Positions 1 through 64,000 of a stretch of DNA of 64,000 nucleotides are shown here, one piece after another; the stretch's first letter is position 1; each line of letters opens with the position of its first letter. The position numbers and the translations under genes are program-made. The DNA is from Oikopleura dioica (taxonomy: Eukaryota; Animalia; Chordata). Location: contig OU015569.1 in the NCBI GenBank assembly GCA_907165135.1, positions 9,734,001 through 9,798,000 of the forward strand, written 5' to 3'. A model generated the notes under the pieces. That model was not told where the DNA came from and ran no database searches. It saw only the letters and a program-made list of their open reading frames with translations.

Positions 1-456
1 TGGCAGCTTCGTGGTCGGGCTCTTCATCAGAGGAATCTTCAGTTGGCGCTTCCGGAGAATCTTTCGGCAAAATTGTAACATTGACTACAATATAGGCGAC
101 TCGAACTTGCCGTTTCAACTTCATTTCAATCTTCCCGTTCTCAGCAATCTTCGTCTTTGTCGTCCCAACAACGTAATCGTAGTACCACCAGTATTCATTT
201 GCTTCGGCTTTGATTTTTGGACCACCGTCTAAAATATTATACACATGCATAGTAAACAGAAGTCTTCACCGATTTTTTCGAGGGAAAAGTGATGAAATCC
301 ATCGCCAAGGAGTTCATCAGAATCCAAGTCAATACAAGAGCCCACAAATTTAACTCGCCATCCTGAGGCTTCAATATCTTTGTTGTATTCGCAAAGCCGT
401 TTTTCATTTTTGGTAATTATCGGCCTGTTTATAGGGGTATTTGGTGGGAAAGTCAT
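1..456 (-). CDS. Uncharacterised protein, 3' end runs off the window
   Basis: ATG at 456. A 41-nt GT-AG intron after ...SLEKI joins to an open frame (DGGPKIKAEANEYWWYYDYVVG...EEPDHEAA) that reaches position 1. No family recognised. Confidence 0.55.
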
Positions 457-503
457 TTTAATGTAAGATCCATTCGAGTGAAACTTTTGCGAGGTTATTT
501 TAT

Positions 504-923
504 TTATATAGCTTTTAACTGAAGTTGAAAAAAATAAAGAAAGTCAAAATTATTGAATCTCGATCCTTAAAATTTACTTTTTTTGCGCCCAACTCGAGCA
601 GTTTCAGCACATTCTTGATGTCATCGTCTTCAAAATCGTCGCGACCATCCTCATTTTTGCCTGGCCAACCTTCGTCTCCTTCATAGTGACCTGCTCCTAA
701 CTCTGGCCCTAGTTTCTTTGTCCAGTATCGCAGACGATTCTTTCGGTTTCTTTCAGCTCTTTTCTCTTCCTCCATTCTAAAAAAGGAGTTAATTATTTTG
801 TTTCTTTCTAATTGATCAGCTGATGAAATAGAGGGAGGATATATTATTTGTAATATATTATTTATGAATATTAAATAACCTTTTGATTTCATTTTCTTCC
901 CCTTCTTCAAATTTTCTTTTCAT
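504..923 (-). CDS. Small charged uncharacterised protein (3 exons), head-to-head with H4
   Basis: MKRKFEEGEENEIKR, intron 777-879 (GT-AG), MEEEKRAERNRKNRLRYW...ELGAKK, intron 519-577, LKAI*. Splice phases are compatible. Confidence 0.5.
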
Positions 924-1102
924 TTGAAGACCGTTCAAATTATCTCGAGTTTTTTTTTTGCTCCTTTTATCTCAATCAGGAAAACTGCCGTCACCGCCGT
1001 TAAAAATTTTTGAATCAATAGCAAGAACGAACCGATGCTCAGTCAGCGATAAGCTTATTATTTTCTTCAAGATCAGATTTGCTAGTTCGCTCAATTTATT
1101 TT

Positions 1103-1538
<436 letters not shown>

Positions 1539-1565
1539 ATCATCCTTTCCCGCTTTCGAAAAACC

Positions 1566-1581
1566 GGCCCTTTTAAGGGCC
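1566..1581 (+). terminator. Replication-dependent histone 3' stem-loop
   Basis: GGCCCT-TTTA-AGGGCC (6-bp stem, 4-nt loop), preceded by AAAACC and followed by ACAAA, 28 nt after the H4 stop. Confidence 0.92.
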
Positions 1582-1642
1582 ACAAATCCCAACAGCAATT
1601 GCATTTGTAGTTGCTCACATGGAAATTCCATATCATTTGCAA

Positions 1643-1693
1643 ATCATGATATATGATTCATATGATATGAATCATATGATTATATGATATGAT
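1643..1693. repeat. Degenerate (ATATGA)n array containing a 12-bp perfect inverted repeat
   Basis: atatgattcata-tga-tatgaatcatat at 1651-1677 within ATATGA/ATATGAT-like units. Confidence 0.8.
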
Positions 1694-2029
1694 AGGTCGA
1701 TGAGCTATCTTTTTAATACGAATCAATGACTAAGGATTAGCAGCCCGCCAGAAATAGAACGCGGCAGGAGGGCCTAGTCAACAGAGGCAGAGATTCCCAG
1801 GGAGCAGCGGAAGGTGTCAAAGGCGCTCGCGAGCACTGGTTTCAACCGGTTGCTGCAAAATCACGCAGGTTCATTCCAAAAGGTTATAGACTATAACTTA
1901 AAGCCTGAAGCTAAGACCTATTTTGAGAAAATTATATTCAGAGACTTTCCATCTGATCTGTCCAATAAGCTTTCGACTTATTCTCATCACAGACAAGCCT
2001 TCCGGAAAAAAAACTTTTTTTTTTTGTCG

Positions 2030-3238
2030 ATGAAGCTTAGGTCCCGAAAAATCGATGCTGATGGAGCATCGACATCAGCTCCAAAGATAGCAAGAATGGA
2101 GTCCTTTGAGAGTATTTTCCCTGGCATGCTGATTTCATATGGAAAATTCGGAAAGTGTGTTGGAACCGAATGCGATGGGTACGATTAAAATTCACAATAC
2201 CTTGATAGTTTATCAGTGATAACTTATCAGTGATAAGGAATATATTTAATATGAGTTAAATTTATAAATTTAATTAAAAATTAGGACGATGAAAATATAT
2301 TATTTTTTTTACATAAAATATATGATTTATAGAGTGCCGCTAGGAACTGCAGAAATTCAAGGCAGAAACTTATGCGGAGTCTGTGCAACGGAGGAGTATG
2401 GCAGCGACTTCCTTGAAACCGAGGACACTTCTTTTGAACAGTCTGACGCGAAATTCAAATGCCCAGCCTACGGCAAAGAAGGAAGCTGTAACTCAAAGAT
2501 GGTTTCTATCGATGTTTTTTACTTGGGAACATGTTGCGAGCCAGCTTCAAAAGTGTTTGTTGAAAATAAAAAAGGTATTTCTATTTTTTCATACACCAAA
2601 CTTGCAAGTTCTTTATAGCCCAAGAAAAACAACTAAAAGTTGTTCATCACTTCTATCGAATTGAGTTCGAAAATGTCCATTGCAGCAAGAACTTTTTCGA
2701 GAGTACGAAATGCCAGATGAAGGGCATAGAAGACGAGATACAACGAGACCAAGAGGCCTTGGAAGAAAAGATGAAGAAAGTCGAAGAAGACAAAAAAATT
2801 CTTGAAGGGAAGAAGAAGCATCTCGAGAGAATGAACCAAAATCATGAAGCCTCAAAGAGACAGTTGATCAAAAACGAGAATGTAAAGAATGATGTCCTCA
2901 AGCGACTCAAACAACTTTCATATCAATATCATTCAGTCGCCACCAAGCTCTCTCTCGATGAAGATGTTGAAGCAAAAGGTATATAAGTTTCTGATCCCTA
3001 TGTCATCGATCATTTAGAGAACAGGAAAGACTTCGAATATTGCAAAGCTTGCGGCGAGAATTATAATGAGACAGATCGCCGAAAGTCATTCTTGCCGACG
3101 TGCGGCCATGTCGCTTGCCTGAAATGTTTTGAAGAGGACGCCTGCGAACAGGATGATTATCCATTCTGTCCCATGAATTGGGTCAAGGATTGTGACAATC
3201 AATACTACTTGCATGAGGTCCGACGATTATACGAATAG
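2030..3238 (+). CDS. Cys-rich N-terminus / coiled-coil / C-terminal RING-HC zinc finger protein (probable E3 ligase)
   Basis: Four exons with phase-compatible GT-AG introns (2179-2332, 2575-2618, 2979-3017). Last exon carries CKAC...PTCGHVACLKC...CPM, a C3HC4-like pattern. Charged coiled-coil at 2717-2978. Confidence 0.8.
2210..2236. repeat. Tandem pair of 13-bp palindromes TTATCAGTGATAA (four GATA-type sites)
   Basis: ttatcagtgataa-c-ttatcagtgataa inside the first intron of the RING gene. Confidence 0.85.
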
Positions 3239-4341
3239 TTTTAAAGCCTGTCAAAAATTACTATCACTAGTTTAACTGCTACCTGCTTTTGAAAAACTTG
3301 AAAAAACTTGCTAAAATAAACCGACGATCACAATTAACTCCGATAAAACGTCTTCATCAACTTGATTCTAATCAAAAGAGCTTCTTACTACTGGCAAAAG
3401 ACAGACATTGTCTTGAAGACTGTTATTAGCAGAAGTTCTATTAGCCCGCGCGTAAATCCTAGCGCTGAGTACCGACATATCAAAGGCCCCCAAGTGCTAA
3501 AGTGATATGTCGCGGAATCTGTTTAAGCGGCGATTGTTTCGATTTCAGTCAGTAATAATCCAAAAATCCTCGAACAAATCATTCTATGTTTTTTTGATCA
3601 GCATCCGCGTGTTAACACTTCCATCTGCGAGTACACCACTAAAGCAATTACCCCAGCAATTTTATACCCTACCTCATTCGACTGGATAAATTAAGCGCTT
3701 CCGAAATTCAATCGACCAAGTTTCCAGTGTTCTGGAGACGCAGTAGAGCGTTTTCCTTACTTTATTAAGATTGTGTTACCTTTTGTTATCAGTAGACACG
3801 ATAAAGTTATCGCCGAAAACTTATCGCCAAGAAAACATTCAAATTGTACCACAACTCTTCGATTAAGATAAAAGAAAAAAATAAAATAGAAATAAAATAG
3901 AAAGGATTCGAATAATCAATTTAAAGTCAAATTATTCTAGGAAAAATTAATTTCTTGCTTCAATCAAGGGCAAAAATGCCTTTGTTTTGCACTCTATAAA
4001 ACTCTATTTTTAACAAGGATTCGTAATCGGTAACGATTTTCTTTCCCTTGAACAAATAAGGAAACCCGAAAAGATTTCCGAAAAATCCAAAGATTCCACT
4101 TAGACTCCAAGTCTTATAAAGTATCCGGTATATATATAATTAGCTAATTTTGCCTTTCTAGAGATCAGTATTGACCGCGTTAACTGAAAAGACCAAATCA
4201 ATCGGCGGCTCTTTTGATGTTTGGACCTTCTGTTAATCGGGTGTAGAATCCGGTGGCGCCCCGAATATGCAGGCGGCGCCACCACTTTCACGAATTAGCG
4301 AAGGGGACTAACAAATCTTCGCCGTTATTAGAGAAACAACA

Positions 4342-5237
4342 ATGAGCGTTAGGGCAGCAAATTCCATGAGAACTTCGACAAACGACACAGTGAAACCTCC
4401 CTACTCGTATATTGCCCTGATTTCCATGGCGATTAACAGGTACTGTGAATAACAGGGAATTTTAGCTTGCATATTTAAAACTTTTTTTGATAGCAAGAAA
4501 GATAAACGGATCACCCTGAGCGGAATATACAAATTCATCTCGGAGAAATTTCCTTACTACCGAGACACGAAGCAAGGTTGGCAAAACTCTATAAGGTAAC
4601 TTTGATCAACTTGTCGACGTTTAAACTTGAGTTTTCATTCAGACACAACCTGAGTTTGAACGAGTGCTTCATCAAAGAAGCTAGAATCGATAAAAAAAGA
4701 GGGAAGGGCAGTTACTGGACATTGGATCCGGATGCTTTCAATATGTTCGAAAATGGGAGTTACTTACGAAGACGACGCCGATTCAAAAAAGCGGATGCAT
4801 TAAAGGTAAATCACAGAGTTCGCTAAGATTTAAATCGAATTTCGCAGGAAAAGGCAATGAATTTACGAAACCAGAGGTTGGTGTCGAACCCGAATGTCAT
4901 GATCCCGAAGACCCGACCGATAAGTGATCAAGACTCTGGATATGGCGAGTCAACAGAGAATCCCATAAATGAATATGCTTTTCTTGGTGCAAGTCAGTTT
5001 ACATCTCCACCCCCGTTACCGCTGCCTCACATGACCCCTGAGCTATACCATTTTTGCCATTACCCGAGCTGGAATATCCATTGCCAAAACGATCCTCAGT
5101 ACGCTACTAACTTTTCTCAAATGGTAAACTCATAATGGCCACTTTCAATTTGAATTTTTATTTAGACTTCTGCCCAATACGCCTATCAACAACCTGTTTT
5201 TCAACACGATGCATTTCTGCTTTCGAATAAATTGTGA
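4342..5237 (+). CDS. FoxC: Forkhead transcription factor, FoxC class
   Basis: [14 protein letters not shown]...[15 protein letters not shown]...[36 protein letters not shown] matches FoxC. Introns 4440-4493, 4596-4642, 4806-4847, 5124-5165. Confidence 0.9.
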
Positions 5238-5391
5238 AACTCACTCGATAGTACATTGTAACTTTTACGTTTAAACTCGTTTATTGAACTTATTCATGGA
5301 TAATCAGGGTGAAGTTAAATTTTCCTAGTCTGATTCGTAATCACATTCAATCACATGGCTTTTGCATCAGTGTATGTCAGGTACAGGGCAA

Positions 5392-6378
5392 TTACTTTTT
5401 GGCTTTAGCAAATCGCTCAGCGACGTTGTTCCAGTTGAAGACATCGAAGATCTTCTCAACGTACTGAGCACGGAGATTTTTGTACTGGATGTAGTAGGCG
5501 TGCTCCCAAACGTCGATGCCGAGAAGAGGAATTAATCCAGTCGTAGCCTCGAGTGGGTCTTGGTTCTGGCAGGTAGCGACCTGCAATTTGGAAGCAGTCT
5601 TATTCCAGCCGAGCCATCCCCAGCCAGATCCTACAATTTATCTTTATTTCAAGAGAAATAAAAATCTTAATACCTTTGACAGCAGCTGACTTGGCGCACA
5701 TTTCTTTCTTGAAAGCTTCAAACGAACCGAAGTCAGTATTGATCTGGTCGGCGAGCTCGCCAGTTGGGAGGCCACCGCCATTAGGAGCCATGTTAGTCCA
5801 GAAGATAGTGTGGTTAATATGTCCTCCGCCATTGAAGTTGATAGCCTCAGAAACTAAATCAAACTGATATATTTAAATAAATACTCTGATCTTACGCTGG
5901 TTCATCGCGTTGACGTCCCCAGCGCGTTCAGCAGCAGCAAGCTTTTCGACAGCGGCGTTGAGGTTAGTAACGTAACCATTGTGGTGCTGAAAATTAAATT
6001 AACACGAAATCACTTCAGAATCTCAACCTTTGAGTGATGGATTCGCATGATCTCTTCGCAGATAGTTGGCTCGAGTTGACCGTATTCATAGCCAAGCTTT
6101 GGCAGCTCGTACTTTAGATCTTGGCCTGTTTCTGCCTTGATCGAGCCGAGGACCTTGGCGATCAGAGGGTTTCGGATTCCGGCTTGCGCTTTACCATCGC
6201 TGATAACGATGTTCTTGATAAAGTCGGTCTGCTCAGAGATAGCAGCGCCTTCGGAAGCAGCATTGGCCATCTTCAACAATAATAAGAAATAATTGATCTA
6301 AGTATGACATGCCTGGTTGATTTTGATGCCAGTTGCTTCGGCAAGCTTGGCTTCAAGTGCAGCTACGTAAGAATCCAT
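5392..6378 (-). CDS. SOD2: Mn/Fe superoxide dismutase (272 aa) with long acidic N-terminal extension
   Basis: [22 protein letters not shown] and DVWEHAYY motifs. Five exons; introns 6271-6312 (GC-AG), 5987-6027, 5854-5895, 5631-5673; spliced CDS 819 nt. Confidence 0.95.
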
Positions 6379-6452
6379 ACTAAAATAGATAATCTTCAAA
6401 TTCTGAAGCAGAATTACACTAATGTTTTTGAGAGAACAGAATAAATATGAAT

Positions 6453-7587
6453 TTAGGCTGATGGATCAACTACATATCGTCCCGTGATGTTGCCGGAAAG
6501 CATCGCTTTTGCGACGTCGGGAACCTCTTCCAAAGAAATGATCGGATTTCGGCCGATCAAGTCGAGAGCACTCTCTGGGCAGGCGTTGGACAATAGTTCG
6601 TATGCAGATTCTCTTTTCGAGATTGGAAGGTAAACACATTCGACACCATTTAAAGTGATTCCACGGAGAATAAAGGGTGCTTCATGGAGTCACTTACTAT
6701 CGACAAATAAAAACATGTAAATAAAAAATTGGTGACGCATTCCTACGCTCGTCGGGAGATCTAATCCTGCAGCAAGGCCACAGGCCGAAACAGTGCCATA
6801 TTTCTTCGTCATCGACAAAATATTTGCAAGAACGTTTGACCCGCAAGCATCGACGGCACCGGCGAACCTCTCCTTTGCGAGAGGACGAGGTTTGCCTTCA
6901 AAATCTGATCGTTCGAGGACACTACTCGCTCCTAACGAAGTAAGGAATTCGCTATCTCGATCAGCTTTTCCGCTTATTGCGTGGACTTCGTAGCCAAGAT
7001 TGCTAAGCAATGAAATGGAGACGGAGCCAACGCCCCCAGTAGCACCAGAGACGGCGATAGGCCCATCTGATGGTTTCACGGAATCTCGAATAGCCTCAAC
7101 GCAAAGCGCACTTGTGTACCCAGCAGTGCCTATTCTTGCAGCTGTCAAATGGCTCATTCCCTCAGGCAGCCTTTGACACCACTCTGGTCGGACTCTTGCT
7201 TCTTCCGCATAACCGCCAAAATGATCAGTGCCTATCCCAAAGCCGTTCACAAGGATTTCGTCGCCTTCTTTAAACTGTCCGGAAGTGTCTGACATAACAG
7301 TTCCTGTCAGATCAATGCCGCCAACCATTGGAAATGGGAGACCAGCATAAAGACCTTGAGCGACAAGAGCATCTTAAAAGTTCTTTATACTTTCAACGGG
7401 CTCTTCAAGTACCTTTGTAATTGACGTTTGAGTATTTCACCTTAACGTGGACACTGCAAGGCCCTTTTTCGCCTCGAACTTTAGAGACCTCTGGCAAGTC
7501 AGCTACAGTAAGGCTTTGAACAGAAGCGGGAGTCTTTTTAGCGGATGTTACCAGAGCTCGAAACGCACGAGCACTAGTTAATTTCAT
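6453..7587 (-). CDS. acuI: MDR-family quinone oxidoreductase, YhdH/AcuI (acrylyl-CoA reductase) type, 343 aa
   Basis: SNVNYKDAL, GGYAEEARV, IGTAGYTSALCV, SGATGGVGS, ACGLAAG and PTSVAPFILRGITLNG are YhdH/AcuI hallmarks. Introns 7373-7412 (GT-AG) and 6680-6742 (GA-AG). Confidence 0.88.
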
Positions 7588-8199
7588 TCTGAAAATAATA
7601 TGGATGACTGTCGAGCCAATTTAGATTTAATGAAGAATATCATATTCTGAATATGTTAATAGTTAACAACTTCAGACCACGCTTGTTAGTGATGTTTACC
7701 CGTTGTTTAGCTAGTCGTGGCTGTGTCTGCGTTGAGGTGTTGAAATTAACTTTTTTATATAAATAGATATGTCTGAGTAAATATATGATATTTTACTACT
7801 GAATAGATCTCTCATCAGCATCATCACTTGTTAATATAAATATTCATATCAGCTAAACAGGAAATTATTTGGAGCTCAGTTTAGTTTTTCGTTTATTCGA
7901 TTTGAGCGAGGTTAAATGATCCCCTTTTCTTAAAAATCACGTAGGAAAGTAGCACAGTTTGTACTAATGATTAGGAATCTATATTAATAAAATTAAGTTA
8001 AAAGTTCAAATGTCGAACTTTAAGCGATGACTATAATCGCATAGCCGCTGAAATCTAATGTAATACGGTTGTTAAACCGCAGTCAGGTCCGTCGCTTGAT
8101 ATGGCAGTGTTTTTCGAAGCGCATCATTCTCAGAAGCTAAAGCGAGAGAGAGAGAAAAATTTCAACACTTTCCCCCGCAGCACGTCTTTGGCTCCATTA

Positions 8200-10521
8200 T
8201 CATTTCAATGCTTTTTCTTCGACGAGCAGCCGCTCCATCCTAATTATACATTTAACTCTACCGTATGAAGACATAAATACTGTACCTCCGATTCTTTCTT
8301 TTTGGTATCTTTTTCATTGGACTGAATGTCCCACATCTTTCGATAATGATTATTTAATGCCAATAGCTCCGTGTGGCTACCCATCTCTGCAACTTCACCG
8401 TCTTTGAGCACAATGATTTTGTCGCTGTTAACAATTGTCGAAAGCCTGTGAGCGATGACGAGCAGGGATTTGTTCTTCGTCGCATTATCGAGGGAATCGA
8501 GGATACGCTGTTTTAAAATTAGAAAAGAAGCTTTTGATATTTACCTGTTCAGTGAGCGAGTCGAGCGAGCTTGTAGCTTCATCATAAATAACGATTTCTG
8601 GGTCCTTGAGGAAACACCGAGCAATTGCTAGACGCTGTTTCTCGCCGCCCGACAGCTTCACTCCTCGTTCACCGACGATAGTTTGGTAGCCGTTCTTCAT
8701 TTCCTCCACTGATCTGTGCAAATCTGCCACTTCAGCAGCTTCGATGATTTGATCTTCAGTAGCATTCAAGTCTCCATATCGAATGTTGTTGTAAATGGTG
8801 TCGTTGAACAAAACTAAACGAACAAAATCGTTTGTTGCTTTATGAAAATGAAACTCACCGCAATCTTGTGGGACGACTCCAATTTTTTCGCGGAAAGATT
8901 TAAGATTGAAGTTACGAATGTCCTCCCCATTTAGCTGAACAGAGCCTTCTTTTGGGTCATAAAACCTGAACAGTAGCTTCGCTAGTGTAGATTTCCCCGA
9001 CCCTGAGCCGCCCACAATAGCGACCCGTTCACCGGGGCGGATACGAAAGTCTACGCCTTTGAGGATCGAGTTTCCGTCGGCATATGCAAACTTGACATTG
9101 TTGAATCGTACTTCTAGGTCTTTATCCATAGGCGGTGTCTTTGTTCCTTCTTCTAACTCTGGTTTTTCTTCCATCAATCGCCACATCGTTTCAAAATCTG
9201 TTCGTGCTTGAATTAAGTCTCTGTAGGTGGATCCCAAGAAACTGAGCGGTCTTTGAATCTGTTGGAAATAACTGGCAATCATCACAAACTCTCCAAGAGT
9301 CAGTGTTCCTGCAGCGATAGAAGCCTAACAAAGAATTAGCTGAGTACAGTACGGAGAACGCTCAACCTGTCCAAAGTCGAGGATCCCAGAGGCCATTCCC
9401 AAGTTGAAAAGCAAGCACGAGCCCAAAATTGCTTGCTGCCCCATATTCAAAAGTGCGAGAGTTCGGTCAGTTTTAAGAGCCGCGCGTTCGAAATTAGCTA
9501 ACTTGCCATCATAGCGAGTTGCTTCATATTTTTCATTTGCAAAATATTTGACGGTTTCATAGTTGAGAAGAGAGTCCGTGGCTAAGTTACCAGCATCCAT
9601 GTCGGCTTTGTTCATGGCTATTCGGAAGGGCGTTCTATACTAGAAAAAAAAAAGAAAATTTATACAATTGATTTTGGAAAAATTAAACCTGAGTGAATTT
9701 TATGGAAAAGGCGGAATAGATTCCAGAAGAGACGAGGAGAGAGGTAGCGTAGAGAGGACCACAGAAATACCAAATAAAAGCACCAGTACACATGACTTGA
9801 AACATTGCGGGTGTAAATACAATACAGGTGGCATGGAGAACGGTGGATATTGCCCGATTCCCCCTGTCAACAGCCTTAATTAAAAATATTGAAAGCTGGA
9901 AACTTGAAAAGATAATAACCTTCAGAAGCGCACCCGTCTCCCGATTCGTATGAAACCGATGATCAAGAGAGAAGAGCTTTTCGACGAGTCCGCGGCCTAT
10001 TTTTCTAGTGGTGCTTTGCTTTACTGTTGCGAATGTGTACGATTTGTACTGGTCGATAGTGGGCTCGAGTAAGCTCACCGCTGCGTACGTAGCGAACGGA
10101 GCGGCAATAACAGCGGCATTTTCTAGCGATGGCAGAGCTCCACTCTCGATAGCTTTAACCAAAGTAAGATATTGCTACCTCAAATACTGACAAACCTGTT
10201 AAAGTATTGACTAAATCTTTCCAGAAGATGGGGATTGCCAGGCTGAGCCCCTTCGCTCCAAAAATCAAGGCTCCAGTTTTCATGACAGTGAGTTTTATTC
10301 TTAACTTTGATAAGATAATAAACAAGCCTTATTGGTTACCTCGATGATTCGGGAACCTGCGCACTTGGCCAAATAAATGGCTTTACTTTTTTCATCAGTT
10401 GACCGGTTGTGAGTTCAACTCGATCCAGGCCATCAATATTGCCAATGACTGCAGCCCCATGAGTGTGAAATCGCTTTATAGTGATAACTCGTCTCCGAGT
10501 TAGACAAGATATCGTACTCAT
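8200..10521 (-). CDS. ABCB7: Mitochondrial ABC half-transporter (ATM1/ABCB7)
   Basis: Transit-peptide-like N-terminus. [38 protein letters not shown] and IAHRLST motifs. The exact last exon is uncertain. Confidence 0.92.
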
Positions 10522-10596
10522 TCTCGAAATAATATATTTAGTACAATAAACAGTGATATAAGAATAAAATTTATTTCAATGGCAGTATCAGTTGAG

Positions 10597-13500
10597 TTAA
10601 AGTGAACAGTCTTCAACGGTTTTATTCATCTGTCTGTGGCCACTAAGAATATCGTCGAAGCATTCTTCAACCATATTATCCAGTCGGCCATAATCCTTCA
10701 CCAAGCGTATGTCATTCTTGTTTTGGGACATACAGAAGAGACATATCTTTCTGAGACGTACAAGAAGATCAATAACATAGTTATTGAAGGGTGAGTAAAC
10801 ATGTGATATTCTAGCAAGTGCAGGCAGGACTCCAGTGAAGAAGCTTATCAATTCGTCATGAGTCAAACCTAAACTATATTTCATCACAGAAACAAGAAGT
10901 AGATCTACCTTCAAGCAGCGTAAAAGCGACGCGAATCGCGATCTTCGATAACTCGAATGTGCGAGGAATCGGGTAGTGATAAACAAGATGCGAGAGTAGT
11001 TGTATTGCAAACGATCTCAGCTCCAGATTGGTATATTTGAGCAGCTCAGGAACAAATGAAACGCATATATGCATCGAGGGAACACCGTGAACGAGACAAG
11101 AGATAGCGTCCGGAGAGTATCCTTGGAAATGAAGCAATTTGCACAGCACTGGCTGTCCGTGGAACACATGATCGTCGATAAACAACTGGTGTATAAAAAA
11201 GCATATTTCACATTGAATTTCACGGAGCCTCAGTTCCCTAATTGTATATTCAATAAAACTTGGAATTAAAAAGATATAATTTTGAAATCAAGGAAGAGAC
11301 TTGTAATGGCGAACTTACCCAGTAACGCTGCGATCGTCTTCAGATGACGGTAGAGTCATCTCGATAAGTACTTGGAGAACAGCGACTTTTGTTGTCAACA
11401 AGATATTGGTTTTGACTCGTTTCGACTCCATCAGCTCAACATGACTTCTCTCCTGAGAACCTCGTAAACGGAAATCCGTAATAAGTGTTTGCTGGTAGAA
11501 TGTTTTTTGAGTATTTACAAAACCGCGCAAACATCCAAGAAAGATCTCCACAAGAATCGGGTTTCTTATCACCATGTTGATACACTGAAAAGCTAAGGAA
11601 ACTATGAGAGATTGCTAGTTGAAAGCAAAATTACCAAGCGTCGGATTCTCAATATAATCATCGAAAGAGTATTTATCATCGCTCGATTTTGCTAGATCTT
11701 GCAAAGTCTCGACCCAGAGCTGTCGGGGAATATGTCGCTGTAGCCTGAACCAAAGTTTCCTCATCGAAAGCATGAACCATCGGGGTAAGTTTTTCGAGTC
11801 TTCTGGTAAACTCGCTAATGGACGTGTCATCAGCCAAAACGTCTCCAAATCATCATCTCCAAGATTTTCTAGCTTTGTCATTGTTCCTCTTAGCCTAGAA
11901 GACATGAGAAGAGGTTTCGTTTGGCAGACTCACCTTTTGTAATCCAATTTGCGCAGTTGCTTTGAGTACTTTGTGGATAGAGTCTCAAGCTCGTCACCAG
12001 AATATCTTTCTATTTCTGATGGCAGTCCTTTGTCTGGCTTGTCGAATATCAGTAGTTCTGGTGCAACTACAGAGATCGATGATAGAAACCGCGGATAAAC
12101 AGAACTCGCGAGGCTTGGCGTCCTCTCGGCAAAGGCGAGAAAACGTTTCAGTGGAATTCTTCGTAAAGCTGCTGCTGGAAATTTGACATTAAACTTACCC
12201 GCCGTTTGATAATTTCGATAAAGGAAGTCTGCTCTCCTTGACAGCGCGACGGCGAGAAACGTGAGGTAGTAAGCTAATAAAGTTTACTTTGGTTTTGCAG
12301 TAATGTCCGACTAACCTAGAAGTGTCTTTCCGAGGATAGGCACAGAAGGATCCAAACAGGTTTCGACAATAAGATCCGCTGAAATCGGGCTTTGAAGATT
12401 GGCAAAATCCTTCTTTGTCTTGGGAATATTTGCACGTATGAGAGCTTTGATAACTGTAGGAACATGTGGGTGAAGAGGAAGTGAGCATTGGCAAATTTGA
12501 TTAAATATCCATGTAGCGACATTTTGGATGCCGTGAGCAGTGAACTGACGCCCTTTAAGAAGATGCAGAACCCCGTGCAGCGGTACCATTTCGTTCATTT
12601 TTGAGTTTAGATTTCTTGTAGGAGAGACTGAAATCGCAAGTTCAGAAAGGGAGGTGCTTTTGTAGATAGACTGTGTAAAGACTTGTTTGAGTCGGTGCGT
12701 CGTCAGCGATTTGATGCGCATCGGACGATACTCGATCGTTGTCCTAATAACTTCCTCGATTTCATCCTTCTCTTCGTAGATGAAGTGAATGCCGCAAATC
12801 AGAAGATACTCTTTTAATCGGGCCAGTTCAGTTTGCGCCGCTAAATCTTCGCCGTCGCCTGTACATCTCGAAATGAGTCCACTCAGCCATCTTGTCAGTC
12901 TACATAGCATGCTGGTTTCGTTCTTTGCGTTCCCTGATGAGAAGTCCCCATAGCACACTGCCATTGAGATTGCCATCATAAAGAACTGAATGGACCCCTC
13001 ATTCAGATCATTTTTCAAAATACATTCAAATAAAGTCATCATCCTCGAGGATTCGTCAAGGGGGAATTTCATGTTTAATGAGGTTTTCATAACACAAATG
13101 ACGAAGAGTGTAGCGCAGCCAAATCTATAGTCTTCAGCAGAGGGGTTTGTCGCTTCGTCTGGGTCCCCGTAAATCGATATCAACAATTCCACGATTGACA
13201 TGATTTTTTTCCTCAGCTTTAAAATCACTGTCTCGTTAAGCAAGAGTCTACTCGTGAATTGAGTCATCAGCCAGGTCAAAATATCTTTTCTGTAAAACAG
13301 TTCCGTATGAATAGTGTCGAGGAAGTCTGCATGTTCCATGTCGCATAAGAAGGAAATGTTTATCCACAAGTGTATTCGGTATTTAAGGCAGCAGCTTTGG
13401 ATGAATTCGTTTGCCGAAGAGTAAATTTTGACGATTCCATTCAGGTAAGAGAACATTGTCGCAGAGTCCATTTTCTTAGAAAGAATGATCGACTTAATCG

Positions 13501-14136
13501 CTGGCCTCATCAATTGTGATTTTCCAATGATCAGAGCCTCGATAAAAAACTGACTGTAAGGAAGCTTGTGAAGAGCACATATGATCTGTTCATAGCTGAG
13601 AATCTTCGTAAATTTGTCAGTAACCGTCAGTAATAAAGTGACTAAGAGGGGATGATTTGCCACATCTTCAAAAAGGCGATCCATGAAAGACGGCGAGAGA
13701 AGACTCGAATAGAAGCAACGGACAGTACTAGCAAGATCTATTCCAAAACCAGCCATTGAGGCTTCTCTCCCTGACGGCTTCCTGCTGCGCGACCATGAAA
13801 TGATATCCTCCCATACTTCTGATAAATTGAAATCGATAAGACTATCTATCAGTCCAACGGATAAATCTTTTTGAGATCGGCATGGACGAAACCTCTTCAA
13901 ATCACTTAAAAAAATTGTCAAGAAATAACTTGGATTAATTATGCTGACCTGATTGACACTGAATTATTGTTATTATCGAACAATAATCTGCATATAATTG
14001 GCCGCAATATTAGACCAAGCGGTTCGACATCCACATAAACATCTATCAAACTTCGGATGTCTTTGGATTTAATAGATTTAACCGCTCTTCCGAGATCTTT
14101 TGTCGAAACCAGTGAACTTAGTAAGGGCCGGTTCAT
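10597..14136 (-). CDS. INTS2: Integrator complex subunit 2
   Basis: C-terminal LLHFQGY...GVPSMHICVSFVPELL...FAIQLLSHLVYHYPIPRT and LHLLKGRQFTAH...WIFNQICQCSLPLHP match INTS2. Confidence 0.88.
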
Positions 14137-14266
14137 CTAAAGGTGATTATTATTAATAAATTTTTTCGAGAGAATGATTTTTTGAAAGGACAGTAAAATA
14201 TGAAAATCTGGGTAGAATTACAAGGTGAGTGCAGGAAAGGAAGAAACAAGACAGGAACAGAAATCA

Positions 14267-15366
14267 TCAACCCATATTTTTCCGATTTCCGTCTCCACGC
14301 CTCGTCGTATCTTTGTGCTCGTCCCACATCTGATCTTTTCTGCGCTGCTTGTCTTCTTCAGCCCACGTTAACTCACGATGCTCATCACGAGGAGGATTAG
14401 CCGCTATTTGTCTCGCCTTTTCCTAGTGTGATAGGCAATATAAAAATTAGATGAAGGACCCCTACCTTTTCTTGTTGGCGCATAAGCTGGGCCTGCCTTT
14501 CGCCGAATTCCTCGACAGTATATACCGGTCGAGAAGGATATCCAAGGCCAAAAACTCTTTTCATTTCTTCATTTTTAGCAATCATGAAGGGCTTGACAAG
14601 TTTACAAGCTGGAAGTGAAAATCGTCGCCTACCTGAGTAGGAGGACGAGGTCGAGGTTGCTCTGGTCTTACTCCTGCCTCTCTGGGTGCGATTTATATCA
14701 AAAGTACATATTAGCGTACATTTTACTTCGAGTATAATAACTATTCGTCAAATATTTATAAATCTAGCCTCATTTTGAGCATTTCTAGTTCCCTTTTCAA
14801 CATGGACATATGTTCGTTAGAAATGAGCTCTGCGAATGAGATGAAGCTCATCCAATATTTTCTTTCAATTTCCTCATCGGCGGATTCATCTTCTAGACAG
14901 TACTCATGCGTTTTCATCGATTCAGTGATTTCCTTCTTTCTTTTGAACATTTCAACCTTTTGTGTTCTCATATCTGGATACGACTTCTTTGGATATGCAA
15001 GACCATAGTCGTTTAATGTCTTCAAGTAAGATAGAAGGCATCCCATGATAGATTTAAGCGTCTCCAACTGCGGATCCGACTCGTGGGGCTTTAAACGAAA
15101 CTCCGCCTAAACTTCATCATTTCTAGGCTTTTGCTTGTGGCGCTACATACCTCGAAAAACTTCACGAGCATATACTTTAGGCTTTTGGTTGATACTTCTT
15201 CGATCTCTTCATTGCATGAAAAGAGCGCGAGAGACTCTATCCTGTCATTTGCCTCCATCGTGACGTCTATCATTTCCTTAAAGTCGATGCTCTTAGAATC
15301 AGTGCCAATCCTCCGCCAGCATTGAAGAATGTCAACAAACAGAGTTGGCAGATCTTTATTTTCCAT
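14267..15366 (-). CDS. IGBP1: PP2A regulator alpha4/TAP42
   Basis: LFSCNEEIEEVSTKSLKYML, VFGLGYPSRPVYTVEEF and the terminal WDEHKDTTRRGDGNRKNMG*. Confidence 0.92.
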
Positions 15367-15456
15367 CGACACAATCTTAAAAACAGACAGGTAAAATTAA
15401 TCAGAATGATGACGGTGCAGTCATGAACAAAGAGGAAAAGAATTAATTGGACAAAA

Positions 15457-16677
15457 TTAAACCTTCCATATTCTGCCAGACTTTCGCTTCCACTCTTTTC
15501 CCGTCTGATCGAATAGATTCAGCCGGTCTTTATCTTCCAAGTATAATTCCAGTTCGTCTCGCTGAATATTTAAAATGTTGACTTCTTTTTCTAGGGCTGC
15601 TTCTTTGCTTGAGCCGCTGAGGCCAATCCGCTCAAAGAATGACATGTCTTGTTTACGACCATAATCGAATTCGAGAGCAGTTTCTAGCTGTTCTCTGTTG
15701 GTAACAAGTGGATCTTCTTCCGGAAGAACAAAGTTGAACACATATTCTGAATCAAGTCATAAGCCTGTCATCGCTTTTGCATGAAATACCTCTAAAATGC
15801 CTTTGGATCGCAACAAATTTTTCATCATCAGTATCCACCAGATTTGCAGCGAGCTTGAAGTCCATGAAAGTCTTCTCGTCCATGAGCTTTAAGTTTTTGC
15901 GAACATAGTGAACCAGATACTCTATTCCTTCCGGATTAAAGTATCTGTCTATTATAAGCGCATCTTGGCTCTCATCGTCTTCGATTTGAAATTCTTCTTG
16001 ATGCGCTAGATAGGTCCATAAGGATTCGGCCAGTTCCATGTCCGATCCAAGAAAACCTTAATCACAAATCTATATTAATTTTTAGGGCGAAAGAAAACAA
16101 CCTTTTGTGTAGGCGATGTTGCGTTCATAAATGTGTCCACGAGTAGATATAATCGAGAGAGCATCTTTAGTCGGAATGAGAACTTTTGTCGCTGCTTCGA
16201 AATCTTTCTTCCGCTGTTCCATGTTGAGTACAACACGTCTTGAGATTTGATCCATCAACACTAAATTCAATCAATCAATCCAGTTTCTCTATGAATCCAC
16301 ATACGTTCACCGTCGAGATCAAGCTGAAGCAGCCGTTCTCGGAACATTTCGACGTGAAGCTGGACGAGTTCAAGTGTGGTCACCCAATCCATCCTCAAAT
16401 CCGCATTCTTCCTTAGTTCCTCATTGCTCGCAGCTTTGATGACTAAATGTCTGATAATGAACTTGATCGATCAAGTTCTAAGCTCACTGTAGTAAGAAAT
16501 AAGCTCCGCTAAAATGTGTTTTTCTTCATACACCATTGTTTCAATGCCTATCCGTCCACCAGCTTCAAATCTGTCTCGACTGGACTTGATTTTGTAGCCA
16601 CCGAAGAAATTTAACCGAGTCGAACTAACAGCCAGACACCGACTGAGAGGCACCCGTCGAGTACACACGCGTAACAT
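15457..16677 (-). CDS. UQCC1: Ubiquinol-cytochrome c reductase assembly factor 1 (CBP3 family)
   Basis: Mitochondrial-type presequence MLRVCTRRVPLSR. GFLGSDMELAESLW and PEGIEYLVHYVRKNLKLMD match the CBP3 domain. 3' end approximate. Confidence 0.78.
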
Positions 16678-16710
16678 GCTAAAATGGACTTCTCAAAGTC
16701 TCTCAACTAG

Positions 16711-17614
16711 TTATTGAAGCTTTGGATGTTTTAACCAAGCAGCTTTTTCAGGCTTTCCGTTCTTGTCTAGCAACATAAGTTGAAGTGTTTCGATCTCCCA
16801 CGCCGAGCGGCGGCTTAAAAATTCGAATTGAGAAGTTCTCACGCTTGGTGCATAGATTCTCGTTGATAGCCATTGCTCCATTCTGAACACTTCATTTCAA
16901 AGCAACTCAATTAATTGCTCGCACCTTGATAAAATGCCCGAGTGGAGAGCTTTTTCGATGAGTTTTAAGTCGTCCTCTATTGAATCGTCCCTGTTTCGCA
17001 TCGGGAGGCCGCATTGCTCTAGCTCTTCGTCCGAAAGAAGCATACTTTGAAAAATCTTCGACTTGAGTGCCAACGTTCCAAGCGCGAATAAAAAAAAGTA
17101 AGAGTAAATTTTCGACGGCCGAATCGTTCTCAGCGGGCTTTTAGGTGCTCCTATCACTTCCGGAGAAAACATCATCAAGCAGTTTAAAAGAAGAAGAGCA
17201 GCTATTGCTGGGTTCGCCAAATATTCTATGCTTTTGTTGATCCAGCGAATTTTGTCAATTGAGTCCAGCTTTTCGCAGTAGCGGTAATTGAAAGCAGCTT
17301 CTTTGGATGAGTGCCCGACCCCGTCGAAATCTTTGACGCGCGCTTCGGCTATAAGCTGCCAGTTTCTATTCTCCACTTTTGCGCTGCCGCGTCATTCTGA
17401 TCTTTGTAAGGCATGTTGACGTCGAGTTTTATGTAGGCAGTTCCGTTCTCTTCGTCGAATTTGAATAAACTGTAAATCTCCTTGTTGTGAAGCTCAAAAA
17501 GCCACGAAAGGAAGACGTTGTTTCTTTGACCTCTTCCGATCGTCGATGGCAAGTTCGCAACATAAGGTAAAACTTCTCGACTGTTCCAGCGCTATCCACA
17601 CTTTTTCTTTCCAT
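16711..17614 (-). CDS. Uncharacterised protein; exon structure only partly resolved
   Basis: ATG 30 nt after the upstream stop. A long open frame 16897-17376 splices through a 42-nt GT-AG intron to a last exon ending ...KHPKLQ*. I could not resolve the frame join near 17380. Confidence 0.45.
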
Positions 17615-17643
17615 TAAAATTTCGCTAGAATAATTATCATCAA

Positions 17644-18184
17644 TTAAGCGCCGTTCCTTTCCATCGCGTTGTGCTGTGCCGCTTCGATCAATATTTTCCT
17701 TATGAGATTATGACCGAGACCTTGAACTCGTCTGTCGAATTCAAGCGTGAACGACCACCAGCAGAAAAAGGCAACGGTCGCGAGACTCACAGTAACAAGA
17801 AAGAAAAGTCCTTTGTAGATGATCGTGAACCACAGATTTCCGAATTTGAATTTAGTGTGGTGATTCTGTAGCGGATTATTTCTGCTTTATTTAGGAATAA
17901 AAAGATGATTAAAAATTTGAAATATCCCTGGCTCAAGGGCACATTTCTCCAGTCTCATGAGTCCTTCGCGATCTGACTCTGCAACCATTTGCCGCCACTC
18001 GATCGTTTGCGATATCGTCAACCCTGCAAGAAATCGTCAGCATCGCAAATAAGTCATTTCTGTCAAAGTTACCTCTGAAAAGAACCCATTTTTTGAGAAA
18101 TTTCTCCCGCAAGGGGCTTATTTGTACGAGTCGAGTTGAAACAAGTGTATTTGTACTTGTTATCCGATTACATTGTCGAAACAT
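17644..18184 (-). CDS. Small probable mitochondrial membrane protein
   Basis: ttttag acceptor just before MFRQCNRITST (presequence-like). A GT-AG intron leads to GLTISQTIEWRQMVAE. The last exon encodes a hydrophobic helix (LWFTIIYKGLFFLVTVSLATVAFFCWW). The second intron appears non-canonical. Confidence 0.45.
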
Positions 18185-18462
18185 TTCTAAAATTATTTAA
18201 TTGATTAGCGATGAATTTGATAAGTTTTACAGAGAAATCATAATTGAAGTTATTTCTAAGAAAATTACACGCAATTACTAGGCTTTGGCGATAGATGAAA
18301 TCGTTTATGATTTCAGTGGTGGTTTCAGTCCGCGAGGCTTGAAATCGAGCGAGCGGGGGCGTTGCGATGCGATCTAAACAGGCGCCAATTCAAACGACGC
18401 GAGCGCGCGGAAAACCGAAATTTGCAGAAAAATATATTTTCGGAAAATAAGAGAAAAAAAGA

Positions 18463-20376
18463 ATGGACTCAAGTTACGAGAGAAGACTGAGAATAGCTGA
18501 AGCGAAAAGAGTGCGACTTGGCCTAACGAAAATTGTGCAAAATGCAACTAGAGAAAGCCAGCAATTGGATGCTATGAGACAAGGTAAAACGGATATGAAA
18601 AAAATATGATTTTCACTCAATTATTAGCGTGGACTGCCGGGCTTCAAGTGCAGGCATTGGAAAGACACTGGCAAGAGTTCGAAAATACAGAATGCGGTGC
18701 AGAACTGGAGCTCAGCGCGATGCGTGTACCTTTCGTCATGCATGAAAAGAAAAAGAAAACTTATCGGAAGGCGATTTATGCGGTAGCAAGACTCGGTCAT
18801 CAGGTCAAGGAATCGGAGCTGTACATTTTTACTAAGGTACGTTTTTTGCAGAAAAAACTTTTCAATGCTTTCAGGAGACGACAGAAGTGGTTATCACGAA
18901 TATGCTGTCGTTTTCAAACGTATCGCCAGATTTCGAGCTTGTTGTTGATTTGTACGGAATGGAGCTTCCCGAGAAGGAGAAGAAAGGGCTCTCCCCAGAA
19001 ACAAAATTCATTCACTGGGCGAGGTGCAAACTGAGTGGCAGAGACGCTACTAATAGAACGAGTTGGGCAACTCTTACCGTCCTGCCAAACGCACCTAAAT
19101 ATCCAAGCTTTACGGGCAAGATTACTTTGCGCCTAGCAAGCGCGGTTCCGACCTTGTGTCAAGTGTTCAAAGAAGGTTACCTACATCTTTGGAACGAGGG
19201 CGTCGACAATTCTTGGAAGTTCATCTTTGTGCGCCTGAAAAACGGGAAACTACGGGCATTCGATCCGACTAAAGGAGAGAAGAAATGCAACGATCTTGTG
19301 CAGATTGACGTCACTTCGCAGCTGAAAATCTCCGAGTCCTCGCGAAAAAGACAGTTTTCGTTTCAGCTGCGCGATTTTGATGGAAGGACCGTTTTCGCTG
19401 CCACGAGCAAAGACGAAATGCTTGCATGGATGGAGGCTATCAGGGTGCATCGGCGGCATCTAAAACTTTGGGGCAAGATTGAGGAAGCAGGAGTCGACGA
19501 AGGAATGAACGAGCCTGATTCCGTGACAGATACCAATTCTCCTTGGAGTGCTTTCTTCAGTGGACAAACGAAAGTTACCGTTATAAAAACGGGGAAACGC
19601 GTGGGCTCCGGCCAAGCGGCCTTGAGTCCGGCTGTAGGTGTAACAAAGGGATCGAGAAGACGGTCAAAATCGGTCGATCTCGGACATACTCCGGTGAAAC
19701 GAGTTTCACGTTCTCCAGAAAGACGCTTCCGCCGAAATTCTGGCAGCAGAGAGGACGATCCTCGGCTCGTAGCGTCTCCACCACGAGACTGGATGAACTC
19801 TGCGAATCGGCTATTACCAAATGTTCAAATGATGCCTCGATATGATCCTCCAACGATTTTACTAGGCCCAAGCGAGGAGGATGAGAACCACGAAGAGACG
19901 ATAAACGATGTTCTCGATAAAATATCTCCAATTTCTTCGCCAGTCGCTGAAAGAAAACCTAGACGCGACACCCAGCACATGATTACCGATATAAAGGTTC
20001 AATTAAACCCAATTCCATTTTCTCATCTTTTGAATTTAGCAAAAACATGCTGCATTGGCCGAAAATCGAAGAAAAACAGAGCAGACGTTCGTCGTGAGCC
20101 TCTTCGCACATCAACACAAGTATGCAATTGCCGATTTGTATGTATTACCAATTACATTAGATAAATGGAACAAGGCCGGAAATATCAGAAAAGTACACTC
20201 CAATCGGCTCCCCAGCCCGGACCAAATATGGATACGCTGGTGAAATGCGCGCTAAAATTGTTGTCCCAACGAAGGATAAGGTGAAATTTGGTGGATGCCC
20301 GAAAGTAGGCCGTATTCAACGCAACAATTTAGAATTCCATGACAGCATTCACCCCGAGGACCAAAAACTAACGTAA
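18463..20376 (+). CDS. RTKN: Rhotekin-like protein (anillin-homology + PH domain)
   Basis: LELSAMRVPF...FSNVSPDFELVVDLYG (anillin homology), then a PH domain KEGYLHL...VFAATSKDEMLAWMEAI...LKLWG. Confidence 0.75.
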
Positions 20377-20778
20377 GAGCTTTACTAACGCTTTCTAACA
20401 AAAGTCTTTTCACAAGACATTAATATTCACGCTTCTTCGCATAGAACATTATAAAAGTATCGAACTTATCAAGTAACATGCATGAAAATAAAACTACTAA
20501 CGCGAAATTTTTTTATGAAAAAAGTGTTAATTTTGACTTGGAATTTAGTGTGCGAAGAGCACTAGATGGCAACGAAGCTATTTTCACAAATCCTCACGCT
20601 GAACATCTCCCTGCACCATGCTTACCACGCTTCCCGCACCTCGAAGAGATCTGATTCTCGCAATCCACTTCAATTTTTACCAACGTACTTTCATACACTA
20701 TTTCAATAAAATATAAACATAAGTTGGATCTTGTGGAGCAGTTTTTATTGCAAAAAATCAGGCAGTGATTGAGCGAGT

Positions 20779-23028
20779 TTATCTTCTATAGCGGTAGCGC
20801 TTGTAATAAAACCACAGCTGGAACATTCCATTCATGAACTGGCATCGGAATCCTTTCTTATTGCCGAAGTCCCATTCTCTATTCACGATTTTGAAAGCGA
20901 TGTCTTCGTAGGGTGGGCCCGATTTCACGCGAAGCACACAGAATTCTGGGTCTTCTACAAAATAAAATAAATACTACCCTTATTGTGAGGAGTAGCTTAC
21001 CTTCTAGCTTCAAAAGATCGTAGTCGGGAGACACGCTCTTGTCGATCAAATCTGGATAAAAGATGTTGAACTTGTATCCTTGAACGATTTTCGGAGGTGG
21101 GTTATCGAAATCGTAGTGCATCTGGTTGTACTTATTCCATTCGAAGCCAGTGTGAACTCGATTAAAGAACTTGGGTTTGCGCGGCTTATATTTGTCTGCC
21201 CACTTGTAGACTGTATTTTCTAGCTGTGCTTCCACAGAGAATTCAGCTTCATCCTGGTCCATATCTAGATAAAAGAGAATAATTACAAACAGTAATAGAA
21301 ACAAATCCAGACCTTGCTTGGCAGTTTGGAGGAACTTGTCTTCAAGGGCAGAAGTATTCGTTGTCTTGGCAGCTGCCTTGATCTTTGCAGGATTTTTACG
21401 AATCAGCTCCCGCTTTTCTTCGAGGCTTAGGATCTCTATCGAAGCTTTGATGATTTCTTCAGTGTCGGGCACGAAATCAATCAAGGGTGGAGTGTAGCAT
21501 TTATCCTCATACATTTCCTGAAGTATTCTGGTTTTCTCCGATTCAAGAATAATTAACTTACCTGACAATGCTTCTCCATTTGAATGCGCTTCTTTTCAGC
21601 TTCGATTTCTTCCAAACTCCTCTGCTCAATTATAATGCCAGCCTCTTTGATGTCTTCCTTTGGCTTCTCTTCTTTCCTTGAGTATTTCGGCGCTGTAAAT
21701 TTAGGCTCTTTAAAAACAACCGGTTCCATTTTTTCGGCTTTCTTTTTTGCCTTCTCTGCTTCGTGTTCAATTTGCGCGGCGTCTACTCTTTTCATAAATT
21801 CTAAAATAAAGAAGTTCGTTACAAATAAAGAACACTTCGCGTCATACGTTTATGTTGTTCTTGGAGTGAGACCTTTGCTCGATATCCCGCAAGCTCTTTT
21901 ATCAAAGCTTCCCAGTAATTAATGTCGGCACCAGTCTTTTGTCCTTGTTCAATTTTCAAAGTCACTTTTTCTTTTAACTCATCTAGTTTCGCAACTGACT
22001 TTCCCCTGAGAAGAGTGTTTAAAAAAAGAATACATTTTAAGGACTTACTTGAAAATCTTGAGTATGTCCGCTTTTACAGAAGGATTTATTTCGGAACGAT
22101 GGCTTCTGGATGCTTTTTGGCTTTTGACTAGGTCGTTGGCGACGGTTGTGACATTGTCCCAAAATGTTTGAGCCACTTCTGACTTGTCTACTTTTCTGTA
22201 GACTTCTATATCAACGATAAGATCTTCCAGCTGTTCAGTTTCGAGTCCGTTTGTATAAATGTACGGCTCGTGAAGCTCAGTTTCGGGGACTTCTTCTTTT
22301 CCTTGAAGAACTTCCAAATAACGCGCGAGGAGATCGATCGGATTTGCTCGTCCATCTTTGATCCGAATTTTCGAACTGCAAAAAAGTGAAATTTATCACA
22401 TAAAATAAGGAATCATTAACTGACCGCAATCTTGCCTGCTGGAGATGGAACTCTTCCTCTTGCTCACTCCACTGCTTGAATCGCTGCGCGTCAATGTCAT
22501 TGTCTCCGAGAGCAGCTTCTCGAGCTCGGTCGGCTTCACGAATTTGCCGTTCATACTCTCTCGCCATTCGGGCTTCTTTCACCTTTTCGAGGTCTTTTGA
22601 GTTGATTGCTTGTCGGTTTTGAATGAGCTTCTTTTGCTCAACTTCAGTCAAATGTGAGTTCCCCTCTTTATCCATTTTCTTTTTCCAGACAAATGTTTCC
22701 ACGAGTCTCTCATCTCCAAAAGGATTGTCGTCGTTCGTATAACCAGAAACAGAAGACCCCCATCCAAGCCGCTCTTGCCGCCGCTTTTCCTTGTTAATTT
22801 TTTTCTGAAATAAGAGCTACAAATGCTTAATCAGTTCAAGTTTACCTGAAGACGGCGGTTTCGTTTCTCTTCAAGTGTTTCGCATTCTTTTAAATTTTTC
22901 TTTGCTCTGATTTTTTCTTCTAAAAGCTTCATTTTCTCCAGCTCTAGCTGCGTCAGCCCATCATCAGATGACGAGGACGAGCTTGGCGATCGTCTCCGAC
23001 TCGATTTCTTTTTCGAACTCTTTCCCAT
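20779..23028 (-). CDS. CACTIN: Cactin (spliceosome C*-complex factor)
   Basis: YTNDDNPFGD...FVWKKK, KWADKYKPRKPKFFNRVHTGFEWNKYNQMHYDFDNPPPKIVQGYKFNIFYPDL and the terminal LWFYYKRYRYRR*. Confidence 0.96.
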
Positions 23029-23199
23029 ATTTATCGAGTTCTATTCTCTAAAATTATGACCTAATACCTGGAATAAACGACGAGAAAATACATGGGAATA
23101 GAATTGATAAATGAACATTGAAGAAATAATCGTGGGAAATGAACAAAAAACGGCATACGAGCAGGGAAATTTCTGGGAAAGAAAGAGAGAGCTTAGAAA

Positions 23200-23868
23200 T
23201 TAGCGGATTTTGACATCTCCATCTAAAAGTGCAGCAAGACAGGTGATTCCGCATGCAGAAAAGGCCTAAAATGAAGTTTATTATAGGAAAACTTGATGAA
23301 TAACTTGCCCAAATAAGAAGAATGTTGTTGATCGAAGATGCGATGAACATGAGACCGAGCAAGGCAAGTGTAACAAAAATAAGGTAAACTTGTTCGCTAT
23401 CCTTCTTGTATTTTGAAATAGTGTCCTGAAGAAAACATGGTTGACTTGATAATAGCTTAGTCTATAAGTTATAGATGAAATTACCGAGATTTTTGACAAG
23501 TAAGTCGATACGTATACGTATTTGTGATAAATTTCTTTTAATCGTTCATCCTCTACTGTCGTCTCATCATTTGCGAAAAATCCAAATCCCCATTCGATCC
23601 AAACGTAAGAGAGTCTAATAACGGTGTTAATAAAGTCAAAACTATTTCATTCTTACCCAAGAAGCGAAAGCGAAGAAATAACAGGCGGGTTCAAGATGTG
23701 AATCGCGAAGCAAACAAGAGTTAAACCCCCCAGAAAGATACCCAGTCCAACAGGATTATTCAAAGATACAGTTTCGCCAAATTTAATGATCAGGTGTTGA
23801 TAAGGCACCAGTTTCTTGTAAGGCACGGGCTTGAAGACGGACTCTTTCTTGCCTATTTCGATACGCAT
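23200..23868 (-). CDS. ARL6IP1: ARL6IP1-like ER-shaping membrane protein
   Basis: HILNPPVISSLS...EDERLKEIY...KKDSEQVYLIFVTLALLGLMFIASSINNILLIW follows the ARL6IP1 pattern. Last intron 23266-23308 is GC-AG. Confidence 0.68.
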
Positions 23869-24042
23869 TTTCTGAATGTTTGATTTTGAATAGATGCTTT
23901 TTCGGCATTTGGGACAATATTGAGAGAACGAAGGAATAGGGCAGTAAAGAGTCTAGGCGGAAAATTATCCTAAGACGAACAATCGAGTTAGAGTTATACA
24001 CAATTATCAGTAACTTTCGATAGAGAGAACAAAAAGATCACT

Positions 24043-27000
24043 CTAGGATTCCATCTTTTCATCTTCATCAGATGAAGATTCAGACTCGGAATCTGAATCT
24101 TCGGCTTCGGCAACATTCAACTTGATCTCGTATTCTTGATCACATCCGGCGTACGCATCACACATAAGGTAGAGGAGGTAAGTCTGCTCGCCAGCCTAAA
24201 TTGATAACATGCTCAGTAATGGATCGTAGAGAATGAGCTAACCTTTTGGGGAACAACCTCCAGCGTCACTTTCTTTTTCTGTTGGAGGGTAATGTGCTTG
24301 ATCGCGAGCAAGTGATTGCTCTTCGGATCCCCGACGACACACCACCATCCTTCATCACGTTTTCCAGGGTAAAATGGCGCTACATTATATCTTTAAAACT
24401 TGCTTATTAACCAAATGAATTACCAATAACATCTCCCGCGAGATCGGCTTCTCGCTCAAGAGTTATATGAACATTCGTCGGCCTGTTAGTAGCAGCATCT
24501 TCTGGGTCTTCCACAGTATGGTTCATCTCGATATTCGGATATCTGAACCAATCATAAAGATGCTGCGAACAACTTGAAACGTACCTGTTGCAAAATCGTG
24601 CAACATTCGCCATCTCTGCGTCTCCAAGCTTGAGAAGGTTGTCTCTTTCATCATTTTCCATCTCGATGATATCGAAAACAGAGTCGATATCTTTTCCACG
24701 ACATTTGGTGACCATTTCAACGCTGAAGTGAGGAATCTGTCGAAGGTAAGAGTCCTTGTTCCACACGGCCTGGAAAAATAACAATAAAAGGGGATTGAAT
24801 GTGTTTTAGTACCTGGGTAAGATTTTGTGCGAGCTCCATCGCAGCGAGTGCTGGATTCAGCCAGCCGTTGGAAGCAAGAACATCCACACACGCCGAAATC
24901 AATCGAATCGCAATTGGCAGGATCTCTTGAACGTCAAGGGCAATCTCTGGGGGAAGCTCGAGACGGGACATATGAGCCTAATATATTATTACCAAACAAA
25001 ACATTGCATAATTTATACTTGAAGCAGAAGATTAGCCTTGATATGAGGATCAGACAGCTTTGGCTGAATCGGTTTGTAAGGGACCTTCTGGACCAGTTGT
25101 CGGAGGATATCATCTTCGTGATGACGCATCGGCAGGTTTTGGAACTCTGCAGCGTTCGAGATGATCTCGATCAAACCTAAATGCTCGATAGAAAATCATC
25201 TAAAATTCAAGCATTTTACCTTTGGTCTTTGTCTTCTCGGTCAGAGACATCGAAAACAACTCGATGGTAGTATGTTGTACATAATAATAGGCACCGATCA
25301 TTCCCATATTCAGTGGCGAAACATCCACTTCATTTTCAATTGCGATGCACTTGATCTGCTTCAGGTCATCTAGGGTTGTCTCGACGAGCTCTGACAAGTT
25401 GTCGGACAGATGTCGATGAGTCGTTCCCTAATACGACTTTGAAAATAGCTATTTCATAAAAATTTTTACCTGTAGGTTGTAGTAGTTGGGGTTCTGCGTC
25501 ATTCGGCGATAAAGGAAGGTCCACGTCAGGTAGTCAACTGCATCCTTAAAAACTGGTAGATAAAAATCAACAATTAACATATACCTGTTTGTTTTCGATC
25601 GTCTTGGTAACAACTTCAGCGTTGAAGTGATCGTGGAGCGCCCACTCGAGATGGCTTTCGACGGGAAGAGGTTCGAAAAGGAATTTTTAAAGAATTCCTT
25701 TTTCGAAGATTGACACAGGACTATGCACTAAAACAAGTTGAATAAATTTTTTCATAACGGTGTGTTACCTTTCCTTCTTCGTCCTCGCCTATTCGACCTG
25801 CTCGTCCAAGCATTCGAAGAACATCGGTAACGGCGTAGTCAGAGTATGAGTGAGTTCGACCGTTGTACCATTGGGTATCTTGGATGATCACAGTGTGCGC
25901 TGGAAGATTTAGCTTCCACGTCATGCTGTGAGGCAAAACGAGGACCTGAACGGCATTCTTCGAAAACAGCTGAGAAACTACATCAATTTCTTTTGAGCTG
26001 CTTCCTTCGTGGAGATAACCAACACCATTTCGCAAGGTTTCGACGAGCGTTTCGTCTTCAATGTTGCCTTCTAGGAGACCAGTTAGATCATTCTCATCGC
26101 AGTGAAGGAATCGTGTTGCTTTGTTATCGGAGGCTGCATACGCCAAAAGATCAATCGCGGTAAGTTTCGTTTGCTTTCGCGAAGGAACGTAGATAATAAC
26201 TGGGCGAGTCTGAAAAATATGATAAATATGTCAACTAGATAAGTGAGCTAAACCTTCGCATGTCTTGAGATGGCGACGTATGCAGGCTTCACCATTGATT
26301 GAAGGCGAGAAGGCGCGTGAGAAATCATGAATCCTTGGATGTGCAACTCAAGTTTCACAGATCGAGCTGATGGAGGGAAATTGAAGACGTTGCTTGACTG
26401 GACACCAAGCCATTTTGACAGCTCTTTCGCATTGGCAAGAGACGAGCCAAGAGCGAGGATTCGCAATGGACGTTCTTTTTCAATCTGGGTGGAGAGGAAG
26501 CGCATTCTGGAACAGACGATTTCAACAGCAGGGCCTTTGTCTCCGCCTATGAGGTGAATGTCGTCGACAATGAAGACTTTTACAGCCTGGACATCCTTTC
26601 GCTGCTTCCATCGTCGAGAAAGCACATCCCATCGCTCAACAGTCGAAATAACAATGCCTCGTTTCGCGAGAGCCTTGAGGTCAGGATTTGTTTCTCCGCA
26701 CAAAAGGGAGACATTAACACCGAGCTTGGAGAACCGTTTGGACCAGTCCTTGTAAAGGTGTTCGCACTGACTCTCATTTGGATGAACGTAAACGATGCTC
26801 GGGTTGTCATCATTCGCAAGGTGTCGCAAAATGGCTAGCTCAGCGATAACAGTCTTTCCACTTGTAGGAGCAGTTACTAGAGTATTCGCATCGGCGCCGT
26901 AGATGGCGTTGAAGACCTGAGTTTGGACCGAGTTGAAATGCGAGAAGTTCTGAGCAAAGAATTCTTCAAAATGCTCATTTCGTACGGCCGAGATAGGGAG

Positions 27001-30000
27001 CGGCTGCAGATCGAGAAGTTCGCTAGGTGGGGCATGTTTCTCTGGTAGGATTAAATGCCGGAAAGAGACGGGCAACTGCGTTTCAGCTTGGAGCCATTTG
27101 TCAGAGATGACTCGGATAAAGTATTGAGGTGGCAGAGGTTCGTAAATGGGGACGAAGAAGTTGAGGACATGAGCGTCGTCTTTGTATCGCTTCTTGAGCA
27201 AAAAGAATTCGTTGTGTAGAATGACCTCGGAGTCAACATCTTCCACAAGAATCCAGAATCCCTGGGAGTGCTCGTGGATTTTTTCGTCCCATTGGAAGTC
27301 GGGAGTGATGGTGAGTTCTACGCGGAGAGAAGATCGAGTGATTGGCTGGATGTGGACAGTGAGTTCCAGCTTGGGGAATTGATGGACCATTTTGTAGATA
27401 GTCTTACCCATCTTTGGAACGGAAACAAGCTCACCGATCTCAGCAGCACTCAGATCATACATTGACTCCCAAGGAAAGGATTTCTTCTCGAGCTTTGTGA
27501 TGATCTGAAGAGGACACTTCTTAAATTGTCGCAGCGGGCACATCGACTGCCACATTCGCTTAGTAACCATTTTTGACATGGATAGACATTTTTCTGCGAG
27601 TTGAGCCCAGCCTCGAGAGAGCACGATCTCGTAAATTGCTCGCATGAGACGACCGGCTGACTGGTTCACATGTGTCATGTCGCACATGAGAGCAAACCCA
27701 TCAAGTTTTAGCTGTGAGATGTAGGCTTGCAGAAGAACATTAACTTTTGCTGAGGGCTCATCGATTGATTCTTTGACAGGAATCGGAACCCGCTCCATTA
27801 ATTTCTGGAGTTCAAGCTTTTCTTCGTCGCGGACGGTCAAGAACTGGAACTCTGACGACAGAGAGAACACTCGGAAGAGCTCAATTTCAGAAATCGTTGG
27901 CTTCAAGAGCTGATTGTAAGTTGACATCGATTGATGAGAAATGTAGTAGTGAGAGGCAATTCTACCGAGCTCGGTCGACTGGAAAATTCCAGAGCGACGA
28001 TCGTATCGGATCAGGTGGTGTTTGTCGAGAGTGACAGCAGCCGCATGAACGAGGTCAGTTCTTCGTTGCCTCAGATCAGGATCAGTATCTTCCCAGTTGT
28101 CCTGGAGTCCATATAGCTCTGGATTTTTCTGCATACGCACAAAAAGATATGTGTAAGCCATCCATTCCACTGCATCGTTGATATTCTGAACATTGCCGAG
28201 AACAATCTCGCCGTTTAAGATATCGGGAAGCTTTGCAATCATCTGAGACTCAATCGGGAGCTGCTCGTTCATAAGCGAGAGGTAGTATCGGAGTTCAGAG
28301 TGATTTGTTATAAGAATACCTTCACCAGTTGTATCATACTGAGGTCGACCAGCACGACCCAACATTTGCAAAACATCCAAGGCTGACAACTCAATCCATT
28401 TTCCTTTTTCAGGAGAGTACACCTGTGTTCCTTTGATGATGACACAATAAGCTGGAAGGTTGACACCCCAAGCGAGAGTCGAAGTGGAGACCAAAACCTG
28501 GATATGCTTATCAGCATACAAATCCTCAACAAGACTTCGGTCAACTCTGTTCAAACCAGCGTGATGAATCGCGAAGCCAAATGGCAAAAGATCTTTGAGA
28601 TTAGCGTCTTTCACTTGCTCAGCTTCTGATTTGAGGATCTCAGAAGAGGCAGAGCCTTCTTTGATGAATCCTCCGATAGTTTCTCGCTCCATACAAAGAT
28701 CTCGAATTGCTTTTGCAGTTTTCGCGGTTTCTTTTCGCGAGTGAACGAAAATAAGGACCTGTTTCTGTCCCGCGTGGCCAACAGCTTTTTCATAGCAGAG
28801 CTCGTTCATGAGTTGGTATCTGCGGAGTGCTTTCTTTTCCGTAACGCCAATAAATCGCTGAGAAAGAGGAACAGGACGGTAAGAGTTATCGAAGAAATAG
28901 AGACCATCATCGGGATCGACCCGCAAGAAAGCGGCTACATCCATGTAGTTGGGGAGAGTGGCAGAGAGACCAACGATTCGCACATCGTCGTTAAGACTTT
29001 CAACAGAGCGCATAATTCGACCAGCGAGGGCCTCGAGAACGGGACCACGATCGTCGTGCAACAAGTGGATCTCGTCAATGATGACAAGTCGCACAAGTTG
29101 AGTGTATGATCGCTCACCACCTTTACGGCATATAATATCCCATTTTTCTGGCGTACACACAATCAACTGAGTGCGCATGATTTGCTCCTTAGTCAGCTGA
29201 TGATCACCAGTAAGTTCGTTGACTTCGATTCCATACTTCTGCAGGCGCTTCTTGAAGGAACCAGTCATCTCTGTTACTAAGGAACGCATTGGCGCGACGT
29301 AGATCATTTTGAAATCATCAACATTGATGGTTCCATCCGAATTGATATGCTTTCCGATTTCTCTCATCATTGTAAGGAGAGCGACGTTCGTCTTACCGGC
29401 ACCAGTTGGCGCGCAGACGAGAAGGTTCTGATCTGACTCAAGAGCAGGCTCTTTCAGCTTTGATTGGATTCGATTGAGACTTTGGAAATTTTCGAAAGCT
29501 GGGTGAGTATATTTAGGTAGGTCTGCAATCTTTACCAGCGTTTCAGAAGATGCATCTGGTTTCGGTGGAGGAGGAACAACTACCTCTTCGTATCCCTTCT
29601 TTGTCTGTCTTGTGGATCCTGAAGGGAGGTTACACTTCTTGTTTGTCATGAAGTGGCTGCTTCCTTCGAAGATCAATTCATCCAAATCAAGTGCTTCTTT
29701 CGGTTTCAAGTCTGACTCAACAAGACTTTCTGGATCCGGAGCTTCGGCGAAAGCAGCTTGCTGCTCACGCTTTCGCTTTTTTCGTGGTGCTGAGCCGTCG
29801 TCAGTGTCATTCAACTGCTTGAGGATCTTATTGAGCTGAGCGTCGGCTTTCATTTGAGCTTCAATCTCTTTTTTGTCGGCCTTGTTCGCTCTAGATAGCT
29901 TGGTGCACCAAAGGATCATTTTTGAATGCTCGCAAAGCAGTCGGATAAGGCTAAAGTTCGCCATCGATAGCAACAGTACAAACTGGTTTTCTGCTTGTCG

Positions 30001-31029
30001 TCTGTCTGGCGAGGCTTCCAAAATAGCCAGAACCTCCTCGCATTTCTTCTGCGACTCGTGCGAGTCGTTGTAAACGTCGTTGAGTTTACGCTGAAGCCAG
30101 TACGCATCGATCTCCCGTGGATTCAAATATAGATCGCTCTCTCCGTCGTCTTCGCCTTCTTTGCCACCATCTGCAGCTGACAAAAAGTGCGACGTCGATG
30201 TTTCCACACCTTCAGCTTCTGAGTCGGATTCAGAGTCCCTAATAAAGTTTCGCTCTTGTTCTTCATCTGATCCAGAATCGTCGAACTCGACATTGACTCC
30301 GTATTCGTCAATGTCGCCGACATCTTCACCGGCAGTTTGATTAGTTTGCTGAGTGTAATCAGAGATTTTCTTGCTCAAATTACACAAGAAATGATATGTC
30401 GTGTCTGGCAGTTTTCCCAACATAGCTTCGATTTCACTTCGCTTTTCTAGTAAAGATAATAAAATTGAGTTGATGCTTTCGGATGATTTACCTCTGTCTT
30501 TTGTTTTCTCGTTTTTGAGCTCCATGAGCACCTCGTCGGTGGCCCCGATGAGAACATCTCTAGGTTGGTCACCTAGCTGATTTTGAATGGCAGTGAGGAG
30601 AGCTTCATATGTCTCTCGGGTTTCACGAGTAGTTGGCTTGTAATTAACTCCAACGAGATCGTACATAGAAAATCCACTCTTGAAATAAAAGTTAGCGACG
30701 ATTCGGTAATAAATTTGCGCTACCTTTTGACTTTCCTTCTTCTTTTTCTGCTTATCATCCTCCCTGTACTTTTTCTTCTTGCGCTCTTCTAATTCTTCCT
30801 TCTCTTTGTTTCCCGTCCGGATGGCTCGATCTCCCATTTTTGTCCCGCCGAGTCTCCCGGTAAGGGATTTGACTTCTCCGGTCGCTTCATTTCGCCCTCG
30901 TTTGTCCACCAGTTGTCGGTCAACCTGCAAAATATTTGAAACCGTGGCGAGTTAAATAATTACCTGTAGGACAAGATTACTGTTCGCTTGATAATTGTAC
31001 TGATTACTACGTGCTTGATGGTCAGCCAT
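24043..31029 (-). CDS. SNRNP200: U5 snRNP 200-kDa helicase Brr2
   Basis: [22 protein letters not shown] start, 1560-aa core ORF with [12 protein letters not shown] and tandem helicase/Sec63 cassettes, acidic C-terminus ending at 24043. Confidence 0.98.
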
Positions 31030-31361
31030 GACCAATCAGCAGTATAATCTTAAAAATTCTGATAAGTGAAAGAAATAAGGTACGAATAGTGCTCATTGAA
31101 GGAGCTCGCAGTGATAGGATGTGGCAATCCGAGCGTATACTCAGAACAGGTCGATAAAGGTTCGTTAGTTAAGTGATTTATCCGTAATCGTATGCGACAG
31201 ATCGTGAGTGAACAATAGGGAACCTTGTGGCGGCATAAATAAGTGCGGAAATCAGTGGAGCCATTTTGAGCTAACTAGAAGTATTTTCGCTCAAAATCGC
31301 ACTGCAGTTTTCTCACACCCAAATAATATGCTTTTTTATGTACAGATCAAAATTGATGAGT

Positions 31362-34300
31362 TCAGTCGTCGTCGCTAAATTTTCCAGCTTTTTGATCTTC
31401 TTCTAACTTCTTGAACATTAGTTCCAGCGCTGCTTTTGCGTCTTCCTAAGTTTTGAATAGAGTAAGAACAAAGAAACTTTTTTACCGATGAGTCATGACC
31501 GAACGCCCCATCTTCTGTTTCTTGCTGAATCACCTTTCCACACTCTTCGCGCATCAGTGTTTTCAGACCACGTTTGTAGGGAAGGCCACGTTTATGGGGA
31601 TACACAGCAGCCGTATCAACGCACTTTTTGTGATGCAACTATTGATTAAAAGTTAGCATAAACTCAATGAGAAGCTTTCTTACTTTCAAGGCTTTTAGGT
31701 CGGAATCAAGACTGTGCCCAACTAATATGTCGTCCTCCGAGAGATGATAACGGACCTTTTTCTGTACTTCTTTCAGATCAGCAGTACATGATCTAAGGTC
31801 TGCTTCTGAGATGCCGGAATACTTTTGATTATAATCAATGATCGCGCCCTCAGGTTTACAGAACTGATTCAGTATTATATCCATCTTTTCATCTAAAATT
31901 CACATATGAACATTTATATGGTTGATATGATGCTTTTACTTACCGATAATCGTTACTCTGGCTAACTCGAAGCCGACTACTGTGTAGACCATCTCACAGT
32001 CGAGTGCGAACACGGCAGGATTTCTATCAGGACTATCTGTATGGGCAGCATTGACTTTCTTTAGAGAGGCGAGCCTGTCGTATCCAGTTAAGTCGAGTCG
32101 ATTTTCCTCATGCACATGATTGTCCGAAAACTTACAGGGATCAGAATTTGTGCCGCCGCCGCAACAACTATACTCATGACTCGTTCTTGTCGGATAAAGT
32201 TTCCCTGAGTGGTAGTAGCAATCTCCTTCAGAAACACTTCCGTCAGCCACATCTACTTCAAACTAATTTTTTATATGATTTCGGATTGGGTTGCTGTTCA
32301 TTACCTCAGCTTGACAACGGCAGCATCTTCTCTTTTGTGGGTGACCAGTTGTCATTTTTTTGATTTTGTCCATGTAGGATTGCTTTACCACCACGACTTT
32401 TTTACTTGTTTCCGTTGCTCGGGGATAGCCATAATCCCACTGATCGTCCCTACTGAGTATGTACGTTGACATCGCCTTATAAAGCCTATCACCAGATAAC
32501 TTCGTGAGCTCATGTTTCGGTTTGATTTTGATTTTCTTGGATAGTTTAGGACAAGCTAAACAGATGATGATTTTATGTTTAGAAATAAACAGTACCTAAA
32601 GCCTGATTCATCGAAACTGCTTGAACCTTCGTCAGATCATGTTTTGGCTGAAATCTGGGATCCCCAAAATTAGCCTTCCTGACTTGGGAAATCTTTACAT
32701 TCATAGCGTTGCTGAAGCCACCTCTCGATTGAGCCTTCGTAGCGAGCTCCCTTTCGATCTCAAGAGCAACCTGCTTCGAGAGAATGTCTCCGTGTGGAGG
32801 TCTATCCGGTTGAACCTTCTCAACCAATGCCTTTTGCAAACGTTCTAGATTGGTTTGTCGTTGAGCCATAGGAACTTTGCAATTTTTTATGGGTACGCAT
32901 CTGAAAGCAACATTCGAAACAGCGTGAGCGATTCGAGGATTCTTTTCAGCAGGGTTGTACTCTGTTCCCATTTTTGTTGTAGGTGTTTTTCGAATAGGTT
33001 CAGCTTCGGTTAGTCGTTTGTAGAGATCCTGATTGATGTCTCTAGGCTTCGGCTTTGGAATTGATGGACGCAACGCCTTCGCGGATTCATCGGATGCAGC
33101 AGAGGCAATTTTTTTCTTAGAAAAATCAGCGTCTGGCTTGAGCTGTTTCTTTTTCTTCTCGAGATATGACTCAGTAGCAGACGAGACCTTGTGCAGTCGT
33201 TCTTTATCTGAGCTCTTTTTTAATATGCTTTTTATAGGAGTTGTCGCAGTAACTGGTGCACCACTACAATGTGGTACATATCCCGTATCAAGAACAAGCT
33301 CTTTTGAGACAGGCTCGGGAACGTACTCCTCAATCGTCGATGATCTCTTTCGTCTTTTTGGAGTGTCTGTAGACGTGGATGGCGTCTCGTCTCGTGATCG
33401 TTTTTTCTTATTTTTTCCTTCCTCTTTCTCTTTGTGCGTTTTTTTCGAGCTTTTTTCTTTCGCATGTTTCTTTTCCTTCTCGGTTTTCTTCGATTTTTCC
33501 CTCTCGAGATGTTTTGCTTTTTCTCTCTCCTCTTTTGGCTTCGACTTTTCTGGTTTGTCCGGTTTTTTCTGTTTTTCTGCCTTTAGCTTTTCCGTTTCTT
33601 CAGCTTCTGCTTTTTGGCGTCTCATTTCCTGCACTTTCGATTTGTAAGCTGCGAATTCGAATTGACATTTCGTATTGATGGTTATATCAGCATTTTGCTG
33701 AGGTCCGGTGTCAGATTCCTCATAACCTCCTACCTGAGGCTCGTTTTTTATAGAGATAGGAGCTGGAGCACGTGGTGGCGAGTCTAAGACAATAATCGGA
33801 AGTTCTCGACTAGCTCGCCGCGAAAAAGTATGTGTCGTCACTTCTTGCTTCACGTGAACTTCTTGCTTCACCTGTTGCACCTGAGTTTTGCGTATTTCTG
33901 CAGCTTTTTTCTGGAGATCAGGAAGATACGGTTTGAGGTCACCTTCTGGATTGCAAAGATTCTCGAAGGGGACATATGTTGGTCCAGGTTTGGGCGGAGC
34001 TGGATGAGAAAACCACTGTACGAGCCTTGATGATCTTCCAGTCCTTCTAGCTTGACGGCGCCAATTTGATTAAGATCTTTTTGGTTCGGTCTATCTTCTA
34101 TTTCGTCAGGGATATTTTCAGAGTACTGTGCCATCCGCTACTAGTTGCCGCCTAAATGCGACCCTCGCGACAACTAGTAGCAGTGAAAATGGGCGCTTTC
34201 TCTTCAGCGCTCAAGCGAAAGTTGCCCTTTCTCGGCGGGTCATGCGCCCTAGATTCCCCTTGGCGGGGGCCTAAGCGGCAACTTTTAGCGGTGAGCGCGA

Positions 34301-34542
34301 AGGATAAAAATGCGACCCACGCGACAACTAGTAGCAGTGAAACGGAGCGGCAACTAGTAGCGGATGCCACAGTAATTTAGGCCAAACGCAGCAGCTGATG
34401 TCTTTATGTCCAACTCAAAAAGTCTCTCCTGAGTGTCAATGGTATTGGGATCGACCAAGTGGTTGAACGGACAGAATGAGCTTGTGCAAATCGGACTGCT
34501 CGGACATGGCAAGGAGGATAACTTCGAATTTACTCGGAACAT
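31362..34542 (-). CDS. REXO1: RNA exonuclease 1 (DEDDh), interrupted by a MITE
   Basis: N-terminal CP-x4-C-x4-CPFNH motif, ALDCEMVYT, VGHSLDSDLKAL and GHDSSEDAKAALEL exonuclease motifs. Confidence 0.88.
34126..34372. mobile_element. 247-bp MITE with TA target duplication (Tc1/mariner-like)
   Basis: 26-bp TIRs with 1 mismatch (34126-34151 and 34347-34372), flanked by TA at 34124-25 and 34373-74. Internal 35-bp direct repeats at 34154-34188 and 34308-34342. Confidence 0.9.
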
Positions 34543-35110
34543 GAGGCATCTGAATTGAGAGAAAAGAATTCATTTATTTTCTCGGTTTATGGCACAGGAT
34601 TATTTATGAACGAGTGAATAATAAGAGCGGACAAGACAGAAAATGGGTAAGTACGCTTGAAATTAATAATTTTGTGACCATAATTACTTCAAGTCTATTT
34701 AGTGCTGAAAGTGTAAATCAAAGAGAGACGTCAGAACGAAGTTGAGCAGATTACAGCTCACAAGGCTCTCGGAAATGTAATAACCATCTTACTCAATTAA
34801 ATAGTTACAAGAAGTAATATATAATTACAGAGACAGTGTTATTCATTACAATAGTAACTTTTATTTGGACTTTTTGTTTCATAGGTAGCTTGGAAAGGTT
34901 TTTGAACGAGTTTTATAAGAATAAAAGAACATTGCACAAGATTTATTATAGAACGAGAGTTTTTTTCTTGAATGTGGACTAGTGAAGGATTTTTGGATAT
35001 TGGCGCCTTCGAATAGGAAACTTCTGAAGAAAATAGCCAAGGTCATGTCGTGTTCAGAAATTTGGGCGTGAAGGAATAGACTAAATTTGTAATTAGAACA
35101 TGAAAGGGAA

Positions 35111-38100
35111 TTAACTTTGTACGGGTGGTTTGTTGCCTGCTGGACGCTTTGGAACGACTGGAGGAGGTCTATTTCCGCCGGGTCGCGATGGAATCATTGG
35201 CGCAGCGTGAGAAGGCTTGATGCCAAGCTGGTTCATTCCAGAATTTATCTGATTCATGGCGTTGAGAGTATTCTGAGCACGGCCCAACATTGAGGATGCG
35301 GCACCCGCTGGGCTTGGACGAGGTGGAGGGTTCGTTTTTGATGATGGGGGTATTGGGTTAGACTTAGACATTGGTTTTATTGGAGCGGAAGACGACTTGG
35401 GTGCGGAGGACTCGGAGATCCACGAATTGTCAACCGGCGGGGGCGCTGAGGTAGATACTGTCGATACGTTAATATCTCCGATGACCTTGAGTCCCTCTTT
35501 CAGTGAGTTATACATCCGGATCATATCATCCCGTCTCTGCACCTCCGAATCGGACTCTTCCATGATCATGTTTATGTCACATTGCGCATAAATCCTAAAA
35601 AGAGTTTTCTCGCCGTATATGTTCGAGTTAGTTACATTGCAAGGAGCTCTTCCGCAATAAATGTTTTCGTGTGGTTAATCATCACACCCATAATCATCTT
35701 CGGGGTCATATCTTTGAGCGTTTTCGTCACAATAAGCATATAGCTCTCGACTAAGTTCCTGATCGTTTCGACTTGTCGCTCGAGCTGTGGATCCGCTGAG
35801 ACTCTCTGCTCTTGTTGTTCCTCTGCGCCATCTTCCTTTTCAGCTTGATACTGAACAATTCACGTGAGCTTGCTACTTTCAAAGCGCAACTACCTCTGGA
35901 TAGACCCCAGCTCGTAAGAATGACGCCTTCCAAGATTCTAAGTCTTCTGCGTTATGTACGCTCAAATCAAGTGTTCTGTGGTCTTTGTAGACGTTTCGAT
36001 TTTCAGTGTTGAACAAGGAGAAAGTGAACTTAGCACCGAACATATTGTGGCTTTCCTGACTTCTGAGCTTGAGATTATCTTGAAAGTAAAGTTAGCCCGG
36101 TGGAAATAAGCCATAGTCACCTGCTAACTGGACCATGTACTTCTTGTCCTTTTCTTCGTCGTCCTTGTACCACGAAAGAGTTTCCGCAGTAAGGACGAAC
36201 CAGAACTCTTTACTTCCGCCACGCATTACACCAGTATTCTGCAAGCCAAGCCAGCCACGACGAATAACGTTATTTCCAGCAGTGTTCTGTTTCTTGGAAG
36301 GAACAGAGGACGCTGCTGCTTGCGTGAAGCCAATGAAATCCTAAACGCAAGGAGCTAGCACTTGTGTATTAAAGATAAACAAACCTCGTGGTTGGTATTG
36401 ACATATGCCAGTTCAAAGTCGATGAGGTTTCGAACATGATCTTTGCATTGATTTTCGCGCTCTCTAATATGCTCGCAAACAATTCGATCAACCTCTTCTC
36501 TCAACATTGGAAAAGTGTTCATCGGCTAAATCATGAGAGTCAGTTGAGAGCAATTTACAATTATTTGTACCTCTGAGCAATTTCTCACTGCATTTATAAT
36601 TTCGGTGCAGCATTGCTCGACAAGATTTGCCGGAGCCCTAAAGAGCTGCTCGATTTGCTCTTTGACGATTCTTTCGAAGGCCAAATCAGGAGTGAAGAGA
36701 CCTGATCGAACACCGCGAATATTTTGAATGACAATCTTGATCTCCTTTCGGAGATGCTTCTCATCGATTTTGCGCTCGGCTAAAATGAAAATTGCCTAAT
36801 TAGTACTCATTAACACGTTACCAATGTGAAGTGGAAGTCGCTCGTGAAAGAGGCGATTTATTTTCGCTCCCACGGTGAGCTGGTCTGTTGAAACTGAGCT
36901 TCCCGAACTGCCTGAACCCTCAATGACTTCCTGGAACGAATTGCAGAATTGATTAATGAGCTGTAGCATCGATTTCGTCTTTCTACTGGGATCATTTGGT
37001 GTGTAATGCTGAAACATTCATTATTCCCAATTATTCTTGCTATTCATCGAAGAAGCGCTATGTTCGATTGGGATCTGCCTACCTTGAATTTAGCCACTTC
37101 TTTTTCCATACTAGCAAGTTGCTTCGCTAACGAGTTGCGCAAGGTAGGCAACGTCTCGCGAATGTGATTTGTGAGTTGCTGGTTCAGCACTTGCTGTAGG
37201 TAAGGCGTACCCATTTTGTCTGCCATGTGACGGTAAGAACTGTGGCTCATAAAGAACCTTCTCTCAGCTGAAAATTTTAATGACAAACTGTTTCTTTGGC
37301 CAATGCATACCTGTCATTGCAGCTTTGATGTCTTTTCGCCCTTCGATGTCCTTCTGACTTCTGTTGACTACACCAATGTAGCCCCGACGAAGAGGCAAAA
37401 GTTTGTTCTCAAGGATGTCGCGGGCATCTGTGCCCTGATCCATCAAGTCGAGCTTTGTGATGACTCCTATGGTTCGCAATCCCTGAGGATCTACTTCTTT
37501 TGCCATCTTCATCGCGTCGGAATTCGCCAAATCAGTATTGGCAGGAGAAACAGCGAGAATGAGGCAAGAGTCGCGCCCAATAAATTGCAGGAGCATATCG
37601 CGGATTTGATTTTCAATGTCAGCCGGTTGATCACCAACAGCGACTCTGGTCATTCCGGGCAAATCAACAAGTGTCAGGTTCAATACGTTCGGCGAAAATA
37701 CGCGAAGGTTAATCGGAACGGGCGAAATTCCCTTATTCGAGCCGGTCATTCTGTCTGTTTCTGCTTCAATTTCGTTTCGCACTTCGCTGAAATCAGTGAA
37801 TCGTTTTCCTTTGGCGTGAAGGAACTCGGCCCATTCGCCATGGGGATTGTTCACCAGTTGAAGGACTAGCGGACGACGAGTGACGATGCCACTTCCTCGC
37901 GGCAAGAAATCTTTGCCGACAAAGTTTTCTAGTACCGAGGATTTTCCAGCTGATTGCGAGCCCACGACGGCAATCTTAAATAAATGTAAACGACATTCCT
38001 TGAAACAGGAAGATTACCTGTGGTAAATCGATATCCAGAGATTGACCTGTCTGCTGGAAGGCATCTTGGAGCTTGTTGATGAGTGGAATCATCTGCTCCA

Positions 38101-38125
38101 TGCCCGAGTTTCCTATGTCGCTCAT
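35111..38125 (-). CDS. DNM: Classical dynamin (GTPase, middle, PH, GED, proline-rich tail)
   Basis: [13 protein letters not shown] and TKLD motifs, PH domain ([13 protein letters not shown]), GED (RRDDMIRMY) and a PRD. Confidence 0.96.
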
Positions 38126-39118
38126 TCTCTGCTTGTTTTCGTTTGTCGGTTCGGCAGCGGGCTCGTTTCTCTATCTGCAGCTCTATTCTCGCTCTTTCCC
38201 GCGCGTTCTCACAGGCCCATCTGAAGGAAAATACGTTGAGCCTGGCAGCGGCCTAACTCAAATGTCAACAGAAGCAAGTCACTCGCCGTGCTTGGAAAAA
38301 GGAAAGGTTTTCAATGTAATTGCGCGGCTGAGTTGTGAAAAATAGAAAAAGCCCTCTGATATTGATTTGGGGATCAATTCAGTTTCCCTTGGGCTACCGA
38401 AATCAAACTCGTATAATAATACATGACATGCGCGATTGCAGGCATATTTTCGCGGATAATTACTGTATGCTTCAGTATAAAAGTCTTCTTTTCGAAAAAT
38501 AAATGAAAATCTCTGGGCTGAATTCTCCGACGAAGAAATGTGAATTGTGGGGCTTTGTTTTCCTTTCGGAAGGAAATCTATTCAAGCTGCCAAATTGGTC
38601 CAAAGCTTCTGGGAATATTCAAGTTCAATGTGTGTGCTGTCTAATAAATTCTTCACTAGTGCTTCAAATATTTCGTTAGGATTTTTGAGAGGCTTTTGTG
38701 AAAAATAATAAATTAAGGATAACACTTGTTATTATAATAAATTAAAATATAATATATTATATTATTCATGCTATTTGAAATAAATTTAAGCCATGTTCTT
38801 TTAATTTTTTTCCAAATTTCTTCTCTATCATACTTTTAAAATATTGTTTAATTTGGCCACTACAAATCAGAACGAGAAAAGATAATGATGAAATGTGATA
38901 GAGGTGATTTAGTCTCTTAGTGTGGGAGCGAGTTGCGTGATTTTAAAGATTGTAGTTGATGTCTATGGGACGAGGCGTATGCGCGGATGAACATACTAAT
39001 ACTGGCACTGGCATACTGTAATATGCAACAAAGAGCTCGATTGAAGGTTTGTCTTTTTCCGAGCTGCGCGATTTTGGTTCGTTCCTCTGGTCTGAGCCGA
39101 CGCCCTGGCGCGCCTTGG

Positions 39119-39151
39119 CCAATGGGCGGCCCGGTGCAAGCCTATATATAT
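39119..39151 (+). promoter_or_regulatory. CCAAT box + GC box + TATA box upstream of BTAF1
   Basis: CCAAT 39119-23, GGGCGG 39124-29, TATATATA 39143-50, about 175 nt before the first coding exon. Confidence 0.6.
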
Positions 39152-39324
39152 GATCTCAGAATGATGGTTTTGGCTCGTTTTCGTCGTCGTTTGATCGTTT
39201 TTTCGCCGCCGAGATCGTCCGCCCTGTTGGGCAGCCATCTGGCAAGAAGCAAACTCGAACCGGAATCGCAGTTCGGCCCGCGCGCGCCCAGTACCCATCA
39301 CTCTCAGCCTTGGATGCCCCAGCG

Positions 39325-42300
39325 ATGGAAAATTACCAAAGGTAAACACCTACGCACGCCAAGAAACAGCCACTTCTCACTACGTGACTTCTGTAGAATT
39401 ATCCTCTTAGTCCAGCTCGTGACAATCCCTAATTAACGCAGAATTCGTAAAAGCCGAAAGATCTTGCCTTTTGATTTACCCCGATAAAATCAGCGTAAAA
39501 TTGAGTCACTACGACTTGATGGAAAACAACTGAGCAGGATAATGATTTTTAAATTTGTAGCATTACGCGGCTAGACCGATTGCTTCTTTTACTTGAAAAT
39601 GCCACTACACGTGTCACTCGAGTGGAAACCGCCAAGCAACTCGGCCAGGTTCAGAAGAAGCAGCCCCTCGAACTCAACAACTTACTGGCGAACATATCAA
39701 AGGGACCGGCTCCTTTGCATGTGCGTATATAACTTGCGTGTCTTTTTTGACTTGAAGCTAATAGAAGAGCCAAAAGTAGACATATCTTGGACATGCTGAG
39801 TGGGACACTAGAATTAATGCAGCAGACGCGATTGAGCAAATATTCTGTAATCTTCCGCCGAGTTTCGAAGACCTATGCGATAATCCCCTGAAAGACGAAA
39901 TCATCAAACAAGAAAATGGAGAAAGACTGGATGTTCCTGTTTTGTTGAAGATGGAGACCTTCTCGTTGGAAGAAATCATCTCAAATGGAGTGCCACTTAT
40001 GGCATGTTCAGAAGACGAGTTCGTCGACGATCTAGACCAGTTTAAATCGATGGGCTTTGATAGCAAAGAAGAGTATTTACGGGCAAAACGTTGTCGGATG
40101 GAAGAGAGATTGGGTTTAGGCAGCTTTCCGGGCCAGAGAGATATTCTCGGAGTCACTGACGAAGACTTGGATACCGGAAGCGAACCTCCATCAAAACGGC
40201 ATAAAACTGTGAAAATGGAAGCACAAGTCAGCCTCAAAGCCCTTTACGACTCACCTCCTTCTGTCTTCGCATCGAAGTGGCCTCTCCAATGGTTTTACCT
40301 AAGAACGAGAAGCGCTCTTGCTAGTCAAATCTGGGGCCATAGACACGGAGCCACATGCGCTATTCGTGGCCTGTTGAAACAGTCGAAAGTAGGGTTCCGC
40401 ACGATTCGAAAAAAGTTATCGCACAAAAATAAAATTCTGATGCACAAGGGTAAAATCTATACAGAAATTCAATGAGAATGGTCAAAGATCTCAAAAATTC
40501 ACCGTTTTCCTGTATTTGGCACCAGTATTTTACATTTTTTTGAAATGGAGCGCGCTGATTGGCTGAAGTGCCAAAACGCCTCGAATCGTGCGGAACCCTA
40601 GTCGAAAGCTGTCTTTGCTTTTGTTTCTGAAGAAGAAAAACAAGAATGGCTGGTAGACATCGCTCTCCGTTTGGTGATTTTACTGTATCTTGACAGATTC
40701 GGTGACTTTGTTTCGGACTCAGTGGTCGCTCCTATCCGAGAGACTGCTTCACAGTCCCTTGGAATCGTTTGCCAGTTACTTCCAGCAGAAGTAGTACAAC
40801 AAGTCGTTGAGTTGCTATCGTCACTTGTCAAATCTGGAGTCAGCGGAAAAGCGACGCTCGAAGAAGAAAGTGACATTTGGCCGATACGACATGGTGGTCT
40901 CCTTGGTCTTCGATGGGTATTTGCGATCGACTCAAAGCTGCTAGAATTCAACTTCAGTTACATGTATCAACTCTTTATGAGCGCCCTCGACGATTTTTCT
41001 GAAGACTGTCGGCAAGTAACGGCATTGATATTGACAGACTGTGCTGAATTCATCTGCCGAGAGCATATGCACAGGGCCATCGAGCTCGGTCGAATCGCCT
41101 GGAACAACATATTGAAAGGCGACGACTTAACTGTTTCAACTGCGAGTGCTGTGACCTTCTTGTCTGCGCTTATGAATCATGGAAGAGAAGAGCTCGTTTT
41201 CGGTTGCGTTGGAAATGATGCCGGCGTTGTACTTGCAGCCCTCCTTCCCCTTATCTTCCACAATCTTTCCACAGTTCGAGAAGCCACCCTGGAAAGTGTG
41301 ATTGCAATGCTCGCCTACGAAAACGTCCAAAACATTGACATTGTTCTTCAAGACACATTGAACAGATGCTTCTTTACTGTCATATCCGAAAATCCAAAAT
41401 CTAAGCTTTCACAAAGTGCCGTGCAAATTTGGGCGCGCGCAGTTGCTGCCGGAAGTCCAGACCTTCTAATGGAAATTATTGATGCTACTCTTGACTTGTG
41501 GATAGCGCTGACAACGACAAGAGATGGACGACCTATCGACTCGAAGTTAATCTCAATTCTGAAAGAACAAGCACTCACTGATGAAATTATCTATCTAGGC
41601 GGAAAAGAAGATATTGATATTTCTGCAGAGACTCGTTATACGCTCTGTTACATGGTTTCCGAAATATTCTTAAAAATGAATGGCGCACTAGATGATAAAT
41701 TGATGAATCTAATTACCCAATCGGAAAATGGATACACTCGACTCTTTGCCGCCGAGATATTATTTTTGATGGTACGAAAGGGACGGCGGATTGACCCCTT
41801 CCTCCCTGTCGTTTTCGACCTTCTCAACAGTACTCCAGTATTTCTAGGAAATGGTTAAACTTTGAAAACATAGAAGAGTTCATTTATAAATTTTAGTTTT
41901 AATTGCCGTCAATCGTAAACGATACAATTAGAACCATTGCAGAGCTCAAAGGACCTCTCACTGCATTACAGATATCATCTCGAAAGCTTGGTCTGTCAAT
42001 CGGCCGCGACCTTCATGGAGACCTAATCTCGCCTTACGATGCCTTGGAAATGGGATCAGAAATATTTAACCCAAGTGAAGACCAAAAATATGGATTGACG
42101 AAATCACTGGGTCAGTTCACCAAATAGAAACTGTCAAACAACATCTTCACTCGGCTCTAAATGCTTTCGCGGGCTCAACCCTGCTTCTAAACGAATACAT
42201 TCCAGGAACGAAGCTAAATCCTATTGTCAAACCGTTGTTGGAAAGTGTACGAAACTGCTCAAATAAGTTTACACGTGAAATCCTAGCAACCGCCTTCTGT

Positions 42301-45300
42301 AGCTTGATAGGTAAGTTTTAGACCAGGAGGGTTCTTCACAAAAAAATAATTAAGAAACTGCAAAAAAATTCGCGCCGAACTTTACGCCCAAGCTTTTGAA
42401 ATCGCTCATTAAAAATTGCATTACCGACCATTCTTGTAAGTCTATTTAATCCTATGGTCATGACTCATGATGTGTTACTTTTAGTCCTGCCGTTGCTTTC
42501 TTCCCCTAGCTCAATTTTCTCCGCAGATGATATAGAATACTTTCGTCTCTGTGGCAGCGCCGCGCAATTCTCCTCCAACAATATAATTCTAAGCTATTAC
42601 ACTAACCTTAGAGACTCTGTAAAACAAAGCAAGAAGGAAAAAAAGAAAGCTCTCAGTGCAAAAGACGGCCGCGAACGTACTGCTCTTACCTATCGGCGGC
42701 TCTCGGCTTCCCACATTTTGACCTCGTTCATCTTGCGCTATCGTCATGAACTGCCTGAACAACTCCCGCTCCTATGGGAGCAATTATCTTCACTGCCATT
42801 CCCCGTCGACAATGATCAACTTCCGATTTCATTCATTGAACAACTTTACCTCGTTGTGAACATTGGTAAGATACATTCGAAAAATAATAATAATTTGCCT
42901 TCTTCAGGACCCGAGTGTTTCCGCATTCCAGAATTATCAACGACCATGATGAAGATGTTAAAATCTTCGATCCCTCTCGCTTCTTATCGAAATTTCGTTC
43001 TTAGATATCTTGTCAGTCTTTTCATTGGGAAAAGCTGTACCATTGCTCCTGTGACTATAATTCACGAAATCTTCGACTCGATTACAAACATGTTGGAAAG
43101 TACAAACGAGTTCTCTCAGAAAGGTGCAATAGAAATACTCGCCCAAATTGTTATTTCTCTTGGTGACCAAATTCTTCCCTTCACGACGATCTTTATGGTA
43201 CCGGTACTGAAAGTAATGTCGACGCAAGATTTTTACGTTCGCCAAGTTGCTTCAAGTATTTTCGCGAAACTCCTCAAAGCTATGCCCCTTGATTCTGGCT
43301 CCAAAGATTTGGAAGAAGGACTCACAAAATTGCTTAAAACAAAAAGAGAAGAAAGCCTATCATTTCTAAGTCAACTCTTCGATCAGTCCAAAGCTGAAGA
43401 CTACAGAATACCGATCCCTTTCGCCGCTAAGCTACGACCTTATCAGCAAGACGGCGTAAATTGGTTAATGTTTCTCAATAAGTACGGACTCAATGGAATC
43501 CTATCCGACGAGATGGGTCTTGGCAAGACTCTCCAGACAATTTTGACAGTCGCTTCTGATCATTATCGATGTCAAGAAAATGGCGAGCGCGACGTCAAAT
43601 CTATTATCATTTCTCCTCCTTCTGTAACTGGTCACTGGTATGACGAGACCCAAAAATTTGTTCCTGAAAGTCTATCAATGATCCACTACCATGGAAATGG
43701 CACGGAACGTAAGAGGCTGCGTGAAATCTTCATGTCACCTAGCAATCATTTCAATGTTGTCGTGGCTAGCTATGAAGTAGTCCGCAACGATATCGATTTT
43801 TTCAATAAGTACACGTGGAACTATTGCGTTCTTGATGAAGGTCACGTCATCCGCAACACGAAAACGAAAGTTTCTCAAAGCATACGCTCTCTGAGAGCGA
43901 AACATCGTCTAATGCTCACTGGAACGCCCATACAAAACACCGTGACTGAACTCTGGTCTCTTTTTGACTTCCTCATGCCAGGTTTCCTTGGAACAGAAAA
44001 AGAATTTAACACTGTTTATGGTCGCCCAATATTAAACTCACGCGACCCAAGATGCAAAAATCCGGAAGCTGGTCTTCTCGCACTTCAAGCTCTGCACAGA
44101 CAATGCCTACCTTTTATGCTCCGAAGAGTCAAGTCGGATGTTCTCAAGGATCTCCCTCCCAAAATTATTCAAGACTTCTATTGCGAACTGAGTCCCCTTC
44201 AAAAACGCCTTTACGAAGAGTTCACTCGCTCAAAACTAAAAAAACGCATCGAGCAAGTCATTGACGACGATCGCAAAGATACATCAGAGAGAGCTGGCCA
44301 TATCTTCCAGGTATTTTCTTATTTACACTCGTAAGAAAAAAACACTGTTTAGGCTATTCAATACCTTCAAAAACTTTGCAATCATCCTGCTCTTGTCCTT
44401 ACGCCGGCCCATCCAGATTACTATAACATTTTGAGCGACCTTGACAAGAATCGAAGCAGCCTTCGTGACATTGAGAATGCTCCAAAGATCAAAGCGCTGA
44501 AACAGCTGCTGACAGAGTGTGGCATTGGCCAACGCGAAGACTCCGTCGTTTCTGAGCACAGGTGAGCGCAGCATGGGGGCACTCATCGCATGCGGAAAAA
44601 CATTCATTGAAAAGAGTCTTTGATTTTTAAAAAGCTAAATCACCATTCTAGAGCGCTCATCTTCTGCCAGCACAAATCAATGCTCGATATAATTGCGCGA
44701 GACCTTTTCGAACATGAAATGCCTTTAGTCTCCTTCTCACGGCTCGACGGCTCTGTTCCAGCTGGAGCACGACATGGCATTGTCTCGCGATTCAACCGAG
44801 ATCCTACCATAGGTAAGTCCCTCATTATTAATTCACTAAGAAAATGCTCGATTTTCACACCCAAGTGGATACCTAGGGTCCCCACCCTGACTGCTTACGC
44901 GTTGCCTCTCTAATTCGAAATTATAGATGTACTGCTCTTGACAACGAAAGTCGGTGGCCTCGGACTTAACTTGACGGGTGCCGACGTTGTCATTTTCGTT
45001 GAGCACGATTGGAATCCCCAAATGGACCTTCAGGTAAGTTTTAATTAGGTCCTATTTGCATAAATAAAATTTTATCAAGGCGATGGATCGTGCGCACAGA
45101 ATCGGACAAAAAAAGACAGTCAACGTCTATCGCTTGATTACTAGAAACACCGTCGAGGAAAAGATAATGGGTCTGCAAAAATTCAAGCTCAATATTGCTA
45201 ACTCGTTGGTATCTGGGGATAACTCCAGCATGAGTACAATGGATACTCACCAGCTTCTAGATATGTTCAACTTTGAGTAAGACACCTTAGAATCGGTAAA

Positions 45301-45467
45301 AAATAACCACGCATTGTAGCAAATCCACCGCCAACCAGCAAAAGCAAAAAGAAGGAAAATCGAAATCAATTCAGTCGCTTGTAGATGAGCTTGGAGAACT
45401 TTGGGATGGCGAGGCATATGACTCCGAGTACGAAATAAACCAGTTCCTTCAAAAGCTCAACCAATGA
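39325..45467 (+). CDS. BTAF1: TBP-associated SNF2 ATPase Mot1/BTAF1
   Basis: [18 protein letters not shown]...[41 protein letters not shown] and [11 protein letters not shown]. First intron 39342-39560. Confidence 0.95.
40390..40600. mobile_element. 211-bp hAT-like MITE forming an intron of BTAF1
   Basis: Perfect 20-bp TIR TAGGGTTCCGCACGATTCGA / TCGAATCGTGCGGAACCCTA, with a perfect 8-bp TSD GTCGAAAG at 40382-89 and 40601-08. Confidence 0.96.
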
Positions 45468-47481
45468 AAGTTCAGTTATTCAAGAATTCAAAGTTTAATT
45501 AATAAATCATTTACTCTACGGAATCTGAGATGCTATTTCTGAAATTGATCCATCAATTCCAATTTGTGCGACTCAATTGGTGAAGCAAGTTTTACTCAAG
45601 GGTTGGCTCACGCCTCTTGAGAAGAGTAGTCATCAGGGAGAAGCGGCCGGTCGGTGTGCTTGGCTATCGATTGTCATTGAACGCTGTCGATACATCAATG
45701 CTTAGCATTGCCCATATTACACACTGGTCAAAGTGGTCCACCCCGGGAGAATTTGCCAAGACAAATATCAAGAGCGAACGTCAAAAAATCTAGCAATTGC
45801 ATCGAGGGCGGCATATTTCTCTAGAGGATTCAGTATACGGTACTTTGTCGAGTGTCTTGCGAGCGTAATTATATTACAGGTCCAATTTGGACAGAGCGCT
45901 TGCAATCAGCACGGCTAATTTCTCTTCCTGGCTGATTACGCAGTCCAGACTCTCCTTGATCGCACCTTGATCTCTCGTAAAGTTGTATCTAGCTTTGATG
46001 TTGCTCGAATATCGGCGTGAGCTCTCATCACGAACATGCTCCAGTGGCACGGCTGTAATCAATAATGGATATTCTTTAATTTTATTATTCGGACTACTTT
46101 TATTATTTATCTTCAGGCCCTGAACCTCATCAATATTTCTGCAGATGATTAAAGTGAATAATTTGCCCGTGTCTGAGAAATAATATATCTTCAGATAAAA
46201 ACAGTGGTACTTTTTTCCATGAACAACACAAAAAATGGATAAATAATTAGCAGACTAACTCTACCATTATTTTTTTCTCAAACTTCAGATATATTGAAAT
46301 ATTGCTCGCAATATTTTAAGTCCGAATTCCATGCTGGACTTACAACCAGTATAGTACTGGCATTATCGTGAAGATATGTACTTTTGTAACCACTGGTGTT
46401 TCCCGATTTGAAAAAAAAATTGAAAATTGCCCTAATTAGGATGGAAAAATTTGCTTCACAAAACGCTTTATCCGATTCTTTTCGCAAAAGCTAACTTTCA
46501 TATTCCATTTTTGCTATGCTCATGCGGTAGCCACTGCCGACGACAGTTGCGACAATGCTCTGTTTGTTCCAATTCCTTCGGGGCATCAATTATTCAATAG
46601 CCGACTTAATACGCCCAATTGTATATTTTACGTTTCAAGAGTTTTAACTTTCTTTTAACTTCGGAAATCATCGCTAACAACTGAATCCTATATTATTCAA
46701 CACCCGATAAGGTCAAGCAATTTCAGTGTCTTCTTCGTTTCTTTGACTTTACCTTTCATGTTTCTCAAAATGATTTTCAAAATTTGGGGAGTGTGTTGAC
46801 GAGATGGCTACTTCATTATTAAAAGACTACGCCCTCGATTAATGTTCATTACTTGATCATTAAAGAAAGCCCATGGCAAGTGTGGACAAGTAAGGAATGG
46901 TTGTACTGCTGTCTTAAGTCTGAATAGCTTCGGTATCGAGCGGAATAGATCGCCTGAGCTCCTAAGTACATAATTACGGAGAGTCTGCTTCTTCCATCTG
47001 GCAAGCGAATCCGATTCGCTTTCAATGATCTGGTGAGAGTCGACGGCGCACGGGAGCGCCCACAGCGAGCGCCCCGGCAGCGCCTGCAGCTCGCAACCGA
47101 CTGCACAGCCTCCGACAACATAATTAAATTGAAATCAAGCAGCCTTGTGCGCAAAGAGAGGCAGCCAGAGCATCAAATATTTAAAGAGCTTCTTTTAGCG
47201 CTAGAATTCGCTATCACGACCGAGGATTTTGAAGAACCAGTGGCTAGCGGAGATTATAGCGCCATCTAGATAGCCTGCGCCTGCAGCGAGAAGCTGAAAG
47301 CAGCCGAGAGAAGACTCCGGACAGAAGAACCTTCGGACTCAATAATTTAATCCTTCCCAGAGCAACAATTATTTACGAGAGACGAAATTATTAATCGACA
47401 ATAAGAGAGAGATTGAAGATTTCCTCAGCCATCCGGTGATAGTATCCGGCAGTCGACTTCGACAACTTGGTGCAAGACCGT

Positions 47482-49259
47482 ATGCTTACGGAAATCCACC
47501 CGGTAGCTAGCCAGGTTTCTGAGATGGAAAACGAACAAGAGTTTGCCACTCCTACCACGCCTAGCTCAGAAATCGAACACAAATATGTCCCTACACAACC
47601 ACTGACTCCAATCACTAGCCATAACATCAATTCCTCTATCATTTCTGCTGCCGCATCTGCATCAGCAATCGATAGAAAACCTCCAATTACGACGGTAGCC
47701 ACGGGCCACGTTTCTGTGAGTACTATTAGTTTTAATTTCTATGTAGATAGTTTGATTTATTTATTTACAAATAATTAAAGGCTTTCCAGAGCAACCTATT
47801 CGCTGGAGTAACTGGCTTTGATGAGACGTTCTTTTCGGCATCCAGTGCAAAACAAGAATATACTTCTTCCTTGTCTACCCCCATGGAAGTGAAACCGTCT
47901 GTAAGCTTCAAGCCAGAAACGTCGACATATTATCCGATGAACTCATCGATGGTCCATTCCCACCACTTATCCTCGCCTAGTGTTGTTGTTCCACAGGTAT
48001 TTAAGAGACGAATTAATAATTGATAGTGTTTCCAAAAGTTAACTTATTTCTCACTTGATTGACCTTATTTTTCAGCTATCATCTTACGCTGTTAGCCTTG
48101 GAGCAGAGGGAACAGAAAGCTTAATTGCCGATGGACAAGCGTATCCAACAATCGGATATGGGATGGGTCTAAACGAAGCCATGTACATTTCAGCGCCAAG
48201 TCACAGTCAAAACGGACTCATGAACTCAGGGCTCGCGCAAAACTCAATGATGGCGCACTACAGCGGTCTCGGAACAAATCAAATTCACGGGTTAGTATGC
48301 ACCTCATTATCGATACAAATTTACAACATCCGCTTGATGATAAATTAATTCATTACGAAATTTTAAAATTAACAATTTAGTATCTTTGTTTAGCATTGAA
48401 CATTTTTAATTTAATTTAGTGGTAATAGTACACACATGCCTTCGGCCTCGGCGGAGTACGATACCGACCCACGCGAGTTGGAAGCATTTGCGGAACGATT
48501 CAAACAACGTCGTATCAAGCTCGGTGTCACTCAAGCAGACGTCGGTCAAGCTCTGGGAAAATTGAAAATACCAGGAGTCGGCAGCCTCAGCCAGAGTACC
48601 ATATGCCGCTTCGAGTCGCTCACTCTTTCGCACAACAATATGGTTGCGCTCAAGCCTATACTCCAGGTAATGTTCAGTGTCTTGTCACAAATTCGAATGC
48701 ATTTTGCGCGTGTAGAGGGTAACTGCGATCTCAGCGTGAGAGCAGAAGTTTCGCTTGAAGAAGATCAAGAACTGCCGCCGCGGGTAGTCCCAAGAGGAAT
48801 ATCGCGACAGACCAAATCTAATATTTTGACAAAAGCGTGACGAGCAAATTTCAATACTTTGTCAATCAGTCCCTCGGTTACGGCGCACATGTCGAATTAA
48901 CCACTGTATTGCAAAATCTAACAGTAAGCTTAGGCTTGGCTAGAAAGAGCCGAAAACGCGGCAAAGGCCAAAAAAGAAGCTGATGGCTACACAGGAAACG
49001 AAAAGAAGCGGAAACGAACATCAATCGCTGCACCAGAAAAACGATCCTTAGAAGCTTACTTCACAGTTCAACCAAGGTTGATTCTTCCATTTTGTCTCTA
49101 TTAAAACATGTCTTTAGGCCTAGCTCGGAGAAAATCGCAGCAATCGCCGAAAAACTTGATCTGAAAAAGAATGTTGTCCGGGTTTGGTTTTGCAATCAGC
49201 GGCAAAAGCAGAAGAGGATGAAGTTCTCGGCGTACAACCAAACCGCCCAAAGTGAATAG
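47482..49259 (+). CDS. POU4: POU class IV homeobox transcription factor (Brn3/unc-86 type)
   Basis: [29 protein letters not shown]...[28 protein letters not shown], plus homeodomain [20 protein letters not shown]...[20 protein letters not shown]. Confidence 0.96.
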
Positions 49260-52083
49260 TCGGTACGATTGTCTTTGAAACTCATTTCTAACGTGACTTC
49301 AGCTAATTACTTCAACAACAAACGCCAATATTCCAAACTGAAAGTTCGGCGGAAACGCCATTACCGACCCTACTCCTTATTGTGCAAGGACAACAAGTCC
49401 ACAACTGTATATAAACTTGGCGCGGACGATCATCGAGTAGTTCTCTATTATCTTCAAAAACCCACCGCAAAATTACTACAAGCCAGTACGAACACTAGCG
49501 ATTGAGCAATCAAGAACACAACTTTCTTCACCCATCTAGAAGTACTATGACCGAAACAAAAACCAAAACCATTGTGGTGCTCCTCATGAAACCAAACTGT
49601 TATTTACACTGTTTAATAATTTATCTTTGCGCTTTAATTTAAGAAATAAAACATGACGAAACAATTCATTCAGTGACATCATTTTTCTTCGTAAACGATT
49701 TCGCATAGCCCATATAAAATTGCGGAGAGCTATCAATTATAAATAGGCCCATGATGCGCACAGATAAGTGTGTATAATCGTGTTTAAGAACTTATCAATA
49801 ACCATTGGTTAACGAGGTAATTGCAATTGAGTGGCGTGCAATGGTGGCAGCCCTGTCTGACATGGCTAATATGGGGTAATTTACAGGCTGTTCCCAGCGG
49901 GAGGGGAAGTCCTTCTCTCGCCTATGGCTAAAGAGTATCAACGGGCACGAGTGGCAGGCAGCTGCATAATTTTGCGCTTCGGCTAATTCTGTTTCCGGCA
50001 ATCTGGAAACAAATTGCACCATCAATCGATCGCTTGTAATTTCCCTAAAATACAGTAACACCATTGATTGGGCATTACTGTAGTAGTTTCCAGCACTGAG
50101 TGAGCTACATGCGATGGCAAGCTACGAGTCGCATGATCGAGCGCCGGCTATAGATTCTGCCCGGCCGTGCCAGTCGACGGATAAATTATTCAAGTTGCAT
50201 TGTGCGCCCGATCAATGCGTCCATTACGATGAAAAATGACAGACTCACTTGTCAACGCTGCTTTTCACCATTAATCTGCTAATCTCCGCTAATTCATTCT
50301 GTGCTGTGCCTCGAAGTGTGTAATTATGACCCATCTCCAGAGCTAAGAAACTCCGTTTATAAACAAATCCATCACGAATATCAAGAATGAGCCCTTTTCA
50401 ACCACTTATGAGTGCTGAACTTGTGTCGAGCAAATACTTGCGACCTTTAAAATCGAGTTGAATTCGATCGACGAAGTACCCCTGAGGGCCCCGCACGGTC
50501 GGCTAATTGGCAGTCCCGTGAGACTTTGCATCAAAGCAAAGTTATTTATTCGGGCTGTAACTAATGCACTGCGTCGTTTTTTTTCTCCGGGGCAGTGCTA
50601 CCTCTGAAACAAGTCAGACAAGACATCGTTATGGTGTCGTAATTAGGCGGGCGAAAGTTAGATGTCGAGGAGGATGAAAGCTACGCCCGCCGCTGGCATT
50701 AGCCAGATGGCGGCCGTCGACACTCTTAGAGGCAGGTGCACCGCGTCCCTCGACTTGGTATAGATCGATTCACGAAGTAGCAGGGCTTGTACGACGCAGC
50801 AAAACAGAAATTGGCAAGGGAAAGCTCTCTAGCACTGCGGTCCGCAGCGCTCAAATCGGTCGGTAAGATCATCAATTATTCCTGAGCTCGCCTCTAGAAA
50901 AGGCGGGTCTACTCTCTTTCGTGCTCGACGTCCTGGCACTCACTCTACGATGCGACTAAGGTTGTTTTGCGCCCGGGGCTCCTGTGCGAGGGCTAAATTA
51001 TTAAGCTCGACCTTCTTATGAATGTTGAATGTCGGAAGTACGGCTACTGTTTACCCATTGACGCTCGCTACGCGCCCTCACTTCGATTATCTTATCTTTT
51101 TTTTTCAAAATCTTCGTCTATGATTTCATTTCTCTTTTTTGATTTCGGAATCGAATCTCTGTGAGGTGTTTGTCAATCTCCAGGAGTCGGAGATATATGT
51201 TTATAAAATATGCATTTGTTAACCCAATTTAAAAGAAAATTGGCGCAAAATTCGCGACGCTCGGTGCCCTAAGGGCGGTGCCCAACTGTTGACGGCGTTG
51301 TTATGCGGCCTGAACTGTCGGGTGGTGTAGTCTTAACTAGGTCTAATAAATTATCCCATTCATATTATTTATAAGCAGACTACGAAATAAGCGTTCATCA
51401 AATATGAAAACAGCTCAACTCCAAGCAAACTTCATTAAACGAACTTCATTAAAACGAGCTTGGCGATGCGAGCATCTTTCTGGCGATACCCTCCTATATA
51501 AATCTTTGATCCCAATATTCAACAAGCCCAAATCGACTCACTTGCTTACCACTGTAAACGTACCGCCTCACATAACAGTTGTTTGAGTTTTGTTTTCAAT
51601 AGCTACTATTTTTTAGCGTGTAAGCGACTAGAGAAACATATCTTTCTCAAGTGATAACTTTAGTAATTCATTCGTAACTCTGCCCAAATTATCATTTAAA
51701 AAATGTGTTGCAATAATTTAAAATAATAACGGCTTGTACTACAAGACTTGTAGACGAGTCTAGCTGCCCTAGAAACCTGGCGCGGATTTTGAAGGGTTTT
51801 CTCGGCAGTGAAAATCTCTTTGGTATCGGGAACTCTTTTTCATTTCGATATAATGGTTGAAAATTGAAGATGTAAACGACGCTAGGAGAATTATTTAACA
51901 ACCAGAATTCAATACTAATAAATAACCAAACTCATAAATTAGAAAAACCAAACCAGAGCCGCACCAAAGAATAACTCCCTCATTTCCATTCATCACTTCG
52001 CCCGTAGTAAAACTCACGCTGCCAATATCAAATAAACACTTTTTCAATTTCAAACTTTCAACAAAACAGTTTTTATTGAAAAA

Positions 52084-53191
52084 TTAAATTTTCCGGGAAA
52101 TTTTCTCGATCGTATTCTCTTTTTTTCTGTGTTACTTTTGGAATCGTAGAGCGGGAAGTTCTTTATTCTTTCAGTCGAATCCGGCTTTGATGGACAAGTT
52201 ACCCTGTAAAATATTCAATTTATCCTTATTCTTTATGCATGTGATAAATACCTGAGCCAGTTTTGTGAGACCATATTATACGTCGTTTGATTGCAATCGG
52301 TTTGGATCTACAAAATGATACTCGGAATATTTTATCTTTACAATTATACTTACGGAGGACGGATATATCTTTCTTGGTTGACTGTGTCCAAAACATTAAA
52401 AGATGAGATGGAAGCCTTCGCTTCTATTTCCGTTTTGGGGGCGGAATGAACACTTTTGACAGCATATTTGAAGTCGTTAGAGATCAATTGTTGCTCATTC
52501 TTTCGATTTGGGTGATTCGGATGGAGATAGAATCTATTCTCAGGATTCCATTTTTGTTGTCGTAAATCTGGGAGTCGACTGACTCCATGAGCGTTCTCAT
52601 AATCGCACTTCTCATAACTGCGGTCTTCAACTTCATAGGCGGAAGACTCGGATCTGCTTTTCAGAAGATTCTGAGCCTCTTGAATTTCATTCTTGTCATT
52701 TTTCATCGACGAATAGCTTGCTTCTGGGTATAACGTTTCTTCTTGCGTCTCTGCCGCCTCTCTGTAATGACGGTCTGTAGATTTCGGGTGGAGAATCCAA
52801 TGGAAATTGTGGTTCATCAAGTCAATGATAATTTATACAAACTCCTTGAACATTGGTCTCTCTTTCCTGAACGATCGTAACTCGAAGAGTTATAGTAGTT
52901 TCTCCTGTTGTACGTATTCTCGGTAGAATTAATTAACGAGACGAGTGGTCTTTGGACTTCTAATGGAATTCCATAGAACCGTCCGTAGCATTCCATCATG
53001 ATATCTGAGAAGTTGCTCAGAAACTCTTTGTCAGAAATCCTGTTGTATCCAAATCTCCTGATGAGAGGCCTTAGGGGTTCACCAACAACTTCTTCATACT
53101 TTCTCTCAACTAGTGCCTCATCAGCTCCGTTTTTCTCTGTGAGCAAAAGGGCTCGCAAAGATTGACGAAGATCTTCCTCTGTTTCCGCCAT
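52084..53191 (-). CDS. LOTUS/OST-HTH domain protein with disordered C-terminus
   Basis: LRALLLTEKNGA...YEEVVGEPL...RFGY...EFLSNFSDIM...LVSLIN fits the extended LOTUS pattern of TDRD5/TDRD7. Downstream exons are polar and low-complexity; no Tudor motif seen. Confidence 0.65.
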
Positions 53192-53456
53192 AGTTTTTTA
53201 GTATGCCATTCGTGCAGACTCTGCAGTGTAGAGTCTGCCTTCTCAAAATAAGCCTCGAGAGTGATTTTCGCGTCGGATCGAGAACGAAAGAAATACTTTT
53301 TGAGTACATTTGATTAGTCAAGAAAGTCCTGCTGCCGTGCAAGCAACGCGCGACGAAAATATGAAAAAGGAACTAAGTTGAATTTTGTTCAAAGCTCATT
53401 CGTTATGCTTTAACGGTTATAGATTGATGATGATCTCTAGAACTTTGTTGTTTTGA

Positions 53457-53870
<414 letters not shown>

Positions 53871-53898
53871 ATCATCCTTTCCTGCTTTCGCAAAAACC

Positions 53899-53914
53899 GG
53901 CCCTTTTAAGGGCC
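53899..53914 (+). terminator. Histone 3' stem-loop
   Basis: GGCCCT-TTTA-AGGGCC, identical to the copy-1 hairpin. Confidence 0.92.
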
Positions 53915-55420
53915 ACAAATCACAACATCCGAAAAAAATTGCACACTAAGTCTCTCAGGGAACAACATAAATTCTCCTGGAAAGGCTTGTGATATTGACG
54001 ATATAGCCTGAGTCAGACTCAGACCATCCGCGATGAATGATCCTCGTTGTCATCGAAAAAATGCTCGATCGCTGTCTTTCAAATATCGGGAACTGCTTTT
54101 CGTCAATAACTTCGCATTAGTAGTCTGTGTGGTTGCTGTTTCGCGAAATTCAGCTGAGGCCTTTGTTTCACATCCTTCTGAGTCAGACGTGGTTGGGCAT
54201 CGCTGCGTTCGAATTCAAATGCTTTTACTACGTTTTTTTTGAAAGGTGTTTACCAAAGGCTCGACCCGCTTTAAATGATGTAAATTGACCTTATCCGCTA
54301 TTCAGAGTAATTCCTACTGCACAGGTATACCTTGTGATAGTTGCCCCTTTAGTATTAGAAATAAAATCCTCTTCAAATAAAAAAGCGTAACTTGTCGCGG
54401 CCCAGACAAAAGAGGCATTTGCGAGTGAAAACTAAACTAAGATTAGCTCGAGTTCAAGTTGCTAGAAGGCCCATTTCGCACATTTTACAACCGTGATCTG
54501 GCCCGGGGCCAGTGCCTGCTGAGCAAAGTCTCAGAAATGAGTCACGAGACGAGTAGTATTCTTTTGGACGTTCACACGTGTTTTTGAACCCCTTCGCGTT
54601 CAACTTGTCCGATTTTAATGTCTTTATAATAACTGCCCCATTCTAGAGATCGGTGAAGAAAAGAAAACGTTCCATCAGCTGATTTTCAGGTATATTTATG
54701 AACTGAAAGTAAAAATAAGTTTTTGCGAATCGAGATCAGTCTATCCCTAGAAGGCCCTTCTCAAATAAATAGTTTGTTTTATGAGTTATATATAATATAC
54801 GAGAATGGTATTTTTCATAAAAAATATCAATCATAGATTTTGTATCCAGTGAAGTCGGATGCGCTAAGCAGGGAAGATTTTGTGCACACCGAAAAGAGTG
54901 TATTTACGAATGTTGGAGAATTATTCATAGATGGGGCCATAACATTGACAGAGGCAACTAAGACTGAGCGATTTCTAATCACTGACAGTGTAAAAATTTA
55001 CGAGTTAACGGAAAAAGAAAGGCACGAGTGTAATGTTCGATTCAGACATGGGAAACAACCGGTGGAAGTAGTAACAAGCCTTATCGTGGAAGTCACAACG
55101 ATCAGAGAAGACAGGGCTCCGGGCAAGAACTGATCAAGTTAAAGACGTTTCAGGTGAGATGAACTCATCAAATATAGCTCAGATGAGAACAGAAATGAAA
55201 AACAGCTAGCCCTTCTGTTTGTTCTGAAAGTTTAAAAAAGGTACGCCCGGTAAAAGCAAAATTCTAATTCTGCACAATTTTCATGTCTCGCTTCTCTTTT
55301 TGAAGAAAAGTTTCGAGAACGACTGTTTTTTTTAGCTTCAGTCACTTTTCTTTTTTCAAAAATATAACTCAAATACAGAGAATGACAGTAAACACTTTCA
55401 ACGAAATCGAAATCTTTGAT

Positions 55421-55457
55421 GGGTAGGTTTTGTTAGGGTTTAGGTTAGGGTTAGGGT
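55421..55457 (+). repeat. Short interstitial telomere-like (TTAGGG) tract
   Basis: gggtaggttttgTTAGGGtttaggTTAGGGTTAGGGt: three perfect and one degenerate unit. Confidence 0.65.
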
Positions 55458-55790
55458 GAAAATGGTTTAATTGAGCTAATGGTTCTAGGAATGTTAATGA
55501 AGTTCATTCACGAAAAATGTGGCATTGGCTCTAAATGACTCATTTTTATCATTTTACTCTGAGTAATTAGATTTTTTATATTATTTTAAGATAAAGCCAT
55601 AAAGTGAATTTCCAAGCTTTTTGTTCAGAATTTTGCACCAAAAGACGTCGGAAACGTTAACATTTGAGGGGAGAAGTTAACTCTCCCTCGTGAATTTATA
55701 GAGCATGAGAGACGTCCCTTCTTACTGTAGTGTGACGCGTCTCATGGCGAAGTAAACTGAATATTTCATTTCAGAGTGGCTGATTCCAGT

Positions 55791-56897
55791 ATGGAGAGAG
55801 ACGAGAATCTGGAATATACCCTTCTGGAAGGCCAGCGTAGCAACAACTTCAGTCACAGTCTCCGCAGCTTCCAGACGAGAAAAGTGAGTTGCCATCAAGT
55901 TTGATAAGGAGTAGTGTTCCTCTACCCAAGACTAATCGGTCGCATATTTGTAGACGTTCAGATTAAGGAATTACTCACAAAACAGATTAATAGCAATAAG
56001 TAAGAGAAATGAGAGATTCTGAATTGAACGAAAAAAATGTAAATTTCCCTCCCTCGTAAACTTAAAGAGAATGTTTAGGGATGGAAGCAAAAACTGGGCT
56101 ACTGCGTTTTCTCAATTCTAGTGCTTATTTGTATGCTTACTGTTACATCTGTGATCTTGCATAAAACAGGACAACCAAAGACCGCGGAGGCGAGTGTGAA
56201 GAAATTTCTTCCTGACATAGAAATCGACGTCTCTACCTCAACCAACAGTTCCTCAAAATTCAACACGACTAGTATTTACAATAATGAGACCACAGTATCT
56301 ACCACTACAACGACGACGGTCTGGCGTGTGCCAGAAGGCACCGATGTGGAGACGATACTCAACAACAAATGGGTACTTTGACACATTCGCTTCCAGAAGA
56401 GTGATATTTTCTTTCAGCGACAATACGATGGAATTAATATCGCAGAGTATCTCAAAGTAGAAGGTGGCGATCCCTTCTATCGAAGTATGGCAGAAAGAAG
56501 CGAACCGTTACTTAGCTTCCAGCGCAAGGGACCTGGCGAATACACTCAATCTTTCAAAGTTTTCTTTGTGACCAAAAAGTACCCGCTCGATTTCAACAAA
56601 GAATACGCTCACGAAGATGGAATCGGTACAAAGTGTTTATCTACTGCTGAAATTGTTGGTGGTAAGAATGGGTAGAATACTTCGTCCTCCAAAAACGAAT
56701 TAAGATACGATCTCCATCCGAACTCTGGGTGGTAAGAAAGGACCAGTCGTCACTACTTATAGTTTGAAAGATCACAATGATTTATGGATCGTCCAGGATA
56801 TGATTGAAGAGGTTTGACTTCAGATTTAAATAAATTGTAAAATTTCTCGCTTCAGAAAATTACGAATTCGAGAATCTATAAACGGGAGAACTCATGA
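55791..56897 (+). CDS. Type II membrane protein with Ser/Thr stalk and C-terminal fatty-acid-binding (FABP) domain, 259 aa
   Basis: Five exons with GT-AG introns (55884-56078, 56373-56417, 56662-56704, 56812-56855), 780-nt CDS. TM helix LGYCVFSILVLICMLTVTSVIL. FABP-like W...NIAEYLKVEGGDPFYRSMA...P, EDGIGTKCLST and SRIYKRE. Confidence 0.72.
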
Positions 56898-58027
56898 AAA
56901 AATGCAACGTCGATTCGATGCGTATTCTTTGCACCAGCGTCAACTGCCTTAGACAAAAAAAAACGTCAAAAAATCAAAACAAAAAATCAATTTTCATTTA
57001 TCACCTCAAATGCCTGTTTATGTTTTCTTTATCATCGCTATATAATATTCGCAGAAGTTCTACAAAACCGTGATGTACTGACTTATGCTCTTGTACCCTT
57101 CTCAAGCTCACTGAATAAAAGTTCACTTAATAAAACGATAAACATAACGTTCTCTTTCTTATTGTGGAAGAGTGCCGTTTCAGTGGGAGTTATTCGGGCC
57201 GCGCTTAATATAAATTTATATAAGGTCGAATAGCAAGAAGGGAAAGCCTTTGGCTCCGGTGAGAATATATCGACACTTTGATTAGCTTTAAACAATGAAT
57301 CCAAATTGCAAGCACGAAGTTACTTTCATTATTGAGTGCCTTATGCTGCCAACTCTTCCAATAAAATTAACGTCAACTGGCGAGCTCGATGTGTGCATAA
57401 TACTTACCCTCCAATGCGTCTCTCTTCGAAAATAGGCCTTAACATTTTCAGTCAGAGTACTTGTGTCTACTTTTGTCTACAAACCATCGAGCGCTCTCCT
57501 TTGATATTCCTCCAGATTAGAATTGACAATAATAGGAATAACGGCATTTGTAATCTCTTGCTAATAGACAGGATAATCCACATCTACCTGGCATGGCGAT
57601 CTTTTGCTACGATTTTCAAATGAGAGGCTGTTTGTGAAGCATTCATGATGAAAAACAATTTATAGAGGTTTATCCTGGTAAAGACTGGGGGTTACTTTCT
57701 GTCTAGTATTTGGGCGCTAATTATCGTATCGAAAAAAGATTAAAGGACGAAGAGTCCAACCGTTCTGGGATGAGAATAATCGCTTTAATTAGAAAGTTGG
57801 AATTAATTTACGCCTTATGGCGAATATTTCGACGCGGAATTGCCACGAATTTAGAAATGTGCCCTCGTGTGGCGCCCGAGCTGCGCGCTCGCTCCTGGGG
57901 CAGTGATATCGCAGTCTTTAGGTGAAAGAATTTTCTGTTTGCCGAAAACGTTGCGGAAAAGGTTTTCTTCTATTTTTTATTGTCGGTATTTTGGATTTCT
58001 TCTGTGAGTAAGAGTAGCTGGAGCAAA

Positions 58028-60403
58028 ATGGGAAAGCAGAATTCGAAGGTATTCGATGGGTTGTTGTTAATATTGTAGAACTGGCTTACTTCAAGAGCTT
58101 GCGTCAATAATTAACATTTTGTTTATTCTAGCTTAAACCTTCCGACCTTCAAGAGCTCGTCAGCCAAACACAATTTACCGAGAAAGAACTACAGGACTGG
58201 TATTCAGGTACTCGCTCCTCTCCATTTCAATTTCGAATTCAGTTTTTTCAGGATTTCTAAAAGACTGCCCCAAAGGAACTTTGACAGTTGACGAGTTCAA
58301 GAAGATTTATGGTAATTTTTTCCCTTACGGAGATGCTGGCAAGTTTGCCGAGCATGTTTTCAGGTGAGCGCGCAGTGTGTTACTGGAATTAGCGGATAAA
58401 CCCGTCACAATATGATAATTGAACTACTTAGGACATTCGACGCGAATGGCGACAAATCAATAGACTTCAAAGAATTTATTATTGCGCTTTCTGTGACGTC
58501 CAGGGGAAATTTGGACGACAAACTCAAGGTGCTTAGAAATTGAATTCACGTTCGCCAATCAGTTCAGTGGGCATTCCACATGTACGACCAGGACGGGGAC
58601 GAGATGATCTCTTACGATGAAATGCTCGAGATCGTCCAGGCAATCTACAAGATGGTCGGCACAGTGATGGTAATTGTTTAACTTTGATTGTCACTTTCGG
58701 GTGGCGCTTGTCAAGTTCGTTCTTCATTTGCGTCCGCCGCGCCGATGATCCGAAAAGGCACAATGCACTCTTGGGAGATATTTCTTTTCATTCTACTACC
58801 GCAGCCTTTTAAAAATTAAATCTAAACTTTCCCCCACCGAAGAACCACTTGCACTAACACTTACTGTCTCTCTTTCAGAAAATGCCGGACGACGAGGCCA
58901 CTCCGGAAAAACGCACCGAGAAGATCTTCAACCAAATGGACAAAGACAGAAACGGCGTCATCACAATGGACGAATTCATTGTCGGTGCTAAGGAGCGGAG
59001 CTTTCCATCATTTAGCTTTGTAAAGACGAGGACGAAGTAAAAATCAACTCGACATAAGTTAAAGACGAAAATATATAAGGGATGCGTATCTGAAATTAAT
59101 CGTCGCCTCGAGAGACGAATATAAGGGGCGATTTAAGCTGACGGGTCGGATCATCCAAGCCGGATCAAGACGGGACGTCCGTTCCAAAGTAAGCCGCTAT
59201 AAAACGCACTCAGCTGTCTTCTTTGCGTATTTAGGCCTGACCCTATCATTTATGATAAATCGATGATTATGCATGATCCCTAGGCTTACCGGACTAAATT
59301 TCGACCAATATTTCTAGCTTAGTTGGGTAGTCATATGACACAGTTTTAGAAAGCCTAGCTTCTGGGCTTTCATTTGGGCACAAATTCAAGGGGTCTGGGT
59401 CATGCCCGCAAGGCAATTCATGGGACCTGAAGTCCCAAAATAGGTACCAAAATCCTTCAAACTATTTTTTCGATGGCCGTCCGGGCTCGAGAGTAGTCAA
59501 GAGTCACATATTTAGAAAGCTCAGGCTCTGAGCTTTCAGTAGAGCTCAAGAAATCTTAGTGCCAAGTGGTTTGTGTCCACCTGGAGGCGCTAGAAGTTGG
59601 CGGTAAAAATCCGGAAATGTCGGAAAACTCGGTTTTTGAGTTCTAAACTCTACAATTATATGTATAAAACATTTATAAACAATAATTCGTGCATTAAAAA
59701 GTTTAACCGCGGTCGAACCGGGTGGTTCAACTCTAGAAACCTTCAAAAACATGGAATTATGGCCCACGATGAACCACCCGGTTGACCACCCGGTTTGACC
59801 TCGGTTCAACTTTTTAATGCGTTAATTATTGTTTATATATGTTCTATACATATAATTGTAGAGTTTAGAACTCAAAAACCGAGTTTTCCGGCATTTCCGG
59901 ATTTTTACCGCCAACTTCTAGCACCTCCAGGTGGACACATACCACTTGGCACTAAGATTTCTTGAGCTCTACTGAAAGCTCAGAGCCTGAGCTTTCTTAA
60001 TATATGACTCTTGACTACTCTCGAGCCCGGACGGCCATCGAAAAAATAGTTTGAAGGATTTTGGTACCTATTTTGGGACTTCAGGTCCCATGAATTGCCT
60101 TGCGGGCATGACCCAGACCCCTTGAATTTGTGCCCAAATGAAAGCCCAGAAGCTAGGCTTTCTAAAACTGTGTCATATGACTACCCAACTAAGCTAGAAA
60201 TATGGGTCGAAATTTAGTCCGGTAAGCCTAATGATCCCTTAATGACAACAATCAAAAAATAAGTTAGAGAGTCCTCACATGACCTCAACAAGCGAGTTAT
60301 TTAATTTGATTAGTTGACCTCGATTGACCTTCGATCGAAAGCTTCGCAACAGTCGGACCCCTCGATCGTTCGCCTGCTGCAATGCGATGGAAGCAAAAAC
60401 TAA
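58028..60403 (+). CDS. NCALD: Neuronal calcium sensor, neurocalcin-delta/hippocalcin type
   Basis: MGKQNSK myristoylation start, [21 protein letters not shown] hands, and last exon [12 protein letters not shown] joined through a GA-AG intron 58993-60352. Confidence 0.92.
59281..60230. mobile_element. 950-bp foldback (long-TIR) non-autonomous hAT-like element
   Basis: Arms about 59281-59731 and 59781-60230 are inverted copies (about 15 differences by my count). Termini TAGGC/GCCTA; 8-bp TSD ATGATCCC at 59273-80 and 60231-38. Confidence 0.95.
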
Positions 60404-60884
60404 TTTCTTTGGGAAAGGCGTCAATCTTAGGCTCTACTTAAATTATGGCCTTTAATTACGAACCTTTTGATTTGTCAGTCCCGAACAGTCCTACAGCAAA
60501 ACTTCGACAATTAGGATGTGGACCCTTGGACCCTTGTAGAAAGTATTCTACTTCATTATTCAGACTTTGATTCCTTTTTGAATAAAACTTGTATGTGGCT
60601 TAGCTGGGCACTAATCGTCCTTCACTCTCGACCGATTAACGCAACCTATATTAATATTCACAATCATATGATTTTTATATTTTGGCTTTTCTCACGCAGT
60701 CAGGAAGCATCAGGGATGGCGCAGGTTGTAATTCGTAAAAATTTTTTGCTTGTAGCGAATGGCGGCAGTAATTTCTTCGTTGTCTTCTGAATATTTCAAT
60801 GACTATAGTCCTTAGCAAAAATAATTTCTACGAGTTTCATACTATAAACAAAAACTCTAAATAATGCAAAATAATTAAATTGAA

Positions 60885-63800
60885 TTAAGAATTAGACTTG
60901 CCAATTTTACAATTGTGTCCCTTAGGTGTGCCATTTTTGGCGCAGACCCTGTAGATCACATCAGATGACGGCTGAGGAAGTGCACACTGTTCCTCCTTGC
61001 AGATGAATACGTTGTGACACATGAGATTAGTCAGTTCAATTTCTTCCTTTGAGATTATGCATCGCTCAGTTGTATTTTTCAGGTAATTGTAAGTTCGTCT
61101 GTCCAGCTCGATCTCATCCATTTGAAAGTGTTCGTTTACGCTCTTGCGTCTTCGCTTTGAGCGACGGTTTGCTGACTCTCCATGCAATGTCTTAAGAACC
61201 TAGTCTTACCAGAGATCTTATCATAATGTAATCGTATAAACGATTGATAGGAAAATGTATATCTTGCGAATCAGTCGATACAATACTTGATAAGTAAAAA
61301 TAACATACCTGCGAGTTTATGACGCTAATAATGGATTCGAAGGCTTCTTTGGCTTCTACCCACTGATCCTGCAATAGACATTTTAGATCTGCGCCAGTGA
61401 GGTCGTCTCTACAATCCAGATAAGTCGCACTGTCACTTTTACAAGCAGAATGAGTCTCATAAAATAACAGTTGTCAATGCTTAGGAAATATAACCGAATA
61501 GTGGGTGTACTATGTGGATGGAAAACCAACGAAAAATACACTTACCGCTGATCACAAAGAGCTTTGACAATGCAGGGAAGGCGGCCTAAATGGCTCAAAG
61601 TGCGCGGGTACCGTGAACTGCACATTTGAGAATTCACGTCCTCGAAAAACTGTTATGAAATCAAAGCTTGTTCCTTACCTCAAAGTGGCCAACTCGCTTT
61701 TCCCAGTAGTGAACGATTTGTTCTACATACCGCGAAAAATAGTCAGCCGACTGCTTGAAAACATTGAAAACTGATTGCGTCAAATCAAAAAGTAAGTTCA
61801 TGTCGTACTGATTTGCCAATTTTTTTGAAAGCTTTTCGTGGCTTGTAAGAAGGACGCCAGTCTATTTCGATGCAATTTGCTTTAAATATTGGTGGATACA
61901 AGCCCTTTTCTTATCTTGCTCTTTAAAAAGTCGATCGTTATCTTCGTAAGTTTTCTTCATCAGAGCTCTAGCTTTTCGGAATAGAAAGAATGCTCTTTTT
62001 AGCATATTCTTGTACTTGGCTGCTTTTGGCACGTAAATCTGTGTAAGGTTCGCATACACATGGCCATTGTTAACGTATTCCGGAAACTCTTCACGAATGC
62101 CTTCGACATCTGACGGAACGAATTCGTCCACCGTCGAAAGAGTAAGGATCTGTCGGAAGAGCTCAGATGTCTTCATTACTTCACTTTGCTCTGGAATCAT
62201 TCTTATGTGCAGAGAAGCTCTTCCCAACGAATGCTGCTTTTCCTTTCCGATTTTCGCCAGCATATCCTCCAGAGAGGCGTAATCAGACGGAATCTTCCTG
62301 TTGAAGTTGTATCTTATCATTCCGAGGTCTTTGATAAGTTTTGCAAGTTTCTCGACTTGCTCGTCCTCTTCCTCGCGGTATTGCTCTTCAATCACATGTG
62401 GCCCGCAATCTTGAAGAGGGATACGAACAAAGTCCGGATTGACGTGATGGGTACACCGCGGCCCATGTCGGGGTACCCAGTACTCGCCAAGTACATCCTT
62501 AGATTTTGCTTGGAAACATCTCCTTTTGATTGGACGCTCATCCGTTTTTGCATTTTAATAACGTCAATTTGAGATATCTTTCGCAATTCAGCCAAATCAG
62601 CTGCCTGTTTCGCCATTAAAACTCTCTCCGCAAGTTTTGCTTTCTCAAGCCAGACCGGCTTCGATGGGAACATATCTTTTGCTGTGAACGTATTGTGTCT
62701 GATTTTTGATTATGAATATTTGTCCAATAAATTTTCTACATTTAAAATCACATTTAGAGTGAAAGAACACTGGCATTGTAATACATAATAACCATTTACT
62801 TCTAGCATTTGCCATTTCATTGGTTGCAAGCTTCATCAGGTGCACATTGTTGTTGTACTTTTCCATAGTTGATCGAATAGTAAACAGAATGCCTTGAATA
62901 AACGCATCCCCACGAATATCCTCCACTCCGAAACTTAAGACAAGCTGATTGAGCTCATTCTTCGCGTTCATAAGTTTGTGCTTGTAGAATTTGTGAGTGT
63001 CGTAGTACCAAGAACTGAGCTCATCGAAGTCCGCGTTGTTGTAAGAAATGTTTTGGCTTATTTCGTCCATCAGATCTAATCCTTCCAGCTCTTCATAAGG
63101 TAGTTCCTTTGCCGCCCTCTCTGCGTAATTGTCAAGCGCTTCCTTTAAAAATGACTCAGTTTTATAAACAAAAATCATAAGTACCTGAATGTGAGTGAAC
63201 TTATTAGCAAGTCTGAGGCTACTCTCGAAGCTGTCATGGGCAACATGACTTAGAGTTTTAAAGAAATGCACGATATGATGATAGCGATGCTCTAGAAGAA
63301 ATTTAGAAAGAGATTTATTAAAAAATCTACCTTGGCAAGTCTGCCGGGCAGTCCATGGTGCATCTTCGGCAAATTGAATAAAATTTTGCAATTCATCAAG
63401 AATATCGTCTTTTGCCCGTTTGAGGAACATTTCGAAGTCCTTGAGAGAAGTAAACACGTCGCTGTAATCGCGTGGAACATACATATAAGAATGACGAAGA
63501 GCATCCAAAACTTTTAAATAATTTTGTCCCTTTTCGAAGAGTGCAGAGCCGAGGGAAAAATCCTCCACAGCCTTGACCAGACGTTTGATTTCCGAGCTTC
63601 CAGTCGAGAAAGAGGGTTAAACATCTGTTGAGTTTCTAAATAAATACTTTTTGCTGATCAACCCTCGCCGATAAGGGTCCAAAAGAAGCATCTCTCATCT
63701 CTTGAACGCTATCTACATAAAGCTGCATTAATTCATCCAGCGTTTCATTTGACATCTGCGGTCTTCGTTGATTCCATTGTCTGCTCTCTCTTTCCAAAAA

Positions 63801-63935
63801 CGGCTCGAAGTTTTCCAAGTCCGGAAACTGATCCTTCAGCTGGTCGATCTCTCTCTGCATGTAAAACTCTGGAGAGTCATCTCCTGGCTGAGCCGCGGAG
63901 CAGAGCAAAATTGTCGAAAAACGGAAAATTCTCAT
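60885..63935 (-). CDS. Large lineage-specific secreted helical protein with Cys-rich C-terminus (possibly more than one gene)
   Basis: Signal-peptide-like MRIFRFSTILLCSAA at 63935, then successive long open frames (62645-63568, 61862-62395, 60885-61187). Some joins need GC-type introns (e.g. 61862-61903). No family recognised. Confidence 0.45.
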
Positions 63936-64000
63936 CCGGGTATTAGGCGCTCGCTCTGTCACTCTACTGTGGGCACTCTGACAAGTAATTAAGTTTGTTT

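What the first reader, a model, noticed from the sequence alone, without database searches (positions are those of the whole stretch)
6453..7587. Bacterial-type acrylyl-CoA reductase (AcuI/YhdH) domesticated in an animal-type genome
Seen: a full-length 343-aa MDR protein with YhdH/AcuI signature segments, two spliceosomal introns (one GA-AG) and a ttttcag acceptor 1 nt before the ATG, so it is host-integrated rather than contamination. Established: AcuI/YhdH reduces toxic acrylyl-CoA, a product of DMSP/acrylate catabolism in marine bacteria. Vertebrate MDRs (CRYZ, VAT1, MECR, PTGR) belong to other subfamilies. Inference: a horizontally acquired detoxification enzyme in a phytoplankton grazer exposed to dietary DMSP/acrylate. 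The short Arg/Ser N-terminal extension (MKLTSARAFRAL) could be a mitochondrial presequence.
Basis: partly seen in the sequence, partly recalled or inferred. Interest (0 to 1): 0.75.

Follow-up and report, generated by a model that had tools for sequence, protein, structure and literature searches.

The report
Oikopleura's bacterial-type acrylyl-CoA reductase gene
The tunicate Oikopleura dioica has a working, spliced gene for a bacterial-type enzyme that probably detoxifies acrylyl-CoA; this was published in 2012, but its closest relatives are genes in copepods and a few diatoms, not bacteria.

Summary
On the minus strand, 7587..6453, lies a single-copy, three-exon gene of 343 codons. Intron 1 is 40 nt (GT-AG) and intron 2 is 63 nt (GA-AG). 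It encodes a YhdH/AcuI-family medium-chain reductase in the Oikopleura dioica genome. Natural transcripts of sister lineages are spliced at both introns, carry the 40-nt spliced leader joined one base before the ATG, and are polyadenylated. Exon-by-exon dN/dS is 0.01-0.23.

The core claim is not new. Todd et al. 2012 (PMC3338564) described this O. dioica AcuI homologue, its two introns and an inter-domain transfer.

The new point changes the story. The gene belongs to a tight eukaryote-only clade (support 100/99) with calanoid and harpacticoid copepods, other appendicularians and a few diatoms. The clade shares a roughly 12-residue insert, a GTDH motif and a basic, acid-free N-terminus. The best bacterial proteins are only 42-49% identical. 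A single old bacterial origin is therefore likely, but which eukaryote received the gene first, and how it spread, stays unresolved.

Acrylyl-CoA reduction, mitochondrial location and a dietary DMSP/acrylate role remain inferences.

The three exons were never joined. Full-length tests used the database orthologue P0121.

The parts
7588..7600 (-). Spliced-leader trans-splice acceptor: a pyrimidine run, then AG at 7590-7589, then one base (7588) before the ATG
   Evidence: Sequence read. In sister-lineage cDNA contigs L102 and L103 the 40-nt leader is joined directly to 'A ATG'. The same 40-mer occurs 49 times in this genome, and the two copies examined (L104, L105) are followed by gt, as in SL RNA genes. 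Use of this site in the window's own lineage is inferred by homology.
7413..7587 (-). Exon 1: codons 1-58 plus the first base of codon 59. It holds the basic, acid-free N-terminus and the eukaryote-clade insert
   Evidence: It aligns to P0121 residues 1-58. It gives no family hit on its own.
7373..7412 (-). Intron 1: 40 nt, GT-AG, phase 1, at NYK|D
   Evidence: The same position is used in Norwegian O. dioica (39 nt) and in a second appendicularian species (78 nt, locus L001). It is removed in transcript L101.
6743..7372 (-). Exon 2: the last two bases of codon 59, codons 60-268, and the first base of codon 269. It covers most of the GroES-like domain and the Rossmann domain with GATGGVG
   Evidence: Scores: TIGR02823 247.8 bits; Pfam ADH_N and ADH_zinc_N; E. 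coli YhdH 1e-55.
6680..6742 (-). Intron 2: 63 nt, non-canonical GA-AG, phase 1, at TSV|APF
   Evidence: Only this junction restores the invariant VAPFILRG. The same GA-AG intron (80 nt) exists in Norwegian O. dioica and is removed exactly in transcript L101. GA-AG introns are frequent in O. dioica (PMC7072748). The other appendicularian species has no intron here.
6453..6679 (-). Exon 3: the last two bases of codon 269, codons 270-343, and the TAA stop (6455-6453)
   Evidence: (TIGR02823 51.5 bits, profile positions 255-323).
6379..6452 (-). 74-nt spacer (3' UTR and poly(A) region) before the Mn-superoxide dismutase gene on the same strand. That gene's ATG at 6378-6376 also follows 'ttttag t'
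   Evidence: In sister-lineage cDNA the poly(A) tail starts about 50 nt after the stop. The same gene order, ABC transporter, this gene, MnSOD, is found in Norwegian O. dioica.

Best explanation
This is a single-copy nuclear gene of Oikopleura dioica. It is trans-spliced, polyadenylated and under purifying selection. It encodes a YhdH/AcuI-family, zinc-independent-type medium-chain reductase.

Shown: the gene belongs to a compact eukaryote-only branch of that otherwise bacterial family. The branch is shared with other appendicularians, calanoid and harpacticoid copepods, and a few diatoms.

Inferred: this branch arose once from a bacterial gene long ago, before the appendicularian lineages sampled here diverged. 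The present patchy distribution reflects either later eukaryote-to-eukaryote spread or heavy loss.

Inferred mechanism: the enzyme uses NADPH to reduce the toxic electrophile acrylyl-CoA to propionyl-CoA, probably in mitochondria. There, propionyl-CoA carboxylase and methylmalonyl-CoA mutase pass the product on to succinyl-CoA. Acrylyl-CoA would come from dietary acrylate/DMSP after CoA activation, or from endogenous propionate/3-hydroxypropionate metabolism.
For: Gene reality:
- Exon-by-exon match to P0121.
- Single copy in the 64.3-Mb genome.
- Flanked by intron-bearing ABC-transporter and MnSOD genes, in the same order as in Norwegian O. dioica.
- Wild transcripts are spliced at both introns, carry the spliced leader and end in poly(A).
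- dN/dS is 0.014-0.23 per exon, with synonymous sites near saturation.

Family:
- TIGR02823 scores 335 bits for the full-length orthologue, against a cut-off of 297.
- Top structures are YhdH and AcuI.
- Of 92 covered columns that are at least 95% conserved in 74 bacterial proteins, 82 are identical in the window exons.

Eukaryote clade:
- Support is 100 SH-aLRT in two quick trees, 99 in a third, and 100/99 in the careful tree, with a stem of 0.79.
- Shared features are a roughly 12-residue insert, GTDH in place of GExH, a C-terminal 3-residue insert and a basic N-terminus.
- In 1.84 billion cluster representatives the clade collapses to one 50% cluster at 510 bits plus one fragment representative of it (P0055, 411 bits). 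The next best full-length, bacterial-type hit scores 377 bits.
- All eleven members examined on contigs of about 10 kb to 16 Mb lie in eukaryote-like, non-operonic context. Eight have neighbours with recognisably eukaryotic domains, and the two annotated copepod genes carry introns.

Pathway context: methylmalonyl-CoA mutase and carboxyltransferase genes are present in this genome.

Function of the family: acuI/yhdH mutants are acrylate-hypersensitive (PMC3338564).
Against: - No enzymatic or localisation data exist for any member of the eukaryote clade.
- The full-length orthologue fails NCBI's AcuI equivalog cut-off (325 against 440 bits).
- 10 of the 92 conserved positions differ, including the Glu of the GExH motif.
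- The extension over bacterial proteins is only about 8-10 residues, and the diatom members lack most of it, so import is uncertain.
- Some transcripts (L100, L101) keep a genome-colinear 5' UTR instead of the leader.
- Carriers include non-grazers (diatoms) and estuarine or freshwater taxa, so the DMSP link is not compelling.
- Most clade members are unnamed metatranscriptome contigs, so the true taxonomic spread is unknown.
Confidence: 0.7

Rival explanations
1. Direct transfer from a marine bacterium into the appendicularian lineage, as proposed by the first reader and by Todd et al. 2012. Copepods and diatoms would have obtained their copies separately or later.
For: The family is overwhelmingly bacterial: 26082 hits in the big search, and the named ones are mostly Pseudomonadota. 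When the tree is rooted on bacteria, appendicularians are the first branch of the eukaryote clade, which fits their being the first recipient. No intron position is shared between Oikopleura, Eurytemora and Tigriopus.
Against: Separate transfers from bacteria are contradicted by the 100/99-supported eukaryote clade and its shared indels. No bacterial protein exceeds 49% identity and no donor class stands out. The position of the root says nothing about which eukaryote was first.
Confidence: 0.15
2. An old gene of bilaterian animals, or of eukaryotes more widely, inherited vertically and lost in nearly all lineages except appendicularians and copepods, with a secondary transfer to diatoms.
For: The bacteria-rooted topology splits chordate (appendicularian) from arthropod (copepod) sequences. 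AU tests do not reject animals as one clade (p = 0.14) or copepods as one clade (p = 0.13). Eurytemora has about 11 introns. TTC21 | reductase | WDR19-type microsynteny is conserved across divergent copepod-like genomes, which shows long residence.
Against: Only copepods, Oikopleura and one diatom appear among the named members in two word searches and the exhaustive search. The eukaryote members are 51-69% identical to each other, which is tight for a gene older than Bilateria. No intron positions are shared. Corallochytrium, a unicellular relative of animals, has a different copy that is closer to bacteria. The scenario needs dozens of independent losses.
Confidence: 0.15
3. The protein has drifted to another substrate, for example other short enoyl-CoAs or 2-alkenals or quinones, and is not an acrylyl-CoA reductase in these eukaryotes.
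For: It scores below the AcuI equivalog cut-off. The clade has its own insert in the substrate-side GroES-like domain, and the conserved GExH motif is changed to GTDH.
Against: 82 of 92 strongly conserved bacterial positions are retained. The eukaryote members score 325-374 bits on the AcuI model, far above any other family. Diverse bacterial members of the family all confer acrylate resistance (PMC3338564, PMC4029986).
Confidence: 0.2

Closest known systems
Oikopleura dioica 'zinc-binding alcohol dehydrogenase-like protein' (AAT47884.1 / CBY19948.1, gene BACOIKO008_47), described as an AcuI homologue by Todd et al. 2012 (PMC3338564)
   Same: It is the orthologue of the window gene. It has 343 aa, the same two intron positions including the GA-AG donor, and the same neighbours (ABC transporter upstream, MnSOD downstream).
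   Different: Protein identity is about 85% and coding-DNA identity about 78%, with synonymous sites near saturation. The window therefore comes from a deeply diverged O. dioica lineage.
E. coli YhdH (PDB 1o89/1o8c) and Ruegeria pomeroyi / Rhodobacter AcuI (PDB 5gxe/5gxf): NADPH-dependent acrylyl-CoA reductases of MDR subfamily MDR012 (TIGR02823)
   Same: Same fold and domain order, the same GxxGGVG dinucleotide motif, VAPFILRG and most invariant residues. Exon 2 matches at 1e-55 and 1e-47.
   Different: Full-length identity to bacterial family members is 42-49%. The eukaryote clade has an 8-10-residue basic N-terminal extension, a roughly 12-residue insert after 'DLP', GTDH instead of GExH, and a 3-residue C-terminal insert. 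It scores below the AcuI equivalog cut-off.
Uncharacterised copepod and diatom proteins: Eurytemora carolleeae LOC111703951, Tigriopus californicus TCAL_01251, Tigriopus kingsejongensis Tk02596, Acartia and Neocalanus transcripts, Epithemia clementina ACA910_008647
   Same: They are in the same eukaryote-only clade, share all the clade-specific indels and are 51-56% identical to the Oikopleura protein.
   Different: Their gene structures differ: about 11 introns in Eurytemora, one in Tigriopus and none in the diatom-type contigs, and none at the Oikopleura positions. Their neighbours also differ, being TTC21 and WDR19-type genes in the copepod-like genomes.
Other eukaryotic YhdH-family proteins: Corallochytrium limacisporum Clim_evm72s144 and a Crypthecodinium cohnii transcript
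   Same: They are YhdH-family reductases in eukaryotes with long N-terminal extensions.
   Different: They lie outside the clade. Corallochytrium keeps GENH, and its best hits are bacteria at 52-57% identity. These look like separate acquisitions.

Membership tests
YhdH/AcuI subfamily of medium-chain reductases (TIGR02823, MDR012) | Whole-protein score above the curated TIGR02823 cut-off (297.25 bits) | tested here: met
   The full-length orthologue P0121 scores 335.1 bits. The window exons, scanned separately, score 247.8 and 51.5 bits, with no hit for exon 1. The joined window model was not scanned, by rule.
YhdH/AcuI subfamily of medium-chain reductases (TIGR02823, MDR012) | GroES-like N-domain plus a Rossmann domain with the glycine-rich dinucleotide motif, and closest structures being YhdH/AcuI rather than other MDR subfamilies | tested here: met
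   Pfam ADH_N and ADH_zinc_N hit exon 2, and GATGGVG is present. Against the PDB, YhdH reaches 1e-55 and AcuI 1e-47, while the best hit outside the YhdH/AcuI/YhfP group is 4.9e-8 or weaker.
YhdH/AcuI subfamily of medium-chain reductases (TIGR02823, MDR012) | Retention of residues that are near-invariant across bacterial members | tested here: met
   82 of 92 covered columns that are at least 95% conserved in 74 bacterial sequences are identical. The 10 differences include Glu to Thr in GExH.
AcuI equivalog (NF051456, acrylyl-CoA reductase (NADPH)) | Whole-protein score at or above 440 bits, NCBI's threshold for assigning the exact function | tested here: not met
   P0121 scores 325 bits, copepod and diatom members score 360-374 bits, and a bacterial control scores 498 bits.
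AcuI equivalog (NF051456, acrylyl-CoA reductase (NADPH)) | NADPH-dependent reduction of acrylyl-CoA to propionyl-CoA, and protection against acrylate | not testable with these tools
   This needs an enzyme assay or complementation of an E. coli yhdH mutant. Only bacterial members have been tested (PMC3338564).
Horizontally acquired gene domesticated in an animal genome | Physical integration and host-type expression signals: spliceosomal introns, host neighbours, spliced leader, poly(A) | tested here: met
Horizontally acquired gene domesticated in an animal genome | Nearest relatives are bacterial rather than eukaryotic (a direct bacterium-to-this-lineage transfer) | tested here: not met
   The nearest relatives are copepod, diatom and other appendicularian genes in a 100/99-supported clade. 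Bacteria reach at most 49% identity.
Horizontally acquired gene domesticated in an animal genome | Absence from the recipient's close relatives and from most other animals | tested here: inconclusive
   No other named animal appeared in three word searches and one exhaustive search. However, most hits are unnamed, lists are capped at 120-150, and no search by taxon was possible. Todd et al. also report Clytia ESTs, which could not be checked here.
Mitochondrial matrix protein with an N-terminal presequence | A basic, acid-free, amphipathic N-terminus upstream of the mature fold | tested here: inconclusive
   The first 28 residues hold 5 basic and no acidic residues. In nearly every clade member tabulated the counts are 4-6 basic and 0-3 acidic (one appendicularian contig, P0007, has a long acidic N-terminal extension), against a bacterial mean of 3.3 and 5.4. 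The true extension is only about 8-10 residues. No targeting predictor or localisation data were available.

The most novel reading that the evidence does not exclude
One bacterial acrylyl-CoA reductase gene was captured once by a marine eukaryote. It then moved between unrelated plankton, reaching the two dominant groups of metazoan phytoplankton grazers (copepods and appendicularians) and some of their diatom prey. It was kept as a mitochondrial defence against acrylate released from dietary DMSP. That would make it a shared, horizontally spread 'grazer detoxification' gene.
Probability: 0.25. Interest if true: 0.7.

Novelty: already known. Interest (0 to 1): 0.35.

Why it matters
Acrylate released from algal DMSP has long been discussed as a grazing deterrent, but no animal counter-measure is known at the gene level. 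That Oikopleura carries an AcuI-type gene has been in print since 2012, so the finding as submitted adds nothing.

The addition here is that copepods carry the same eukaryote-specific version. I found no paper in the searchable library that links copepods with this enzyme. Copepods and appendicularians are the two main groups of metazoan phytoplankton grazers. This turns a curiosity of one tunicate into a testable hypothesis about how these grazers tolerate DMSP-rich prey. It also gives a clean case for studying gene sharing among eukaryotic plankton.

The locus also documents a functioning GA-AG intron and a spliced-leader acceptor one base before the start codon.

Tried and rejected
1. Shared introns as evidence of common animal ancestry. 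Eurytemora's roughly 11 exon boundaries and Tigriopus's single intron do not coincide with either Oikopleura intron. Even the second appendicularian species shares only intron 1.

2. Corallochytrium as a sister group, which would have hinted at a holozoan origin. It grouped weakly with the clade in one quick tree (support 83). Its own best hits are bacteria at 52-57% identity, and it lacks GTDH, so I rejected this.

3. Resolving the direction of spread inside the clade. AU tests reject neither animal monophyly nor copepod monophyly, so the direction is unresolved.

4. An apparent ABC-transporter-to-reductase read-through transcript (L100). Its junction is not at canonical splice sites, so I treat it as a probable assembly chimera.

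5. Naming the unnamed assemblies and samples by a literature search on their accession numbers. There were no hits.

6. A literature search on 'acuI' plus 'copepod' matched only unrelated words beginning with 'acui'.

7. The careful 87-row tree did not finish in two runs. I replaced it with a careful 38-row tree.

8. No structure prediction was run. The sequence match to solved YhdH/AcuI structures made it unnecessary.

The whole-protein scan of the window's own model is therefore left out.

Full report
**What is there**

Reading the minus strand gives a three-exon gene:
- Exon 1: 7587..7413.
- Intron 1: 7412..7373, 40 nt, GT-AG.
- Exon 2: 7372..6743.
- Intron 2: 6742..6680, 63 nt, GA-AG.
- Exon 3: 6679..6453, ending in TAA.

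The coding length is 1032 nt, or 343 codons. Both introns are phase 1.

Each was translated and searched by reference. All whole-protein analyses used the database orthologue P0121.

The three exon translations align without gaps to residues 1-58, 60-268 and 270-343 of P0121. Residues 59 and 269 are the two split codons. P0121 is the 343-aa Oikopleura dioica protein CBY19948.1/AAT47884.1.

**Whose genome**

The window lies at C2:9734001-9798000 of a 64.3-Mb, 19-contig assembly, and the gene is single-copy there. An earlier agent named the genome as the Okinawan O. dioica reference (s1-367550). My data agree:
- The orthologue is 85% identical in protein.
- The neighbours are the same as in the Norwegian O. 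dioica assembly: an ABC transporter upstream and MnSOD downstream.
- The genome holds 49 exact copies of the O. dioica-type 40-nt spliced leader; the two copies examined (L104, L105) are each followed by gt.

**Is it a working host gene**

Yes.
- In Norwegian O. dioica the two introns sit at the same places, and the second has the same GA donor.
- A wild metatranscriptome contig (L101) is spliced exactly at both.
- Two further cDNA contigs from different samples (L102, L103) begin with the 40-nt leader joined directly to 'A ATG'. They end in poly(A) about 50 nt after the stop.
- The window has the equivalent AG at 7590-7589, one base before its ATG.
- GA-AG introns are known to be common in this species (PMC7072748).
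- Compared exon by exon with those transcripts, synonymous sites are near saturation (pS 0.45-0.71) while pN is 0.03-0.14. That gives dN/dS of 0.014-0.23.

Some transcripts keep a genome-colinear 5' UTR, so trans-splicing is not the only form seen.

**What family**

- Exon 2 scores 247.8 bits and exon 3 scores 51.5 bits on TIGR02823, the acrylyl-CoA reductase family YhdH.
- The full-length orthologue scores 335 bits against a cut-off of 297. It scores only 325 bits on the AcuI equivalog model, whose cut-off is 440. A bacterial control scores 498.
- The best structures are E. coli YhdH (1e-55) and R. pomeroyi AcuI (1e-47). Human CRYZ and RTN4IP1 are at 1e-6 and 1e-3.
- Of 92 covered columns that are at least 95% conserved in 74 bacterial members, 82 are identical in the window exons. 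One of the 10 changes is Glu to Thr in the GExH motif.

**It is already published**

Todd et al. 2012 (PMC3338564) state three things. O. dioica and Clytia hemisphaerica have close AcuI homologues seen in ESTs. [quoted passage not shown] This points strongly to inter-domain horizontal transfer.

**What is new: the nearest relatives are eukaryotes**

The word search with exon 2 returned about 65 proteins of roughly 345 aa that cover the query fully at 55-85% identity. These ranked ahead of bacterial proteins at 53-57% identity.

Named members:
- Eurytemora carolleeae
- Tigriopus kingsejongensis and T. californicus
- Acartia fossae
- Neocalanus flemingeri
- the diatom Epithemia clementina

Trees place all of them with Oikopleura in one clade, apart from every sampled bacterium:
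- SH-aLRT support is 100 in the first two quick trees and 99 in the third.
- Support is 100/99 in a careful tree, with a stem of 0.79 substitutions per site.

The alignment shows clade-specific characters:
- a roughly 12-residue insert after 'DLP'
- GTDH instead of GExH
- a 3-residue insert near the C-terminus
- a short basic N-terminal extension

In the exhaustive search of 1.84 billion representatives, the clade collapses into one 50%-identity cluster at 510 bits plus one fragment representative of it (P0055, 411 bits). The next full-length, bacterial-type hit scores 377 bits.

All eleven members examined on contigs of about 10 kb to 16 Mb sit in eukaryote-like, non-operonic context. Eight have neighbours with recognisably eukaryotic domains:
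- The Eurytemora gene spans 12.4 kb with about 11 introns.
- T. californicus has one intron.
- The diatom-type copies are intronless on contigs of 1-2.4 Mb.
- Three divergent copepod-like genomes share the order TTC21 | reductase | WDR19-type gene.

The best bacterial proteins are 42-49% identical over the full length. They come from mixed alpha-, beta- and gammaproteobacteria and others, so no donor group stands out.

**Age and history**

- Seven appendicularian-type lineages form a 99-100% supported subclade.
- A second species (locus L001, 66% identical) shares intron 1 but not intron 2. The gene and its first intron therefore predate that split.
- No intron position is shared between Oikopleura, Eurytemora and Tigriopus.
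- Rooted on bacteria, the clade splits into appendicularians against the rest. Diatoms fall among the podoplean-type copepod sequences.
- AU tests reject neither animal monophyly (p = 0.14) nor copepod monophyly (p = 0.13).
- Other eukaryotes have family members outside this clade: Corallochytrium and Crypthecodinium. The Corallochytrium copy is closest to bacteria, so this family has entered eukaryotes more than once.

I therefore favour one old bacterial origin for the clade. Whether it then spread between eukaryotes or was lost many times is open.

**Likely function**

By homology, the enzyme uses NADPH to reduce acrylyl-CoA to propionyl-CoA. Bacterial acuI/yhdH mutants are hypersensitive to acrylate (PMC3338564; PMC4029986).

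The first 28 residues carry 5 basic and no acidic residues. In nearly every clade member tabulated the counts are 4-6 basic and 0-3 acidic; one appendicularian contig (P0007) has a long acidic extension. Bacterial proteins average 3.3 basic and 5.4 acidic. Copepod N-termini of the form 'MRLSPRLLSSF' look like presequences.

The genome encodes methylmalonyl-CoA mutase and several carboxyltransferases that could take propionyl-CoA onward.

The mitochondrial location and the dietary DMSP/acrylate role remain inferences. The role is made more attractive by the copepod link. It is less secure because diatoms and low-salinity taxa also carry the gene.

**Verdict**

The gene is real, well supported and functional. 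The headline interpretation is already known. The origin story needs revising from 'bacterium to Oikopleura' to 'member of a eukaryote-specific clade shared with copepods and some diatoms'. I found no paper linking copepods with this enzyme in the searchable library.

Noticed in passing
window 6376-6452 (minus strand) and locus L099 4152-4236: The Mn-superoxide dismutase gene starts 74 nt after the reductase stop codon, on the same strand. Its own AG lies one base before the ATG. In sister-lineage cDNA the reductase poly(A) site lies about 50 nt after the stop. The arrangement is conserved in Norwegian O. dioica with an 82-nt spacer, and it looks like an Oikopleura operon pair.
   Followed up: partly
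window 8244-9285 (minus strand); locus L099 72-2429: The upstream neighbour is an ABC half-transporter with ABC_membrane and ABC_tran domains. The order ABC transporter, reductase, MnSOD is conserved between two deeply diverged O. dioica lineages. If the reductase and the transporter are mitochondrial, as MnSOD usually is, this would be a small cluster of mitochondrial-protein genes.
   Followed up: no
loci L007 (Tigriopus californicus), L088 (GCA_029980165.1), L089 (ENA ERZ22147071): The microsynteny TTC21/IFT139 (minus strand) | AcuI-type reductase | WDR19/IFT122-type gene is conserved across three genomes whose reductases are only about 55% identical. The reductase thus sits between two intraflagellar-transport genes. 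The organism behind GCA_029980165.1 also has a second, intron-containing paralogue (L098).
   Followed up: partly
locus L006 7711-7848 and 9341-9544 (Eurytemora): Residues 22-67 of the Eurytemora protein match two separate genomic stretches, at 87% and about 49% identity. This may be a duplicated or alternative exon in the 12.4-kb gene.
   Followed up: no
locus L100 1-103 against L099 2273-2416 and 2875 onward: One metatranscriptome contig joins the 3' end of the ABC-transporter gene to the reductase 5' UTR across 458 nt. The junction has no canonical splice dinucleotides. It is probably an assembly chimera, but a read-through transcript is not excluded.
   Followed up: partly
G000, 49 sites, for example C1:7555039-7555078 (L104): The 40-nt spliced-leader sequence occurs 49 times in this genome, often as nearby inverted pairs 450-2700 bp apart. 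The two copies examined (L104, L105) are followed by a gt donor.
   Followed up: no

Follow-up and report, generated by a model that had tools for sequence, protein, structure and literature searches.

Does the MITE inside the first coding exon of the minus-strand REXO1 orthologue in the Okinawan Oikopleura dioica reference (OKI2018_I69) break the gene, or is it spliced out as an intron at birth? REXO1 is a single-copy gene in this assembly, and Oikopleura is known for the extreme turnover of its introns and for splicing that is unusually tolerant. A reading made from the sequence alone (the sequence-only reading) had proposed that the element brings its own rescue routes or, failing that, marks a segregating disruptive allele. 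We followed up this proposal in a 64,000-nucleotide stretch of DNA (the window), to which all coordinates refer.

REXO1 (RNA exonuclease 1 homologue, Elongin A-binding protein 1) is recognizable by two of its parts. The EloA-BP1 domain (PF15870) is found in orthologues: it matches P0009, an O. dioica protein from nr/UniRef (E 4.8e-15), and is precomputed for P0010, and both can be aligned to the first exon of the window with 56-57% identity. The DEDDh exonuclease part, related to SDN1 and ISG20, lies in the window's own exons; exon 31684-31884 matches SDN1 (5z9x, E 3.6e-9) and ISG20 (E 1.4e-4), and the ALDCEM motif sits in exon 31944-32262. Our queries in protein searches were single exons or database proteins, and Pfam searches with the window's single exons returned no domain match, EloA-BP1 included, because introns split the domains. 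What sets the Oikopleura proteins apart is a short, conserved Cys3-His-like motif at the N-terminus, MFRV...C-x5-C-x4-C-x3-H...ERLFE, which has no Pfam match. It is encoded within 34375-34542 (minus strand), the coding part of exon 1 before the MITE, as defined by the ORF from the ATG at 34542 and by orthologue alignment. The rest of the long first exon (32596-33999, minus strand) is intact in the downstream frame, and exon and domain searches find the downstream exons (31362-32555, minus strand) all open, at 32555-32305, 32262-31944, 31892-31684, 31638-31486, and 31445-31365, with the stop codon at 31364-31362. The downstream introns are AT-rich, 40-51 nt long, and of the GT-AG class, with five donors all of the GTA type; these five introns and published statements are our only yardstick for splice-site quality, since a training set drawn from ORF pairs in the window proved too noisy.

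The MITE itself (34126-34372, minus strand) is a 247-bp, non-coding element that forms a long hairpin, as judged from its sequence, four full genome copies, and its RNA fold (-124 kcal/mol, z -8). Its terminal inverted repeats are 26 nt long and complementary at 25 of 26 positions, with 0 such matches expected by chance: the 5' repeat, CTGTGGCATCCGCTACTAGTTGCCGC (34347-34372, minus strand), holds the candidate GT donor at 34370-34369, and the 3' repeat (34126-34151, minus strand) ends in CACAG on the coding strand. A TA flanks the element both upstream (34373-34374) and downstream (34124-34125), where the wild allele has a single TA. This is the anatomy that the sequence-only reading had described. 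The same reading drew attention to the CAG at the 3' boundary; the triplet is there, but it only mirrors the inverted-repeat end CTGTG, common to the intact copies L002, L003, and L005 (the ends of L004 are degraded).

Copies of the element are few, about 11 in the assembly. Four are full copies with identities of 96-100%, and there is also a 93-bp derivative and a 319-bp subfamily; matches to the terminal inverted repeat number 22 in the genome, compared to 0 for a control pattern. TA flanks are also found at L005, L008, and L010, and the TA flanking of L002 and L003 is unclean on one side. The short non-coding body that folds as a hairpin, the 26-nt inverted repeats, the near-identical copies, and the TA duplication, proven by the empty site, resemble Stowaway-like or Tc1/mariner-type MITEs. 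In contrast to such MITEs, this family is tiny and has no autonomous partner in the assembly: we found no Tc1/mariner element with matching ends, and no inverted pair of these repeats at transposon-size spacing. For this reason, the superfamily assignment follows from the TA duplication alone.

Searches beyond the reference found the empty site. Contigs from three ENA marine-metagenome assemblies (L015, L016, and L143; one assembly cites a Tara Oceans run) share 97-98% DNA identity with the window and carry the exact uninterrupted sequence, ...AAATTACTCTGAA, with one TA. In this wild allele (ORF P0001/P0007), a single open frame begins at the start codon and spans the 1.9-kb first exon. The MITE flanks in the window were concatenated only for alignment to the wild contig and for testing open frames. 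The orthologues P0008 (a genomic ORF), P0009, and P0010 all translate through the insertion segment. P0010 (892 aa) comes from Logan contig L140, which begins with the 3' end of the spliced leader and is, in other words, a trans-spliced mRNA of the sister lineage; gene models and mRNA from that lineage both keep the segment as coding. Given these empty-site contigs and coding orthologues, the MITE inserted into an exon, and the sampled wild DNA lacks it. This bears out the exonic insertion proposed by the sequence-only reading, and in none of the three orthologues is the segment already intronic. Also consistent with the wild haplotypes, in which the site is empty, is that reading's other proposal, a segregating disruptive allele.

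Three further searches were uninformative. Exact look-ups of the 62-aa and 88-aa ORFs, which are peculiar to the allele with the MITE and the frameshift described below, found no record, and a word search with the 88-aa ORF found no match either; neither result says anything about rarity. Nor did database look-ups return any transcript or gene model from this lineage. A 16-base site pattern, too short for the purpose, gave chance matches only in JGI metagenome contigs, where 0 of 120 fetched loci resembled the REXO1 locus.

What would this allele encode as it stands? The MITE lies 58 codons past the start codon, in a variable linker, and on reading into it the first stop is the TAG at 34354-34356 (minus strand), which closes a 62-aa ORF (34354-34542) just as predicted for the unspliced transcript. 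Alignment to the wild contigs reveals a second lesion at 34009-34014 (minus strand): a run of four Ts (34009-34012) in place of five, a -1 frameshift about 115 nt downstream of the MITE, together with a G/A difference at 34014. The sequence-only reading held that removing the MITE and one TA restores a continuous frame. The junction does read GLNYSENIP, as in the wild contigs, but the restored frame ends at 33868-33870 because the window also carries the 1-nt deletion. It is this deletion alone that causes the frame change for which a 44-nt GA-AG intron in the empty allele had been proposed as a bridge; that intron finds no support in the wild allele, which does not need it, or in the sister-lineage mRNA, each of which shows one continuous frame there.

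The missing T may be an error left over in a Nanopore-based assembly (PMC8008620), given that the difference is one of homopolymer length, and the real allele would then carry the MITE only. We consider this improbable: the assembly was polished with ~100x Illumina reads (PMC8008620), and the T run has just 4-5 bases and adjoins a true substitution. Such an allele would either be null or be translated from an ATG within the MITE at 34134, yielding a protein without its first 58 residues. This ATG, already pointed out as in-frame, is present, and restoring five Ts puts it in frame with the whole of REXO1. Translation would start there only inefficiently, however, because the authentic ATG and a frame of 62 codons come first, and in the present sequence the ATG leads to only an 88-aa product.

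Another alternative is intron birth, in which the GT in the MITE and a pyrimidine-rich AG downstream would define a new intron. The GT at 34370-34369 follows TAC T, in phase 1, and the same phase at the candidate acceptor AG (34000-34001, minus strand; ttttctcatccAG / ggttttctcatccAG, with the boundary after the AG) enters the long downstream frame. The sites and their matching phase are therefore as the sequence-only reading described; the acceptor is unused in the wild allele and in the orthologues. The putative intron of 371 nt would take in the MITE, the 1-nt deletion, and 124 nt that once encoded linker, and the predicted spliced product of 863 aa would lack 41 variable linker residues while keeping the N-terminal motif, the EloA-BP1 domain, and the exonuclease. 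In favor of this scenario, the frame arithmetic works, and the part lost is the least conserved stretch of the protein. Splicing in O. dioica is also permissive: 11-12% of its introns are non-canonical (PMC8008620), and GA-AG introns are numerous (PMC7072748).

The match in phase is nonetheless what chance would supply. The coding sequence from the ATG to the first stop contains 11 GTs, and 10 of them have at least three phase-compatible AGs, so that the arithmetic is equally good for nearly all of them; altogether we counted 40 GT-AG and 112 GA/GC/GG-AG in-frame pairs. The in-frame partners of the GT at 34370 are only host AGs further downstream, no better than expected by chance. The rescue routes said to be built into the element thus do not rise above this background. 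Moreover, the candidate donor (ACT/GTGGCA) is weak, unlike REXO1's five GTA-type donors, and lies buried in the 26-bp stem of the hairpin, and a length of 371 nt far exceeds both the O. dioica median of 49 nt (PMC8008620) and the 40-51 nt of the gene's own introns.

The sequence between the MITE and the candidate acceptor bears on both views. Aligned to the wild allele, this former linker coding segment (34000-34123, minus strand) has 8 substitutions and 1 indel in 124 nt, a divergence of 6.5% compared to 1.9% downstream; with 6 nonsynonymous and 2 synonymous changes, the divergence looks neutral-like, and the excess is larger than the roughly two-fold linker excess seen in the sister lineage. 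Both lesions lie within 34370-34000. Under intron birth, the deletion and the higher divergence would mark the onset of decay in exon sequence that had just become intronic. Against this, the linker evolves fast even where it is certainly translated. Weighing these points, we regard splicing from the GT at 34370 to the AG at 34000 as unlikely, and consider it slightly less likely still that a natural population shows us an intron at the moment of its birth, with uninterrupted alleles still at sea. If carriers do splice the MITE out, the filled reference and the empty wild alleles would make intron birth from a transposon directly testable.

MITE-derived non-canonical introns have reportedly been described in Fritillaria, by Henriet and colleagues in 2019. 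The REXO1 element shares with them, and with introners, a GT in the element's end and a host spliceosome that tolerates odd splice sites, and it too is a MITE within a larvacean coding exon. Introners are intron-creating DNA transposons (Huff et al. 2016, as cited in PMC13326754). Unlike introners, this MITE is not exactly removable, and the only in-frame route drops 124 nt of host exon along with it; nor is any of the six other copies checked clearly an intron. The sequence-only reading had suggested checking the family for copy number and exonic insertions, and four full copies were indeed found. When the sites of six other copies (L002-L005, L008, and L010) were emptied in silico, 0 of 6 lay in a convincing coding frame; the emptied L002 site has a 158-codon stop-free stretch, but its coding character is doubtful. 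Among these six, there is no clear case of a copy acting as a coding-sequence intron.

Rescue by some other route seems to us the least probable outcome: a different donor and acceptor pair, removal in two steps (the MITE, then a mini-intron, either GT-AG of 41 nt or GA-AG of 44 nt), or trans-splicing of the spliced leader onto an AG further down, followed by a later start. The many in-frame pairs counted above would provide for the first. For the second, the mini-introns at 34056-34016 (GT-AG) and 34043-34000 (GA-AG, with its GA at 34043-34042) would each repair the deletion, and REXO1 itself has a 40-nt intron; but exact removal of the MITE and one TA offers no G-N...AG boundaries, the mini-introns are ~50% GC where the REXO1 introns are AT-rich, and position +3 of the GA donor is C rather than the conserved A (PMC7072748). 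The third is compatible with the trans-spliced orthologue mRNA; the first downstream in-frame Met, however, lies more than 130 codons into the exon.

The MITE allele is most likely an ordinary gene-breaking variant, and on balance we lean toward the MITE and the deletion together forming a recent loss-of-function or strongly hypomorphic allele, rather than an element that is already spliced out. The abundance of chance GT-AG pairs and the weak, hairpin-buried donor count for this reading. A cut-and-paste, TA-targeting MITE has entered the linker of the first REXO1 coding exon; translated as is, the allele would give a 62-residue peptide, leaving the EloA-BP1 and exonuclease parts unreachable. 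It was presumably carried in the sequenced male or the lab culture; the wild haplotypes sampled, which belong to the same lineage, have neither lesion. Several observations count against the disruptive-allele reading: both lesions fall in one 371-nt interval removable by a single in-frame splice, a second random lesion would have a ~5% chance of falling within the 124 nt that separate the MITE from the acceptor, the divergence of the linker segment is raised, and the deletion may be an assembly error. The ~5 private substitutions of the REXO1 copy could also mean that this MITE copy is not brand new. Dating the insertion from these substitutions was dropped, given that a cut-and-paste element brings older mutations along.

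As a well-documented transposon insertion variant in a compact chordate genome, the REXO1 MITE also serves as a warning about the reference haplotype, in which the first exon of REXO1 is broken. Like other polymorphic gene-disrupting transposon alleles, it is an insertion that one haplotype has and wild haplotypes lack, and it comes with a premature stop and, close by, another degenerative lesion. It differs from them in that the rest of REXO1 is without decay and both lesions lie in a dispensable-looking linker. Indeed, the rest of the gene is under constraint: pN/pS against the wild allele is 0.14 in the rest of the first exon, and the window and the wild alleles have equal shares of the derived amino-acid changes, which is what one would expect of young lesions.

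On the coding (minus) strand, the first exon of REXO1 is interrupted by a 247-bp element at 34126-34372 and reads ...GGC CTA AAT TA/CTGTGGCATCCGCTACTAGTTGCCGC ... GCGGCAACTAGTAGCGGATGGCACAG/TA CTC TGA... across the insertion. A repeat search revealed two inverted arms, 96% complementary, at 34124-34151 and 34347-34374; each spans 28 nt, of which 26 are the repeat and two the TA. The terminal inverted repeat (TIR) pattern has two matches in the window, both at the ends of the element, where 0 are expected by chance. Genome-wide scans covered the whole G000 assembly (64.28 Mb, 19 pieces), in which the window is C2:9734001-9798000; the published assembly of the Okinawan O. dioica OKI2018_I69 has 19 scaffolds and 64.3 Mb (PMC8008620). 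The scans yielded four full copies (100, 96, 96, and 96% identity) with about five private substitutions each, giving a star-like pattern. They also yielded a handful of solo ends, one 93-bp derivative with an internal deletion, and a related 319-bp subfamily with four members. When folded as RNA, the element forms a hairpin at -124 kcal/mol (z = -8 relative to shuffled sequences). The TIRs, TA flanks, copies, and hairpin show that this is a genuine TA-targeting MITE, as the sequence-only reading of this site had proposed, and that its copy number is very low. None of the 22 TIR matches in the whole genome pair at a spacing fitting an autonomous transposon. The 319-bp subfamily (C1:1998139-1998457, C4:9385628-9385946, C5:13535012-13535330, and C11:43179-43487 of G000) has terminal repeats nearly identical to those of the 247-bp MITE and is TA-flanked in the two copies checked, L008 and L010; for neither subfamily did we find an autonomous partner. 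We rejected dating the insertion by this copy's five private substitutions (2%), because a cut-and-paste element imports earlier mutations.

The interrupted gene lies on the minus strand between dynamin (~38125-35111) and a Brr2-type helicase (from ~30930). Exon 1 runs from the ATG at 34542 to 32596, followed by exons at 32555-32305, 32262-31944, 31892-31684, 31638-31486, and 31445-31365, with the stop at 31364-31362; all five introns are of the GTA...TAG type and 40-51 nt long. In protein searches with single exons as queries, the nearest named protein was P0009, an nr/UniRef model from O. dioica labeled "RNA exonuclease 1 homolog-like" that matches Pfam EloA-BP1 (PF15870; E 4.8e-15), and 31684-31884 matched the DEDDh nucleases SDN1 (E 3.6e-9) and ISG20. 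P0010, an 892-aa protein for which PF15870 is also precomputed, matches our exon model end to end. Together, these matches identify the gene as the REXO1 orthologue, present in a single copy in the assembly. P0010 comes from L140, a 2970-nt Logan contig (run ERR1719223) that opens with the 3' end of the spliced leader and is thus a mature mRNA from a sister O. dioica lineage. For this 3' end we took a 21-mer to be that of the published Oikopleura spliced leader; followed by GT, it occurs 52 times in the genome versus 0 for a control pattern.

A HMMER search with the long exon recovered P0001, an ORF of 573 aa with 98% identity; it and its variant P0007 are encoded on the ENA marine-metagenome contigs L015, L016, and L143 (the last from run ERR1726614 of PRJEB4352, a Tara Oceans project). 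Since L015 and L143 are equal in length with 3 base differences and may be re-assemblies of one sample, we take the three contigs to represent two or more wild haplotype variants rather than three independent samples. On either side of the MITE, the window and these contigs share 97-98% identity. At the insertion site the contigs read ...GGGCCTAAATTACTCTGAAGAT..., with a single TA and no element, which is the predicted empty site, encoding GLNYSE[N/D]IP. The reading frame of P0001 stays open without interruption from MFRVNS... across the linker and ...PPKPGPTYVPFENLCNPEG... to the donor at the exon end, and the same single exon is present in the sister lineage in P0008 (a genomic ORF), P0009, and P0010. 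The segment is therefore translated in these orthologues rather than already intronic: the MITE entered an exon.

With the MITE removed from the window, the restored frame stops at 33868-70, and the long downstream frame is not open before 34069. Alignment to the wild alleles, which read TACAGTAGTTTTTCTCATCC where the window reads TACAGTGG-TTTTCTCATCC, shows one base missing from the T run at 34009-34012, adjoining a G/A difference at 34014. This frameshift, overlooked in the sequence-only reading, is the real cause of the mismatch between the upstream and downstream frames. The 44-nt GA-AG intron (34043-34000) invoked to bridge the frames in the empty allele is superfluous: neither the wild allele nor the mRNA of the sister lineage requires one. 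Two changes that each destroy the frame, about 115 nt from one another, are thus present in the window haplotype; that the T-run change is an assembly error is a minor possibility, and one we consider improbable. The best-supported reading, which we favor by a modest degree, is that the MITE insertion in the reference haplotype makes a disruptive REXO1 allele, absent from the sampled wild haplotypes. Both transposon insertion alleles and introner-type intron gain are known kinds of event.

Could splicing rescue this allele? Enumerating all G-N...AG pairs that join the upstream frame (before its first stop, 34356-54) to the downstream frame gave 40 GT-AG and 112 GA/GC/GG-AG pairs. The sequence-only reading described built-in rescue routes, but 10 of 11 GTs have at least three compatible AGs, so the phase match is expected by chance. 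Among the enumerated pairs, the MITE donor GT 34370 with AG 34000 retains the most protein and has the best-looking acceptor, yielding an 863-aa product with 41 linker residues fewer than the wild allele. The birth of an intron through this donor, which would remove both lesions in one in-frame splice, is unlikely: the donor ACT/GTGGCA is atypical for REXO1 (GTACTG, GTAATG, GTAAGT, GTAAGA, and GTAAAA) and buried in the 26-bp terminal stem of the hairpin, and the 371-nt intron is 7-9 times the length of REXO1 introns and of the genome median (49 bp in OKI2018_I69, where 11% of introns are non-GT/AG; PMC8008620). Other rescue routes are more doubtful still. GA donors have a conserved upstream AG and an A at +3 (PMC7072748); the 44-nt mini-intron has the AG, but C at +3. 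A 41-nt GT-AG alternative (34056-34016) would repair the frame equally, and both mini-introns are about 50% GC versus AT-rich real introns. Exact excision of the MITE plus one TA lacks G-N...AG boundaries. Splicing the MITE GT to its own terminal CAG would leave 4 extra nt, with a TGA following at once. The in-frame ATG at 34134 within the MITE does exist, but its product is only 88 aa.

Sequence divergence also bears on intron birth. Compared with the wild allele, the 124 nt between the MITE and AG 34000 carry 8 substitutions (6 of them amino-acid changing) and an indel, or 6.5%, versus 1.9% for the remainder of the exon (27 substitutions over 1403 nt), a comparison of small numbers. The remaining exon has a pN/pS of 0.14, and the gene downstream of the lesions shows no decay; judged against P0008 and P0009, 2 of 9 amino-acid differences are derived in the window and about 3 in the wild allele. 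Against this, in the sister lineage, where the linker is certainly translated, it changes at about double the rate of the rest (87.5% versus 94% identity, and 64% versus 83%), which accounts for part of the 6.5% excess, not all, and recombination can keep the downstream exon fresh. We regard the lesion positions and divergence as a reason to keep this unlikely intron alive as an idea, not as support for it.

The short motif MFRV.S.LS.L.C-x4/5/7-C-x4-C-x3-H in the REXO1 N-terminus (34455-34542, minus strand) is conserved among Oikopleura lineages and resembles a CCCH zinc knuckle with variable spacing between the first and second Cys; it has no Pfam match. Within it, at 34492-34498, the window and the wild allele differ by a complex in-frame change, a 6-nt indel with 5 clustered substitutions, that turns CPSSPIC into CPRLGSGIC. 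Dynamin, REXO1, and the helicase, three unrelated housekeeping genes, lie head to tail on the minus strand (26248-38125) with gaps of ~0.3-0.6 kb, a layout compatible with the operon-like gene packing known in O. dioica. Upstream, ttctctcaattcAG (34547-34564, minus strand) looks like a putative spliced-leader trans-splice acceptor, with its AG (34551-34550) 8 nt before the REXO1 ATG; in L140 the leader ends 12 nt before the sister-lineage ATG. If this AG is used, an out-of-frame ATG at 34549-34547 would be the first AUG of the message.
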